From NCBI GenBank assembly GCA_963718615.1, contig OY970368.1, forward strand, positions 1,120,001 through 1,184,000: a stretch of DNA of 64,000 nt. Direction: 5' to 3'. This document shows positions 1 through 64,000 of this stretch, piece by piece. Position numbers and translations under genes: made by a program. The first letter of the stretch is position 1, and each line of letters starts with the position of its first letter. The notes under the pieces were generated by a model. It searched no databases. It had not been told where the DNA came from and saw nothing but the letters and a program-made list of their open reading frames with translations. Source of the DNA: an uncultured cyanobacterium. GTDB taxonomy: Bacteria; Cyanobacteriota; Cyanobacteriia; PCC-9006; JAAUQQ01.

Positions 1-525
1 TCTAGCCCGCTCAATCGCCATCAGATAGTCTCCCAGACCCAGTTGTAGCATCGTCACCGGTCGCAATTCCGGGTTGCCATAGGAGAGTTTGCTAATGATT
101 TGGATCCAGTAGTTGGCGAGTTTCTTTTGACGAACGTCGGCTTCTTGTCGCGCAGCTTGGTTTTGGCCGGGGGGGAGCAGCAACTCATTGGCTAAGCTCG
201 CATCTAATGCCGCTAGACTATCCTGAATTCGCAAGGTAGTAAGCATGCTCGGGGCAGAATCCTCGGCCAAAAGGCGCAGAGCGGTCTGCTGTTGCCCCAT
301 GGCGATCAGTCCCAGGGCAACGGTAAAGAATGTGGTCCCACACACTGTATAAAGACCAAGCTTGAGCCATTGCGGGGTGGAAAGCTGTTGGGCGCTGGTT
401 GGGATGGGATTGGGCAGCGTGAGGACAGAACGGTCTGCGGTGACAAAGGGAGCAAGTTTACCGAGTTTCTCAAGCAACACGTTCAAGCGGAGATGGCTTT
501 GGAGGCGAGATCGAATCAGGGTCAT
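1..525 (-). CDS. GlnX-like membrane protein (partial, runs off window start; absent from ORF track)
   Basis: ATG at 525 overlaps the FHA gene stop (ATGA) and the frame is open to base 1. Translation MTLIRSRL...LGLYTVCGTTFFTVALGLIAM (TM)...DSAPSMLTTLRIQDSLAALDASLANELL resembles the helical sensor segment of actinobacterial GlnX-like proteins. Confidence 0.6.
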   Translation of the reverse strand, partial: MTLIRSRLQSHLRLNVLLEKLGKLAPFVTADRSVLTLPNPIPTSAQQLSTPQWLKLGLYTVCGTTFFTVALGLIAMGQQQTALRLLAEDSAPSMLTTLRIQDSLAALDASLANELLLPPGQNQAARQEADVRQKKLANYWIQIISKLSYGNPELRPVTMLQLGLGDYLMAIERAR

Positions 526-1241
526 GGCGATTCTTGAAGGGTGACGGTAAGACGAGTCCAGTGGCCCAGGGTAAAACTATCGCCGCTGTGGAGGGGATAA
601 TCTTGGAGTGGGGTTAAGGGTTGTCCCCGCAAGTAAGTGCCGTTTGAAGAGCCTAAATCCCGGAGGACGAGGATTTGCTGAGGGTGAGGCGTCAAGAGGG
701 CATGGCGCTGGGAAACGGCATTGTCAAAGTCCAAGGCGATGTCTGGATAGATGGCTTTGGTTGGGCTGGTGCGTCCGATGAGTGTGGGACCCGGCTGGAG
801 GGCAAGGGGCTCGGGATTGCGATCCGGGGGAGCAGGGGAGAGATTTGGGTCCCAGAGGCTGGGGTCGATGCTGAGGGTCAGGGTCCAGTGGGATATGGAT
901 TGTTGTTGGGGGGCCGTACTGGAAGCGGATTGGGGAGCGGGTTGAGGAGTGGATTGGGGAGCGGATTGAGAAGCCGATTGACTGAGGCTAAAGTTGTAGC
1001 CACAAACTTCACAAAACTGGCCCCAGGTCATTTGATGGAGGCTGGTGCAATCGGGACAGGCGATCGCCTCCTCCATCGGATCCTCCCGCTTCTCTTCAGG
1101 CGGGTCTGCCAGAGGCTCCGCATCGGCGATGGTCTTCAGTTTGAGTCCACATTCTGAGCAAAAGTCAGGCTCAGTGGATGGATGGCCCTGGGGACAGGCG
1201 CGCGCAGGTGTAGAGGCAAGAGGAGAAGACATAGGAGGCAA
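522..1241 (-). CDS. Zn-ribbon + FHA domain protein
   Basis: CPQGH..FCSECG and CPDC..FCEVCG motifs; FHA motifs IGR, VSQRHA, DLGSSNGT. Confidence 0.9.
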   Translation of the reverse strand: MPPMSSPLASTPARACPQGHPSTEPDFCSECGLKLKTIADAEPLADPPEEKREDPMEEAIACPDCTSLHQMTWGQFCEVCGYNFSLSQSASQSAPQSTPQPAPQSASSTAPQQQSISHWTLTLSIDPSLWDPNLSPAPPDRNPEPLALQPGPTLIGRTSPTKAIYPDIALDFDNAVSQRHALLTPHPQQILVLRDLGSSNGTYLRGQPLTPLQDYPLHSGDSFTLGHWTRLTVTLQESP

Positions 1242-1262
1242 GAGCGCAACAACAGGCAGGGG

Positions 1263-2564
1263 TTATGAATGGGCGGCAGGGGTTTGCAGACGGGTGGTTT
1301 TGACCGAGCGAGTTTCCAGGGCCATGGCATCGGCCTTGGCGATATCGCGACGGAGCTTAACCGTGCCCGTGGCGGCGTCTTCGACTTCGACGATTTTGTG
1401 GAGGAGTTTGGCAGTGGCTTCGTTGCCGGAGGTTTGGGCAAGCTGGACAGCCCGACCGAGCTTAGCGGTGGCTTCTTCGAAATGACCGCGATCGCGTGCC
1501 TCCAGTCCCTGCTGAATGGTATCGGCAAGTTCCGCTTGGCCGGTGTAGTGGGCGACGCGACGATCGATTTTAGTGGATCGGGATTCATCATCGGTCCAAA
1601 TGGCGAGCACCTTGGCTTCGGTAATTTTGACTTCGTCGCCCTGGACCAAGCTGATCAAACTGGCCCGACCGGCTAGCATTTCATCCCCCACTTTGCCGGG
1701 CTGGACCTGTAGGCAAAAATGGTAATCGCGGGATTCACTCGTACCCCAGGCACCGGTCGGATAGTCACGCGTTTGGGGGTTAGACAGCGTCGCTTTATCC
1801 GTTAAGTCCATTAATTCGGGACTAACCTGTTTACAATACATCACCTCAGCACCACGGGGGGTCCAAAGCCGCAGCCGAATTTCCCGAATCGATTTTTGAG
1901 CGGCGCTACCCAAAATATCCAGAAAATCCTCAGCCATCTGTTCGGGCTCCGGGATAATGTCGGTGGTGCCGAGCAGTTTCTCCGCGATGGTTTTTAGTTC
2001 TTTGACCCTCCAATCTGTGCCAACGCCTCGACAATGGCACTGAAATTGGCCTTGGCAACGGTCTAACAGGGTTGCCAGGGCCTCCTCATCGGAGGCATCG
2101 TTTTGACCATCCGTGAGCAACAGGGCTTGGCAAATGGCGTGGGGTTGTTTGGCGAACTCTTGCTGGGCAGCGTCGAGCCAAGTGGAAATGCGAGTACTGC
2201 CGCTGGCGCGGATTCTGCGGACTTTGGCGATCGCCTGTACCTTCTCTGTTTCTGAAGCCGCAACCATGGGCACCAAAACTTGACTATGGCCTGATCCCAA
2301 AATCACAAAAAATGACGCGCTGGATGGCAATAATTCGATGGCCTGGGTCAAAGCCTTCCGAGCCGCCGCAATTTTTTCACTCCCCATGGAGCCAGACACA
2401 TCGCAAATCATGCCAAAGAGTAAAGGCGTATCAAAGACATCGCTGTTCGATGCTTCCAAACTTTCCCCCCCGCTGCTGACGGTCATAATCGCATGGACTT
2501 CTTGGCTTTGCTCGGGAAGGTAGGGATTTTGAAAAACTTCAGCGGTAAACGTGGTTTGGGTCAT
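1263..2564 (-). CDS. vWA domain protein
   Basis: MIDAS motif DVSGSM and LLTDG; C-terminal helical region. Confidence 0.9.
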   Translation of the reverse strand: MTQTTFTAEVFQNPYLPEQSQEVHAIMTVSSGGESLEASNSDVFDTPLLFGMICDVSGSMGSEKIAAARKALTQAIELLPSSASFFVILGSGHSQVLVPMVAASETEKVQAIAKVRRIRASGSTRISTWLDAAQQEFAKQPHAICQALLLTDGQNDASDEEALATLLDRCQGQFQCHCRGVGTDWRVKELKTIAEKLLGTTDIIPEPEQMAEDFLDILGSAAQKSIREIRLRLWTPRGAEVMYCKQVSPELMDLTDKATLSNPQTRDYPTGAWGTSESRDYHFCLQVQPGKVGDEMLAGRASLISLVQGDEVKITEAKVLAIWTDDESRSTKIDRRVAHYTGQAELADTIQQGLEARDRGHFEEATAKLGRAVQLAQTSGNEATAKLLHKIVEVEDAATGTVKLRRDIAKADAMALETRSVKTTRLQTPAAHS

Positions 2565-2594
2565 GATGGTTTAGGAAGTGGTTTAGGGAATGGT

Positions 2595-3581
2595 CTAGGG
2601 AATAGAAATTTGTAGTAACGCAGCGCTGATATTGTCGTGGCCCCCTTGGCTGCGGGCAAAGTCGATCAGCCGTTGGGTCAGGATCGCTGTGGGGGGAGCG
2701 GCAGTCTCAGCAGCCTCTGGACATTCGGACCGTTGGAGGAACTGCCACAGGTGCTCCGGCTCCGGCGCGTAGTTCCAGAGACCATCGCTACACAGCAGCA
2801 CATAGCCTGACCCTGGCAGTTCAACGGTGGTAAACTGCGGCGGAAATTGGTGAAAATCCGCATCGGCTCCAAGCCAGCGCGTCAGTTGATGGTGTTGCAC
2901 CGAGTCGCTGTGGTCCTGGGTGATTTGATACCCACCCCTTGAGGAAAGCCAATAGGCCCGACTGTCGCCGAGCCAACCAACCGCTAATTGGCGATCGCGC
3001 ACCAAAGCCGCGACGACCGTGGTTGCTGGAACATTGGATTCCCCCCGAGCGAGATCGGTGACGGCGGTCTGGGCTTGAGCCATGGCCGGTTCCAAAAGCT
3101 CAACTAAAGGCCTATCCGTCGCCGTTGCAGAAGTTATCTGATTTTGTAAGACTTGGCTAATCGTAGCGACGGCGACCTGAGCTGCGAGCTCCGCACGGCT
3201 GGCACTGCCGATACCATCACAAAGAATGAGTCCCCAATAGGCAGGCTGGGCGGCTTGGGCCGGTTGGTTGAGCAGGGCAATGGCGTCTTGATTGAGGCGA
3301 CGACGCAAACCGCGATCGCTCAAGGCCGCACAGCGAGATGACAGTTGCAGTTGCAGAGGCGGATCCTCAGGCATTGAGCGCAAACCACAATCTTGACAAA
3401 AGCCCTCAGCATCCAAGGCCAGTGCACCACAATGGTTACAGGGTTGGGAGGGCAGAGCGGGGGCAGAGCAAGGGGTACCGCAGGTTTCACAGAAGCGATC
3501 GCCCGTAAACAAAGGCGCGTTGCACTGGGAACAAAGATGTCTGAGCGCAACTTGTAGAGGAGGAGGAGAGGTCATAGACAA
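2595..3581 (-). CDS. Double Zn-ribbon + PP2C Ser/Thr phosphatase
   Basis: Four CxxC pairs; NQDA, CDGIG, GDSRAY, CSDGLWN, GGHDN motifs. Confidence 0.9.
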   Translation of the reverse strand: MSMTSPPPLQVALRHLCSQCNAPLFTGDRFCETCGTPCSAPALPSQPCNHCGALALDAEGFCQDCGLRSMPEDPPLQLQLSSRCAALSDRGLRRRLNQDAIALLNQPAQAAQPAYWGLILCDGIGSASRAELAAQVAVATISQVLQNQITSATATDRPLVELLEPAMAQAQTAVTDLARGESNVPATTVVAALVRDRQLAVGWLGDSRAYWLSSRGGYQITQDHSDSVQHHQLTRWLGADADFHQFPPQFTTVELPGSGYVLLCSDGLWNYAPEPEHLWQFLQRSECPEAAETAAPPTAILTQRLIDFARSQGGHDNISAALLQISIP

Positions 3582-3620
3582 GGACGGAATGGCAGAATGG
3601 GATTTAATAACCGAAGCAGG

Positions 3621-5760
3621 CTACACCCAGGTCAACGGACGGATTTGATTGGCTTGATCCACGAGCCAAGTCCGTTCTAAACCGGCACTCAACCGGGCCA
3701 GGGAGCGCAGGGTTTGTTCGAGGGCTTGTCGCAGGTCGAGGATGGTGAGCCGACATTGACTTAGGCGGATGTCAGCCCGTTCCGGGAGGTGCTGGTTTTC
3801 GAGCAGATAGAGGGCAGTATTCAGCAACAGATACCGCTGTCGATGGGCTGCTTGGGGATCAAGGGTGATCTGGGCTAGGTAATCCGCTGCCGCTTGCAAG
3901 TCCTGTAGGGTGGGGAGAGAAGGTTTGAGTTGTAGATGGATCTGGACCATGTCGAGGCGCGATCGCCCATACAACCTTGACGTGGGTGGAATCTGCTGAA
4001 GGACTTGCAGGACCTGAGTGCGAACCTGTGGAAAATTCTTTCCGAATGGTTCTCCAGCGGCAAGGGCACACCGAGCCAAACCACAGGCAGCCGCTTCATA
4101 GCGGACATCGGTTTGCAAGACACGATGATAGAGCCTCAGGGCTCGGCTCCAGTTTTCAGTCAGTTCTGCGACTTGGGCCAAAGCCAGTTGGGGGGCTAAC
4201 TCTCCCGGTAGGTGATTGTAGACCTGCTCTAGCAAGGGTTGAGCTTGTAGGGCACGTCCTTTCAACAGCCGCAGTTGGGCTCGCTGCCAAGCCACTCGCC
4301 AGTCCGCAGGCTGATTAACCGCACACCGGTTCAAAAGCTGTTCAGCGGGGTTGAGATCAGCTTGGATCATGAGCAGTTGACTGCGCAGCAAAAGCGTAGC
4401 CTGGGAAGTGGGAACCTGCTGACTCAATCGCTTGAGCTCCTGGAGTTGCTGGGCGGAATCGGTCAGGCTCAGCAAGGGCAAGATGGCGCTATAGGCGGGG
4501 TCCTTCTGGGTCTAGCAGAAGCGTGGGCAGCCGGTTTGGGGCAGATCGTTGGGCGTCATCGGGCACAAAGTAATGGCTGCGGCTAGGAATGGGCTGTCCC
4601 GTTTCCTGGGCCACGACCTCCCGCAGGACTCCCGCCAGTTGCTCTGCCATGTCTTCAGCGGACTGAAAGCGCTGCGCTGGCTTCTGGGCTGTGGCCCGCT
4701 GCAAAAAGCGATAGAGCGATTCTTGCTGGGCAAACAGCGGTACTTGGTCCGGCGTGGGCAGGCGATCGCGATTCCGCTCACTAAATTCCGGGATGACCGC
4801 TACCAGCACCGCCAGCGTCCGCCCCACGGTAAACAAATCCGAGGCAGGCGTAGGTCCCGCCCCCGCTTCTGGCGCGCTGTACCCCACGGTACCGTAAATA
4901 TCCCCCTGGGGATCATCAATGCGACGCACCGCCCCCATATCAATCAGTTTGATGCTGTTTCCTTCTAGCATCAGGTTGTCGGGCTTAAAATCGCAGTAGA
5001 CCAACCCTTGATTGTGAAGATAGCCAAAGGCTCCGAGGATACCGTGGATGTAGGCGATCGCCTCCGCCACCGGCAGAGGACCGCGCTCCCGCCGCAGTTG
5101 ACGCAGGGTTTGTCCCGCCACATATTCCATCACAATCAAGCCTTCGCCGCCGTGGGTCACAAAGTTGTATACCCCGACAATGTTGGGATGCTTGACCGCT
5201 GCCAGAAACTGCCGCTCCGCTAAGGCCACCGCCGCACTGGAGTCATCTTCGCTATTGAGCAGTCCCTTGAGAACCACGTAGCGAGAGAGGACGCGATCGA
5301 ACCCAAGATAAATCCAGCCGAGTCCCCCGTAGGCGATCGCCCCCTTCACCTCATACTGCTCCGCCACCACATCCCCAGCCCTAAGACTGGGCACAAAGGA
5401 ATAGCGATGGCCGCATTGTCCACAAAAACCGCGATCGCGACGCACCGGATGATCGCAGTGGCCACAGAAGCGTTTGTGAGCCGGTACGCTGGGATCTTGC
5501 AGAAGCAACGCTTCGGGATCGCGAGCGGGCAGAGGGGGCAGGGAAACCAGTCCCAGGCCGAGTCCTCCGCTATTGCGGGTGCTGGTGTTTCGGGTGCTGG
5601 TGTTTCGGGTGCTGCTGAGAGAGATGGAACCTGGATCGCTAGAGACGGTCGCGCCTAGTGTAGAAACCAATCTAGGTTGTTCGGCAAGACCACAGCAGTT
5701 GCAATAGCCCTCTTCGAGAATACCGGTGCATTGGGGGTACTGACAGCGATCGCCATCCAT
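3621..5760 (-). pseudogene. pknG: PknG-like Ser/Thr kinase (rubredoxin-kinase-TPR), split by a 1-nt frameshift at 4502-4503 into ORFs 4489-5760 and 3621-4481
   Basis: CGHC..CGQC rubredoxin motif, GGLGWIYLG, VVLKGLL, DFKPDN, LIDMGA; TPR-like C-terminus ending ANQIRPLTWV. Removing one base gives DPEDPAYSAILPLL in frame. Confidence 0.8.
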
Positions 5761-5857
5761 CGTAATTGCTCCTAAATTCAATCGGTTCTTTGCTGAATGG
5801 GGCTAAAAATTAAAATAAATAGACCGACTAGAGTTCAAGCTCTCTAGAGCTAGAGAG

Positions 5858-6763
5858 CTAGCGATTGAGCTGCTGCTCATACTGCTGCGTCCACAATTCC
5901 ACTTCGTCAAGGGGTGTCGGACGGCTATAAAGACCTTGCTCTGCGCACTTCGCCAATTGGCAAAGCTGAGGAATTTCGATTTTTCCCTTGGCTTGGGCCT
6001 TGGCTTGAAGGGCCTGCAATCGGCCTCGTAATTCTTTCCGTAGGGCAAGGTCCCGTTTATAGCAGGCCAAACTCGATTCGATCGCCTCAACCACTGGGGT
6101 GAAGGCTTGCTGCCAGGTCAATAATGCTTCTCGTGCATGGGGCAACTGACTCAGTTGCTCCAACTGCTGTTGGAGATTCAACAGGGTTTCCTCGGAGGGA
6201 AACAAGGGAGGGCTGTGGCGATGGATTTTAGTTTGATATTCCCGTTGAAGGATAAGGGCATCGGCATAGCGATCGCGACAGCTCAACCACCGCTGGCGAC
6301 AGTCCTCGATCGCCGCTTGCAGTGCTCCCACTTCCTCCCAATAGGTAGTTTCCCACTGGTCCAAGGCTTGCCAAAGCTGTTGATGCCCCTGAATCAGGCG
6401 CGAGAGCAAGGTTTCGGGTAGAATCCGCTCGCCTGAGGGCAGATCAATGGAGGGTTCGGTCAACAGAGCTGCAACTGTTGCCAGAGCTGTTTTTCCCAAT
6501 AGCGGTTGGTGTTGTTGGCGATGGTTCTGGGCGCGATGGAGAAAATTGATCAAGCAATCGAACTGTTCAAACAAAGCCTGAGATTCGCTCAGCAGGGCTT
6601 GGCCAGTGGGGTCAAGGGTGGCAGAGGCCGTTCGACTCAGTGCCACCAAGCGTTGATAGCTGGGCAAATCATCAAAACGCAGCAGCGCTTGGCTCATCAC
6701 ATCCACCCGCTGCTGCCAGTCCATCAGCAGGCGATCGATTTGTTCAACGGTGGCTATCACCAT
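5858..6763 (-). CDS. Helical/coiled-coil hypothetical protein, first gene of the kinase operon
   Basis: 301-aa Q/L/E-rich ORF co-oriented with the kinase cluster. Confidence 0.7.
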   Translation of the reverse strand: MVIATVEQIDRLLMDWQQRVDVMSQALLRFDDLPSYQRLVALSRTASATLDPTGQALLSESQALFEQFDCLINFLHRAQNHRQQHQPLLGKTALATVAALLTEPSIDLPSGERILPETLLSRLIQGHQQLWQALDQWETTYWEEVGALQAAIEDCRQRWLSCRDRYADALILQREYQTKIHRHSPPLFPSEETLLNLQQQLEQLSQLPHAREALLTWQQAFTPVVEAIESSLACYKRDLALRKELRGRLQALQAKAQAKGKIEIPQLCQLAKCAEQGLYSRPTPLDEVELWTQQYEQQLNR

Positions 6764-7126
6764 GGGGATGTCCCTTGGGGCGTGGTCGCCAGATAGGTCA
6801 TTGGTCTATCAGCCCTGGATCAAACTCTTATCTAATTGCCTCGCATACTGCCATGACTGGATTTTTAATTTGTACGATCGCCACCTAGAAATCTATCGCG
6901 AACCGGATAGATGTTGATACAGCCAAGTTTAGGCTGCTCGCCGAGGGCGCGATCGCCCCATACAAAGCCAAAGACAGTCCAAAGCCCTTAAAATATAAGC
7001 ATCAGCCATCGTCCAAGACTCAGACCAAGCACCACAGCCCAAGCAACCTGCCATGCAAATCGTCATTGACAACTCAGCGAGCGGATATGCCATGATAGTG
7101 AGAGAAGACTAGACCAAGGTTAAGTC

Positions 7127-7489
7127 ATGACAACCAAAGAGCTGCTTTTACAAGAGATAGAAGCCCTGCCTGAGTCTGTTTTAGCTCAGTTACTTGTATT
7201 TCTGCATACATTAAAAACAAATCAGACCGACAAAGCCAAATCTATCACCTTGGTTTCAGCATCAGGAGAAATCCAAGTATCGCAGACTGAGCTGATTTGC
7301 CAAGAGCAGAAGTTGACCCTCTCTCCACTCGCAACTCCCGCAACGCCGATGGAGCGAGTTCGGCAGGAACTGAAGCAAGCCTTAGAAAAGGCAGGATATA
7401 CAAACCGAGCATCTATCATCGAACTCGTACAGGACGTGAAACGGGAAATACTACTTGAACGTGAGGTCAGCCGTAGGATCATGGCCTGA
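7127..7489 (+). CDS. Hypothetical protein, DUF2281-like N-terminus
   Basis: MTTKELLLQEIEALPESVLAQLLVFL pattern typical of small cyanobacterial antitoxin-like proteins. Confidence 0.55.
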   Translation: MTTKELLLQEIEALPESVLAQLLVFLHTLKTNQTDKAKSITLVSASGEIQVSQTELICQEQKLTLSPLATPATPMERVRQELKQALEKAGYTNRASIIELVQDVKREILLEREVSRRIMA

Positions 7490-7600
7490 TTCATACAATG
7501 GTTGCAGAAACAAAAGAGTTTAATTGTTATACGCCAGATGAGTTTGCTCAGCAATATCTCTCTGATTCGATTTAAAAGAACGGAGAGAGAATTTACAGCC

Positions 7601-8541
7601 ATGATGTACCTTGACTATCATGCAACTACTCCCTGCGATCGCCGCATCGCCGATCGAATCTACCAAACCCTCACCGAAAACTTTGGTAACGCCAACAGCA
7701 CTGACCATGCCGTAGGCGATCGCGCCGCACAGGCAATCAAAGAAGCAACAAATGCGGTTGCCAACCTCCTCAACACCAACACCAAAGCGATCTTCTTCAC
7801 CTCCGGAGCCACAGAGAGCCTAAACCTCGCCATCCAAGGCACCATCAACGCCCAAGCACAAAAACAAGCGCAAAAACCTCAGCTTCAGTTCGACCGACAA
7901 CCTCGAATTGCCATTTCCCCTGTCGAACATAGCGCCGTGCTCGACCTTTGTCACGCCCTCCACAAGCAAGGCCGAATCGAACTCCTTTTTCTGCAAGTCG
8001 ATCGCCAAGCCAACCTCGATATTCCTCATCTCGAACAAACCTGCGCTAGCGGCCTCGACCTCCTCTGTGTCATGGCCGCCAACAACGAAGTCGGAACCCT
8101 TTATCCCATCCAGCAAATCGCCCGAATTGCCCAACGCCACCAAGTTCCCTTCCTCTGCGACGCCACCCAAGCCGTCGGCAAAATTCCCATCAAATTCAAC
8201 GAATGGGGCATCACGATGCTTGCCCTCTCCGCTCACAAACTGTATGGACCCAAGGGCGTCGGAGCCCTGATTGTTTGCTCAGGCCATCCCTTAAAACCGA
8301 TGCTCTACGGCGGCGGTCAACAGTACGGTTTGCGTCCTGGTACGCTTAACGTCCCTGGCATCGTGGGTTTAGGTGAAGCTTGCCGGTTGCGATCGCTCGA
8401 AATGGAAGAAGACGAGCCAGTGATCGCAAAAAACGCGATCGCCTCCAAACCCTCCTCCAGGCCAAAATCTCTGGCCTCATCATCAATGGTAACCCCAACA
8501 ACCGCCTCGCCGGAAACCTCCACATCGCCATCCCCGGCATT
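7601..8541 (+). pseudogene. Cysteine desulfurase (IscS/DndA-like), frameshifted and truncated
   Basis: YLDYHATTP, FTSGATES and SAHKLYGPKG motifs. Frameshift in the A6 run at 8428-8433 continues as KKRDRLQ...LAGNLHIAIPGI, then homology ends before the catalytic Cys motif. Confidence 0.8.
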
Positions 8542-8628
8542 TATTCCACCAATCAGACGTCGATGAAACGACGCCCAAAATGCAGGTTGCTCCAGATATG
8601 GATCCATTCCCGGAAAAGGCGAGGCCAT
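8542..8628 (-). pseudogene. N-terminal fragment of a DUF4058-family gene
   Basis: MASPFPGMDPYLEQPAFWASFHRRLIGGI, then runs into antisense iscS sequence. Confidence 0.65.
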
Positions 8629-8714
8629 GGGGAAATTCCAGACAAACAACTGTCTTCATCATATCAAGGCTCACAATCCTTGGCGGACCCGCCCATCGCC
8701 GCTAGGCTGGAATC

Positions 8715-11465
8715 ATGGATCTGATTCTCTGCCACACCACCGCCGATTTCGACACCCTCGGAGCCGCTGTCGGGATGACCCAGCTCCTGCCTGGCGCTCG
8801 CATTGTTTTGACCGGCGGAGCCCATCCCGCCGTGCGCGATTTTCTGGCGCTCCATCGTGACGAATATCCCCTGATCGAACGCCGCGCCGTCAAGCCAGAA
8901 CAAATCCGCACCCTGGTAATCGTCGATGCCCAACAGCGATCGCGCCTCGGAAAATCCGCCGAATGGCTTGATCTCCCCCAAGTCGATCGCATTCTGGTCT
9001 ATGACCACCACCTGGATAGTGATTGTGATCTAGCCTCCCCCCCCCAACCCGAGACCCATTGCGAATTGCAAATTGAAGCCGTGGGGGCAACGACGACGTT
9101 GATCGTTGAGAAATTGCGATCGCTCAACCTCAACCTCGATCCCTTTGCCGCCACCGTCATGGCCCTAGGGATTCATGTGGATACGGGGTCCCTCACCTTT
9201 GCCCATTCCACCCCTCGGGATGCAGAGGCGATCGCCTGGTTGATGCGCCAAGGTGCCCATGTGGATGCCCTATCAGAATATATCGACCCCGGTTTCTCCA
9301 CCGAGGTACAAGGGGTTCTTAGCCAGGCGTTGGAACATTTGGGGACCGAAACCTACCACGGTCAGGCGATTTCGCGGGTACTGTTACCCGTCCAGGGATA
9401 TATCGGTGGGCTATCGAGTTTAGCGTCGGAACTGCTGGCGCTGACGGCGAGCGATGGGGTGCTCCTGGGGGTCTATTATCCCGTCGGGGAAGACGAGCAG
9501 GAGGTGCGGCTGACGGTGATTGGGCGATCGCAAATTGAAGGTCCCAATCTGGGCCAGATCTTTCAGCGTTGGGGCGGCGGAGGGCACGCCAAGGCGGCGG
9601 CGATGACGCTGCGCGGGGTTGAGGTAGAACCAATTTGGCATGAAATCTGGGAGTTGTTTCATCAACAAATTCCGGAGCCCCTAACCGCCAGGGATTTGAT
9701 GTCTTCGCCGGTACGCACGGTGCGGCCCGATACGCTGATCGAAGAGGCCCAGCGGATTTTACTGCGCTATGGCCATTCGGGGCTGTCGGTGGTGAATGAC
9801 CAAGATGCGTTGGTGGGAATCATTTCACGGCGGGACTTGGACTTGGCGCTGCACCATGGGTTTGGCCATGCGCCGGTCAAGGGCTACATGAGCCGCAATC
9901 TCAAGACGATCGCCCCAGAGGCTGGTTTGCCAGAAATTGAGCAGTTAATGGTGACTTACGATGTGGGGCGGCTGCCGGTGTTGGAGGCAGGACATTTAAT
10001 CGGCATTGTCACCCGTACCGATGTGCTGCGGACCCGCTACCAGGGAACGCTGGCCACCGAAGCCCAATCCACGAGTCCAGAGTTTCCTAGCCCTGAGCCG
10101 ATCAACGCACAACTCAAGGCTCGCCTGCTGCCACAACTCTGGCACCTGCTGGAAACCGCTGCGGCCTATGCCCATCACCGGGGCTGGCATCTTTATTTGG
10201 TGGGTGGCGGCGTGCGCGATCTGCTATTGGCGGATCCCCAGGAGCCATTGTTGCTGAGCGACGTTGACTTGGTGGTTGATGGCTTTCATCACTCGCTCAC
10301 AGAAGCCGCCGGGGTTGAACTGGCCACAGCCCTGCAGCAGACCTATCCGGCGGCTCGTCTGGAGGTGCATGGCAAATTTCAAACCGCAGCGCTGCTTTGG
10401 CACAATGACCCGATGTTTCAGTCCCTTTGGATTGATGTGGCAACGTCCCGCACGGAATTTTATCCCTATCCGGCGGCGAATCCTGAAGTGGAAGCCAGCT
10501 CGATTCGACAGGATCTCTATCGGCGGGATTTCACGATTAATGCCTTGGCGCTACAACTGACGCCGCCGCGAACCGGTGCCCTGCTAGATTTTTTTGGGGG
10601 ATTGTTGGACTTGCGCGATCGCCTCGTGCGAGTCCTCCATGCCAACAGTTTTATCGAAGACCCCACCCGAATTTATCGAGCGGTGCGATTTGCCGTGCGA
10701 CTGGGGTTTGCCATTGAGCCCCAGACCCGTGAATACATCACCTACGCGCTGGATAGTGGGGTGTATGAACGGATTCAGGGGGAAAATGCGATCGCCCCCG
10801 CCCTCCAAACCCGTCTCAGGGCGGAGCTAGAATACATCCTCGAAGCGGGCTACTGGCAAGCTGCCCTAAAGTTGCTAGGAGAACTCGATGCCCTACGCTG
10901 TTTGCACCCGACGCTACACCTGACGCCAGCACTGTGGAAACGAATTCGGTTAGTGAATCGCGGTATTCAGCGGGTGCAGCAGCCCCCAACGGAAACACCG
11001 TTGACCCCTTGGCGAATGCGGCTCGAAGTGTTGCTGGCAGAACTCCAGCCGGACTATCGCGGCATCGTTGCCCACAGGCTGCAGCTTCCCGCTGATAGCA
11101 TTCGGCGGCTAGAGCATCTGGCCACCGCTCACAGGGCTGTCCTCACCTCACTGCAACAGGCGCAACGTCCGAGCCAGATTTATCAAAGCCTGCTGCCCTA
11201 CGATGTGCCCACCCTCATGTTGATTGCAGCCCACTGTGATGCAGAGCCTCGGCGTCAAATTTGGCAGTATCTCACCCGCTGGATGAATGCCAAACCGCCC
11301 CTAGATGGCACGGATCTGAAGGCGATGGGATATAAACCGGGTAAGCAGTTTAAGGTCATGCTGGACTGGGTGATGGCGGTTTATTTGGATGAGGAACTGA
11401 GTCTGTTCCCCACGGAGCTCAAGCAGCACCTGCAACAGCGCCTACAGCAGCACTATCCGCTTTGA
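8715..11465 (+). CDS. DHH-CBS-nucleotidyltransferase (A-adding tRNA nucleotidyltransferase)
   Basis: DHH, GGGGH, two CBS domains, LVGGGVRD, DVDLVV, RRDFTINA, EDPTRIYRAVRF. Confidence 0.9.
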   Translation: MDLILCHTTADFDTLGAAVGMTQLLPGARIVLTGGAHPAVRDFLALHRDEYPLIERRAVKPEQIRTLVIVDAQQRSRLGKSAEWLDLPQVDRILVYDHHLDSDCDLASPPQPETHCELQIEAVGATTTLIVEKLRSLNLNLDPFAATVMALGIHVDTGSLTFAHSTPRDAEAIAWLMRQGAHVDALSEYIDPGFSTEVQGVLSQALEHLGTETYHGQAISRVLLPVQGYIGGLSSLASELLALTASDGVLLGVYYPVGEDEQEVRLTVIGRSQIEGPNLGQIFQRWGGGGHAKAAAMTLRGVEVEPIWHEIWELFHQQIPEPLTARDLMSSPVRTVRPDTLIEEAQRILLRYGHSGLSVVNDQDALVGIISRRDLDLALHHGFGHAPVKGYMSRNLKTIAPEAGLPEIEQLMVTYDVGRLPVLEAGHLIGIVTRTDVLRTRYQGTLATEAQSTSPEFPSPEPINAQLKARLLPQLWHLLETAAAYAHHRGWHLYLVGGGVRDLLLADPQEPLLLSDVDLVVDGFHHSLTEAAGVELATALQQTYPAARLEVHGKFQTAALLWHNDPMFQSLWIDVATSRTEFYPYPAANPEVEASSIRQDLYRRDFTINALALQLTPPRTGALLDFFGGLLDLRDRLVRVLHANSFIEDPTRIYRAVRFAVRLGFAIEPQTREYITYALDSGVYERIQGENAIAPALQTRLRAELEYILEAGYWQAALKLLGELDALRCLHPTLHLTPALWKRIRLVNRGIQRVQQPPTETPLTPWRMRLEVLLAELQPDYRGIVAHRLQLPADSIRRLEHLATAHRAVLTSLQQAQRPSQIYQSLLPYDVPTLMLIAAHCDAEPRRQIWQYLTRWMNAKPPLDGTDLKAMGYKPGKQFKVMLDWVMAVYLDEELSLFPTELKQHLQQRLQQHYPL

Positions 11466-11555
11466 CCCAATTGCTGAAAGCCTCACCCTAGTTTTATCTA
11501 ACCCTAGTCCTATCTTAAAATTTTAGGAGAGTTCTAGGGCCGTTCTAGAGCAGTT

Positions 11556-12092
11556 CTATCGTAGCTTTTCAGTGGCATTGACCAACGCTTCGGCAAACTG
11601 GTCCAGCCGCGCCGAAAGCTTGGCATCCTTGAGCTTTCCGTCTGGATCAAACGCCTGCCAAGCTTGGCCGATCGCCACTTGCTCCGGAATCATCCAGGCA
11701 TGGACCCAACGCAGAATCGTCCGTAAATCATTGAGCGCATTATTGTTACTTTGCCCTCCCAACACACTGATCGCCCCAGTGACCTTGCCCTCTAGGTGCT
11801 CAAAACTCATCAAATCCAGGGCATTTTTGAGGACACCGCTCACGCTGCCATGGTATTCCGGTGTGGCCAAGACCAAGGCATCCGCTGCCTTGACCGTTGC
11901 TTGCAGCCGCGCCACATCCGGAAAGGCGCTGTAATCATCCCCACCGTGGCAAAAGGGGAGCGTCATCTCGCGCAAATCTAAAATCTCTGTTTCCGCTCCC
12001 AAGGCCGCAAGCCGCTGCATGACCAATCCTAAGGCCTGATAACTCGAAGAATTGGGCCGTAAACTTCCGCCAATGCCGACAATCTTGACCAT
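11556..12092 (-). CDS. NADPH-dependent FMN reductase
   Basis: GSLRPNS and PEYHGSVSGVLKNALD motifs. Confidence 0.92.
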   Translation of the reverse strand: MVKIVGIGGSLRPNSSSYQALGLVMQRLAALGAETEILDLREMTLPFCHGGDDYSAFPDVARLQATVKAADALVLATPEYHGSVSGVLKNALDLMSFEHLEGKVTGAISVLGGQSNNNALNDLRTILRWVHAWMIPEQVAIGQAWQAFDPDGKLKDAKLSARLDQFAEALVNATEKLR

Positions 12093-12242
12093 GGTGTTAC
12101 CCTCCTGAGGCTTATTTCTCATAATCATAACGACTTCGTCTAAGCCTGTCGAGCCCGTAGCACCACGGAGAATCGACAACCCTCTAGCAGACAGCGCTAG
12201 ACTAGGGAAAGCTTTTTATTTCGCACCCCAATTCCTTAGGCT

Positions 12243-14411
12243 ATGAAACGTTCTCGGCAACCCCGTTGGTCTCAGCGTCCGAATCATCAGCAATCTGCTT
12301 CGCCTGCTCAGCAAGGGCAGCGTTGGATGAAAGGAGGTTCGGTTCTGGGGATAACCCTGGGCTGGATGCTGTTGCAAGGGTTGGGGGGAGGCGTGATGGC
12401 GCAGTCAGCGCCGAAAACCGGAGCTGGATCCTTAGGGGCTGGATCCTTGGCTCAGAATCAACCCCAGCCTACGGCTGACGTGGCTACGCCTCTGCCGACG
12501 GCAGAGGCCGTTCCCGCTGCGGGTCAGAATGTCCCTGATGCGGCCTCCGAGACGGAGCCCAATGCGGCTCCCAATGCAGTTCCCAATGCAGTCCCCAGCA
12601 GTCCGAATACCTCGGCGCAGCCTTCGTCGGGGCCGACCTACAGCCAATTGCTCAAGGATATTGATGCCCAGAAGGTCAAAGGCCTAGAGTATGACCCAGT
12701 GCAGGATGTGGCGCGGGCCTATTACAAAAGCAATCCGGCCCAGGAGGTTGTGATTTCGTTGCCTCCGCGTCCCACGGAGCTCTACGATGCCGAACGGCTG
12801 CGGGTCTCTGGCGTGGATTTTACGGTTCAGCCCACCGCTGACAATAGCGATAAGCTCGTGCTGTTGGCGAATCTGATGCTGTTTTTGATCTTGATCTTTG
12901 CGGTGATGATGATCATCCGGCGATCGGCAGGGGCAGCCAATCAGGCAATGAGTTTTGGTAAGTCTAAGGCCCGGTTCCAGATGGAAGCCAAAACCGGTGT
13001 GACCTTTGAGGATGTTGCGGGGGTAGAAGAGGCGAAGGAGGAGCTGGCAGAGGTGGTTTCGTTCCTCAAGCAGCCTGAAAAATTTACGGCGATCGGGGCC
13101 AAAATTCCCAAGGGGATGCTGTTGGTGGGGCCGCCGGGAACGGGGAAGACTTTGTTGGCGAAGGCGATCGCCGGAGAAGCGGGTGTGCCCTTCTTCAGCA
13201 TTTCCGGCTCAGAATTTGTCGAAATGTTTGTTGGTGTCGGGGCCTCGCGGGTACGGGATCTGTTTCGTAAGGCGAAGGAAAACCGGCCCTGCTTGATTTT
13301 TATTGATGAAATTGATGCGGTGGGTCGCCAGCGGGGCACGGGCATTGGCGGTGGCAATGACGAGCGTGAACAAACCCTCAACCAACTCCTGACTGAGATG
13401 GATGGCTTTGAGGACAATTCTGGAATTATCATCATCGCGGCGACGAACCGCCCGGATGTTTTGGATGCAGCATTATTGCGGCCCGGTCGATTTGATCGTC
13501 AGGTTGTCGTGGATTTGCCCAGCTACAACGGGCGTCTGGGCATTTTGGAAGTCCATGCCCGCAGCAAGAAAATCGCCAGCGATGTCTCCCTCAAGCAAAT
13601 TGCGCGGCGCACCCCTGGTTTCTCCGGCGCGGATTTGGCAAACCTGCTCAACGAAGCGGCCATTCTCACCGCCCGTCGCCACAAGGAAGCCGCCACCATG
13701 GACGAGGTGAACGATGCCATCGACCGCATCACCATCGGCATGACGCTGACGCCGCTCCTAGACAGCAAGAAAAAGCGGCTGATTGCCTACCACGAGGTCG
13801 GCCATGCCATGCTGATGACGCTCTGCAAGCATTCGGATTTGCTCGACAAAGTGACGATTATTCCGCGCTCCGGCGGGGTTGGCGGTTTTGCCAAATCCGT
13901 GCCCAATGAAGACGTGATCGATAGTGGTCTTTACACGCGGGCCTATATGCTCGATCGCCTAATTGTGGCCATGGGGGGTCGTGCTGCCGAAAAGGTCGTC
14001 TTTGGGGATGATGAAGTCACGTCTGGAGCCTCATCGGACATTCGATTTGTGACGAATCTGGCGCGGGAGATGGTCACCAAGTACGGCATGTCGTCCCTGG
14101 GTCCGGTGGCCCTCGAAAGCTCTGGCAGCGAAATTTTCCTAGGGCGCGACCTGATGAACTCCCGTCCGGAATATTCCGAGGATATGGCCATTCAGATCGA
14201 TCGCCAGATCCGCTCCCTGGCTGCCCAAGCCTATGAAGAAGCCTGCAACACCCTTTCAGAGCACCGTTTAGCCCTCGATCGCCTGGTGGAAGTGCTCGCG
14301 GAACAGGAGAGTATTGATGGGGAAGATTTCCGCCAAATTCTCTCCGAATTTACCGAGGTTCCGAAGAAATCGGGTGCGGTGCCCAAGGATGCAGCACCCG
14401 TGGAGGTCTAA
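12243..14411 (+). CDS. ftsH: ATP-dependent zinc metalloprotease FtsH
   Basis: [20 protein letters not shown] region, HEVGH. Confidence 0.97.
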
Positions 14412-14511
14412 TCAATTTTGAAGGGGGATTTAAAACCAAGCCTAACCTCTTTAAAATTGGCACAATCACTATGAAATCGAGGTTTGCTTCGATTTTCAGG
14501 AGTATCGTGCC

Positions 14512-16323
14512 ATGGCTCAGTCCCCCCCGAAGCCTTCCCAGACCTGGGATCTGTCGGATTTGTATCAAGGGTTGGCGGATCAGCGGCTTCAGGCCGATCT
14601 AACGGCGCTGCAAGAGGAAGCGATGGGGTTTCGCGATCGCTACTACCAAACCCTAGCCACCCGCACCCCTGCTGAAATCTTGGCGGGGGTGCAAGCGTTG
14701 GAGGGCATCCTGGAAAAATCGGGCTATCTCTATGCCTATCCCTCGCTGAGGTTTGCGGCGGATACCCGCGATCGCCCCGCCCAACAGGCCCTAGACCAAC
14801 TGCTCGAACAGCTCACCGCCCTGGAAAATCAAGTTTTATTTTTCCTTCTGGAACTCAAAGACCTCTCAGCTCAGCAATTTTCTCAGCTCGAACAGGCCCC
14901 TGAGCTGCGTCCCTATCAGCATTATTTCCATAGCCTAGCCCTGGCGCGTCCCCACAAACTGCCTGAGGCCGTCGAGCAAACCCGTAATCAAATGGCCTTG
15001 ACGGGGCGACAGTCCCTGATTCAGCTACGCGCCGTCCACCAGGGAGAGTTGGAATATGAGCCGGTGAGGTTGCCCGATGGGGCGATCGCCACCACCGAAG
15101 CCGAACTCAATGCCCTGCTCTTTCATGCCGATGCAACCTTGCGGCGCAAAGCCTACGAATCCGTCCGTCGGGTGTTGCAGGAGCATAACTCGCTCTACGG
15201 CTTTATCCTCAATACCCTGGCCCAAGACCATCGCATCGAAAATCAAATGCGGGGGTATCCCTCCACGTTGGCCAAGCAGTTGTTGTTGGATCAGGTGTCG
15301 GAGTCTGTCTTTCACGCCATTATGGACGGCACCGCCCGGCGCTTTGATTTGTTTCAGCGCTACTATCGGCTCAAGGGCAAAGCCCTCGGTCAGCGCACCC
15401 AAATTAGCGATATCTATGCCCCTTGGCCCCAGGCAAACCCGATGACGGTGGACTACGAGACCGGTGTAGAAATGCTGCTAGCGGCCCTCGGTCAGTTTGA
15501 TCCCCATTATGGGGCGCAGGCCGAAGTCTTTTTTCGCAAAAACTGGGTGGATGCTCAAGTGCGTCCGGGAAAACGCAGCGGTGCATTTTGTTCGTTTATC
15601 TATGGAAAACACAGCTATTTGCTGTTGTCTTATACCGAGGACTACGACTCGTTGTTTACCCTAGCCCACGAGATGGGCCATGGTTTACATTTTGCTTGGT
15701 CGGGCGATCGCCAGTCCTATTTCAACAGCCATCCGCCCATGATTCTCGCGGAAATTGCCTCCACGTTTAACGAGCTGTTGCTCTTAGATTATTGGCTCCA
15801 ACAGGCCTCTGAGGATTGGGGCTTGAGGCGATCGCTCCTCACCCGTCAGATCGAAGATCAGCTCAATTTACTCTTTCGCCAAAGCACGATTAGCCGGTTA
15901 GAATTGGCCATCCATGAACGGGCCATGACCGGTAGTTTTGATGCAACCTTTGTCAATCAAACCTGGCAGGAACTCTATGGTCAGCTCTGCGGCGAGGCCA
16001 TCGATCTCCTGCCGGTGCATCAATACGATTGGGCACGCATTGGTCATATCTTCTTTAAGCCCTATTACTGCTACCAATACACGGCCTCCACTATCGTTAG
16101 CCTAGCCTGTTATCAACAGTATCGTGAAGTCGGCAAAGCCTTTATTCCGGGCTATTTAGAATTGCTTGCCGCCGGTGGCAGCCTAGACCAAGTGGGCGCG
16201 TTGAAAAAATTTGTCGGGGTCGATTTGGAAGACCCCCAGACCATTGCCCAGGCCCTCGGCTATGTGGAAGACCTGATTCAATCCCTCGAAGCCCTCTGGG
16301 AAACCGAGCCAGGAGCAGATTAG
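14512..16323 (+). CDS. pepF: M3B oligoendopeptidase F
   Basis: WDLSDLY, GKRSGAFC, HEMGH, AEIASTFNE. Confidence 0.9.
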   Translation: MAQSPPKPSQTWDLSDLYQGLADQRLQADLTALQEEAMGFRDRYYQTLATRTPAEILAGVQALEGILEKSGYLYAYPSLRFAADTRDRPAQQALDQLLEQLTALENQVLFFLLELKDLSAQQFSQLEQAPELRPYQHYFHSLALARPHKLPEAVEQTRNQMALTGRQSLIQLRAVHQGELEYEPVRLPDGAIATTEAELNALLFHADATLRRKAYESVRRVLQEHNSLYGFILNTLAQDHRIENQMRGYPSTLAKQLLLDQVSESVFHAIMDGTARRFDLFQRYYRLKGKALGQRTQISDIYAPWPQANPMTVDYETGVEMLLAALGQFDPHYGAQAEVFFRKNWVDAQVRPGKRSGAFCSFIYGKHSYLLLSYTEDYDSLFTLAHEMGHGLHFAWSGDRQSYFNSHPPMILAEIASTFNELLLLDYWLQQASEDWGLRRSLLTRQIEDQLNLLFRQSTISRLELAIHERAMTGSFDATFVNQTWQELYGQLCGEAIDLLPVHQYDWARIGHIFFKPYYCYQYTASTIVSLACYQQYREVGKAFIPGYLELLAAGGSLDQVGALKKFVGVDLEDPQTIAQALGYVEDLIQSLEALWETEPGAD

Positions 16324-16372
16324 GATATAAAGCCTAGCTAGGCACCACCATTTTGGGGATTGATCGCAGACC

Positions 16373-18127
16373 ATGGGCAACCCAGGGCTCTTACTCATTT
16401 GCTTTGTCGTTGGACTGGGGCTGCGGCTGTTGTGCCTGGATGCCAAACCCGTTTGGGCCGATGAATGGACGACATTTGTCTTTAGCCTGGGCCATAGCTT
16501 TCGGGGGTTGCCCTTCAATCAATTGCTGTCGATGGACCAACTCCTCGCACCGGTCAAGCTCGATACCGCCACCCTCGGGGAGGGGATTGGGCATCTCATG
16601 GCCGAAAGTACCCATCCGCCGCTCTATTTTGCCCTCTCTTCTGTCTGGATGCAGCTCTGGCAGCGGCCTGGAGAGCTGGTTTCTCCCTGGGTTGGGCGAT
16701 CGCTCAGTGCGTTGTTTGGGGCGATCGCCATTCCCTTGGCCTACCTTCTGGCCCGCCGTCTGGGCCAGCCACCGCGCGTGGCTCACCTGGCCGCTTGGCT
16801 GATGGCCGTTTCGCCCTTTGGGATTTATTTGGCCCAGGATGCGCGGCACTATACCCTGGCGTTACTCTGGGCAATGGTTTCGCTGGGTTGTTTTGTGCGA
16901 GCCTGGGAAGCCGTTGGGCAACCCTCCCCCCCCGACAAACGGCGGTTTACGCCCCTCGTCTGGCTCTGGATCGGGGTCAATGGCCTCGGGTTTGCCACCC
17001 ATTATGTCTTTGCGCTGTTGATGGCGGCCCAGGGATTAGCCTTGGGGCTGCGCTGGGTCTGGCAAGGGGTGGGGGTGGGACGGGTTGGCAAAAGGGGGCA
17101 GGATGGTTCGCCAATGCTCTGGAATCAAGCCTGGAATCGAGCTTGGAATCGAATCTGCAATCGAGCTTGGCAGCGGGTGGCGATCGCCGCCCTAGGGTCA
17201 TTATTCAGCCTGTTGCCCTGGAGCGGTTTCCTCGCGCGATCCGCCAACAGCGAACTCACCCGTTGGGTCAACCAAAAACTCTCGGGACTGGCGCTGCTGG
17301 AACCCTTGGGACGGTTGCTGAGCTGGCTGATCGCCATGGTAGGGGCTGTGCCGGTGGAACAGGTGCCCTTGGGCCTTGTCATTCCCGGTGTTCTGCTGTT
17401 GTTGGGAAGTTTGGCTTGGTTGCTACCCCAGATCACGCAAGGACTCCGGCAATCCCTCTCGGCCTCCAACCCCGTGACCCAGGCGTTGCTAGCGATCGGT
17501 GCTGCCCAACTGGCCATCCTGCTGGGACTGGCCTGGTTTTTTCATCAAGACCTGACACTTAGCCCTCGCTACGCCTTTCCGCTGTTGCCTATCACTGGAC
17601 TGCTGTTGGCGATCGCCCTTCATACCCTCTGGCCCCAATCGCGGCGGGCGATCGCCCTGCTCCTCCTCCTGGGGCTTTGCGGCAGCCTCAGCGTCAGCTT
17701 CGACTTTGCCTTTCAAAAACCCGATCGCCCGGACCAAGTCGTGCAAGATATCCGGGACTTTTATCGCGAGTGGGAAGCTAAAACCGGCGAACCCTGGACC
17801 TCACGCCCCCTCGTCCTGGCCATTACCCACAAAACCCACTCTGAAACCAGCAAAATGATGGGAATTGCCTGGGAATGGCAGAAACCGTTGAGCGGTATTG
17901 GATCGGGAATTCAGCCCCCTCAATTTCTCCTGATTCAACGCAATCCCTATACTTTTTATGCCACCCGAGGGTTGCGAGAGGCCACGGCTGATTTGCCTCG
18001 TCCGTTTGAGCTTTGGCTGGTGAACTTTTCCGCAACCCCTGGTTTTCGATTGCTCGACTGTACGATGGAAAAAACGGTCAAATACCGGGCTCCCGGCTAT
18101 CACTACAAACGTCATGTTTGCTATTAA
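16373..18127 (+). CDS. GT39/PMT-like membrane glycosyltransferase
   Basis: WADE, HPPLY and AQDARHY motifs; many TM segments. Confidence 0.8.
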   Translation: MGNPGLLLICFVVGLGLRLLCLDAKPVWADEWTTFVFSLGHSFRGLPFNQLLSMDQLLAPVKLDTATLGEGIGHLMAESTHPPLYFALSSVWMQLWQRPGELVSPWVGRSLSALFGAIAIPLAYLLARRLGQPPRVAHLAAWLMAVSPFGIYLAQDARHYTLALLWAMVSLGCFVRAWEAVGQPSPPDKRRFTPLVWLWIGVNGLGFATHYVFALLMAAQGLALGLRWVWQGVGVGRVGKRGQDGSPMLWNQAWNRAWNRICNRAWQRVAIAALGSLFSLLPWSGFLARSANSELTRWVNQKLSGLALLEPLGRLLSWLIAMVGAVPVEQVPLGLVIPGVLLLLGSLAWLLPQITQGLRQSLSASNPVTQALLAIGAAQLAILLGLAWFFHQDLTLSPRYAFPLLPITGLLLAIALHTLWPQSRRAIALLLLLGLCGSLSVSFDFAFQKPDRPDQVVQDIRDFYREWEAKTGEPWTSRPLVLAITHKTHSETSKMMGIAWEWQKPLSGIGSGIQPPQFLLIQRNPYTFYATRGLREATADLPRPFELWLVNFSATPGFRLLDCTMEKTVKYRAPGYHYKRHVCY

Positions 18128-18740
18128 CGAGTCGCTCCGTCTCCCGGAGGCAGACCTTGAGTTGGATTCCCAATTTATTCCCGCAGTAGAAGCGGATGTC
18201 ATTTTGGAGCAGTTGCTCAGCGACATTGACTGGCAGCAGCGATCGATCACCCTCTTTGGCAAAACCATTCCCCAGCCCCGCCTGACGGCCTGGTACGGTG
18301 ACCCAGGGGCAGCCTACCGCTACTCGGGCCTTTACTGGGAACCCCTGCCTTGGACGCCGCTGTTGCGATCGCTCAAAAACCGGATCGAACAACAGACTGG
18401 GCTGACCTTTAACAGCGTGTTGCTCAATTTATATCGCCATGGCCAAGACAGCATGGGATGGCATAGCGATGATGAGCCAGAATTAGGCAAAAATCCGGCG
18501 ATCGCCTCCCTCAGTTTTGGAGCCAGCCGTCGCTTTCTCCTACGCCACCGACAGGATAAAACACTCAAACAGACCCTCCATCTGGGCCACGGCAGCTTAC
18601 TCTTGATGAAAGGCGAGACGCAACACCATTGGCACCATCAGCTTCCGAAAACCCCGCAAATCGACCAACCTCGGGTCAATCTAACCTTTCGTCAAATCGT
18701 CGGCCTGGTTCCAGCCTCGGGAAAGGGATCAACGACCTAG
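18114..18740 (+). CDS. AlkB-like 2OG-Fe(II) dioxygenase
   Basis: PRLTAWYGD, HSDDE, H...RVNLTFR. Confidence 0.92.
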   Translation: MFAINESLRLPEADLELDSQFIPAVEADVILEQLLSDIDWQQRSITLFGKTIPQPRLTAWYGDPGAAYRYSGLYWEPLPWTPLLRSLKNRIEQQTGLTFNSVLLNLYRHGQDSMGWHSDDEPELGKNPAIASLSFGASRRFLLRHRQDKTLKQTLHLGHGSLLLMKGETQHHWHHQLPKTPQIDQPRVNLTFRQIVGLVPASGKGSTT

Positions 18741-18875
18741 GCGAGAATAACAGCCCTCTTGCAGGTATCGAGATTACTATGGGGACAACTCTAGAGAAAA
18801 ACGTTTCGCAGATATCCGGCATCGCGATCGCTCCGTCTTCAAGGTTTGCACCCCATTCCATAGGCTGAAACCGTC

Positions 18876-20471
18876 ATGAATGTTTTATTGCTCTATCCTC
18901 GCTTTCCCAAAAGCTTTTGGTCCTTTGAAAAAACCTTGGCCTTGCTCGATCGCAAAGCGATGCTGCCGCCCCTGGGGCTGGTGACCGTGGCGGCGATTTT
19001 GCCCCAGACCTGGGAATTTAAGCTGGTCGATCGCAATGTGCGGACGGTGACCGAAGCGGAATGGGCCTGGGCGGATCTGGTGATTCTGTCGGCCATGATT
19101 GTGCAAAAAGAAGACCTGCTTGAGCAAATTCGCGAAGCCAAACGCCGCCACAAGCGCGTTGCAGTGGGTGGACCTTATCCCACCGCGCTCCCCAACGAAG
19201 CGGCTGGGGCCGGGGCCGATTATCTGATTTTGGATGAAGGTGAAATTACGCTGCCGCTGTTTGTGGCGGCGATCGAACGGGGAGAAACTTCAGGGACGTT
19301 TCGGTCCGAGGGGGAGAAGCCGGACGTGAGCCTAACGCCTATTCCTCGCTTTGAGCTGCTAGAGTTCGATGCCTACGCTGAAATGTCCGTGCAGTTCTCG
19401 CGGGGCTGTCCCTTCCAATGCGAATTTTGCGACATCATCGTTCTCTATGGTCGAAAACCGCGCACCAAAACCCCAGGGCAACTTTTAGCTGAACTCGATC
19501 GCCTCTACGAATTGGGCTGGCGACGCAGCATTTTCATGGTTGATGATAATTTCATTGGCAATAAACGCAACGTCAAGCTCTTTCTTCAGGAGCTTTTGCC
19601 CTGGATGGTTGAGCATGAATATCCCTTTTCCTTTGCCACCGAAGCATCTGTTGATTTGGCCCAGGATCCAGAGTTAATGAAACAAATGGTGGCCTGCAAT
19701 TTTGGGGCCGTGTTTCTGGGGATCGAAACCCCCGATGAAGCCAGCTTAACCCTGACCCAAAAACATCAAAACACCCGCGATTCCCTCAGCGAGGCCGTGC
19801 TGTCGATTACGCGGACCGGGCTACGGGTCATGGCTGGTTTTATTATTGGATTTGATGGGGAGGCGAAGGGAGCGGGCGATCGCATCGTCCAGTTTGTCGA
19901 ACAGACCGCCATTCCTACCGCATTGTTCAGCATGTTGCAAGCCCTCCCCGATACCGCGCTGTGGCATCGTCTGATCAAAGAGGAGCGTCTACGCAGCAAA
20001 GGGGCCAATATCAACCAAACCACGCTGATGAACTTTGTGCCCACGCGGCCTTTGGAAGAGATTGCCCGTGAGTATATTGATGCCTTTTGGCAACTCTATG
20101 ATCCTGAAAAGTTTCTCGATCGCACCTACCGTCACTATCGCCTGTTGGGGGAGGCCACCTATCCGAAAAAAGGGAAGCGATCGCGCAAACCCATCAACTG
20201 GATCACCCTTCGCGCACTCCTCACGATCGCTTGGCGACAGGGCGTTTGGCGTAAAACCCGCTGGCAGTTTTGGCGAAATCTTTGGCAAATGTTCCAGCAC
20301 AATCCCGGTGGGGTGAGTAGTTATTTGGCGGTTTGTGCGCAAATCGAGCATTTTTTGGAATATCGCCACATTGTTCGCGATGAAATTGAAGCGCAACTGG
20401 CCGCATTTTTGGCGGAGGAGGCAAGGCTCAAGGCGTTAGCGCCTGTCCCGGAATCCGTTGCGGCTTATTGA
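18876..20471 (+). CDS. B12-binding radical SAM protein (DUF4070 type)
   Basis: CPFQCEFC motif; N-terminal B12-binding domain. Confidence 0.92.
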   Translation: MNVLLLYPRFPKSFWSFEKTLALLDRKAMLPPLGLVTVAAILPQTWEFKLVDRNVRTVTEAEWAWADLVILSAMIVQKEDLLEQIREAKRRHKRVAVGGPYPTALPNEAAGAGADYLILDEGEITLPLFVAAIERGETSGTFRSEGEKPDVSLTPIPRFELLEFDAYAEMSVQFSRGCPFQCEFCDIIVLYGRKPRTKTPGQLLAELDRLYELGWRRSIFMVDDNFIGNKRNVKLFLQELLPWMVEHEYPFSFATEASVDLAQDPELMKQMVACNFGAVFLGIETPDEASLTLTQKHQNTRDSLSEAVLSITRTGLRVMAGFIIGFDGEAKGAGDRIVQFVEQTAIPTALFSMLQALPDTALWHRLIKEERLRSKGANINQTTLMNFVPTRPLEEIAREYIDAFWQLYDPEKFLDRTYRHYRLLGEATYPKKGKRSRKPINWITLRALLTIAWRQGVWRKTRWQFWRNLWQMFQHNPGGVSSYLAVCAQIEHFLEYRHIVRDEIEAQLAAFLAEEARLKALAPVPESVAAY

Positions 20472-20510
20472 CACGGCTGATTGACACGGCTGATTGACAC
20501 GGCTGATTGA
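20467..20510. repeat. 13-bp tandem repeat x3 over a stop codon
   Basis: (ATTGACACGGCTG)3. Confidence 0.9.
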
Positions 20511-20632
20511 AGGGTAAGGCTCCATTCCCTGGGGAGGAACCCTTCCCCCTCACCCTTCGTCAGGGCTTCGCATACCCTTTGGCAAAGCATCCACCGCTGC
20601 TGATTCCGATCCTGTCTTGAAAGGAGTACACC

Positions 20633-21457
20633 ATGCGCTATGTCGCTTTGGCCCTCAGCCTAGCCCTTTGTCTGCCGAGTGGGGCTGCGATCGCCCAAAC
20701 CACGCTCCCGAACTTTGCCTATCGCGAGGGTCGTGTGACGGCGAAGGCGGAGATTAACCCGATTGCAAGCCGGGTTCTGAGCCGATCCCTCAAGAAGGAG
20801 ATTCCCTCTGCCCTGGAATTTTCTGCGACGGACCTCGAAGGTTCGTTTATCCTGCCGCCGGGTTATGCCAAGCTGGCCTCCGGCAAAATTACGGTTAATG
20901 CGGCACCGCTGAAGGCGTTTCTGAGACCGGCGATCAACTTGGCGCTCCAGAGGCTAGCCCAAACCTATGATTTGCCGGACGGGATCACGATGGAAACCCT
21001 GGAAACGTTGCTGAATTATGAGATTCGTGGGACGGGCTCGATTGGGGGCGATCGCACCACGCAGTTTTCCTTTAGTTACAGCGACAACACGGATGTGATT
21101 ACGATTGAGGGGCTGGATCCCCTGGTGTTGGCGAGTTGTCAGGTGCGCCAGTGTCAGACCCAAACGGATGGGAAACTGGAGCTGAATCTGGATATTGCGG
21201 GGTTGCTGAGTACGAGCGATCGCCTCGGTCTCAAACTCCCGACGAGTGTGACTCGGATTTTGCGGAATGCTAGGCTTTTGGGGCTGAAGGAGCTGGAGTT
21301 TGCCCAGGGGACGATCGCCTCGGGCCTAGAAACCCAGCCAAAAGCCTTGGCCCTTTGGCCAAAGCGGCTGCAACCGCCAGTGTTGACCCAGGGGGATTTT
21401 GTGATGAATGCGGAGCGGCTTTCTGCGCCTTGGTCTTTGGTGTTTTCGGTGCCGTAA
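20633..21457 (+). CDS. Secreted hypothetical protein
   Basis: AAGGAG RBS; signal peptide MRYVALALSLALCLPSGAAIA. Confidence 0.75.
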   Translation: MRYVALALSLALCLPSGAAIAQTTLPNFAYREGRVTAKAEINPIASRVLSRSLKKEIPSALEFSATDLEGSFILPPGYAKLASGKITVNAAPLKAFLRPAINLALQRLAQTYDLPDGITMETLETLLNYEIRGTGSIGGDRTTQFSFSYSDNTDVITIEGLDPLVLASCQVRQCQTQTDGKLELNLDIAGLLSTSDRLGLKLPTSVTRILRNARLLGLKELEFAQGTIASGLETQPKALALWPKRLQPPVLTQGDFVMNAERLSAPWSLVFSVP

Positions 21458-21498
21458 GAAGGAGGGGCGATCGCAATTCCCCCATCTATCTCTTATGC

Positions 21499-21637
21499 CG
21501 TAGGGGTCGGCATTTCCGACCCTCCCTGGTTTGTGATGCACCGCAGAGGTCCAGGGCGCGGCATTCCCGACCCTCCCTGGCTTCTTGTGCTTGTGATGCA
21601 CTGCAGAGGTCCAGGGCGCGAATGCCGCGCCCCTACG
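21499..21637. repeat. GTAG-type REP/REPIN-like composite palindromic element
   Basis: Ends CGTAGGGG...CCCCTACG; internal duplicated blocks GCATTYCCGACCCTCCCTGG and TTGTGATGCACYGCAGAGGTCCAGGGCGCG. Confidence 0.7.
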
Positions 21638-21818
21638 AGGGGTTGGTGTCGTTTCTCATCGCCAAAAAATCTCCGGAAACTTTGGACCCATTCAAGAATC
21701 GTCCCCAGCATGGCCATGATCTACTCCCCAAAATTTTAATCCCGACTCTTTTTGTCGGGTATGTTTGACGGTAAAAATCCCCCATGCTAGGATTCGCTCA
21801 ACTTCCAGGGATTTCACC

Positions 21819-23129
21819 ATGACACCAACCCTCCTCACCCCCGCCACCACGGGTCTTGAAACCGCCCTCAAAGGCTTGCGCTGCAAGGAATGTGGCCAAG
21901 ACTACGAGCTCAAAGCCCTCCATGTTTGCGAAGATGTGTGCTTCGGTCCCCTGGAAGTGGTCTACGACTATGAAGTTCTGCGGCGCACCGTCACCCGCGA
22001 AACCATTCAGGCAGGGCCAAACTCCATCTGGCGCTATCGGGCGTTTTTGCCCGTCGAAACCGAAGACTATATTGATGTGGGCACAGGGATGACGCCACTC
22101 CTCGAAGCAAAGCGCTTGGCGCGGCGGTTGGGGTTGAAAAAGCTCTATATCAAAAACGATGCGGTGAATATGCCCACCTTGAGCTTCAAGGATCGGGTGG
22201 TGTCCGTAGCCCTGAGTCGGGCGCGGGAGTTGGGCTTTAGCACGGTGTCCTGTGCCAGCACGGGGAACTTGGCGAACTCTACGGCGGCGATCGCCGCCCA
22301 CGCCGGTCTCGACTGCTGCGTCTTTATTCCCTCCGATCTCGAAGCCGGTAAAGTTCTGGGCACGGTGATCTACTCCCCCACCGTCATGGCCGTTAAAGGC
22401 AACTATGACCAAGTGAACCGCCTCTGCTCTGAAGTCGCCAACACCCACGGTTGGGGCTTTGTCAATATCAACTTGCGGCCTTACTATTCCGAAGGTTCTA
22501 AAACGCTAGGCTACGAAGTCGCAGAACAGTTAGGCTGGCAACTGCCGGATCACATTGTTGCGCCGTTAGCGTCGGGTTCCCTATTCGGCAAGATTCGCAA
22601 GGGCTTTGAGGAATTTGTCAAAGTTGGTCTCGTGGAAGACAAACCGGTGCGCTACAGCGGTGCCCAGGCGGAGGGCTGTTCGCCGATTTCCCAGGCGTTT
22701 AAGGAAGGTCGGGATTTTATCACCCCGGTAAAACCCAATACGATCGCCAAGTCGATCGCCATCGGCAACCCCGCTGATGGTGTTTATGCCCTGGAGCAAG
22801 CTCGTCAAACCGGTGGCCACATCGAAGACGTCACCGATCCAGAAATCATCGAAGGCATCAAGCTCCTCGCCGAAACCGAAGGCATTTTCACCGAAACCGC
22901 CGGAGGCACCACCATCGCCGTCCTCAAGAAACTCGTAGAAGCCGGTAAGATTAGTCCCGACGAAACGACAGTGGTTTACATTACGGGCAACGGCCTCAAA
23001 ACCCAGGAATCGATCCAAAGCGAAGTCAGTTCACCCCTGACCATTGAGCCCAAGCTGGAAAGCTTTGAGCAAGCCCTAGAGCGGGCGCGAACGCTAGAAC
23101 GGTTGGATTGGCAACCGGTTTCGGTCTAG
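21819..23129 (+). CDS. thrC: Threonine synthase (PLP fold type II)
   Basis: PTLSFKDR, ASTGN, ITGNGLK. Confidence 0.88.
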   Translation: MTPTLLTPATTGLETALKGLRCKECGQDYELKALHVCEDVCFGPLEVVYDYEVLRRTVTRETIQAGPNSIWRYRAFLPVETEDYIDVGTGMTPLLEAKRLARRLGLKKLYIKNDAVNMPTLSFKDRVVSVALSRARELGFSTVSCASTGNLANSTAAIAAHAGLDCCVFIPSDLEAGKVLGTVIYSPTVMAVKGNYDQVNRLCSEVANTHGWGFVNINLRPYYSEGSKTLGYEVAEQLGWQLPDHIVAPLASGSLFGKIRKGFEEFVKVGLVEDKPVRYSGAQAEGCSPISQAFKEGRDFITPVKPNTIAKSIAIGNPADGVYALEQARQTGGHIEDVTDPEIIEGIKLLAETEGIFTETAGGTTIAVLKKLVEAGKISPDETTVVYITGNGLKTQESIQSEVSSPLTIEPKLESFEQALERARTLERLDWQPVSV

Positions 23130-23171
23130 GGCGCTGTTTACTTGTTCACCCTCAACGATTGATTTTTCACC

Positions 23172-23447
23172 ATGGCAGTCAAAGTTCTCATTCCCACTCC
23201 CTTACAAAAGTTTACGAACAACACAGCGACCGTCGAGTGCGAGGCGAGCGATATCGATGGCTTGATTCAGTCCTTGGATAGTTCCTTCCCCGGCATTAAG
23301 AACCGCCTCTGCGATGACGCGGGCAAACTGCGCCGCTTCTTAAATTTCTATGTGAACGAAGAAGACATTCGCTTTCTGGAAAACCAAGCCACGGAACTCA
23401 GCGACGGTGATGAAGTCAGCATCGTGCCAGCGGTGGCTGGGGGCTGA
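23172..23447 (+). CDS. MoaD/ThiS-family sulfur carrier
   Basis: 91 aa with C-terminal PAVAGG. Confidence 0.9.
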
Positions 23448-23711
23448 TTGGCTTTGCTGGGGAAGGGGGGATCAATGCCAAGACGGCCCCAACGGTTTAC
23501 AGTAGAAAGGCTCGACCCATCAGTCGGTCAACAACGTTTATCTAGACCCCTGTTTATCTAAACCCCCTGTTTTCCTAGGGTTTTTCTTTTCTTCCCCAGT
23601 GACGATTGCTCAATTGCCCTGACCAATTTCCCTTTGGCGGAATCGCAAGAACGCTTCAGACTGCATGGTCCTTGCTGATCATTCTGCCTCCCTGCATCAG
23701 GGAAATTTTTC

Positions 23712-24263
23712 ATGGAATTTACTGTCCAAGCCATTTCTCGTACCGAGAGTTCTAAGCCCAATACCCTGCGACGCAACGGCATGATCCCCGCTGTCATGTA
23801 TGGCCATGATGGCACCAATGCTGTCTCCATTAGCATTACGGCCAAAGACGCCGAGCAGCTCGTGCAGTCTGCCTCTGTCAACAACAGCATTATTAATGTG
23901 CAGGTTCCCGATCTCTCCCTCGACTGCAAAGCGCTGCTGCGTGACATCCAAACCAATGCCCTTGGGAGCAAGCTCAATCACCTGAGTTTCTTTGCGATCG
24001 CCGCCCAAGCCAGCGTCCATGTCACCGTCCCCATCTACCTCAAGGGACAGGCCATTGGCGTAACGCTCAACAAAGGCAATCTGGACCAAAGCCTCAATGT
24101 GGTTGAGCTGCAATGTGCGCCCGATGTGATTCCCGCCAGTATCGATATTGATATTACCAACTTCGATGTGGGGAGTGCTCTACACGTCAGCGAACTCGAC
24201 CTGCCTAGCGGCGTCACGGTGGTTGGCGAACATGATCGCATCGTCTTTTCGATCACGGAATAA
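23712..24263 (+). CDS. rplY: 50S ribosomal protein L25/Ctc
   Basis: LRRNGMIPAVMYG; Ctc C-terminal domain. Confidence 0.9.
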   Translation: MEFTVQAISRTESSKPNTLRRNGMIPAVMYGHDGTNAVSISITAKDAEQLVQSASVNNSIINVQVPDLSLDCKALLRDIQTNALGSKLNHLSFFAIAAQASVHVTVPIYLKGQAIGVTLNKGNLDQSLNVVELQCAPDVIPASIDIDITNFDVGSALHVSELDLPSGVTVVGEHDRIVFSITE

Positions 24264-24299
24264 TCCTTCAGGACTAAGCCTTCAGTTCTTAGGACGGGG

Positions 24300-24989
24300 C
24301 TAAGGGGTTGCCAAGGGCGGCATTGGCCCCTTCTGGGAGGCGAGGCGATCGGCGAGGCGTGTGGTTTCGGGCAGACGATATTTGGGCGTGCAGGCGAGAA
24401 CATAGGCGATCGCCCCCACCAAACTCACCCGATGCCCCGTCGAAATATACAGCGGCTTCGTGCCCTGCCGACTGCGCAACACCGCCCCAATTTGCTCTTC
24501 TTTGTCCCACAGGGGGACCCAGGTGCCCTTCTCCGCTGGCACCTCTGCATGGGTGCCCACTAAGCGGGACTTGGCGACGCCAATGGTTGGGTGATCGAGC
24601 AAGAGGCCCAGGTGGGAGGCAATGCCGAGCCGACGGGGATGGGCGATGCCTTGGCCATCGCAAAGGATGAGATCGGGGTGAAGCTGAAGCTGTCCCAGGG
24701 CATCGAGCACCGTGGGGACTTCGCGAAACGAGAGTAGGCCGGGGACGTAGGGAAAGGTGGTGGGGTTGCGGGCGATCGCCATCTCCAATAACTCCAACCC
24801 CGGAAAGCTCAAGACCACGACAGCTGCCCGCGTCACGGTGCCATTTTCCTCAAATCCCACATCAACGCCCGCGACGGTGTTGACTGGGCCAAGTCGGTCG
24901 GTGCAGTTGACCTGGCTGCGGAGGGTTTGCTGGAGGGCGATCGCCTCTGCAGCGGTTTTAGGCCAGTCCTGGAGCGGGGGGATATGCAT
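24300..24989 (-). CDS. nfi: Endonuclease V
   Basis: [36 protein letters not shown]. Confidence 0.95.
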
Positions 24990-25089
24990 GATCAAACTCA
25001 ATCCAGAGCCACAGGATGTTGCATCCAGCGACGGTATATCCCCTCGATGGTAAACGCTAACCTGACATCAGGCTGACAGGCTCACAGAC

Positions 25090-26265
25090 TTAGAGGCTCA
25101 CGAGATGGGGATATTCCAAAATCAGCTCATCCTCGCTCAAGCTGCGGCCTTCGCTTTGGGGCGTCCAGAGCAACTCCACCGTCAGCAAATAGTCTGGCGT
25201 GACAGCGGCTAAGGTCGCCAAAACGGTTTTGACATCTTCAATGCTATGGATTTCGCCAAACAGCGGATGGTCATCTTCGGTGCCCACCAGCAGCGTCACC
25301 ACCACATAACGACCAACGTCCGGGCTGGCCGACGCCTCGGGAGCTGCGTTTTGTTGACGGAGGGGGCCACTGCCAACCTTCACTAAGGTTTCCGAGGTAA
25401 AGCGGCTGCGTTCTTCGATGGAAAACTGTTCAAACAGGCGCTGAGCCATTTCCCGCGATGTTGCCCGTTGGGAGGTCCCTTGGGCATAGGCCCAATATTC
25501 AGGATGGCGCATCAGGCTAAGCACGGACTCGCGCAACAGTTCAACGGTGCCTTCAGGAGTCTCAGTCTCGATCTGTTCGGCCAAGTCGTTCAGTTCTGCT
25601 TGAATCGTGCGGGCCTCAGACAGCAAGACGAGCTGCAAACGGCTGACATTGACGATGTCGTTATCGAGTTCGGCGCTGCCCCTGTCTTCCGTATCGGCAC
25701 TCTCACTGGCCCCAGTTTTCTGCTGACTGCACCACCACCACCAAACCACGCCACCCACACAGAGCCCGAAGATTAGGAGCCAAAAGAGTGCCTCCCCATC
25801 GCCCGTGGAATCGCTACTCACGTCTGAGCCGTTCTGATAGGACGACCCCCCGTAGTACACCGAGTTGTTGTTGATAGTGGTGTGGGATGGTGTGCTGTTA
25901 TTGCCGGAGCTGTTGCTACTGGAACTGCTGCTGGAGCTTTTCGAAGGGGAACTACTGGAGCTCTTCGAAGGGGAACTATTGGAGCCGGAACTTTTAGAGC
26001 TAGAGGGTTTACTGAAAGAGCCGCTGCGCACTCGACCACCGGATTTTTTGGCCCAGGCGCGATCGCCCTCCAAAAGCTGCTGCCAATGAAATTGGCCTAG
26101 AGGCTGCCCCATAAACTCGCCGGGACTCCTGTGAATCTGGCTCAAGCTGCCAAGACTCAGCGTATTGACTACAGCAAAGGATGCTAGCGTTGCGCCCAAT
26201 AGGGTCAAGCCCTTTTGATGTAGCAGATTTGGATTCATGGATTTAAAGTCGTGGGTAGAGCTCAC
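25090..26265 (-). CDS. DUF1517 family protein
   Basis: SGGR..GSFS Ser-rich linker, TM, EERS..ET, VELLWTPQ. Confidence 0.85.
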   Translation of the reverse strand: MSSTHDFKSMNPNLLHQKGLTLLGATLASFAVVNTLSLGSLSQIHRSPGEFMGQPLGQFHWQQLLEGDRAWAKKSGGRVRSGSFSKPSSSKSSGSNSSPSKSSSSSPSKSSSSSSSSNSSGNNSTPSHTTINNNSVYYGGSSYQNGSDVSSDSTGDGEALFWLLIFGLCVGGVVWWWWCSQQKTGASESADTEDRGSAELDNDIVNVSRLQLVLLSEARTIQAELNDLAEQIETETPEGTVELLRESVLSLMRHPEYWAYAQGTSQRATSREMAQRLFEQFSIEERSRFTSETLVKVGSGPLRQQNAAPEASASPDVGRYVVVTLLVGTEDDHPLFGEIHSIEDVKTVLATLAAVTPDYLLTVELLWTPQSEGRSLSEDELILEYPHLVSL

Positions 26266-26563
26266 AGGGTAGCCGTGAGTTAGGGTGAGACAGTCTAGCT
26301 AAAGTAGTACGAATGCAAAGTACGGATGAAAAGCGCGATCGAGACCTTCTCCGCTTAGTGAGCCCACAGACCAGGACAAACTTGCCGGTGAATTTTCTGA
26401 AGTTGGGAAACTACATCTGGAGAAACCCAAAGAAAATCATAAAAAATCCCAGAACATCACAGAAAAGCGCAGCAAATAGTTAACCTACCTGCCGCGCCGA
26501 TGAAAGTTTTACTCAAGTTTTACTGAAGTCTAACGGAATCACACCACAGGCAATTGAATGTCA

Positions 26564-27082
26564 TTAAAACCGATAAGCAGCTCCGGTTTGAACGCTAATA
26601 GCTTGACCATTTTCATAGCCACTAATCCCCCAGCGAACATCACCAAAGAGAGCCACATTCGGATTGATTGCCCCTTCTACACCAGCGGTGAGCATGAAGG
26701 CCGAGCGATCGCCCAAAGGGGTATCCCCATCACCCACCACAAAGGAACCGCCACCCCCGAGATAAACGTTGGAAACATTGCTGGTGGCAATATCATAGGT
26801 CACCATCGGCTGAATCGCGGCACCATCGCCGGAGAACAATACTGAGCCCCGGAGCGAAACCGGTGCTGCGTTGAGGGCATAACGACCTTGAACCACTCCC
26901 CCAATCTGAATATCACCAAAGCCTTGGTCCGTATTCCCGCCAACGGAAAGACCACCACCGAGATAGTGACCTTCTAGGCCAGTTGGCTTGACTGCGGTTT
27001 GGGCAGAAGCAGGTCCGGCAATTGCAATCAAAGCAGCGGTTGCGGACAGAATAGCAGCGGAAACAACAGTTGAAAATTTCAT
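26564..27082 (-). CDS. Small outer-membrane beta-barrel protein
   Basis: Signal peptide, amphipathic strands, terminal YRF. Confidence 0.7.
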   Translation of the reverse strand: MKFSTVVSAAILSATAALIAIAGPASAQTAVKPTGLEGHYLGGGLSVGGNTDQGFGDIQIGGVVQGRYALNAAPVSLRGSVLFSGDGAAIQPMVTYDIATSNVSNVYLGGGGSFVVGDGDTPLGDRSAFMLTAGVEGAINPNVALFGDVRWGISGYENGQAISVQTGAAYRF

Positions 27083-27348
27083 GACTCGCTCCTCACTGAG
27101 CTGACAAATCTGGATTTGAATTTGGAAATACTTCGCGGAACGGGTTTAATTTTGGGATGAACCTTTGCCTTTAACCTTTGCCTTGAAGCTTTCGCCTTCT
27201 TGTCTTAGTTGTAATTGATTTGAATAGTGATGTGGGGTAAGCAGGTCCTCTTTTGGAAGTGGCACAGATTTCCTCAAGATAGGATTTTGCTGAGGAACTT
27301 TGGTGTCATTAATCCGTCCTGAGCTTGGGCTAAAATCACACAACAATG

Positions 27349-27433
27349 TGTAGGTTGGGTTGCGTGCCTTAACCCAACTCGCTGAACCAAAGCAAAGTCA
27401 GTTGGGTTTCGCGTTGCTCAACACCAACCTACA
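27349..27433. repeat. Inverted pair of GTAG-type REPs (REPIN-like)
   Basis: TGTAGGTTGGGTT..AACCCAAC, spacer, GTTGGGTT..CCAACCTACA. Confidence 0.75.
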
Positions 27434-27739
27434 GTTTCTATGATGGGTCTGTAGCTTTCTAAGCAATACCTAAAGCAATATCTATGCAATATTTTCTAGA
27501 CAATTTTCATGCCGATATTGATCATCGATTTATCTCGCTTCAGATGATCTTAATCTCGCTTTCATTGGGAGAAGAAACTCTGCTTGCGGTCTAGCTTCAA
27601 TCTTTTTCCAGATCGCAAGCAAAGGGGAAACATTCCCGGTGATAGGTTTTGAGACGAGGGGCGATCGCAAAAGTTTCAGCCCTCCTCAAAAATGTTTTAA
27701 ATTAGAAGAAGATCTGCTTTGTTCTGCGGTACCCCCCCT

Positions 27740-27997
27740 ATGTCCAGTGCCACCCTATATAGCGAAGACCATTTCGTCGTCCTCGAACCCGGACAGGCGG
27801 AGCAACTGCTCACGGCGGAGGAAATGGTTGCCAAGCTCAAGGCCTGGATTCAGCACTACCCTGAGGCTCTGCCCCCGGATGTTCAGCAAGTGGCGGGGCT
27901 TGAAGCCCAAGTGCAGCTCCTGCTCGACGAAAGCTGTGCCCTCGACATTGATACCGGCAAAACCGTCCAGTGGTTTGCGATTCGCTTAGAAAAATAG
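27740..27997 (+). CDS. crr7: Chlororespiratory reduction protein 7 (NDH-1 assembly)
   Basis: EDHFVVLEPGQAEQLLT...QWFAIRLEK. Confidence 0.85.
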   Translation: MSSATLYSEDHFVVLEPGQAEQLLTAEEMVAKLKAWIQHYPEALPPDVQQVAGLEAQVQLLLDESCALDIDTGKTVQWFAIRLEK

Positions 27998-28019
27998 GGT
28001 CTAGAGCGTCCCACTGGCC

Positions 28020-28553
28020 CTAGGACCGCAAGACCGAAGGAATTGCCGCCAAAATTTTCTCAGCCGTTGCCATCGGGGAGGCTGCCGGGTCCGGGATGAT
28101 GTGTAGGTCTGCCTCTGCGTAGCGTGCGCGCCGTTGTTCCATCAGCTTGCGCAACTGCTCCTTTGGGTCTTCCGTCTGCAAGAGCGGACGCTGCCGATCC
28201 TGCCGTAGGCGTTCGTAGAGCGGTTCCAGGGGAACATCAATCCAAATCACCAACCCCTGCTGCAAATAGCCCCAATTTTCCTGACGCAGAATAATTCCGC
28301 CTCCTGTGGCGATCGCCAACCGCGTATAGGCCGACAGCTCACCCAACACCTGACTTTCCAAATCCCGAAACGCGGCCTCTCCCTGCTGCGAGAAAATCTC
28401 CGGAATGGAGCAACGGGCCGCCTGCTCCACCACCGTATCCGTATCAAAAAACTGATAGCCCAGTTTTTCCGCTACCAGCCGTCCAATCGTGCTTTTGCCG
28501 ACGCCCATCATGCCAACAAAGTATAAATTTATGCCCTTAAGTTGTTCTTCCAC
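28020..28553 (-). CDS. aroK: Shikimate kinase
   Basis: GMMGVGKS, GEAAFRDLE, ATGGG, RPLL. Confidence 0.95.
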   Translation of the reverse strand: MEEQLKGINLYFVGMMGVGKSTIGRLVAEKLGYQFFDTDTVVEQAARCSIPEIFSQQGEAAFRDLESQVLGELSAYTRLAIATGGGIILRQENWGYLQQGLVIWIDVPLEPLYERLRQDRQRPLLQTEDPKEQLRKLMEQRRARYAEADLHIIPDPAASPMATAEKILAAIPSVLRS

Positions 28554-28731
28554 TGTTTCTATACCAACGATTAATAAACGCTAATTGGCCCCCAAAGGAG
28601 TACCGTAGCGTTATTTTAAAGGTCAACGGGGTTGTAAATGTGTCTTTGAAGCATGTACAGAATCCGAGGAGAGCTTTTATGCTAGAGAGAGCAACCTTGA
28701 CGAAACTTAACAATTCACCTGGCGATCGCCC

Positions 28732-29610
28732 ATGAAATGCGTTATCAACCGTCGCGCCCAGTTTTCCGCCAGCCATCGCTATTGGCTACCGGAACTGAGT
28801 GATGCGGACAACCGGCAGCGGTTTGGAGCTTGTTCCCGTGCTCCCGGCCATGGCCACAACTATGAGCTCTTTGTCTCAATGGAGGGGGATCTCGATGAAT
28901 ATGGCATGGTCCTGAATCTTTCGGATGTGAAACGGGTCATCCAGCAGGAAGTAACAGACCCCTTGGACTTTTCTTATCTAAACGAGGCCTGGCCAGAGTT
29001 TCAGCAGACCCTCCCGACCACTGAGAACGTCGCGCGGGTGATCTGGCAGCGGCTGGCTCCTCACCTGCCGTTGGTGCGCATTCAGCTTTTTGAAAATCAA
29101 GAACTTTGGGCGGAGTATACCGGAAACGACATGGAAGCTTATCTCACGATCAAAACCCACTTCAGTGCGGCGCACCGTTTGGCGAATCCCAATCTGAGTA
29201 TGGAAGAAAACACAGAAATCTATGGCAAATGTGCCCGTCCCCATGGCCATGGCCATAACTACCATTTGGAAGTGACGATTAAGGGCCAAATCGATCCGCG
29301 CACGGGCATGATTGCAGATTTGGTGGACGTCCAAAAAATCATTGACGAGCAGGTTGTCGAACCCTTTGACCACACGTTTTTGAATAAGGACATTCCCTAT
29401 TTTGAGCAGGTCGTGCCGACGGCGGAAAACATTGCTGTTTACATTCGCAGTTTGCTGGCCGCGCCGATGCAGGAAACGGGAGCGCAGTTGTACAAAGTGA
29501 AGCTGATCGAAAGCCCGAACAACTCAGCAGAGGTCTATTGCGAAGACCCGATTGAGCCGGTAGATATGGCCCAGACCAGCGAAATACGGACGTTGGCTCA
29601 GGTTGTGTAG
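28732..29610 (+). CDS. queD: 6-carboxytetrahydropterin synthase (tandem two-domain)
   Basis: Two copies of FSAxH..C..HGHNY..TxEN. Confidence 0.9.
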   Translation: MKCVINRRAQFSASHRYWLPELSDADNRQRFGACSRAPGHGHNYELFVSMEGDLDEYGMVLNLSDVKRVIQQEVTDPLDFSYLNEAWPEFQQTLPTTENVARVIWQRLAPHLPLVRIQLFENQELWAEYTGNDMEAYLTIKTHFSAAHRLANPNLSMEENTEIYGKCARPHGHGHNYHLEVTIKGQIDPRTGMIADLVDVQKIIDEQVVEPFDHTFLNKDIPYFEQVVPTAENIAVYIRSLLAAPMQETGAQLYKVKLIESPNNSAEVYCEDPIEPVDMAQTSEIRTLAQVV

Positions 29611-29645
29611 TGGTCGACGCTTGATATCTCTACGCTAGTTTTTGG

Positions 29646-29678
29646 AAGCAGCGTTGTCTTAAGGGGCAACGCTGTTTT
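29646..29678. terminator. Hairpin between convergent genes, probable intrinsic terminator
   Basis: AAGCAGCGTTGTC..GGCAACGCTGTTTT. Confidence 0.7.
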
Positions 29679-29692
29679 CCGGGTAGCTCTGT

Positions 29693-30442
29693 TTAGCCCA
29701 AACGGAGTTTGAGCAATAGCTCCTGCAAGACTGATTCCGCTGTGGTCTCGTTGGGCAGAGAGCTGCGATCGCGTTCAGCCTCGAGTTGGTTCATCAATCG
29801 CTGATATTCTTGCTCATGAAAGGGCACATCGGCATCGCTGAGAACAGACTGCTCAGTCCCTAAACCTTTGCGCTCGATTAAGTCGGCAAGATAGGACAGT
29901 TGAAAGTCTTGATTTAAGGCGATTAAATTTGCTTCAATTGCACCGGTTCGCATCAGATGAATGCCGGTGAGCAAGACTCGATAGGTGTAGAGCAAGGGTT
30001 TGACCCGAGGGGGATTTTCCTTGGCGAATAAACGCCACTGGGTTTGGGCAAAACCGAGGTAGTGGTGGGCGTGATGGCGAGTGATGCAATGCTGGGCGAT
30101 CGCCTTCAGTTCCCCATGTTCAGGGGTTGTATGAATGATTAAGGGCGAGTAGAGTTGCTCTAACACATAGCCATTGCGTTTGAGCAGTAGGCCAAAAAAT
30201 TTCTTGACATCGTGGGTGACCAAATCGAGTTCGAGACCGTCGCAATCGTCTGAAACTTCTAGGGTTTCTGGTCCGGTTTTAAGCCCTATGACATCTTGGA
30301 CGGGGAGAACATGCACGCCACGCAAATCGTAGTCGGAATCGGGAGAGGAAAAACCGTAGAGATGGGAACCGCTCAGGGTTGCGAAGAGGAGGGGATAGGG
30401 TTGGGATTGGGCGATCGCTTGCAGTTTAGGACAATCAAACAT
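29693..30442 (-). CDS. PF10127/YcgL/RlaP-like nucleotidyltransferase
   Basis: LSGSHLYGF..DSDYDLRG; NGYVLEQLYSP. Confidence 0.85.
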   Translation of the reverse strand: MFDCPKLQAIAQSQPYPLLFATLSGSHLYGFSSPDSDYDLRGVHVLPVQDVIGLKTGPETLEVSDDCDGLELDLVTHDVKKFFGLLLKRNGYVLEQLYSPLIIHTTPEHGELKAIAQHCITRHHAHHYLGFAQTQWRLFAKENPPRVKPLLYTYRVLLTGIHLMRTGAIEANLIALNQDFQLSYLADLIERKGLGTEQSVLSDADVPFHEQEYQRLMNQLEAERDRSSLPNETTAESVLQELLLKLRLG

Positions 30443-30519
30443 GTTTGAAGAACTCCTCTAAATATAAGGCGAATAAAAACAATTCAAATAAATGCCAAAC
30501 AAGTCAAGCAAAAGCAAAA

Positions 30520-31287
30520 CTATGCTGACTTAAAAAAACGAATGAGCTCCCTTGCATGATTCAAAAATTCACTGTCCTCCGAGAGCTGAGCAATCCCCTG
30601 TCTTGCTTCTCTGGCCAGCCGGTCGTGGTCACTGGCATTATCCGAGCGCAACCGCTCAATCGCTGTCAAGGTCTGTGCAAGTTCGGACCGCGTCGTTTGA
30701 GCAAACTGCTGATAGTGATAGACCCAAGAATCTTCCTGTTCAGGATTAAGTTGTTGCTCTAGCAATTTCACTATTGCCACGAGCTGATCCAGGCGATCTC
30801 GCAATTCAATCACATCTTTCCGAGGATATTGAAACTCCTGGCGAATCCCTCGCAGCCGCTCCGCTAGATATTCATAGCCTCGAATCGTAGGACGTAATCC
30901 CGTCAATAAAAGCGCCGCACCAGAGCTGAGATAACCGATAACGCTGATGTCAGCGATTGCCAGGCTGTAGAGTACAACAGCCGAAAATAAATGGAGAGCG
31001 ATCGCGACCCAGAGCGATCGCCTGACCAAGACCGTAGCATAGGTCAGTTTTTCAGGGTCAATATCGATGCCTTTTTCCTGAGATTGAGCAGCCTCTGCAA
31101 CGACTTCTCGCGCTTGAAAATGGATATTCCAAGGGACCGTTGTAATCAGTACGAGCCACTCAAAGCTAAGCCCACCAGTGACCCAATCTAGGAAGCTGCC
31201 AACGGGAATTTGAAACCATTGCAAGATGGCAAACAGAAGTAGCAAAAATAGGCCGAAGCCAAGGCTGGATGGTAGAAGGTAAACCAT
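30520..31287 (-). CDS. Membrane protein with C-terminal coiled coil
   Basis: About 4 hydrophobic segments then a heptad-rich tail. Confidence 0.75.
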   Translation of the reverse strand: MVYLLPSSLGFGLFLLLLFAILQWFQIPVGSFLDWVTGGLSFEWLVLITTVPWNIHFQAREVVAEAAQSQEKGIDIDPEKLTYATVLVRRSLWVAIALHLFSAVVLYSLAIADISVIGYLSSGAALLLTGLRPTIRGYEYLAERLRGIRQEFQYPRKDVIELRDRLDQLVAIVKLLEQQLNPEQEDSWVYHYQQFAQTTRSELAQTLTAIERLRSDNASDHDRLAREARQGIAQLSEDSEFLNHARELIRFFKSA

Positions 31288-31416
31288 AGAAAAAACCTTT
31301 AGTCTTTTGTAGTTCGATCGTGACTAGGGCTTACTAAATTTTGCGATCCGTTGTGCTAGTTTTCCGACTGGCAGGAGTGAGGGTAGACAACAGTAGGATG
31401 ACGGGACCGTATCTTC

Positions 31417-32346
31417 CTAAACCTGCTCCCGCCTGGCCCAGATCAAAAATGCGTTAGCTTTTTCATAATTAGGACGTTCTGGCAAACGAGTTTGAGCAAA
31501 AGCCTGATCAAATTCAGTATGCAAACTCAACCGCCAAGCATTCACCTCCTGCCAAGGAACTTCATCCTGCTTAATTGCCAATAGATCCGCCCGGTAGTGC
31601 TCAATTCGCACCGGCACAAAGCCCTCTTTGAGCACCGTAATACCCGAGAGCAATAACCGGATCAAATGCATCGCATGTTTCCAACGAATGGTCCCCGTGT
31701 TACGCAAATCCTGCTCCATTTTCTTGAACTGAGACAACACATAGCTGTTATAGGTTTGATACACCAACTGGGATAGAAAGATCTCCCGCATCGACAGCAA
31801 TCGTTCCGCGATCGGCGTGCAGGTTTCTACCAGCGGTGAATACAACACTTCCAGCACATTAGGATTAGCCTTCAAGGCCAAGACCAAGTATTTCTGCAAC
31901 TCCCAATAGCATTCTTCATTGTCTTTGTTTTCGAGTTGCTCAGGCACCCCGTACAGCGACCATTGCAACTCCGCACTGGGCAAATAAATACCGCGACGAT
32001 CGATATCAGAAGCCTCTGTCTCCAACCCATAGGCCCTCGACCCCACCACGCAGCGATAAATAACGCTCTCAAAGAGGTTGTAATCCGCCAAAAAATCCTC
32101 AGCTGCAGCGGAACCAATGCCCTGAAAGTGCTTGCGAATGCTAAACTCATGTCGATGCAACCGTACAAGATGCCCTGTCGGTAAATTGATTTCATAGACA
32201 TGGGAATGATCCGTGGGTGCATGGGCGATCGCCCCCACCGCCCCCTTAAGACAAAGCAAATGGCCCGCACTATCCCGCTGCTCGATCCGGGTTACCACCT
32301 GAGTCCCCACGGGTAAAATGAGGTTGTACGCCGCAGTCATCGTCAT
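31417..32346 (-). CDS. PF10127/RlaP-like nucleotidyltransferase with extra N-terminal beta domain
   Basis: VGSRAYGL..SDIDRRG; ANPNVLEVLYSP; KHAMHLIRLL. Confidence 0.85.
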   Translation of the reverse strand: MTMTAAYNLILPVGTQVVTRIEQRDSAGHLLCLKGAVGAIAHAPTDHSHVYEINLPTGHLVRLHRHEFSIRKHFQGIGSAAAEDFLADYNLFESVIYRCVVGSRAYGLETEASDIDRRGIYLPSAELQWSLYGVPEQLENKDNEECYWELQKYLVLALKANPNVLEVLYSPLVETCTPIAERLLSMREIFLSQLVYQTYNSYVLSQFKKMEQDLRNTGTIRWKHAMHLIRLLLSGITVLKEGFVPVRIEHYRADLLAIKQDEVPWQEVNAWRLSLHTEFDQAFAQTRLPERPNYEKANAFLIWARREQV

Positions 32347-32429
32347 GGGTCACCTCCTCAGGCATTCAGGATTGGGCATTTTAGCCCCATGCATGTAGTA
32401 TTTGCATAGTATGCGTAATACAAAAGCAG

Positions 32430-33911
32430 ATGTCAAACCCCGATCCTGACTCGCGATCGCCCCGTCTCAAGCTACCCGCAATCACACAATGGACCTACGG
32501 CTTGGGCGAAATGGGTGTGGTTGCCCCAATTTCAGTTTCAATCTTCTTTTTGCTCTTTTTTCTAACCCAGGTTGTCGGTCTTCCCCCCGCACAGGCCGGT
32601 AGCATTCTTCTACTGGGTCGCCTTTGGGATGCCATCAATGACCCTCTGATCGGCAGTCTCAGCGATGCCACCCCTGCCTTGCCTCGCTGGGGTCGCCGCT
32701 ACCCCTGGCTGATTGCTAGCATCCTGCCCCTCAGCCTCACCTGTGCCCTGCAATGGTGGGTGCCGCCCTTGCACCAAACTTGGCCATTGCTCACCTACTA
32801 CGGCTGTCTTTCCATTCTCAGCTATAGCTTCTTCACAACGGTTCAAATTCCCTTCACAGCCCTAGCCGCAGAACTAGCCCAGACCTACGACGATCGCACT
32901 CGGCTCATGGGCTTTAAATCAGCCTTTAATCTCTTAGGCAGCATCGCTGGATTGCTATTAGCTCAAGCAATTTTTAGCCAAATTCAAGACCCCAAACAGC
33001 GATATCTAGCGTTGGGAATTGTATTAGGAATAGGAGTTCTGGTCGGCATGGCGATCGCCATCTGCGGTACCCTACCCCACTATCACCACATTCAACAACA
33101 GCAAAAGGTCACCAAACAAAAGCTTTTAGCACGATCGCAATCCTCTACCCCATCACCCCACTCCCCCCTCAAAACCCTCTTTCAAAACCGCCCCTTCCGC
33201 TGGCTCATCGGCCTTTATCTCTGCTCCTGGGTTGGCATACAAACTACCGCCGCAATTTTGCCCTACTTTGTGACCAGTTGGATGGGGTTGGCAGAACAAC
33301 AGTTTATTCAAATGGCGCTTTTGGTCCAGATTTCTTCCATTTTGGCCATGCCATTCTGGAGCTGGCTTGCCCAAAGAACCAATAAACGGCGGGTTTATCT
33401 TGTCGGGGCACCCATTGCAGTGCTGGGGCTCTTGGGGCTGTTCACAGTGCAGCCAGGGCAGATTGATTGGATGTATGGCTGGGGCTTGGTCGTCGGAATT
33501 GGCCTAGCAACCTTTTACCTCGTTCCCTTGGCAATGTTGCCGGATGTGATTGACCTAGATGCCTTTGAAGATCACCAGCGAAGATCACCAGGGGGAGGCA
33601 GCGGACAGCGGCGTGAGGGACTATTGACGAGCATCATGGTGTTCTTGCAGAAACTGGCGTTGGCGATCGCCCTTTTCCTCACAAGCACGCTGCTCGACTG
33701 GTCCGGATTGGCCACTGCCCCCGCCATTACCCAGAACACCGCCTCAAGCCTCGGACAGCCCGAATCAGCGCTATGGGCCATTCGCTGGATGATCGGGCCA
33801 TTGCCGGCGCTGATCATTGTCCTGGGGTGGGTTTGTGCTTGGTGTTATCCACTCACGCGGGAACAGCATCGGGCCATCACGATGACGAAATCATCGTCGC
33901 CGCATCCATGA
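32430..33911 (+). CDS. GPH-family (MelB-like) MFS transporter
   Basis: WDAINDPLIGSLSD, WGRRYPW, ~12 TM. Confidence 0.9.
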   Translation: MSNPDPDSRSPRLKLPAITQWTYGLGEMGVVAPISVSIFFLLFFLTQVVGLPPAQAGSILLLGRLWDAINDPLIGSLSDATPALPRWGRRYPWLIASILPLSLTCALQWWVPPLHQTWPLLTYYGCLSILSYSFFTTVQIPFTALAAELAQTYDDRTRLMGFKSAFNLLGSIAGLLLAQAIFSQIQDPKQRYLALGIVLGIGVLVGMAIAICGTLPHYHHIQQQQKVTKQKLLARSQSSTPSPHSPLKTLFQNRPFRWLIGLYLCSWVGIQTTAAILPYFVTSWMGLAEQQFIQMALLVQISSILAMPFWSWLAQRTNKRRVYLVGAPIAVLGLLGLFTVQPGQIDWMYGWGLVVGIGLATFYLVPLAMLPDVIDLDAFEDHQRRSPGGGSGQRREGLLTSIMVFLQKLALAIALFLTSTLLDWSGLATAPAITQNTASSLGQPESALWAIRWMIGPLPALIIVLGWVCAWCYPLTREQHRAITMTKSSSPHP

Positions 33912-36654
33912 CCGTGCCATTCAACTCCTGGACCTCGGACATTTGGACCTCGGACAATTTGCCTTTTTTAGACGACTTACGATGACCATTCTGAGGGGCA
34001 GGGCTGGATAGAGACAGGGGTTCGGCATCCTCTGGCAGGGGATTTCGAGCGGTGATGAGTGCGATCGCCCGAGTCACACTCTCTGGGAAAATCACCACCA
34101 GACCATTGTCCGGCGCATTGTTCAAAGCCCATTCGATTGCTTCCGTTTCATCCAGTTGAACCGTGTGGGCCGTCGGCTCAGCACCATCCGCAGTCTGAAG
34201 AATGCCCTGGACAATTAACGCCGCCGCATCTCCCCGAGGCCGTCCCCGATTATCGTCGTCTTCCTTAACGATGATCTGGTCGAAAATCGTGGCAGAAAGC
34301 GCGCCCAGTTCCATCAGGTCCTCATCTCGGCGATCGCCCGGTCCCCCCACAACCCCAATGGCCGGACCCGCCCAGTTTTGGACAAAGCCCCCCACCGCTT
34401 CATAGCCTGCGGGATTGTGAGCATAGTCCACCAAGGCATGGTATCGCCCCAGATTGAATAAATTCATTCGACCCGGTGTTTGCTGGGCCGAAGCGCGGAA
34501 ACTCCGCAAGGCCGCCCGAATCGCCTCCACCGGCACCCCTTGAACAAAGGCCGCCAAACTCGCCGCTAGGGCATTGGCAATCATAAAGGGAGCCCGTCCG
34601 CCCATCGTCAGAGGCACCTGCTTCGCCTTCTCAATGCGCAGAACCCAATCCTGCTGCAAAATCGAAAGGTTGCCCTTTTCATAGACCGCTGCGACGCCGC
34701 CTCGCTGGAGATGCGATCGCACAATCGGATTCTCCGGATCCATGGAGAAATAGGCCACTTTCCCGCGAACATGATCCGCCATGGCTGCAACTCGCTCATC
34801 GTCCGCATTGAGCACTGCGTAGCCGTTTGCCTGGACCGATTCCGCGACCACAGCCTTGAGCTTGGCCATTTCGTCAATGGTGTTGATATCGCCTAGCCCC
34901 AAATGGTCCGCTGCCACATTCAAGACAATGCCCACGTCACAATGGGGAAACGCTAGTCCTGAGCGCAGAATGCCGCCCCGTGCCGTTTCCAGCACCGCAA
35001 TGTCTACGGTTGGATCCTGGAGAATCACCTGGGCACTTTGGGGGCCAGTCGTATCCCCCTGCTCAACCAAATGCTCACCCAGATAAATCCCATCCGTCGT
35101 GGTAAACCCAACCGTTTCATAAACCTCCCGTAGGATATGGGCGGTTAGGCGAGTCGTCGTGGTTTTTCCATTGGTTCCCGTCACCGCCACAAGGGGAATA
35201 CGCGTTGGCGTTCCGGGGGGGAACAGCATGTCCAAAATCGGAGCCCCCACATTGCGGGGAAAGCCTTCACTGGGCGCAACGTGCATCCGCAACCCCGGTG
35301 CAGCATTGACTTCTACAATGACGCCATCGACTTCGCCCATGGGCTTAGAAATATCCGGGGTGACCACGTCAATCCCTGCAATATCCAGTCCAATAATGCG
35401 AGACACCCGTTCTGCAATCCAAACGGTTTCTGGATGGATTTCATCGGTGCGATCGATCGCCACCCCCCCCGTACTCAGATTCGCCGTTGCCCGCAGATAG
35501 GCAATTTCCCCCGGTTCTAACACCGTATCTAGGCTATAGCCCTGACGGCTGAGCAACTCATCGGTGGTGCGATCGAGCTGAATTTGGGTCAGGATATTGT
35601 CGTGGCCTTCCCCCCGGCGAGGGTCGCGGTTTTCGCGATTCACCAGCGCTTCAATCGTATCTTGGCCATTGCCCACCACATGGGCCGGTATGCGTTCGGC
35701 CACCGCGACGACTTTGTGGTTAACCACCAGAATTCGATGGTCTCGTCCCTGGTAAAAATGCTCCACAATCACGCCACTGGACACCTCGCGGGCTAGGTCA
35801 TAGGCGGCTTCCGCTTCTTCCCCGTTGCGAATATCAATGGTGATGCCTCGACCATGGTTCCCGTTGAGTGGCTTAACCACCACGGGATAGCCCCCGAGGC
35901 GATCGATTGCTTCCTCCAGTTCACTCAAATAGTAAACCACCGCCCCCCGAGGGACCGGCACGCCAGCATTGCCGAGAATCTGCTTCGTACTTTCCTTATC
36001 ACAGGCAAGCTCGACCCCCAAAACATTGCTGCGGCTGGTGAGGGAGGCTTGCACCCGCTGTTGATATTTGCCATAGCCAAATTGCAAAAGATTGCGAGTT
36101 TCTAGGGCGATCCAGGGAATGTCGCGGGCTTCCGCCTCGCGCACCAGGGCTTCGGTGCTCGGCCCTAGGGCCGCCGCCACCCGCAACTCCCTCAGGTCAT
36201 CTAAATCTTTTTCGAGCTCTGCTCGGGGATAGCTGCCGGTCTCCACCAGGCTTTGGCACAGGCGAAACGCGGCCCGCGCTGCATAGCGACCGGCTTCTTC
36301 TGTTTCGTACTGAAAAAGAACCTGATACACCCCAGGGGTTGAGGTTTCACGGGTGCGGCCAAAGCCGACGGGCATATCCGCCAGGGTCTGAAGCTCTAGG
36401 GCCACATGCTCTAGGATATGGCCCATCATCGTGCCTTCTCGGACCCGGCTCAGGAACCCCCCCCGGCAACCCGGTGAGCAAAAGTGTTCCTCTAGGCTCG
36501 GCAAGACGGCCACGAGTCCTTCATAGAATCCAGGCAAAGTATCAGACGGGCGATCGGCCAAGTCTTCCAAATCCAGGCGGACGAGGATGAGCTTGCCATA
36601 ACGAATGCTCCAATAATTGGGGCCGCGAAGGGTTTGGGTTTTGAGGATTTTCAT
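33877..36654 (-). CDS. cphA: Cyanophycin synthetase
   Basis: LRGPNYWS, ATP-grasp domain, Mur-ligase GTNGKTT, DYAHN. Confidence 0.97.
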   Translation of the reverse strand: MKILKTQTLRGPNYWSIRYGKLILVRLDLEDLADRPSDTLPGFYEGLVAVLPSLEEHFCSPGCRGGFLSRVREGTMMGHILEHVALELQTLADMPVGFGRTRETSTPGVYQVLFQYETEEAGRYAARAAFRLCQSLVETGSYPRAELEKDLDDLRELRVAAALGPSTEALVREAEARDIPWIALETRNLLQFGYGKYQQRVQASLTSRSNVLGVELACDKESTKQILGNAGVPVPRGAVVYYLSELEEAIDRLGGYPVVVKPLNGNHGRGITIDIRNGEEAEAAYDLAREVSSGVIVEHFYQGRDHRILVVNHKVVAVAERIPAHVVGNGQDTIEALVNRENRDPRRGEGHDNILTQIQLDRTTDELLSRQGYSLDTVLEPGEIAYLRATANLSTGGVAIDRTDEIHPETVWIAERVSRIIGLDIAGIDVVTPDISKPMGEVDGVIVEVNAAPGLRMHVAPSEGFPRNVGAPILDMLFPPGTPTRIPLVAVTGTNGKTTTTRLTAHILREVYETVGFTTTDGIYLGEHLVEQGDTTGPQSAQVILQDPTVDIAVLETARGGILRSGLAFPHCDVGIVLNVAADHLGLGDINTIDEMAKLKAVVAESVQANGYAVLNADDERVAAMADHVRGKVAYFSMDPENPIVRSHLQRGGVAAVYEKGNLSILQQDWVLRIEKAKQVPLTMGGRAPFMIANALAASLAAFVQGVPVEAIRAALRSFRASAQQTPGRMNLFNLGRYHALVDYAHNPAGYEAVGGFVQNWAGPAIGVVGGPGDRRDEDLMELGALSATIFDQIIVKEDDDNRGRPRGDAAALIVQGILQTADGAEPTAHTVQLDETEAIEWALNNAPDNGLVVIFPESVTRAIALITARNPLPEDAEPLSLSSPAPQNGHRKSSKKGKLSEVQMSEVQELNGTVMDAATMISSS

Positions 36655-36739
36655 AAGCGTTAAGGAGCGTTGGACAGGCTCCACATGAATTCAATGCAAC
36701 CTTGAGTTTTCAAAAGCATTCAAAAGCATTCAAAGCCCT

Positions 36740-37579
36740 TTAGAGGACTACACGATTGCGATAATCGTAGCGATCGCCCTGGCTGAGCACATGAATCCGG
36801 AGGTTATGCAAGCTCAGGGGAGCAGCCTCATCGACTTCAGCATGATTGGTACGGGTCAGTTGACCCGGATCGATCACGGTAATCGCTCCTTTGCCCAGCA
36901 CCTGAAAAGTGCCATTTCCATCCAGGGCTGCGCAGGTGTCTTCATCGATACCAATCCCAAGCTTGTCGGGCACAGCTGCGACTGCGCTCATCAAACGAGC
37001 CATACGGTTACGGTTGTGGAAATGCTGATCGACAACCAACTCAGGGATAATACCCAAACCCTCCGTTAGATCTACCAAGGATTTATTCGGGGATTCGCCG
37101 CTGCTTCCCCCAGCGATCATCGTCTCACCCATCATTGCGGCCCCAGCACTCGTACCAGCCAGGACCAGTTTGCCTAACTTGATTTTAGCCTGGATTATTT
37201 TAAGAAGCTCAGTTCCGCCAATGAGACTACACAGACGCAACTGATCACCTCCGGTGACAAAAACCCCGGTACAGTCGTTCAAGATATCCAACCAGCGAGC
37301 TTCATCACATTCGTTGCGGTAACGGATATCCAGGATTTGAACCTGTTGAGCTCCCATGCCTTGAAAAATTTGGTAGTAGCGATCGCCCACAATGCTGGGC
37401 TCCCGCGAAGCGCAGGGGATCACACCGATAACGGCACTGCTCCCTCCAGCACTTTCAAAAAAGGCGGTTAAGATATCGCACCCATTGACTTTATCCTCTG
37501 CCCCACCAATGACCATCACTGGGTACTGGGTCGAAATCGCCATAGACCTTTGAGCTAAACGAGATTCCAATTCCAGCAT
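36740..37579 (-). CDS. cphB: Cyanophycinase
   Basis: IGGAEDK, GTSAGA, DQHF; upstream of cphA. Confidence 0.96.
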   Translation of the reverse strand: MLELESRLAQRSMAISTQYPVMVIGGAEDKVNGCDILTAFFESAGGSSAVIGVIPCASREPSIVGDRYYQIFQGMGAQQVQILDIRYRNECDEARWLDILNDCTGVFVTGGDQLRLCSLIGGTELLKIIQAKIKLGKLVLAGTSAGAAMMGETMIAGGSSGESPNKSLVDLTEGLGIIPELVVDQHFHNRNRMARLMSAVAAVPDKLGIGIDEDTCAALDGNGTFQVLGKGAITVIDPGQLTRTNHAEVDEAAPLSLHNLRIHVLSQGDRYDYRNRVVL

Positions 37580-37786
37580 AGAAAACTATTCCCAGGATTT
37601 GATCAAAATTTAGGATTAAAGCCATGCAAAAGGCCGATAAGTTAGCGCCATGCAAAAATATGGCTTGGTAAAATGACCTTATCAAGAAGGTTTGGTGCAG
37701 TTTTGTATTGGATTTGACTTATCGAAGAGTTAATGCTGCATCTTAAGCCTATTTAAACCGGGTAAACCGGCTATCGAGTTGACAAG

Positions 37787-38449
37787 ATGAGCTTCAGCAG
37801 TATGCTCGCTTTATTTGGAGCCCTCTTGGTGCTGGCCGCGCTGCCGAGTTTGAGCGTCTTGACGGTGGTGGCGAGAACTACGGCGGCTGGCTTTTGGCAG
37901 GGGGCGGTTACGGCGCTGGGGATCGTTGTGGGAGATGTGGTGTTTATTTGGGTGGCGATCTACGGCTTGTCGGCGATCGCCACTACCCTAGGAGGGCTCT
38001 TTTTTCTCGTCAAGTATTTGGGGGCTGCCTATCTGATGGTTTTGGGGGTTGCCCTGTGGCGATCGAACAGTCGTTGCAGCCGGGGATCCAACCTAACTGA
38101 GCTGGAAACCAGGGATGCGGGGGGAGGGGGCCTAGACGTAAAAAGCTCGCGGTCTGTTTGGCTATCCAGTTTCCTCAGCGGGCTCTTGCTGACCCTGGGT
38201 GACCAAAAAGCAATTTTGTTTTATATGGGATTTTTCCCGGCTTTTCTGGATTTGACCCAGGTCTCGCTGCGGGAGGCCTGGGGGATTGTGGCGATCGCCA
38301 TCCTCGCGGTGGGGGGCGTCAAACTGGTCTATGCCTATCTCGCCAGCCAAGCCCGCTTGCTGTTCCAAAACCCCCGTGCAACCCAGGTGCTCAATCAAAT
38401 TGCGGGGAGCCTGATGATCGGCACAGGTATCTATTTGATAACCAAGTGA
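37787..38449 (+). CDS. LysE family translocator
   Basis: LysE TM pattern; KYLGAAYL. Confidence 0.88.
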   Translation: MSFSSMLALFGALLVLAALPSLSVLTVVARTTAAGFWQGAVTALGIVVGDVVFIWVAIYGLSAIATTLGGLFFLVKYLGAAYLMVLGVALWRSNSRCSRGSNLTELETRDAGGGGLDVKSSRSVWLSSFLSGLLLTLGDQKAILFYMGFFPAFLDLTQVSLREAWGIVAIAILAVGGVKLVYAYLASQARLLFQNPRATQVLNQIAGSLMIGTGIYLITK

Positions 38450-38489
38450 TGATTGTCAAGTCAACAAGGCGTCATTCCATTCACCCAGA

Positions 38490-39635
38490 TTGCTCAACCA
38501 AGAAGGCCAAGCTCAATTTGAAATCGGTTCTGCATTCTTTCGCCCCCAGGCTCAAACCGCCCGAGAATTAGGGCTGCTCGCCGCTGCGGTGCATCGGGCC
38601 GAAGTCGGACAATTGCGGGTTCTAGAAGCCATGGGCGGCTGTGGAATCCGGGCGGTGCGCTATGGCCTCGAAGCCCAAGCGGATTTTGTCTGGACGAATG
38701 ACGGCAACCCTGAGGTTCAATCCACCCTCGCCGCCAATCTCGCCCGCAATCTCCCCCCAGACCGCTATTGCCTCACCCAGGAGGAAGCTGCTCGTTTGTT
38801 AGCCCGCTGTTTTGTGGCAGAGGATTTTTATGACCTGGTGGATGTGGATGCCTTTGGCAATCCCTCGGCCTACTTTGCGCCCTGCATCAGCGCCACCAAG
38901 CTGGGCGGGCTGATTTATCTCACCGGTACCGATGGCCGCGCCTTGGCCGGTCATGCACCGGAAACCAGCCTCAGAGCCTACGGAGCCTATGCCCGCAGCC
39001 ACCCCAGCGCCCAAGAGCAAGGACTACGATTGCTAATCGGAGGACTATGGCAGGCGGCGGCAGCGAGGGGATTGGGCATTGCGCCGTTGTTTTCCTACTT
39101 TGGTATCCAGACCTACCGAGTCATGGTGCGGCTGTTGCCTAGGATGCGCGAAAGTTCTGCTCCGAGTTCCGTCTATGGTTTTTTGGGATACTGCCATCAT
39201 TGCGGTGAGTATCAGTGTTTGAATTGGCGTCAACTCAGCCGCGCCCTCTGCCCACACCATTCCCCTCCCCTCCCGCTGACCCTCAGCGGTCCCCTTTGGC
39301 TGGGTCCGCTGCACAGCCAGAGGTTTCTCGGACACATGAGCCAGCAGGCCCAGGACTGGCACTGGCCCCAGCATTTGCCCTTGCTCTCGCTCATGGCGGC
39401 GGAAGCCGAACTGCCGCCCTATTTTTTCCCCCTAGGTGAGATTGGGCGACGGGGTCAGATGGATCCGCCGGGGCGCGATCGCCTCCTCCACACCCTCCAG
39501 GCCCAAGGCTACGCCGCCAGTCCCACTCACCTCTGTGCCCAGGCGCTCAAAACCAACGCCAGTTTGCACCACTGTATTCAGACCAGCCGCCAGCTCAGTC
39601 TTCCGCTCAGGCAGGACCTAAATTCGCTATCCTAG
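38490..39635 (+). CDS. trm1: tRNA (guanine-N2)-dimethyltransferase, Trm1-like
   Basis: GCGIRAVRY, DVDAFG, CHHC, GPLWLGPLH, KTNA. Confidence 0.8.
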   Translation: MLNQEGQAQFEIGSAFFRPQAQTARELGLLAAAVHRAEVGQLRVLEAMGGCGIRAVRYGLEAQADFVWTNDGNPEVQSTLAANLARNLPPDRYCLTQEEAARLLARCFVAEDFYDLVDVDAFGNPSAYFAPCISATKLGGLIYLTGTDGRALAGHAPETSLRAYGAYARSHPSAQEQGLRLLIGGLWQAAAARGLGIAPLFSYFGIQTYRVMVRLLPRMRESSAPSSVYGFLGYCHHCGEYQCLNWRQLSRALCPHHSPPLPLTLSGPLWLGPLHSQRFLGHMSQQAQDWHWPQHLPLLSLMAAEAELPPYFFPLGEIGRRGQMDPPGRDRLLHTLQAQGYAASPTHLCAQALKTNASLHHCIQTSRQLSLPLRQDLNSLS

Positions 39636-39800
39636 GTCAAGATTTTTACCGGAGGAGAGGACCGGAACCTTGGAACCTATGATCGGGTCAAGAGAGCGGG
39701 TTAAGACTCCCTGTCCCAGGGTGGTCCAGACAACTTATATTCGACTGGCAGAGCATGATACCTTGAGTGATCAAGGCTGGCGTGGACCTAGGAGTGAAGA

Positions 39801-40535
39801 ATGTTCGCAAGCGTATTAGATTTACTAAGGCAAGGGGGAATCACGGTTTGGTTCCTGATTGGACTATCCGTATTGTCCTTGGCCACGATTATTGAACGGT
39901 CCTGGTTTTGGGTAAGTTTACTCACCAAGGAAAAAGAAATTATTAATCAGGTGATCAGCTCGATCGCCCGTCAAGATTGGGTCTCCGCCATGGAAATTGC
40001 GCGGCGGTCCACCAGCCGCCCCATTGGCCGGTTTCTCTATGCTCCGCTCAAGCTCGCGAACCCTGATCCAGAAGTCTTTCGCTTGGCCCTCGAAGCCTCC
40101 GCTGATGAAGAGCTAGTGGCCATGCGACGGGGCGACAAAATCCTGGAAGCGGTGATTGCGCTTTCGCCCCTGCTAGGGCTGCTGGGTACTGTCTTGGGTC
40201 TAATAAAATCCCTCGGTAATATTCGCCTGGGAGATTTGGGCACCTCCTCCACTGCGGGCGTATCCGTGGGGATTGGCCAAGCGCTGTTTAGTACGGCAGT
40301 GGGTCTGATTATTGCGATCGTTAGCCTTGCCTTCTACCGGCTCTTTCAGGGTCTAGTGTTTTACCAGGCCAAAATCCTACAGCGGGCAGGCAACGATTTG
40401 GAACTGCTCTATCGTCAAGCTTGGTCCCAAACCGGTGGCAATCTCTTACCTGGCGTGCTCAATCACCCTGCTGCCCAGGAAGCCAGCGTACCCGTAAAAG
40501 GGGGATTTACCAAGGCCAATGGTCCGAAGTCCTAA
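39801..40535 (+). CDS. exbB: MotA/TolQ/ExbB proton channel
   Basis: SPLLGLLGTVLG; ALFSTAVGL. Confidence 0.9.
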   Translation: MFASVLDLLRQGGITVWFLIGLSVLSLATIIERSWFWVSLLTKEKEIINQVISSIARQDWVSAMEIARRSTSRPIGRFLYAPLKLANPDPEVFRLALEASADEELVAMRRGDKILEAVIALSPLLGLLGTVLGLIKSLGNIRLGDLGTSSTAGVSVGIGQALFSTAVGLIIAIVSLAFYRLFQGLVFYQAKILQRAGNDLELLYRQAWSQTGGNLLPGVLNHPAAQEASVPVKGGFTKANGPKS

Positions 40536-40612
40536 TCCGATGTTCCAGTCGGCAGTCATAGCCCAGTCGGCATAGCCCAGTCGGCATTTATAGCATTGAG
40601 GCGATCGCATCC

Positions 40613-41179
40613 ATGAAATTGGATTTTGAGAACAAGACGGAGGACGTGCGGATTGAGCTGATTCCGCTGATTGACGTCATTTTTTGTATTTTGATTTTCT
40701 TTATTTTGGCGGCGCTACAGCTCACCCGTCAGCAGGCAATTAATGTAAACCTGCCGCAGTCTTCGACCTCGGCGCTGCAAAGCCAGCAAACCCTTGTGGT
40801 GAGCATCGACTCGATTGGTCAGGTCTATGTCGATCGCACCCCCGTTTCCGAGGACCAGCTCTATTTGCTCCTAGAGGGCTATCACCGCACGACCCCCCAG
40901 GGCTTGATGGTGCTCTATGCGGATCGCTCGGCTATCTACGACGATGTGGTGCGGGTGCTGGATTTGATGCGGTCTGTGGGGGGCGATCGCGTTGCCCTTG
41001 CAACCCAGCCCGGTCAAAGCGTTCCCAGCAACACCCTACCCGGCGCATTCCCTGGCCTACCCGGTGGTTCTCAGCCTCCGGCAACTCCCAATGACGGTAC
41101 TGCCATCCCGCCAACCGTGCCGGAACTTCCTGGCTTGCCCGGTCTAGAGCCCCCGCCTGACCCTGGGGTTCAACCCTAA
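40613..41179 (+). CDS. exbD: ExbD/TolR with Pro-rich tail
   Basis: IPLIDVIFCILIFF; ADR..YDDVVRVLD. Confidence 0.9.
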   Translation: MKLDFENKTEDVRIELIPLIDVIFCILIFFILAALQLTRQQAINVNLPQSSTSALQSQQTLVVSIDSIGQVYVDRTPVSEDQLYLLLEGYHRTTPQGLMVLYADRSAIYDDVVRVLDLMRSVGGDRVALATQPGQSVPSNTLPGAFPGLPGGSQPPATPNDGTAIPPTVPELPGLPGLEPPPDPGVQP

Positions 41180-42169
41180 AAACTGTTGCTTATCCATCAT
41201 GGCCATGATGGCGGGTAAATCGACGGAAATGCGATCGCGCAAACCCAACTGCTCCACTGCCGCCGAGAATGCCTGTCCCCGTGCCATACGGTAGCCAATT
41301 TCGGCAATTTCGGCCCAAGTGAGCGTACTTTCGAGATACCCCTTGGCGACGCGGGTGAGCAAAAACTCGGGCTGGGAATCGGTTTGTTGCGGCAGCATCC
41401 CGTGGGGGAGATCCGGTACGCCATTAAAGCTGAGATACCAGGTTTGAGGCTGATAGCGCAGGACACGTTTGAACAGCAGGCCGTGGTTTTGGGGGGCGAT
41501 CGCCCCATCGCTTGCGCTAGCAACTACAAACATCGATTGCAAGGGCTCAAACTGGGCCACCCGCACCACCTCTTCTCCCATTTCCAAAAAGAGCTGTAGG
41601 GCAGGCATGGCAAAGCCTCCATACCCTGGTAACTCCGGGGCTTCGCGGGGGCGTATCCATTCGTGGTAGCGGTTAATTTTGCGGGTGAATTGTTGGATGA
41701 CGCGATCGCTCTCTGCTAAATAGGGTGCAAGTAGGAGGGTTTTGGCGATCGCCCGAGGCTGGTCCAGCGTCAGCCAAGCGGCTAGGGTTGCTCCCCCCGC
41801 TAGCCCCCCGACCACCACCTGCTGCCCCAAGGTCTGAGCCTGTTGAAGCCAGTCCCGTGCAAAGGTTTGATAGGTTTGGGCCTCTGTTGGCAGGGGCGGC
41901 AGGCTGAACGGTCCCCAGTCTCCGGCAAGACCATGGTTGGGTAGGAGGGGGACTAAAACGTTGTAACCGGCGCGAAACAGCGCCTGGGCCAGGGCCAAAA
42001 ACTGGTAGGGGGCTGCGGTAAACCCATGAAATAACAGACAGACCTTAGGGGTGGGTTGGGGATGCAAAAACATAATAGGCCGACAGCGCGGATTGCGTAG
42101 CGGTGCTAGGTTGGCCTGCTGGGTGGCGGTTTGAATGAGGGCTTGGGTGACCTGGGCGTAGTCGGGCAT
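41144..42169 (-). CDS. Alpha/beta hydrolase fold protein (nucleophile position is Ala)
   Basis: LFHGFTAAP oxyanion motif; GLAGG at the nucleophile elbow. Confidence 0.75.
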   Translation of the reverse strand: MPDYAQVTQALIQTATQQANLAPLRNPRCRPIMFLHPQPTPKVCLLFHGFTAAPYQFLALAQALFRAGYNVLVPLLPNHGLAGDWGPFSLPPLPTEAQTYQTFARDWLQQAQTLGQQVVVGGLAGGATLAAWLTLDQPRAIAKTLLLAPYLAESDRVIQQFTRKINRYHEWIRPREAPELPGYGGFAMPALQLFLEMGEEVVRVAQFEPLQSMFVVASASDGAIAPQNHGLLFKRVLRYQPQTWYLSFNGVPDLPHGMLPQQTDSQPEFLLTRVAKGYLESTLTWAEIAEIGYRMARGQAFSAAVEQLGLRDRISVDLPAIMAMMDKQQFLGLNPRVRRGL

Positions 42170-42376
42170 GCAGTCATCAAACGCAATGGGGGTGATCCTA
42201 GTGTAAGACTGGGCGGTTTGGCTAGGGAGAGGGATGCCGGTTTTATGTGGGGTGGAGAGCCCTGGTTGCAGGTCTCCCTGTCGTCCTTTCCCAGGCGTGA
42301 TCTTTAGCATTTGACATCGCCTCCAAAGGGGTCTTCGGCTACAATAGGGGCAATCTGTTCATGCTTGGATTTTGCC

Positions 42377-42709
42377 ATGCTCCTTGTTCCCACAACTGAG
42401 CCTATACCGCTAAAGACTGACGATTCGGGTGTAATTCGTGTGGGTCAAACTCGGGTGACGTTGGACACGGTGGTTACTGCGTTTTTAACGGGTTGCATGG
42501 CGGAGGAAATTTGGGAACAGTATCCATCGCTTCAGCTTTCTGATGTTTACTCGGTGATTGGATATTATCTGCGTCACCAGCAAGAAGTGGATGCGTATCT
42601 GGCAGAACGGCGGCGGCTGGCGGCAAAGGTTCGTGGCGAGGCTGAGTTGCGGTTTAATCCTGTGGGTGTACGCTATCGCCTCCTGGCCCGACGCGAGGCC
42701 CAAGGATAA
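42377..42709 (+). CDS. DUF433 family antitoxin-like protein
   Basis: IRVGQTRVTLDTVV..EEI..QYPSL.LSDVY. Confidence 0.85.
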   Translation: MLLVPTTEPIPLKTDDSGVIRVGQTRVTLDTVVTAFLTGCMAEEIWEQYPSLQLSDVYSVIGYYLRHQQEVDAYLAERRRLAAKVRGEAELRFNPVGVRYRLLARREAQG

Positions 42710-42812
42710 GCCCAGATGGTTCGATTTTGGGTGGATTTCGGTGGGTTTCGGGAATTTTAGCGAAAAATTTGGTTTCTGGCTGAGCGGGTGCCCTGTTCTC
42801 ATTTCTGCCTTC

Positions 42813-45800
42813 TCAATTCTCCTTTCCTCTTGGCTCTATCCCACACAATGCCCGATCTTCATTGCTGACATCCGGGTTGGTGCGGAGGTAGTCGCTGGCC
42901 CAGGTGCAAGCCAGCTCCAGGAGTCGATCCACATCCCAAGCTGCGAGCTTGACGGTGCCGTCATAACCGCCGGAAACAATCGTCTGGCCATCGGGACTGA
43001 AATTCACGCTAGAGACCCAGCCTTGATGGCCTTTGAGGGTAGCGCGCTCGCTGCCGTCGGTGTTCCAGAGCTTGACGGTGCCGTCAGAACCGCCGGAAAC
43101 AATCGTCTGGCCATCGGGACTGAAATTCACGCTAGAGACCCAGCCTTGATTGCCTTTGAGGGTAGCGCGCTCGCTGCCGTCGGTGTTCCAGAGCTTGACG
43201 GTGCCGTCATAACCGCCGGAAACAATCGTCTGGCCATCGGGACTGAAATTCACGCTCAAGACCCTGCCTTGATGGCCTTTGAGGGTAGCGCGCTCGCTGC
43301 CGTCGGTGTTCCAGAGCTTGACGGTGCCGTCATAACCGCCGGAAACAATCGTCTGGCCATCGGGACTGAAATTCACGCTCAAGACCAAGCCTTGATGGCC
43401 TTTGAGGGTAGTGCGCTCGCTGCCGTCGGTGTTCCAGAGCTTGACGGTGCCGTCAGAACCGCCGGAAACAATCGTCTGGCCATCGGGACTGAAATTCACG
43501 CTAGAGACCCAGCCTTGATGGCCTTTGAGGGTAGTGCGCTCGCTGCCGTCGGTGTTCCAGAGCTTGACGGTGCCGTCCTCACCGCCGGAAACAATCGTCT
43601 GGCCATCGGGACTGAAATTCACGCTAGAGACCCAGCCTTGATTGCCTTTGAGGGTAGCGCGCTCGCTGCCGTCGGTGTTCCAGAGCTTGACGGTGCCGTC
43701 CTCACCGCCGGAAACAATCGTCTGGCCATCGGGACTGAAATTCACGCTATAGACCCTGCCTTGATGGCCTTTGAGGGTAGTGCGCTCGCTGCCGTCGGTG
43801 TTCCAGAGCTTGACGGTGCCGTCATAACCGCCGGAAACAATCGTCTGGCCATCGGGACTGAAATTCACGCTCCTGACCCAGCCTTGATTGCCTTTGAGGG
43901 TAGCGCGCTCGCTGCCGTCGGTGTTCCAGAGCTTGACGGTGCCGTCCTCACCGCCGGAAACAATCGTCTGGCCATCGGGACTGAAATTCACGCTATAGAC
44001 CCTGCCTTGATGGCCTTTGAGGGTAGCGCGCTCGCTGCCGTCGGTGTTCCAGAGCTTGACGGTGCCGTCAGAACCGCCGGAAACAATCGTCTGGCCATCG
44101 GGACTGAAATTCACGCTCAAGACCAAGCCTTGATTGCCTTTGAAAATATTGCGTTCCCGAATGCCATAAACCTGAGTCAGCGCTGCTTGAGTCTGCAACT
44201 TTGCTTCCAGAGTCTCCTGCTTCACGTTCTGCCCGATTCCTTTCGGTTTTGATTCAATCTGCTGAAAGGTTCTTCCTGCCCGAATTCCCTGCACCAATCC
44301 CAAGAGTGGCCGAGTCTGTGCCTCTGCCTCCGCCTTCCTTGCATCCACCTGTACCCCCACAATCCGCAACGTCCATTCCGCCTCTGCAAGCGTGTCTTCT
44401 GCAACTCTTGCACTTCGTGCCGCTTTCCGTTGTTCCTGCTTCGCTAGTCTCAGTTGCTGCTGCGCCTGAGTAATTTGAGCGTTGGTCTGTTGCACTTTGA
44501 CTTCTGCCGCTTGTGCTTTCCCCTGTGCCTGCTGCGCCTGAGCTGCGGCTGCTTGCACAGTTTGCTCTGCCGCCGCCACCTGCTGCTCTACCGCCGCTAC
44601 CTGCTGATTCGCAGCGCTTTCCTGCTCCTGCGCTACCCGCACCGCCTGATTAAGCCGCTCCCGCTCCGCTTCTACCTCTTTCACCTGTTGCTGAGCCATC
44701 TGGGCCTGCTGCTGGGCTGCCTTTGCCTGCTTCTGAGCCTCAGCAGACTGCTGTTTTGCCGTCAGCTCCTTACGCTCCATCGCCTGCAAGTTCTCGTTGA
44801 GCGTCTCTCTTTGCTGCGTCAGGGTTTCCTTCTCCTGTTGGGCCGCATTCGTTTCTTTCCGAGCTGTTTGCAAATCCGCCCGAGCAAACAACGCACTCGG
44901 TATGGCCACCCCCGCCAACGCCAACGCCGCCACAGCCCCAACCACACTGCGCAAATTCTGCCGATTCGCCTGCTTTGTTGCTACCGCGACTTTTTCTTCT
45001 GCCTGCTGCGCCGCCACCGCCAACTGCCGCTCCGCCTCTAACCGCGTCTCCTCCAACTGTTGCTCCGCCGCCGCCCGCGCCGCCGTCAAAATCTGATTCG
45101 CCTCTTGCTCCGCCGCAACTTCCCGCTGCGCCTTGTCCAACGCATCCCGCTGTTCCTGCTCCAACGACGCCTGAATAAACTGATTCTCCACCTGCCGCAA
45201 CCTCGGCTGCATAAATGCCCAAGACCGCGCCTCCGCCAACGGTTTCCCCCGCAATAGCCGCGCCACATCCTGATCCTGCTGCCAAGCCGCCATCTGCTCC
45301 GCAAACGGACACAACCGCCCCAGCTCCCGCTGCACCCACGCCCCATCAAACACCGCTCGATAAATGCGGTTATACCCCCGCACCAGCCCCGCCCGCTTCA
45401 CCACCAGCCCCGTCAACCGCAGCGCCATCTCCTCCGGGGCATCCGTCGCCGCCACCTCGCCCCGCTCCAAAATGCTCTGATAAATCCCCAACATCTCCCG
45501 CCGCCGCTGCTCCGGCTGACCCAAAATCCGATCTCGAATCGTCCGCAGATGCGTCTGCTCATCATTCGCCTCCCAATGACCGATGATCCGGGATTGCACA
45601 ATTGTAGACACATCAATACCGGTCGGAGTATCGACATCAACCTGAGTGTTGGCCACTAATCCGCAGACCCGTTGGGTGAGGAAGGGCTGGCCCCCTGTCC
45701 AAGCCAAAATTTCCCGCAACACCTCCGGCCCCCGGTTCCCTAATCCCACCGCCAGCGGCCCCACCTCACCCTCCCCAAAGCCCTCCAGCTCAATCGCTCG

Positions 45801-46409
45801 GCCAATATTAAACGGCGTCCGCGTCTTATCTTGAATCAGCTCCCCCGGCGTCGCCACCCCAAACAACGCAAACGTCAGCCGCCCATACTCCGGCCTGTCC
45901 ACCCGCCCGTTATAGCAAGCCCGAATAAACGCAAAAAAATCATCAATCGGAAACGGCAAACTCAACACACTATCGATCTCATCCACAAAGATCGCCAGAC
46001 TCCCCGGCAACTCCGCCAGCAGCCAATCCATCAACATCCCCAATCGATCCACCGGGGGAAACTCCTTGCGCTCCCGCCACCAGCTCCGCAACTGCAGCCG
46101 CTCCGTCAGCCCCAACCCCGCCACAATCTGCCGCGCCAGCCCCGCATACCACTGCTCCTCCGTCGGGCTTTGGCTACCAATCGAGGTAATATCAACGGCG
46201 ACACAGGCCACCCCCTCCCCCTGAAGCCGCCCCATCGTCCGCACCCGCAGACTCGACTTGCCCATCTGCCGCGAATTCAGCACATAACAAAACACCCCCG
46301 CCCTCAGCCCTGCATACAGCTCAGCATCCGCCCGCCGCTCCACATAGGTCGGGCTGTCCCCCGGCAGCGTCCCCCCGACCTGATAGAAACTAGCCCCTGA
46401 AGTCGCCAT
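42813..46409 (-). CDS. AAA_35 (STAND) NTPase - TM - coiled coil - 10x WD40 protein
   Basis: [39 protein letters not shown]; hydrophobic [20 protein letters not shown]; Q/A-rich coil; 10 WD40 repeats. Confidence 0.9.
42940..44150 (-). repeat. 123-bp near-identical tandem repeat x10 (WD40 coding)
   Basis: Unit LKG(H/N)[35 protein letters not shown](A/T)T. Confidence 0.95.
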
Positions 46410-46447
46410 AGGAATCACCCGTGCAAGCCAGACATCATACCCGCAAA

Positions 46448-47110
46448 TTAACCCGTTCGTAACCGATTTTCCAGCTCCTCTAGCGCCTGCAAACTCCCCA
46501 CAATCCAAGCGCGCTGAATCGCTGTCTCAACCCATTCAACCATCGGTAAATCTGGAAACTGCCGACTCACCGCTGAAGCCACATACTCCCCTGCTTCTAG
46601 CCAGTAAATCGTCAGACGCTCATTGGCATAAATCCAAACCTCAGGAACCTGAAGCGCCCTATAGGCTGCGATCGCCGTCAACGACGTCACATCCGTCTCA
46701 ATCGCCAAATCCGGCGGCGGATCCCCCGGCTCCAGACGGCGCTTCCCAATCATCCGCTCATAGTGTTGAATATAAAAACAAGCATCTGGCTCAATTCCCG
46801 CAATGCCCTGCTGCTTAAACGTCGTAGACCCTAGGGGTTGATATCGAATCCGTCGCGATCGCAGCACGGTTTTGACAATATCCGAAATCAAGTCCGTCGG
46901 CGCTGTACATTTCAAACAGCCATGGTCAGGACGTGGCACCGTAATCTCCAAAGTATCGTGACAGTAGGCGATTCGAGCCGAGCGGCGATCGCCCATCTCC
47001 GCCAAAATCGCTTCAAACTCCAGCCAATTCACATTTGGAATCGTCACTCGGCTACCGGGTTCGAGCCGGAGCTGACTAATGGGTTTGCTAATCGGTAAGA
47101 GCGCTGTCAT
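46448..47110 (-). CDS. Uma2 family endonuclease-like protein
   Basis: [26 protein letters not shown]. Confidence 0.9.
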
Positions 47111-47170
47111 AGGACAAAATTGAATGGGACAAATCGTACAAAAATCAAACGTATTACTCCATCCCCTGCT

Positions 47171-48690
47171 TTATCTCGATTCTAAGCGATCGCCAAAATA
47201 CACCCGATACAACTCGCTCCGAAACGTCACCTCATTCCCCAACAAATCCACCAATCCCATGCTGTGCAACTGAAACGCCACTACCGACTCCAGCCGCACC
47301 GGCCCATCGGACTGCACCAACTGCCGCACCGCCGCCGCCAAGACCGGGTGCTGCTCCAGATTCCACAGATGCCGCCGCAAATGGTCGCCATAGAGCCCAG
47401 CTTCCGTCGGCGCTTCCCGCAGCAACTCCGTCAGCGTCTTGTCCCGGCGGGCAATGACATACAGCGCCAGCCGCACCAAATAGGGATGTCCCCCTACCAT
47501 ATCCATCAGCCGCTCAATAGGCGATGCATTCCAGTTCAAGCCATGGCGCTGGGCCAAATCCTGCACCTGCTCCGCCGTAAACTCCCGGAGTTCGATGGGC
47601 AATCCCACGTTAAAGGGCGACTGATTGATATTCATGGGGATATAGACTTCCGTGGAATGCACCACCACTAAACGGAAACGTTTCCAGATATCTCGCGTTG
47701 TCGCCGTATCATTCCAGGTCCGTAGCATCCCAAAAAAGTCCGCTGCAATGTTGGGATACTCAAACACCATATCCACCTCATCCAGACAGAGCGTTAGCGG
47801 CTGCTCCAGGCTGTCCAAAATATACTCTTCAAAATAGGCCGTGCAGTTGAGCTTGCTGCCGTAGATCTCATCATCCCAATAGTCATTCAGTTTGTTGGGC
47901 AACTTCAGCCGTCGCGCTACACTGGCCGCGAACCAGCGCAAAAACCGACGCAGGTCGCCAAACACCACCGAATCCGCAATCTGAAAACTCAGCGCCACCC
48001 CCAACGAGCCATTCTGCTCAGCATGGCGCAGCACCCGCGACATCAACGACGTTTTGCCCATTTGCCGGGGAGCCTTGATCCGAATCAGCGCCCCCGGTTG
48101 GGTAATGGCCTCATAACAGCGATCTTCAATCCCTGGCCGCTCCACATAAAACTGTGAAGCCAAATCCACCTGTCCCCCCGGCAGCTCCGGCTCCGCCACC
48201 GGCAGCGGCGGCATGTTCACCGACTCTTGCCCTATCAAGCTGGGGGCAATGGGTAGATCCACACTCTCTGGCACTGTCATGGGTTGCGTCGCTTGCAGTG
48301 TGCCTGTTTTGAGTAAGTCTAGAACTTCCGCGAGAATCCGGGGGGTGTCTGCGGGACTTTTCCACTCTCGCTGCTGAATGGAATGGAGATAGCCTCGCAG
48401 ATCGTAGTTGAGCGGGGCATCCAGTGGAAAATTCACCCGAATGGGCAGAATCCAGGGCCTACCGGTCTGTTCCTGGCGCTGTCTGGCCCGTTTCACTTCC
48501 TCGGTCACCATTTCGCTCAAAGCCGCCTGCTCCGACAGCAGCACGAGCATATAGTCACAGGTGTTCAGCTCCTGGTCAATCCGCTGCACCCAATCTTCGC
48601 CCAACCGCAAACTTGCCCCTGCCATAAAGGCGCTATAGCCTTCGGCCTCTAGCGCGGTCTGAAAGGTTTGTGCCAAGACCTGATCCGGGT
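47171..48690 (-). pseudogene. 3' part (TIR + AAA_35) of the IS-interrupted gene
   Basis: TIR motifs SLRLGEDW..I..EL, LLSEQA.LSEMVTEE, ILPIRV; AAA_35 motifs FYVER, APRQMGKTS, LDEVD, SPFNVG, GGHPYL. Confidence 0.88.
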
Positions 48691-48795
48691 TATCAAGTGT
48701 CAAGACATTTGCCTGTCGCGACAATTAGAAGGCGGGGAGCCCACTGAATTGGCAAAAGGAAATGAGAAGCGGCAATCTCAGGTCAAGACGACAAT

Positions 48796-49644
48796 CTAAG
48801 ATCGCTTCTGGTGTGTCGATGTTTGGGAGTCAGATTCAGAGGATTTTGCCGGGAGTGCCTTCAAGTTCTCAGAGCGCTGGTGAGCGGAGCGTTTACGAAA
48901 ACTGTCCGCCTTGATTTCGAGAATGACCGCATGGTGAATGAGGCGGTCAACGGCGGCGACGGTCATCATGGAATCACCAAAGATGGAGTTCCACTCACTG
49001 AACGGCTGATTGGCAGTGACCATGATGCTTTTGCGCTCATAGCGATAGGCAATGAGTTCAAAGAGAACGGAGGTTTCTGCCTCGGATTTTTGGACATAGC
49101 CGAGGTCATCAATGATCACGAGGTCAAAGCGGTCGAGCTTTTTCAGGGCAGGCTGAAGCTGGAGATGAAGCTTTTCTTTTTGGAGATACTGCACCAGGGT
49201 GGTGGCACAGAAGAATTTGACGCGCTTGCCCGCTTCCAGGGCGGCACGAGCGATGCCAGCGGCCAGATGGGTTTTGCCGACCCCAGAAGGTCCGAAGAAG
49301 AGACAGTTTTGGGCGTCATCAATCCACTGGGGTTCAGTGGCGAGTTTTTGAATCGGGAGAGGGTTAACCAGGGGCAGGTGTGTCCAATCGAAATTGGAAA
49401 CCGTTTTGGCGTTGGGCAGTTGAGCTTCGGTGATGGCTCTTTGGAGGCGCAAAGCCTTGCGGCGGTCTGTTTCGAGTTGGCACAGGGCCAAGAGAAATTG
49501 CGCGTAGGACCAGGTCTCTCGCATGGCTTGCTGCTCCAAGGTCTCCCAGTGGTTGAGCATATGGGATAAGCGCAGGTGCTTGAGCTGAGCGCTGAGGCTT
49601 TGGTAAGGGCTCAGCTCCGGTTGAGACGAGCTCTGGTTCTGCAT
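48796..49644 (-). CDS. istB: IS21 helper ATPase IstB
   Basis: GPSGVGKTHLA, IIDDLGY, AAVDRLIHH. Confidence 0.95.
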   Translation of the reverse strand: MQNQSSSQPELSPYQSLSAQLKHLRLSHMLNHWETLEQQAMRETWSYAQFLLALCQLETDRRKALRLQRAITEAQLPNAKTVSNFDWTHLPLVNPLPIQKLATEPQWIDDAQNCLFFGPSGVGKTHLAAGIARAALEAGKRVKFFCATTLVQYLQKEKLHLQLQPALKKLDRFDLVIIDDLGYVQKSEAETSVLFELIAYRYERKSIMVTANQPFSEWNSIFGDSMMTVAAVDRLIHHAVILEIKADSFRKRSAHQRSENLKALPAKSSESDSQTSTHQKRS

Positions 49645-51154
49645 CTGGGATGACGCTGCTGTGGGTGAACAGAAGGGCATCGTAGTCGTTGAGGTCATGT
49701 TGTTGGACATTCACGGTGGGGAATTCGAGTTTGGTGAGCAACTGAAAATGGAGTCTGAGCCTTGAGAGGGTGAGGGTTTTGGCCTCAATCTCTGGGAAGA
49801 GGTAGTCAGCGACCGCCGCTTCCTTGTTTTGGGTCGCCGCAATATAGAGGGCTTCGACCATGAGCACGGCGGCAGAATCAAGCTCAAAGCCAGCCTGGAG
49901 CTGTTTCCAGAGTTGGTGATAGCGCTCATTGGGCAGGAGGTCCTCTCGCCAGGTGCTGTGGAGGAAGGCCAAGGGCTTTTTGCGCAACCCTTCGATGACA
50001 TGGTGATAGTCCACCGAGCGGGCGCGCCGCTTGTCCTTGTCAGTAGAACGAATCCGTTTCAACCTGAACACTTCATGGCCTTCGAGGTAGCCCATCAGGC
50101 GGTTGTGGTGCAGATGCACTTCCAGGGACCGGCCAATTAAGCGAGACGGCACGCTGTAGAGCATGCAGCGGATATCAATCGTGCTGTTGCTGCTCACCTT
50201 GGCGGTGAGGAGTTCGTAGTCCGCAGCCCGGTATTTGGGCAACGCCTGGAGATGCGCTTTCTCATGCTCATACTTATCCTGATGCTGGGCATTGAGCTTG
50301 GCCACACAGTCATTGAGCAGGTCTTGATAGTCGCTGACGCTAGCGAAGTCGGTGCTGCCGCGCAGGTACATCGCTTGGACAATGCGGTTCTTCAGATGAC
50401 CGTGGGGGCCTTCAATAGAACCGTTCTCGTGGGCGATTCCCCGGTTGTTTCGCGTCGGTTGCAACCGATAGTGCTCACACAGGTCGTCATACAAGCGCGT
50501 CAGCGGTTTGGTCTTCTTCCCACCCAGATTTCGATAGGCCGCACTCAGGCTATCGGTGCGATGCTGCTTTGGAGCCCCGCCGCAGGCAAACAGGGCATTC
50601 TGCAATCCTTCGGATAGGGCGACAAAGCTTTCACCCCCCTCGATTAACTCCGCGTAGGACCAGCCGCTGTAGCCCAAGCGGTAGTGATAAATCAAGTGCT
50701 CATAGGGCTTTCCATTTATCGTCACCACCGTCCCTTTGAGTTCGGTGAAGTCGGAAAATCCTTGCACCCCCGGCTCGTGACGCAGCTCAAACATCACCTC
50801 GGGAGCTGGACCATACAGTGCTTTCCAGGTTCTCACTCGCCGCTGAAGCGTCCTGAGCACTTGCGGATATTGACCCGGATATTTGTCCTGCAAATGCTCA
50901 AATAACGTCGTCGGTTTCAGTCTTGGCTCAGCTCGCAGCATCGCCTCTAGTTCGGCTTCCCAAAGACCGTTGAGTGGATCTGGCCGGGTCCGCACCCCGG
51001 TGCCCTCTCCACTCCCCTGCTGCCACTCGTTGGCATCCATTCGTTGCGCGGTTCGCACCGAAAATTCCGCCACCGCTGCCGCATCTTGCTGCGACAGGCC
51101 ATGCTCCTTTGCATTCATGTACACTCGCTGTTGATACATTATTACTCTCGACAC
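49364..51154 (-). CDS. istA: IS21 transposase IstA
   Basis: RTRPDPL, SDFT, TDSLSAA, HENGSIE, YSVPSRLIG. Confidence 0.95.
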   Translation of the reverse strand: MSRVIMYQQRVYMNAKEHGLSQQDAAAVAEFSVRTAQRMDANEWQQGSGEGTGVRTRPDPLNGLWEAELEAMLRAEPRLKPTTLFEHLQDKYPGQYPQVLRTLQRRVRTWKALYGPAPEVMFELRHEPGVQGFSDFTELKGTVVTINGKPYEHLIYHYRLGYSGWSYAELIEGGESFVALSEGLQNALFACGGAPKQHRTDSLSAAYRNLGGKKTKPLTRLYDDLCEHYRLQPTRNNRGIAHENGSIEGPHGHLKNRIVQAMYLRGSTDFASVSDYQDLLNDCVAKLNAQHQDKYEHEKAHLQALPKYRAADYELLTAKVSSNSTIDIRCMLYSVPSRLIGRSLEVHLHHNRLMGYLEGHEVFRLKRIRSTDKDKRRARSVDYHHVIEGLRKKPLAFLHSTWREDLLPNERYHQLWKQLQAGFELDSAAVLMVEALYIAATQNKEAAVADYLFPEIEAKTLTLSRLRLHFQLLTKLEFPTVNVQQHDLNDYDALLFTHSSVIPDAEPELVSTGAEPLPKPQRSAQAPALIPYAQPLGDLGAASHARDLVLRAISLGPVPTRNRPPQGFAPPKSHHRSSTAQRQNGFQFRLDTPAPG

Positions 51155-51323
51155 TCGTTAGAGTCCTTTCTTTCCAGGGGGACCCTATGAGTGTCTTTTT
51201 TTGTCGATCGCCACGCCAGTGAGCTGTCAAAGTCTCACGTCTGTCTCACGATCCAAGCCACGCTTTCGCGACAACTCCCGCCAGGAAATGTCGAGCAGCC
51301 GCCAATGCTATTGTCGTCTAACA

Positions 51324-51819
51324 CCGGGTCCTGGCTGCGATAGCTAATAAAGCAATGGGGAGGCTTTTCGGCTGCTAAGTCGGCTGCTAAGTCGGCTGCG
51401 GATAAAGAGTCCTGGCTCGCCATCGATTTCGACTTTTCAGGACGACGCTCTTCCCAGAGTTTGTCAAATCGACTCAGATTCTCGGCTGGCTCACGACTCC
51501 AGAGCATCAATTTAAACTTCCATTCTTCTGAGCCCCGGGTGGTGGCCCGTTCGTCTTCTAGGATCCCCAGATGGTCTGGCAAGTAATGGCTGAGCGCATA
51601 CCGGACCTGGTCAGCAGTCAGCGGGTCTCCTTCTCCTTTACGGGTGAGCTGTTCAAAAAAACGACGTTTGGCCTCAACCCTCAGCTCCGGTGACTCGGTG
51701 TCTAACCAAAGAACATGGACCTCTTTTGCGGGTTCTCCGGTTTCGACAAACTCTAAGATTGCAGCCAAAAGCTGCCGAACCCGTAACCGGTTCGTAGGAC
51801 CGTAGGAATACTTAGCCAT
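51324..51819 (-). pseudogene. 5' part (putative wHTH + start of TIR) of the IS-interrupted gene
   Basis: Ends HCFISYRSQDP at the IS junction and joins in frame to DQVLAQTF. Confidence 0.85.
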
Positions 51820-51903
51820 ACCGTTTTAGTAAAAACACCCTCAACCATCCTGTCTTTTCATCCTACTGAATCCCTTGCTTGAGTTGCGGGGACTTCATCA
51901 AAA

Positions 51904-52074
51904 CAAAAAGTTTGGGGTATCTCTAAACTGGCTCTTCCCCCAAACTGGCCTCTAGTCCTTCTACTGTAACCGGTTCAGCCTGCTTGAGTCCTGCATTTGC
52001 TTTGGACCACTCCCCCAAATCGAGCCTGTGGTTGTCGATTCATCGCCCCTCTGGGGACTGGAGCAACCACCATG
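51904..52074 (+). promoter_or_regulatory. Conserved upstream module, copy 1
   Basis: Gapless similarity to 53082-53252 (offset 1178). Confidence 0.75.
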
Positions 52075-52953
52075 GTCCACACGACTGCTCGCCACCGCAA
52101 GGCCACTGACAAAAAGCCGATTTCCTGGCTCGGCCTGCTATTGCTCGTGAGTCCCTTTGTCAGCTTCGCTAGCCTGGGTCTCTCCACTGGGTTCTTACTT
52201 CACACCCTGCATCGCCTAGACAATCCAACTCCCATCGTTGTAGCTGAGGTCGATGATGTACCCAATCAACCTGAGGAGAAGCCTTTAGCTTCTCTTCCAG
52301 TTTGGGCAAACCAGCTCGACAACAGCTTGGCTAGCCGCATCGTCAAGTACATGATCAGCCAGGGCTACCAGGTCGATACGAAACCGAATGAGTACAACAT
52401 CATCTACATCGAAGGGATGAACCTTGATGGCAGCTTGAATGATGATCGCCCCAACGTCTTTAACGATCTTCGTCTAGTAATCGAATTCGTTGAAGAGCAG
52501 AAAGGGCAGCCCAAAATCGTTGGCCTGTGGGAGGCAACCACTGAGCCGGGATGGCACTACACATTTAACCCTCTCAATGCCAAAGGGGCTGCTCGCATCC
52601 AGTTTGGTCAGTACAAGGCTTGGCAGATGGGACTGCATGGCAAAGATCTGCATGTGGCGTTGGAGCAAGCGGCACCGATTCCGGTTTATCGCGATTTGAA
52701 TCAGGACTTTATGCGCACGGGGGATGAGCTGGATATTGGCGAGTTTGACATCAATCAGCACTGGGGCTATGACCATCCCGTTGACGATGTTTACACCGCC
52801 AGCGCGGGCTGTTTGGTGGGGCGAACCTGGGAGGGTCATCAGGCGTTTATGGACTTGCTGAAACAAGATCGTCGCTACCAAGCCGATCAACAGTACGTTT
52901 TCAGCACCACCATTATCTCTGGAGATGACTTGGTCAAGCAGTTTGCGCAATAG
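52072..52953 (+). CDS. Membrane-anchored protein with L,D-transpeptidase(YkuD)-like His/Cys motif
   Basis: N-terminal TM; ATTEPG; INQHWG...SAGCLVG. Confidence 0.6.
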   Translation: MVHTTARHRKATDKKPISWLGLLLLVSPFVSFASLGLSTGFLLHTLHRLDNPTPIVVAEVDDVPNQPEEKPLASLPVWANQLDNSLASRIVKYMISQGYQVDTKPNEYNIIYIEGMNLDGSLNDDRPNVFNDLRLVIEFVEEQKGQPKIVGLWEATTEPGWHYTFNPLNAKGAARIQFGQYKAWQMGLHGKDLHVALEQAAPIPVYRDLNQDFMRTGDELDIGEFDINQHWGYDHPVDDVYTASAGCLVGRTWEGHQAFMDLLKQDRRYQADQQYVFSTTIISGDDLVKQFAQ

Positions 52954-52981
52954 CACCCCGGATCCAAGCCCCAAACCCGAT

Positions 52982-53006
52982 GAGAGAGCCCTGCTCTCTC
53001 TTTTTT
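52982..53006 (+). terminator. Intrinsic terminator
   Basis: GAGAGAGC-CCT-GCTCTCTC-TTTTTT. Confidence 0.85.
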
Positions 53007-53081
53007 GTTGACTTCTTGTTTGTGGATTTCTTGCTGGAGTTTGGTTTGAGTTTTGCACAATTCCCGAGCCTTCTCAACTCC

Positions 53082-53252
53082 CAAAAAGTTTGGAGATCCC
53101 CCCAACTTCGTTCTCCCCCAAACCTAAATAAAAGTCTTATCTCATAAGCTTTTTAGCGACTTTACCCCCCTTGCTTGCTTTGTCCCACTCCCCCAAACGG
53201 ACTCTGGAATCGTCAACCCAGTCCCCCGATGGGGAACGGAATCAACAGCATG
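53082..53252 (+). promoter_or_regulatory. Conserved upstream module, copy 2
   Basis: Gapless similarity to 51904-52074. Confidence 0.75.
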
Positions 53253-54032
53253 TTCAACATACTCAATCGCTCACTCAAGTGCCGTACCTCTCTTTCCTGG
53301 GTCGATCGCTTACTCCTCTTGAGCCCTGGGATCACATTGATGAATACGGTGGCGACCTTTGCCGTTTTTGGCTACGGGATGCATTTACATCATGCAATCT
53401 CCGCCCCTACCTCGGATCATTCTGTCTCTGCAAACTCTCCAGTCTACCTCCCTGGGCTGGAATCCAATATTTTGCACAAGCCTTTTCCCCCGACGGCAGC
53501 ATCTCACCCAACCGTTCAGTTACCCAAGACCGACTTTTATCGATTAGTGACCCTGAGCGTTTTAGAAGCTCCCACCTCCATGGGCCGATTGGACGTAATT
53601 CAGTCCGTATTTAATCGCCTCAATGCGCCTTCAGTGGGTGCAGGGCAATTTGGATCTAGCATTACTGAGATTGTTTTCGAGGAAAAGCAATACGAGCCCT
53701 ATTTTCATTTTCAGGCCAGCGATATTGTGGATGAAGCGAGTGCGATCGAGGTGCTGCGATCGCGCGGTTATTCCAAGTCAGATGCCCTTTTTGCGCTCAA
53801 CGAAGTCATTGCCAATTTGCAACATCCCAAGCTGATGGCCGATGCTCGAAAACATGTGGGCGGTAGAACCCAATTCAAAGGTGTAAGCCAGTATCCCAGC
53901 CGTTGGCCCAACGAAGACCCCCTACGTGAAACAGGAGAAAACTTCTTTCACATTGACCCCAAGAGCCAAACCTATGAGCAGCTATCCCAATTGATGCTGC
54001 AAGGACCATTAGTGGTTCAGATGCTTGATTAA
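53250..54032 (+). CDS. Membrane-anchored SleB/Hydrolase_2-like cell wall hydrolase
   Basis: LEA..MGRLDVIQSVFNR...SITEIVF..KQYEP. Confidence 0.65.
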   Translation: MFNILNRSLKCRTSLSWVDRLLLLSPGITLMNTVATFAVFGYGMHLHHAISAPTSDHSVSANSPVYLPGLESNILHKPFPPTAASHPTVQLPKTDFYRLVTLSVLEAPTSMGRLDVIQSVFNRLNAPSVGAGQFGSSITEIVFEEKQYEPYFHFQASDIVDEASAIEVLRSRGYSKSDALFALNEVIANLQHPKLMADARKHVGGRTQFKGVSQYPSRWPNEDPLRETGENFFHIDPKSQTYEQLSQLMLQGPLVVQMLD

Positions 54033-54246
54033 ATCAGGAAAACTTGAGATATGCATTGCTTGCACCGCTCAGCGGGCAAGCGATGCTCAAGTCAACCTCA
54101 TTCGACCCAATAGCCGAGCCTCCGTCAAAGCAAAGTTTAAGGGCGATCGCACCCCCATCTTTCTTCCCTTCAACACAATTGCAGTCTTTCTGATCTTGGG
54201 CGTTAAACCGGAACGATTTCTGCTCCCATGGCGATCGACCTAAATC

Positions 54247-54720
54247 CTAACCCCTTGACCAGCGAGCCAAGGCTTTTTCAGGGTTGCTAATTTCTGCCAC
54301 CGAACAATAAAAATAATCTTGCCAATTCGCTTCCGGCAACCCCGCAAAGACCATTAAATTTAAGGGATATTCTTCGCTATCGCTGCAGCGTCGAAAATCA
54401 TCTCGAAAAAGAAAGATAGGTTTTTGGAGGGCGATCGCCATCCCCAACTCCACCATCACCCCTTCATCCGGCGGCGTACCATTCACCACCGCAAATAAAC
54501 CATCCGCCGCTCGCACATCGGCCACATCGGCCTGAGCCACACCATAGGCCCAGCCCGGTTGAGAAAAATCTACCTGATTATTGCGAGCAAAGGGCTCCCA
54601 AACCTCCAGGCCCAGTGCTTCTAGCTGTGCACAAAGAGGCGGTAATAGCAACGCTCGTTGCTGGGTCGAAAATCCGTAGGGATTAGCTAAATATAGGGTT
54701 TTAGTCATGGTTTTAGTCAT
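54247..54720 (-). CDS. Nucleoside 2-deoxyribosyltransferase family protein
   Basis: LYLANPYGFS, DEGVMVELGMAIAL, NLM. Confidence 0.88.
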   Translation of the reverse strand: MTKTMTKTLYLANPYGFSTQQRALLLPPLCAQLEALGLEVWEPFARNNQVDFSQPGWAYGVAQADVADVRAADGLFAVVNGTPPDEGVMVELGMAIALQKPIFLFRDDFRRCSDSEEYPLNLMVFAGLPEANWQDYFYCSVAEISNPEKALARWSRG

Positions 54721-54749
54721 GGTTATTGCTGATGTTCAGCCAATGCCAA

Positions 54750-56345
54750 TCAGTGAACCGACGCCGTATTTAATAGAGGGATAATCTTGACGCCAAATGC
54801 CTTTTCAAATTCTCCTTTCTTCTGTTCCAAACTCCAAAGTTCCAAGGCACAGTCATCTTGCGGATCCTGAGGTTCAAGGTGGAGATACAACTGCTGACGA
54901 TCAACATCCATCTCACAGCGCAACTGGGCGATCGCCCCCAACTGTCGCCGATCCAGCGCTACTGCTAACCGCAGCATCGGATGCAGTTGATCAACCACCT
55001 GACGAAGGGTCTTGCTGGTAAGCCGTCGATAATTTTCGTGTTTGCGCTTGGGGCCGCTTTTGCGGTGGTAACGGGCGAGGTTGGCGATCGCCTCAATTTC
55101 TCCCTCCGTATAGCCCAATAGTTCTCCATTGCGAATCAAGTAATAGGAATGCTTATGATGGGCTCCATGGCTCACATAGTGACCACAGTTATGCAAAATG
55201 GCTGCCGCCCAAAGTAGCTCTCGGGCGCTGTCATCCAACTGGTGTAAACTGCCCCGCAGTTGATCAAACAAGTCCAGCGAAAACTGCGCTACCCGCTCAC
55301 CATGCTCCAGATCGACCCGAAACTTATGGGCCGCATGGAGAACGCTGCGCTGCCGTACCGAGGTTTGATACCGCAGGCGATCGGAAATGAGCCCGTGGGT
55401 CAACATCCAATCCACCACAATGCCTTCCCGCAAAGCCCGCTCACACAGGCAAATCGCATCTAGCTGAAGGAGCGTCATGGCCTCCTGCAAAATCAGCGCT
55501 CCGGCCACAATAATCTCGGCCCGCCGATCCGACATCCCCGGCAGCTCCGAGCGTTGGGCATAGGTCATTTTCCGCAGCCGTTGAATCAGGCTCTGAATAT
55601 CCTTGAGATTGACCTGATAGCCATTGAGACGTTCCGGGACCGCGCCCTGCTGTTCCGCCGCCAGGAGCGAAGCCACCGCCTCAATGGTGCCTGAGGTGCC
55701 GATGAGTCGTGGAACTTCGCCCGGTTCCAGGTGCTGGAGCAAATCTTCCGCCGGACGCTCCAGCATGCCGCGAATATAAGCCTGAAGCGCATTAAACTCC
55801 TTAGCGCTAATGGGGTCGCTCTGGATAAACAACGCCGACAGCCGCACAGCCCCCACCTTCGTGCTGCTGAGGCTGCGGGGTTCATGGCCAGAGCCTAGAA
55901 TCAGCTCCGTCGATCCGCCCCCAATATCAATGATCACATGGGGGTGATGGTTAAACTCCAGCCCCGAGAGCACGCCTAAATAAATTCGCCGAGCTTCCTC
56001 CGTCCCCGCAATCAAATCAACCCGTAACCCCAGTTCCTCCTTGACCCGTTGCAGAAACTCAGCCCCATTGCCCGCTTCGCGTACGGCACTGGTGGCCACA
56101 GCGATGATTTGTTCGGCCTGTAGACTTTGGGCCAAGGTTTGACAGCGGCGCAGGGCTTTGACGGCTCGGTCCATGGCGGCGACGGTGAGATCTCCGGTTT
56201 GGGGATCGCGATCACCCAACCGCACCGTTGTCTTTTCCTTGGCCACAATGGTAAACGCCGGAATCTGAGGCTGAATCCGAGCCACCACCATATGGATCGA
56301 GTTTGTCCCCACATCAATGGCCGCCAGGATGCGGGGCGCGGTCAT
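54750..56345 (-). CDS. ppx: Ppx/GppA exopolyphosphatase
   Basis: AIDVGTNS, ATSAVREA, DIGGGSTE, ALREG, HD-like tail. Confidence 0.93.
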   Translation of the reverse strand: MTAPRILAAIDVGTNSIHMVVARIQPQIPAFTIVAKEKTTVRLGDRDPQTGDLTVAAMDRAVKALRRCQTLAQSLQAEQIIAVATSAVREAGNGAEFLQRVKEELGLRVDLIAGTEEARRIYLGVLSGLEFNHHPHVIIDIGGGSTELILGSGHEPRSLSSTKVGAVRLSALFIQSDPISAKEFNALQAYIRGMLERPAEDLLQHLEPGEVPRLIGTSGTIEAVASLLAAEQQGAVPERLNGYQVNLKDIQSLIQRLRKMTYAQRSELPGMSDRRAEIIVAGALILQEAMTLLQLDAICLCERALREGIVVDWMLTHGLISDRLRYQTSVRQRSVLHAAHKFRVDLEHGERVAQFSLDLFDQLRGSLHQLDDSARELLWAAAILHNCGHYVSHGAHHKHSYYLIRNGELLGYTEGEIEAIANLARYHRKSGPKRKHENYRRLTSKTLRQVVDQLHPMLRLAVALDRRQLGAIAQLRCEMDVDRQQLYLHLEPQDPQDDCALELWSLEQKKGEFEKAFGVKIIPLLNTASVH

Positions 56346-56612
56346 GGTTCCTCCCGGCCTTGCCCCCAGATGGGTCTGAAGGTTGTCAGGGCCACCATCC
56401 GAGTCTACGGGAGCGGAGAAAGAGCCAGAGCGATCAGGGGAATAGACCATGGGCTTAGGGGTGCCTACTGAACGTGACAAAACACCGATGGAAGATCGGC
56501 AGTTCTCTATCGTTCAGATTACAAAACTCAGGCGACAGCTTGAAAGTTTTAGGGGCTATGTTAAAAAGCTTCTATTCACATGCTTCTATTTCGCTAGCCA
56601 AGGGGGAAGACC

Positions 56613-57917
56613 GTGGACGAGCAGATTGCATCGGCAAGGGACTACGAAATTTTGGGGGTATCACCGGAAACCCCGCGCAAGGACATCCAATCGGCGTACC
56701 TAGCGCTGATCGAAACCTGGGATCCTCAGGCGGTCAATCGCGAGACCAATCCACGACTCTTTGAGCAGGTTCACGAACGCTATCACCAGATTAATCAAGC
56801 CTACCAGCGGATTGCGGAGCAGTTTTCTCCGGCTTCTGGAGGTGCTCCAGCCGCTGCCGCCCCCGCAGAGACGCGACTACAGGGCGAGACGGCGATCGCC
56901 CCCGATAAGACCCCTACCCCCGCCTCGGAAGCTCACCCAGCCTTTGCCCCGACGCGCATGGAGTCCCATGAACCGGACCATGAACCGGACCATGAACCGG
57001 GCCATGAACTGGGCCATGAACTGGGCCATGATACCGACCTCGAACCCGTCAGCCCGTCGGCAGCATTCATCAGCCTCTTGCGCTGGGACAAACCAGCGGG
57101 TCGGCTGATTTTAATGCTCCCGGCCCTTTGGGCGGCGTTTTTGGCGGCGGGTTCCCAGTGGCCGAGCTGGCAAATTTTGCTGATGATTGTGTTGGGCAGT
57201 ATTGCCACCAGTGCGGTCGGCTGTGTGGTTAATGATCTTTGGGATCAGGATATTGATCCCCAGGTGGAACGTACCCGCGATCGCCCCCTAGCCGCAGGCA
57301 CCCTCTCGAAGGAAGCGGCGATCGCCGTGGCGGTCATTGCTGGCATCGTGGCGGTCGTCATTGCCCTATTGCTCAATCCCCTTAGCAAGCTCCTCTGCGT
57401 TGCCGCTGCGGTGGTGATTTTGCTCTATCCCGGTGCGAAGCGGGTCTTTCCGGTACCGCAATTGGTGTTGGCAATCGCCTGGGGCTTCGCGGTCTTGATT
57501 GGCTGGGCAGCGGTCGCTGGAGCGCTCACCTGGGCCACGGGGTTGCTGTGGTTGGCGACGGTGCTTTGGACCCTGGGGTTTGATACGGTCTATGCCATGG
57601 CCGATCGCGATGATGATCGGCGGTTGGGGGTAAATTCGAGCGCGCTGTTTTTTGGCGATCGCTCGGCCCAGGCGGTAGGTCTGTTTTTTGTCGGCACAGC
57701 GCTCATGCTGCTCTGGGTAGGGATTGAGCTCAATCTTGGGATTTGGTACTGGATTAGTATGGTTTTGGTTTCCCTCGGCTGGCTCTCCCAGCATCGTCGT
57801 TTAGAAAAACACCGCAGCCGCCCGACCTCTTTGCTCTATGCCACGATTTTCAATCAAAATGTTTGGCTTGGGGTGGTCCTGTTAGTCGGTATCATTTTTG
57901 GACGGGGTACGGTTTAG
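56613..57917 (+). CDS. ubiA: 4-hydroxybenzoate solanesyltransferase (UbiA/PlqA) with N-terminal J-like domain
   Basis: LRWDKPAG, NDLWDQDID..VERT..RPL, DTVYAMAD; N-terminal YEILGV..DIQSAY..INQAY. Confidence 0.88.
   Translation: MDEQIASARDYEILGVSPETPRKDIQSAYLALIETWDPQAVNRETNPRLFEQVHERYHQINQAYQRIAEQFSPASGGAPAAAAPAETRLQGETAIAPDKTPTPASEAHPAFAPTRMESHEPDHEPDHEPGHELGHELGHDTDLEPVSPSAAFISLLRWDKPAGRLILMLPALWAAFLAAGSQWPSWQILLMIVLGSIATSAVGCVVNDLWDQDIDPQVERTRDRPLAAGTLSKEAAIAVAVIAGIVAVVIALLLNPLSKLLCVAAAVVILLYPGAKRVFPVPQLVLAIAWGFAVLIGWAAVAGALTWATGLLWLATVLWTLGFDTVYAMADRDDDRRLGVNSSALFFGDRSAQAVGLFFVGTALMLLWVGIELNLGIWYWISMVLVSLGWLSQHRRLEKHRSRPTSLLYATIFNQNVWLGVVLLVGIIFGRGTV
56967..57032. repeat. 12-bp coding tandem repeat (HEPD/HEPG/HELG)
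   Basis: CATGAACCGGAC-type unit, about 5 copies. Confidence 0.9.
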
Positions 57918-57950
57918 GGATGTACGGTTTAGGGATGTACGGTTTAGGGG
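57907..57950. repeat. 15-bp tandem repeat x3 over a stop codon
   Basis: GTACGGTTTAGGGAT, three copies (third imperfect). Confidence 0.9.
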
Positions 57951-58051
57951 CAGTGGCTCCAACCCTGTCAATCGACGGTCAAGGGGCAAGCCAAAAATCG
58001 AGCCGAATATCAAGCAACATCAAGCCAAATATCAAGTAAACAAGGGATTGG

Positions 58052-58981
58052 GTGTCTATTCATAGCGAGACTGATAGCAAAAAAAACCTGTTCAATCGCC
58101 TTCCCCCACCGCTGAAACCGGGCGATCGCCTCATGGTGGTTGCCCCCAGCGGTACCCTGCGAGAGCGGGAAAGCTTTATGCGCGGCGTGGCGCTCTGGCG
58201 GCAGCGGGGCTATCAGGTGGAGCTCTGCGCAGGCTACGACGGACGCTGGGGCTACCTAGCCGGCACCGACCAGCAGCGACGGCAGCAGCTCAAACAAGCC
58301 TGGAGTAATCCCGATTGCAAGGGTATTCTGTGCGTGCGCGGGGGCTATGGGGGGGCGCGGCTGCTGGAAGACTGGGACTGGCCCATGGTTCCGGCCAAGT
58401 GGCTGATTGGTTTTTCCGATGTGACGGCTTTGCTCTGGAGTTTGAGCCAACAGGGCATTGCGGGGCTCCATGGCCCCTTGTTAACGACGCTGGCGGAGGA
58501 GCCCGCTTGGTCGATTCAGCGGCTGTTTCACTGGGTCGAAGGCCATTGGAATTTGCCGCCGCTGCAAGGGGACAGTTGGGTGGGCGGGGTGGTTGAAGGC
58601 AAGCTGATGCCTGCCAATCTGACGGTGGCGACGCATCTGCTCCATACGGGGGTGCAGCCCTCGCTGAATCATGTGATTTTGGCCCTAGAAGATGTCACGG
58701 AAGCCCCCTATCGGATCGATCGCATGTTGACCCAATGGCGAATGTCGGGAGCTCTGAGCCAAGTTCGGGGCATTGCCCTGGGGCGCTTTAGCCAGTGCGA
58801 GCCTTCGGCGGGGGTTCCGAGCTTGAGTGTGGAGGAAGTTTTGCGCGATCGCCTCTGTGATTTGGGCATTCCCATTGTGGCGAATTTGCCCTTTGGTCAC
58901 GATGGGGTGAATGCGGCGTTGCCGGTGGGGATTTCGGCGCGGCTGGATGGCAACTTGGGAACGTTGACCACGCTGCCCTAG
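58052..58981 (+). CDS. LD-carboxypeptidase (S66)
   Basis: RGGYG, GFSDVT, LEDV.E, PFGH. Confidence 0.92.
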   Translation: MSIHSETDSKKNLFNRLPPPLKPGDRLMVVAPSGTLRERESFMRGVALWRQRGYQVELCAGYDGRWGYLAGTDQQRRQQLKQAWSNPDCKGILCVRGGYGGARLLEDWDWPMVPAKWLIGFSDVTALLWSLSQQGIAGLHGPLLTTLAEEPAWSIQRLFHWVEGHWNLPPLQGDSWVGGVVEGKLMPANLTVATHLLHTGVQPSLNHVILALEDVTEAPYRIDRMLTQWRMSGALSQVRGIALGRFSQCEPSAGVPSLSVEEVLRDRLCDLGIPIVANLPFGHDGVNAALPVGISARLDGNLGTLTTLP

Positions 58982-59062
58982 GATCGCAACACAAAATGGC
59001 AAGTGAATGGAACAGTATTAGAGAACGTCAGTTTCTCTAGTTTTTTCTCAAACCTATAGGCT

Positions 59063-59716
59063 TTATCTATTTTCCTTTTGTAATTTTTGAATGGTCTCCC
59101 GAAGACCCAATTCTGCTGCAACTTCATCCTGTTTTGCAAGCTCCAGAAATTGATAGAATGCTCTCATATCAACCCTGGGAAAGGTTGGACTAGTATCAAC
59201 TTCTTGGTATTCAAGACCTCTCAAAACTTGAATTTTCAAAACCGTCCCATCAAATCGCCAAAACTCAGGAACTCCCATCGCCGCATAAAGCCGATCCTTA
59301 TCAATATCGGTATGAGTAATATCGACTTCAACCACTAAATCCGGAGGGGGATCCTGAGCAAGGTTAACGGTTCGCCCTGCCATCACACTATAGTTTTGAA
59401 TATAGTAACCATTGTCTGGTTGTGCCCCGCGATCGAGATCCTCACGATTGAGTGTAGTGGATCCCAGCGTCTTAATGCGCAACCCGAACTCAACGACTAA
59501 AACGCGAATAAAAAGTTCGATCATGCGAGCCGAAAATTCATGAATTTCGAGGGGCATCACAATTTCTAAGGAACCACAGTTGTATGTCAGACGGGCAACC
59601 GATCGTTCTTCTAAGGCTTGGCGAATTTGTTGATAAGCTTGCCAATCTAAATTGTGTAAGGTAACCCGTTTCTCGCCCGCAACGGGAACAACCTCTGACA
59701 GCGTTGGAGTAACCAT
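59063..59716 (-). CDS. Uma2 family endonuclease-like protein
   Basis: GSTTL, PPDLVVEVD, GVPEFW. Confidence 0.9.
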   Translation of the reverse strand: MVTPTLSEVVPVAGEKRVTLHNLDWQAYQQIRQALEERSVARLTYNCGSLEIVMPLEIHEFSARMIELFIRVLVVEFGLRIKTLGSTTLNREDLDRGAQPDNGYYIQNYSVMAGRTVNLAQDPPPDLVVEVDITHTDIDKDRLYAAMGVPEFWRFDGTVLKIQVLRGLEYQEVDTSPTFPRVDMRAFYQFLELAKQDEVAAELGLRETIQKLQKENR

Positions 59717-59772
59717 AGGGAATCAGGATTGAATGCGTCATTGGAAACCGATTATTGAAAACCGATGGGGGA

Positions 59773-61533
59773 TCAAGATTGCAGGCGCGCTTCAAGTTGC
59801 TGACGCTCCCACAGGGATCGATAAAGTCCCGGCTCCGCCATCAAGGCTTCGTGGGTGCCGGATTGCACAATCTGCCCAGCGTCCATCACGAGGATGACAT
59901 CCGCTGTTGCCGCTGCGGACATTTGGTGGGAGATAAAAATGACGGTTTTGCGCTGGGTACCGCTGGAAAGCTCCTGCAAAATCCGCGTAGCCGTTTGGTT
60001 ATCAACACTGGAAAGGGCATCGTCTAGGATCAAAATCGGCGCGTCTACGAGTAATGCTCGCGAGAGGGCCGTTCGCTGGCGCTGCCCACCGGAAAGCGTG
60101 ATTCCCCGTTCCCCCACTAGGGTGTCGTAATGCTGGGGAAAGTTTTCAATTTCTGGGTGAATCTGGGCCTGTTTGGCGGCCCGTTCCACGGCAGGTTGCT
60201 CTTTTAGGGGATCGCCGTAGCGGATGTTGTCGCGGATCGTACTGCTGAATAGGAAGCTGTCCTGGGGGACATAGGCGATCGCCTCCCGCAAATTCGCCAA
60301 GCCAATCTCCGTCACATCAATCCCATCCAAAAAGAGCTGCCCCGAACCAATATCCAACAAGCGCGGGATCGCATTCGCCAGGGTTGATTTTCCCGAGCCG
60401 ATGGGACCCACCACCGCAACGGTTTGGTAAGGCTGAATGTTGAAATTCACGTTCTTTAATGCTGGAACCGATGCCCCTGGATAGGTATAGGTCAAGCCAT
60501 CCGCCTTGAGCCAGCCTTGGATCTCGCCCAAGGGGATGGTTTGTGCGGGGGCACGATCTTGAATTTTTGGAATTTCTCGTAGAATGGCTTCGACCCGATC
60601 GACACTGACTTCACCGCGCTGATAGGCCGTAATCGTAAAGCCCAAGAGGGCCGTGGGAAAGACCAATTGCTGAATGTACAAAATCAGCGTAACAAAATTG
60701 CCGACCGTGAGACCGCCCGTGGCGATCGCCCGCGATCCTAGCCACAAAATCACCAAAAGGCTCAGACTGGTCAGTCCTTCCAGCAATGGAAACAGAAAGT
60801 TTCGCGTTTTCGCCAGAATGAGATTGGCGTCTAACAGGCGATCATTCAACTGTCCAAAGGCACGACGTTCGTTGTTTTCCTGGGCATAGATCTTGATTAG
60901 CCCGATCCCGCTCATATCTTCCTGGATCAATTCGCTGATGTCAGAGAGCTGTTCTTGGACGTTTTCCTGCTGGATCCGCAGTTTATTGCTAAAGAGCTGG
61001 ACCGTGACCAGCATGATGGGGTAAACCGCGATCGCCAGCACGCTCAGCCGGAAATTTAGCAGCATCATTGCGGGCAAGACAAAGAGATAGGCCAGCAGGG
61101 TATTAATGAGACTCAAAACCGCAAAACCGACGAGACGACGGATATTATCCACATCACTCGTGGCCCGATTAATCAGATCCCCAATCGTATTGTTCGCAAA
61201 ATAAGACGGCTCCATCCGCAGCAGATGCTCGAAGATCCGCTGCTTGAGGTCAAACTCGACCTTGCGCCCCACGCCAAAAATGAGCTGTCGCGATGCCAGC
61301 CGAATCACCAGCATGACCGAGGCCAGCCCCAGGACCACCAGGGCATAGTAGATAATTCGGTCCATTTCGAGCTGACGGGCAGACTGAAGCTCATCGATAC
61401 AATTGCCAATGATACGCGGCAGCATGACCGACAAAATATTGACGAGGAGCAGCGCCCCGATCCCCAACCCCGTCTGTCGCCAATGGGGACGCAAATATTC
61501 AAAGAGTTTCTTTAGACGAGAACGGGAGGCCAT
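59773..61533 (-). CDS. ABC exporter, fused permease/ATPase
   Basis: TMD plus GPIGSGKS, LSGGQRQR, ILDD. Confidence 0.95.
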   Translation of the reverse strand: MASRSRLKKLFEYLRPHWRQTGLGIGALLLVNILSVMLPRIIGNCIDELQSARQLEMDRIIYYALVVLGLASVMLVIRLASRQLIFGVGRKVEFDLKQRIFEHLLRMEPSYFANNTIGDLINRATSDVDNIRRLVGFAVLSLINTLLAYLFVLPAMMLLNFRLSVLAIAVYPIMLVTVQLFSNKLRIQQENVQEQLSDISELIQEDMSGIGLIKIYAQENNERRAFGQLNDRLLDANLILAKTRNFLFPLLEGLTSLSLLVILWLGSRAIATGGLTVGNFVTLILYIQQLVFPTALLGFTITAYQRGEVSVDRVEAILREIPKIQDRAPAQTIPLGEIQGWLKADGLTYTYPGASVPALKNVNFNIQPYQTVAVVGPIGSGKSTLANAIPRLLDIGSGQLFLDGIDVTEIGLANLREAIAYVPQDSFLFSSTIRDNIRYGDPLKEQPAVERAAKQAQIHPEIENFPQHYDTLVGERGITLSGGQRQRTALSRALLVDAPILILDDALSSVDNQTATRILQELSSGTQRKTVIFISHQMSAAATADVILVMDAGQIVQSGTHEALMAEPGLYRSLWERQQLEARLQS

Positions 61534-61636
61534 GGGGGATGATCGGTAGATAGCGCTTCCCCATCCTAGAATCTCCCCCCAGGTTTTGCACGGTTCCCGT
61601 TAGGTTGGGGCTGATGAGCGCAATGCAACCCCACCC

Positions 61637-62500
61637 GTGATGATCCCAACGAATCAAACTGCTCTTCCCGCAGACTCTCCCGCTCAGGCGATCGCCCTCC
61701 ACACCCAAATCCAAGGCAGCGGCTTTCCGCTCCTCTGTCTCCATGGCCATCCCGGCTCGGGAGCCTGCATGGAAATCTTCACAGACGCCCTGCAAACCCA
61801 ATTCAAAACCTACGCCCCTGATCTGCGGGGCTATGGCCGCAGCAAGGCTCCGGGACCCTTTACCATGACCGACCACTTGGGCGACCTAGAAGCCCTACTC
61901 GATCGCCATCACATTCAAGACTTTATGCTGCTGGGTTGGTCTCTGGGCGGCATCCTCGCCCTTGAGCTAGCGCTACGCCATCCCGATCGGGTCAAAGGCT
62001 TGATCCTGGTGGCCACCTCCGCCGAACCCTGGGGCGATCACCCTCGCACAGATTGGACCGATGATGTGCTCACCGGCTTCGCTTCGCTGATTAACTGGGC
62101 AATACCGGGCTGGTCCTGGAATATTGAAACCCTGGGGAAGCGATCGCTCCTGCGTTACCTAGTGCAGCAACATACCCCAGACACCTATCGGTATCTCGCT
62201 CAATACGCTGTCCCGGCCTTTTTGCAGACCTCGGGTCAGGCCAATCGGGCCTTGCAAGAGGCCTTGCGATCGCGCTATAGCTGCCTGGCAGATCTCGGGA
62301 AGATTCAGTGCCCTGGTTTGATGCTGGTGGGAGAGGGCGATCGCCATATCGCCCCCGCCTCCAGCCTTGCCACAGCACAAGCCTTACCTCAATGCCAAAG
62401 CAAGGTCTATCGCAACGTCGCCCACCTTTTTCCCTGGGAAATTCCAGCAATCGTCACCCAGGATCTACAAACCTGGCTAGCCGAGAATCAGTTGCCCTAG
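61637..62500 (+). CDS. Alpha/beta hydrolase
   Basis: LHGHPG, DLRGYG, GWSLGG, D...H triad. Confidence 0.9.
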   Translation: MMIPTNQTALPADSPAQAIALHTQIQGSGFPLLCLHGHPGSGACMEIFTDALQTQFKTYAPDLRGYGRSKAPGPFTMTDHLGDLEALLDRHHIQDFMLLGWSLGGILALELALRHPDRVKGLILVATSAEPWGDHPRTDWTDDVLTGFASLINWAIPGWSWNIETLGKRSLLRYLVQQHTPDTYRYLAQYAVPAFLQTSGQANRALQEALRSRYSCLADLGKIQCPGLMLVGEGDRHIAPASSLATAQALPQCQSKVYRNVAHLFPWEIPAIVTQDLQTWLAENQLP

Positions 62501-62522
62501 GGAACCCCGTCTTGATCAACGG

Positions 62523-62810
62523 TTAGCTGCTATAGGCCGGAGAAGAAGATAATGCAAGGGTTGTGTCTTCCATTCCCCCCCAATCCGTGGTAATCGTCAG
62601 TTGTTTGGGCTTGCAGCGCTCGATCTTCACTGCAATATTCTGAGCCCCTTCTCCTTCCAAATCTTCACGGTAGCCGCCAACATGGGCATCAGCCTCAGCA
62701 GCGCTGGCGAAAGGCCCAAAAAAGTAAACACACTGGGGAGATTCCGTAGAAATCCGGACCCAGTAGGCTAATCCTAAGACTGCGCGAAGAGCCAACAATG
62801 CATCCTTCAT
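62523..62810 (-). CDS. DUF1816 family protein
   Basis: WVRISTESPQCVYFFGPF..EGAQ..CKPKQLT. Confidence 0.85.
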   Translation of the reverse strand: MKDALLALRAVLGLAYWVRISTESPQCVYFFGPFASAAEADAHVGGYREDLEGEGAQNIAVKIERCKPKQLTITTDWGGMEDTTLALSSSPAYSS

Positions 62811-63087
62811 GCTAATTCCTAAAATATGAATAAATGACCAAATGCTCGATGAAGCGATTCTCGAACCTGAATACCAAATTAGCAAACGCTAACCCATTAA
62901 TCGCTGGTGATCATAAGGTAACAAAGTGGACCATTCCAGGGATAGATACATCCCTATCATGCCCGTCTTTACACTTCTTTATACTCTGTCATTCAAGTTT
63001 TTTCAATGCACACTGCTAGGGTTTAAAGTGATCCCCAAAGTATGTAGATTGGGGATCACAGGGATCAGACAGGGCAAGGGTTTTAAG

Positions 63088-64000
63088 CTATGTTTGCCAG
63101 CGTTGACGAAAGACTTCGTAGAGCGCCATTCCTGCAGCAACCGAAGCATTTAAGCTTTCGGTGTGACCCGATAAGGGGATCGATAGGAGAACATCACAAT
63201 GCTTTCGGGTCAAAATACTAAGCCCCGTTCCTTCCGCTCCCAGGACTAACACAATCGGTCCTGAGAAAGTCGTTTGATGTAACCGTTGGGGCGCTGCTGA
63301 GTCGGTTCCATAGATCCAGAATCCCTCTGATTTTAACTGCTCTAGGGCTCGGTTGAGGTTGGTGACCCGACTAATTTGGAAGGTTTCTAGGGCACCTGCT
63401 GCGACTTTTAGGACTGTCGAGGTTACACCAACAGCCCGCCGTTGTGGAATTACAAGGCCATGGGCCCCCAACGCCTCGGCAGATCGAATGATCGCCCCCA
63501 GGTTATGGGGATCAGTTATTCCATCGGCAGCCAGCACCACCGGCTGATGGGACGCGGCTTTGGCCTGGGTGATCAAGTCTTCTAGAGACAAATATTCGTA
63601 GGGAGAGGTTTGGGCCGCAATGCCCTGATGGTTGGCCCCCTGGGTGAGCTGCGTGAGCCGCTGGGGTTCGACTTCGGTAATCACAGCGCCATTGTCTTTG
63701 GCTTCTTCCAACAGCACCTTAAAGGGCACTTCGTATCGTAATCGGGGGGTAACCCAAATCCGGTTTAAATTACGCTTGCCCCGTGAGCCATCAGCGGCGT
63801 TCTCTTCGAGGGCAGCCCGGACTGCATGACGCCCGTAAATCAAATCTGATGAGGACTCTTCATCGTCAGCGGCAAACCCATCATTGAAGGTCTCTTCCAC
63901 GGGGGGACGATTGGGGGACCGGCGCTCGGAATTGTAACGGCGAGCGGAGCGCAGGGGAGGGCGATCGGAGCGAGAAGCAGAACGGTCAGCACGGTCTGAG
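63088..64000 (-). CDS. rlmB: 23S rRNA Gm2251 methyltransferase RlmB (5'-partial; frame open to window end)
   Basis: [31 protein letters not shown]. Confidence 0.93.

Follow-up and report, generated by a model that had tools for sequence, protein, structure and literature searches.

Two neighbouring genes in the window, the 64,000-nucleotide stretch of cyanobacterial DNA analysed here, are preceded by two copies of the same module, and the question raised by this locus is whether the module is a regulatory element kept by selection, acting as DNA or as RNA, or a remnant of an old duplication. An earlier note on this DNA had described the module as a duplicated operator/leader of about 170 bp, placed with identical spacing upstream of two unrelated catalytic domains. 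Here we delimit what was duplicated, examine the proteins that the two genes encode and weigh the readings that the conserved boxes allow. The coordinates of the features are collected in Table 1.

Results

The duplicated unit

The two copies (51904-52074 and 53082-53252) align at an offset of 1178 without a single indel over 171 nt, and 102 of the 171 positions are identical. Sliding the copy-1 module over all other offsets in the window gave a mean identity of 43.2 (sd 5.8), the runner-up reaching 71. The layout described in the earlier note was reproduced in its coordinates and counts: block 1 reads CAAAAAGTTTGG-N10-AACT-N7-CCCCCAAAC in both copies and is followed by a spacer of 51 nt, and block 2 ends on each start codon (ATGs at 52072 and 53250), spanning 51997-52074 and 53175-53252 when the codon is included. 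An SD-like GGAG/GGAA lies 8-9 nt 5' of each ATG. The A5 run of block 1 is identical in both copies, and in copy 1 GTTTGGGG together with CCCCAAAC forms an 8-bp inverted repeat.

Conservation is clumped. Identity is 30/42 in block 1 and 53/78 in block 2 (ATG counted) as compared with 19/51 in the spacer and 18/46 in the adjoining first codons, so that the boxes are indeed better kept than the spacers, as had been claimed, and also better than the adjoining coding sequence, as would be expected if the boxes were under constraint. The four longest runs of identity (13, 12, 10 and 8 nt) add up to 43, a sum that 55 of 100,000 shuffled match vectors attained; the longest run taken alone was reached in 5,958 of 100,000. 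Islands separated by retained distances are the pattern expected of purifying selection on cis-regulatory sequence. As the islands are well kept and the distances fixed we infer such selection, and as there are only two copies we do so from the pattern alone.

Table 1. Positions in the window of the module copies, the genes and the neighbouring elements
Feature	Coordinates	Strand	Description
IS21-type element	48796..51154	-	istA-like ORF and IstB ATPase; ends approximate
Divergent neighbour of copy 1	51235..51819	-	EAD4 (residues 7-124), first TIR residues (CFISYRSQDP), unrelated residues to the stop
Block 1, copy 1	51904..51945	+	A5 run, GTTTGGGG, AACT, decamer TCCCCCAAAC at 51936-51945; 30/42 identical to copy 2
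Spacer, copy 1	51946..51996	+	51 nt, 19/51 identical; near-saturated divergence, indel-free
Block 2, copy 1	51997..52071	+	TTGCTTTG, CCACTCCCCCAAA (second decamer, 52011-52020), CCCC-N3-GGGGA, GGAG 8 nt 5' of ATG
Gene 1 (P0003), 293 aa	52072..52953	+	residues 1-50, basic stretch and predicted signal-anchor helix; Pro/Glu-rich linker; about 80-293, putative catalytic domain
Hairpin and T run after gene 1	52982..53008	+	intrinsic-terminator-like; 8-pair stem with 5 GC pairs, then TTTTTTGTTG
Block 1, copy 2	53082..53123	+	decamer TCCCCCAAAC at 53114-53123; near-copy TCCCCCCAAC at 53097-53106
Block 2, copy 2	53175..53249	+	decamer at 53189-53198
Gene 2 (P0001), 260 aa	53250..54032	+	homologous signal-anchor head; linker; predicted SleB-like (Hydrolase_2) lytic transglycosylase domain, about 88-258

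The blocks are non-coding. Mismatches in block 2 are spread over the codon positions as 9/9/7 in 25 codons, and a six-frame comparison found no conserved ORF in block 2, in any frame, beyond what the identical nucleotides give. An N-terminal extension of the proteins from the TTG at 51997/53175 was rejected on the basis of this codon pattern and of the six-frame comparison, and it is the ATGs that the SD-like sequences precede.

Homology continues past the start codon into the coding sequence, where it resumes at an offset of 1172 (52121-52154, 71% identical), and the heads of the two proteins share 13 of 49 residues by blastp (E 0.004 in a single comparison). The duplicated unit is the whole gene head, that is the upstream region together with about 50 signal-anchor codons, and not just an operator or leader. 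Searching the first 90 residues of 273 proteins for the anchor motif W[LVI]-x3-8-SP[FGA][IVL] returned five (P0001, P0003, P0123, P0124 and P0125): the motif is present in 4/4 full-length proteins of the gene 2 family as compared with 1/120 of the listed gene 1 family proteins, this one being P0003, the query itself. Of these proteins, P0123 bears the source name AAGC93_24270 and P0125 the source name AAFY72_05680. A profile built from the five heads found the same five only, among 5.8 billion proteins. In other members of the gene 1 family, PG_binding_1, a twin-arginine-like signal or a different TM helix takes the place of the anchor. As the anchor is native to the small family of gene 2, gene 1 appears to be a chimera. 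Ser, Gly, Thr and Ala abound in the anchor helix, whose Kyte-Doolittle hydropathy averages 1.65-1.95 over 19 residues.

Two probable wall enzymes

The profile of the gene 2 family matches SleB (4fet_B, E 1.1e-5), and SleB is the top Foldseek match of the gene 2 model (prob 0.90-0.95; domain pLDDT above 93), so that a family profile match and the catalytic fold, which together define Hydrolase_2/SleB enzymes, are both found for this family. The Hydrolase_2 (PF07486) cut-off of 27 bits was reached by 4 of the 12 relatives scanned, P0001 alone scoring 17.3 bits, and Glu106, located in an LEA motif, is invariant over 25 family members. Profile and predicted fold thus identify gene 2 as encoding a SleB-like wall enzyme. 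The closest relatives of its domain lie inside proteins of 2-5 thousand residues that also contain Peptidase_M23 or phage minor-tail domains. For anchored SleB-type enzymes of cyanobacteria, a search of literature titles and abstracts returned only general reviews.

The domain of gene 1 falls in a large cyanobacterial family named "peptidoglycan-binding protein"; its PHROG matches are phrog_3000 (1.4e-32) and an endolysin PHROG (2.6e-12). No match to its catalytic domain was found in Pfam, NCBIfam or PDB sequences, and in Foldseek the best E was 0.29, with prob <= 0.23 and TM about 0.2-0.3. His230 and Ala-Gly-Cys (245-247) are invariant in the family and Ser244 is nearly so; the resulting H-x13-SAGC resembles the motif of YkuD enzymes. 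The catalytic assignment of gene 1 is weak.

Of the earlier description of the two catalytic domains as unrelated, the difference in fold stands; in function they are akin, as both genes probably encode periplasmic peptidoglycan enzymes according to family membership and models, and for this reason their pairing makes functional sense. The terminator-like hairpin behind gene 1 implies that genes 1 and 2 are separate transcription units. None of three proteins, the two hydrolases and the EAD4 protein encoded on the opposite side of copy 1, was matched by PADLOC.

The divergent neighbour

Copy 1 had been placed in the divergent promoter region of a STAND operon. A divergent neighbour does exist there, but copy 2 has no divergent gene and follows the gene 1 terminator, which assigns the module to the + strand genes rather than to the STAND operon. 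The rest of a TIR-AAA_35 gene lies at 47171-48724, and the IS21 element lies between it and the EAD4/TIR start, so that an EAD4-TIR-AAA_35 gene appears from its domains to have been split by the insertion; the ends of the element were not fixed by an inverted-repeat search. The region as a whole is HIP1-free, of lower G+C, and holds this IS21 element. The domain encoded at 51819-51400, which had been put forward as a candidate DNA-binding protein for the module, is EAD4 (PF19959, E 7e-27), which is described as a non-enzymatic adaptor for homotypic interactions (PMC7159879); nothing about it suggests DNA binding, and the candidate is dropped.

Decamers and copy number

The recurrence of a half-site in direct and inverted orientation proved real. 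TCCCCCAAA occurs five times in the window, four of them inside the two modules and in + orientation, and none of 100 shuffles reached five; a repeated motif enriched at the site, as expected of an operator, is thus present. Within each module the pair is spaced by exactly 75 nt, which is not the usual arrangement for the site of a dimeric regulator, and an inverted near-copy of the decamer lies at 51910-51919. No regulator gene adjoining the module was recognised. A sigma-70 consensus scan of 51700-54300 found no promoter-like site, leaving the model without an anchoring start site, and a hand search for ECF-type, extended -10 and SigF-like boxes, which we do not count as evidence, gave nothing convincing.

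When as many as 3 mismatches are allowed, the core TTGCTTTGNNCCACTCCCCCAAA is found at these two sites only in 64 kb and in 0/100 shuffles. Searching the window by nhmmer with the whole module, each block and the core gave no third copy below E 0.26 (best 26886-26911, inside an ORF), confirming that with its two copies this is not a multi-copy element within the 64-kb window. Among 185,579 species genomes, a set apparently without the genome of the window since the window's own two sites were not recovered, the exact core gave four matches only, in MAGs of Anaerolineaceae (one), Beijerinckiaceae (two) and an archaeon (one). The sequences flanking these matches are identical to ours at 16-31/100 and 10-16/60 positions, which is chance level, and four is about the number that we estimate by hand to arise by chance for 19 fixed bases. 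Blastn of 51880-52200 found no match in plasmids or phages. By tblastn against plasmids, gene 2 matched three Acaryochloris records, as distant domain matches, and gene 1 matched 15 records, the boxes being absent from the 3 of these 15 that were inspected. A literature search for the motif CCCCCAAAC in cyanobacteria turned up no paper with it in title or abstract.

RNA folding

Between 51000 and 54500, on both strands, Rfam 15 covariance models gave no match at E <= 1. The RNAalifold consensus pairs CC..UCCCC with GGGGA..GG, with 40/40 cells of the structure paired, and includes two double-change pairs in an inner helix and one in a start-codon hairpin; these three, seen in two sequences from which the structure itself was derived, were equalled by 61 of 500 shuffles and are not significant. 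The minimum-energy fold is not common to both copies. The helix between the C box and the SD has a probability of about 1.0 in copy 2 as compared with 0.00 in copy 1, whose SD has a local partner instead, and the G's of the SD region are predicted to be paired in both (P 0.8-1.0). Folding z-scores of -0.7 to -1.5, and +0.3 for one construct, are unremarkable. In block 1 the predicted hairpin of copy 1 reaches -12.7 kcal/mol (z -1.5), the stem of copy 2 is weak (-5.8 kcal/mol), and the loops measure 20-24 nt.

Discussion

Based on these data we incline to the view, which we hold somewhat likelier to be right than wrong, that the locus carries a cis-regulatory gene head retained from an old duplication and co-controlling two membrane-anchored wall hydrolases. 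The duplicated head would comprise an upstream control region, a 5' untranslated leader and about 50 codons for a type-II signal anchor; it is native to the small family of SleB-like proteins around gene 2, and in gene 1 it would have been joined to an unrelated and widespread cyanobacterial peptidoglycan-enzyme domain that elsewhere carries other export or wall-binding heads. After the duplication the spacers and most of the coding head would have drifted to near-random, while the four islands and all distances to the ATG would have been kept. The TCCCCCAAAC decamers, two direct copies 75 nt apart per module with an inverted partial copy in block 1, are putative recognition sites for one factor, and the 3' half of block 2 may keep the G's of the ribosome-binding site base-paired in the mRNA. 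It is through the islands, we infer, that the two hydrolases are co-regulated.

A tentative second choice is that the module acts purely as an RNA leader. Transcription would start upstream of or inside the spacer, and block 2 would be a structured 5' UTR, with CCACUCCCC masking the GGGGA..GG of the ribosome-binding site, and would act as a thermometer or as a switch responding to a ligand or sRNA; equally tentatively, block 1 would add another hairpin or else offer an alternative pairing partner (GUUUGGGG). The strictly kept spacing from the start codon agrees with an RNA element, as do the fully paired consensus with its double-change pairs, the SD predicted to be paired in both copies and the near-certain pairing of the copy-2 SD with the C box. 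This last pairing has no counterpart in copy 1, however, the z-scores are ordinary, the covariation score is also reached by shuffled alignments, and no Rfam family matches. Moreover, the best-kept stretch (TTGCTTTG and the AAA following the C run) is not part of any predicted helix, and the two sides of the C-box/SD helix, being invariant, are uninformative either way. Two copies do not suffice to distinguish an operator from an RNA leader.

Could the islands be no more than what chance has spared? An old tandem duplication without any regulatory role, its islands spared by chance or through mutational cold spots or short tracts of gene conversion, would agree with the existence of just two copies, with the lack of any known motif or family match and of promoter-like sites, and with the frequency at which shuffling yields the 13-nt run alone. 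We nevertheless regard it as improbable, since the joint clumping of the four runs is rare, the spacer and coding head are near saturation when the boxes retain 68-71% identity with perfect cores, and 171 nt have remained free of indels. Tracts of 8-13 nt would also be too short for gene conversion, as homologous recombination is generally held to need longer ones.

A bolder version, which we regard as a long shot, would make the module an undescribed control element (one long RNA switch, or an operator combined with a translational leader) that fires a two-enzyme autolysis cassette. A cutter of glycan strands and an enzyme acting on peptide stems, both on a release-prone anchor, would then travel with the TIR/STAND conflict island as its cell-lysis output.

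It is very unlikely that the element belongs to the minus strand, with block 1 serving as a hairpin and T run that ends an antisense RNA over the leader or shields the genes upstream against antisense read-through. On that strand the A5 run reads T5 and is perfectly kept, a terminator scan flags 53105-53090 (-) with the tail ACTTTTTGGG, and the minus strand of copy 1 reads GTTTGGGG-N20-CCCCAAAC and then TTTTTGTTTTG. Yet the scan does not flag copy 1, the loops are long and the copy-2 stem weak, and in the poorly kept coding head no conserved minus-strand promoter was seen. Finally, a MITE or similar small mobile element that landed twice 5' of genes by chance, for which a HIP1-free region of lower G+C with an IS21 element might seem a fitting place, is scarcely credible: there are two copies in 64 kb, both ending exactly at an ATG with homology running on into the codons, no terminal inverted repeats or target duplications were found to frame the module, and the species genomes, plasmids and phages searched hold no related copies, the four core matches being at chance level.

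To our knowledge, the control of membrane-anchored peptidoglycan hydrolases in cyanobacteria is poorly charted. If the boxes are functional, they would define a small cyanobacterial regulon for such enzymes. Within the scope of a two-copy observation in one genome, the locus is a clear case of a control region, leader and signal anchor transferred together to a different catalytic domain, and the 171-nt module with its four short boxes offers a defined bait for a regulator search and for a test of operator versus RNA.

Several known systems resemble parts of this arrangement. In the WalR-type regulons of Firmicutes, wall-hydrolase genes are co-regulated through shared upstream boxes, and, as here, different peptidoglycan hydrolases are encoded in separate units that share short boxes at fixed positions; the direct repeats of our module are 75 nt apart rather than about 11, TCCCCCAAAC matches no motif found, and the likeness between the two genes stems from duplication of the whole head. 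The c-di-AMP (ydaO) riboswitch, which is associated with wall-hydrolase genes, likewise provides a long conserved leader 5' of wall-lytic genes; the module differs from it in size and sequence and in having no Rfam match. With SD-sequestering leaders and RNA thermometers it has in common a C/U-rich stretch, like the 16S tail, upstream of a G-rich ribosome-binding site whose SD is predicted to be paired in both copies, whereas the SD pairs with different partners in the two copies, the energies are unexceptional and covariation support is absent. In SAR endolysins a weakly hydrophobic N-terminal helix leaves the membrane and so activates the enzyme; the helix considered here is known from its composition only. 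For gene 1, the spacing in H-x13-SAGC is similar to that of YkuD-fold L,D-transpeptidases and carboxypeptidases, and LdtMt1/2, Ldtfm, Pgp2 and Csd6 recur among its weak Foldseek matches (E >= 0.29); as a Pfam YkuD match is absent, this is a lead only. The likeness of gene 2 to the SleB/Hydrolase_2 lytic transglycosylases extends to both profile and predicted fold, the enzyme described here being cyanobacterial and carrying a signal anchor in place of the PG_binding_1 domain.

The duplicated gene head

The duplicated module upstream of gene 1 and gene 2 is real and statistically solid: a gapless alignment of its two copies, at an offset of 1178, gives 102 identities in 171 positions, whereas at every other offset in the window the same 171-mer has on average 43.2 identities (sd 5.8), the next best being 71. 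The boxes, coordinates, counts and kept spacing described in the earlier note were all reproduced. Identity is 30/42 in block 1, 19/51 in the 51-nt spacer and 53/78 in block 2, and the identical runs are clumped (13, 12, 10 and 8). When the match vector was shuffled 100,000 times, their sum was attained 55 times and the longest run, taken alone, 5,958 times. With up to three mismatches, the block 2 core occurs in the 64-kb window at the two module sites only. A search of the 64 kb with nhmmer profiles built on the full module and on the single blocks found no third copy, the best match outside the modules (E 0.26) lying inside an ORF. The support is that of two copies in one genome. A scan of genome_contigs with a 19-base core returned four matches in unrelated taxa with chance-level flanks and missed both sites of the window itself, the source genome being apparently absent from that collection. 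No DNA similar to the module was found in the plasmid and phage collections, and the boxes are absent from three plasmid loci with gene-1 relatives (3 of 15 such records examined).

Coordinates of the duplicated module and of features around it
Feature	Position	Strand	Remark
Module, copy 1	51904-52074		block 1, 51904-51945; block 2, 51997-52074
Module, copy 2	53082-53252		block 1, 53082-53123; block 2, 53175-53252
Gene 1 (P0003)	52072-52953	+	293 aa; start ATG at 52072
Gene 2 (P0001)	53250-54032	+	260 aa; start ATG at 53250
Terminator-like hairpin and T run	52982-53008		between gene 1 and gene 2
EAD4 gene	51819-51235	minus	divergent; E 7e-27
12-nt tandem duplication	51368-51391		inside the EAD4 ORF linker
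TIR domain without first strand, and AAA_35	48724-47171	minus	one ORF
Uma2-family gene, first	46448-47110	minus	PF05685
Uma2-family gene, second	59063-59716	minus	PF05685
72-codon ORF	54025-54243	+	overlaps gene 2 stop by 8 nt

The unit had been taken for an operator/leader of about 170 bp; the duplication stands, and the unit is larger, as similarity runs on into coding sequence (52121-52154, 71% identity after a 6-nt shift). At the protein level the N-terminal heads of the two genes share 13 of 49 residues (blastp E 0.004 for that one comparison), both having a basic stretch and then a long hydrophobic helix with W-L...L-L-x-S-P-F, which by inspection and a hydropathy window we read as a type-II signal anchor. 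The module is more aptly called a duplicated gene head, common to two wall-hydrolase genes.

The same head is found in all three other full-length gene-2 relatives (P0123, P0124 and P0125), and a motif search of 273 stored proteins returned five, the four gene-2-family proteins and P0003. Among the 120 gene-1-family proteins listed P0003 alone carries the motif; other heads in that family include a PG_binding_1 domain in some members, a twin-arginine-like signal in one Tolypothrix plasmid gene and a different TM helix in one Calothrix plasmid gene. As the head occurs in all four full-length proteins of gene 2's family and other heads occur in gene 1's, it appears to be native to the former, with gene 1 a chimera. 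Searched with a five-head profile, a set of 5.8 billion longer proteins yielded those five only, among the 8,000 scored candidates with most words in common, a search in which absence is weak evidence. The gene 1 head is 36-40% identical to those of P0123-P0125, whereas the gene 2 head is only 19-27% identical to any other; either the gene 2 head changed faster after duplication, or a relative was the source of the head in gene 1.

Proposed control of the two genes

The spacers and coding head are near random similarity, whereas four islands survive and no distance has changed, which we take as purifying selection on cis-regulatory sequence. The conserved non-coding islands suggest common control of both genes by a putative factor, and we consider it somewhat probable that the head was retained as a cis-regulatory element for this purpose. 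Within such a head, the balance leans slightly towards a protein-bound decamer together with a masked SD. The terminator-like hairpin between the genes indicates two transcription units; a sigma-70 scan gave no promoter-like sites.

Two levels of control compete. At the DNA level, the decamer TCCCCCAAA would be a protein-bound site: four of its five copies in the window belong to the modules, where they all stand on the + strand with a spacing of exactly 75 nt in each module, and none of 100 shuffles reached five in the window. Further near-copies are found in block 1, inverted in copy 1 and direct in copy 2. The recurrence of this half-site noticed earlier is real, the inverted instance being a near-copy.

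At the RNA level, the leader would pair over the ribosome-binding G's (GGAG or GGAA, by reading, 8-9 nt before each ATG). RNAalifold pairs CC..UCCCC with GGGGA..GG over them and adds two small helices, in which three pairs are double changes, and the SD G's are predicted to be paired (0.8-1.0) in both copies. However, the double-change pairs, from two sequences only, are not significant because 61 of 500 shuffles equal them, folding energies are ordinary (z -0.7 to -1.5; +0.3 for one construct), and no Rfam family matches. The key helix of the consensus has a probability of about 1.0 in copy 2 but 0.00 in copy 1. A coding reading of block 2, into which both frames are open as far as a TTG at its first base, is ruled out by mismatches of 9/9/7 by codon position and by the lack of a conserved peptide, beyond the identical-nucleotide effect, in any frame on either strand.

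Two probable wall enzymes

The earlier note spoke of two unrelated catalytic domains; the folds are unrelated and the bond specificities plausibly complementary, and yet both products most likely act on the wall in the periplasm as membrane-anchored enzymes. Gene 2 alone scores 17.3 bits against Pfam Hydrolase_2, below the cut-off of 27. A profile of its family, which found 348 representatives at E <= 0.001, has a match to SleB 4fet_B (E 1.1e-5), and Hydrolase_2 is found at E <= 0.001 in 8 of 12 relatives scanned, four of the eight reaching the cut-off. The best Foldseek matches of its AlphaFold model (domain pLDDT >93) are SleB catalytic domains (prob 0.90-0.95, TM 0.53-0.64 on target). The closest non-orthologous relatives of this domain lie inside proteins of 1,000-5,700 residues (P0126-P0136 and others) that also carry a Peptidase_M23 or phage minor-tail (tape-measure type) domain, and a distant copy occurs in "DD-metalloendopeptidase" genes of conjugative Acaryochloris plasmids.

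For the gene 1 domain (residues ~80-293) there are over 1,353 relatives, most of them cyanobacterial and named "peptidoglycan-binding domain-containing", and its PHROG matches include phrog_3000 (1.4e-32) and an endolysin family (2.6e-12); Pfam, NCBIfam and PDB gave no sequence match. His230 and Ala-Gly-Cys (245-247) are invariant in the family, and Ser244 nearly so. Foldseek matches of the model (domain pLDDT about 90) are only weak; L,D-transpeptidase-fold enzymes recur among them (E at least 0.29), which offers a lead only to a possible enzyme of that fold.

Genomic setting

The window is, by its sequence, cyanobacterial, with 99 copies of the HIP1 octamer GCGATCGC (1.8 expected), neighbours that include cyanophycin synthetase, Ppx/GppA and ExbBD, and cyanobacterial homologues of both genes. 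HIP1 is absent from two long stretches, 41753-46667 and 47194-53755, and occurs elsewhere about once per 650 bases; the stretches take in a WD40 gene, the TIR-AAA_35 gene, an IS21 element, the EAD4 gene, gene 1 and the start of gene 2. The two hydrolase genes have a G+C of about 0.50, against 0.55-0.60 nearby. The lack of HIP1 sites and the lower G+C suggest that the hydrolase pair is part of an acquired island. Of the two Uma2-family putative endonuclease genes in the window, the first also matches the PADLOC candidate PDC-S17 (E 1e-33). The 72-codon ORF, without a Pfam match and overlapping the terminator region of a convergent nucleoside 2-deoxyribosyltransferase gene, is probably not a gene.

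The module had also been tied to the promoter of a divergent STAND operon, a link that falls away since copy 2 has no divergent gene and the module therefore belongs to the + strand genes. Nor is there a basis for the proposed DNA-binding test of the domain encoded at 51819-51400, which is EAD4; EADs are described in PMC7159879 as small non-enzymatic domains acting by homotypic interactions. The EAD4 ORF, whose linker holds TCGGCTGCTAAG twice in perfect tandem (encoding AADLAADLAA), enters the start of a TIR domain (CFISYRSQDP) and stops, and beyond it lies an IS21-type pair. One EAD4-TIR-AAA_35 conflict-system gene (47171-51819, minus strand) thus appears to have been split by an IS21-type element; the searches for its ends fixed neither exact junctions nor a target duplication.

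On a plasmid of Tolypothrix sp. PCC 7910 (NZ_CP050444.1; record L005, 1-2025) the gene-1-family member with the twin-arginine-like signal lies directly 3' of a gene for an "AAA-like domain-containing protein". This resembles the window, where gene 1 adjoins an AAA_35 gene, a likeness of annotation and position only.
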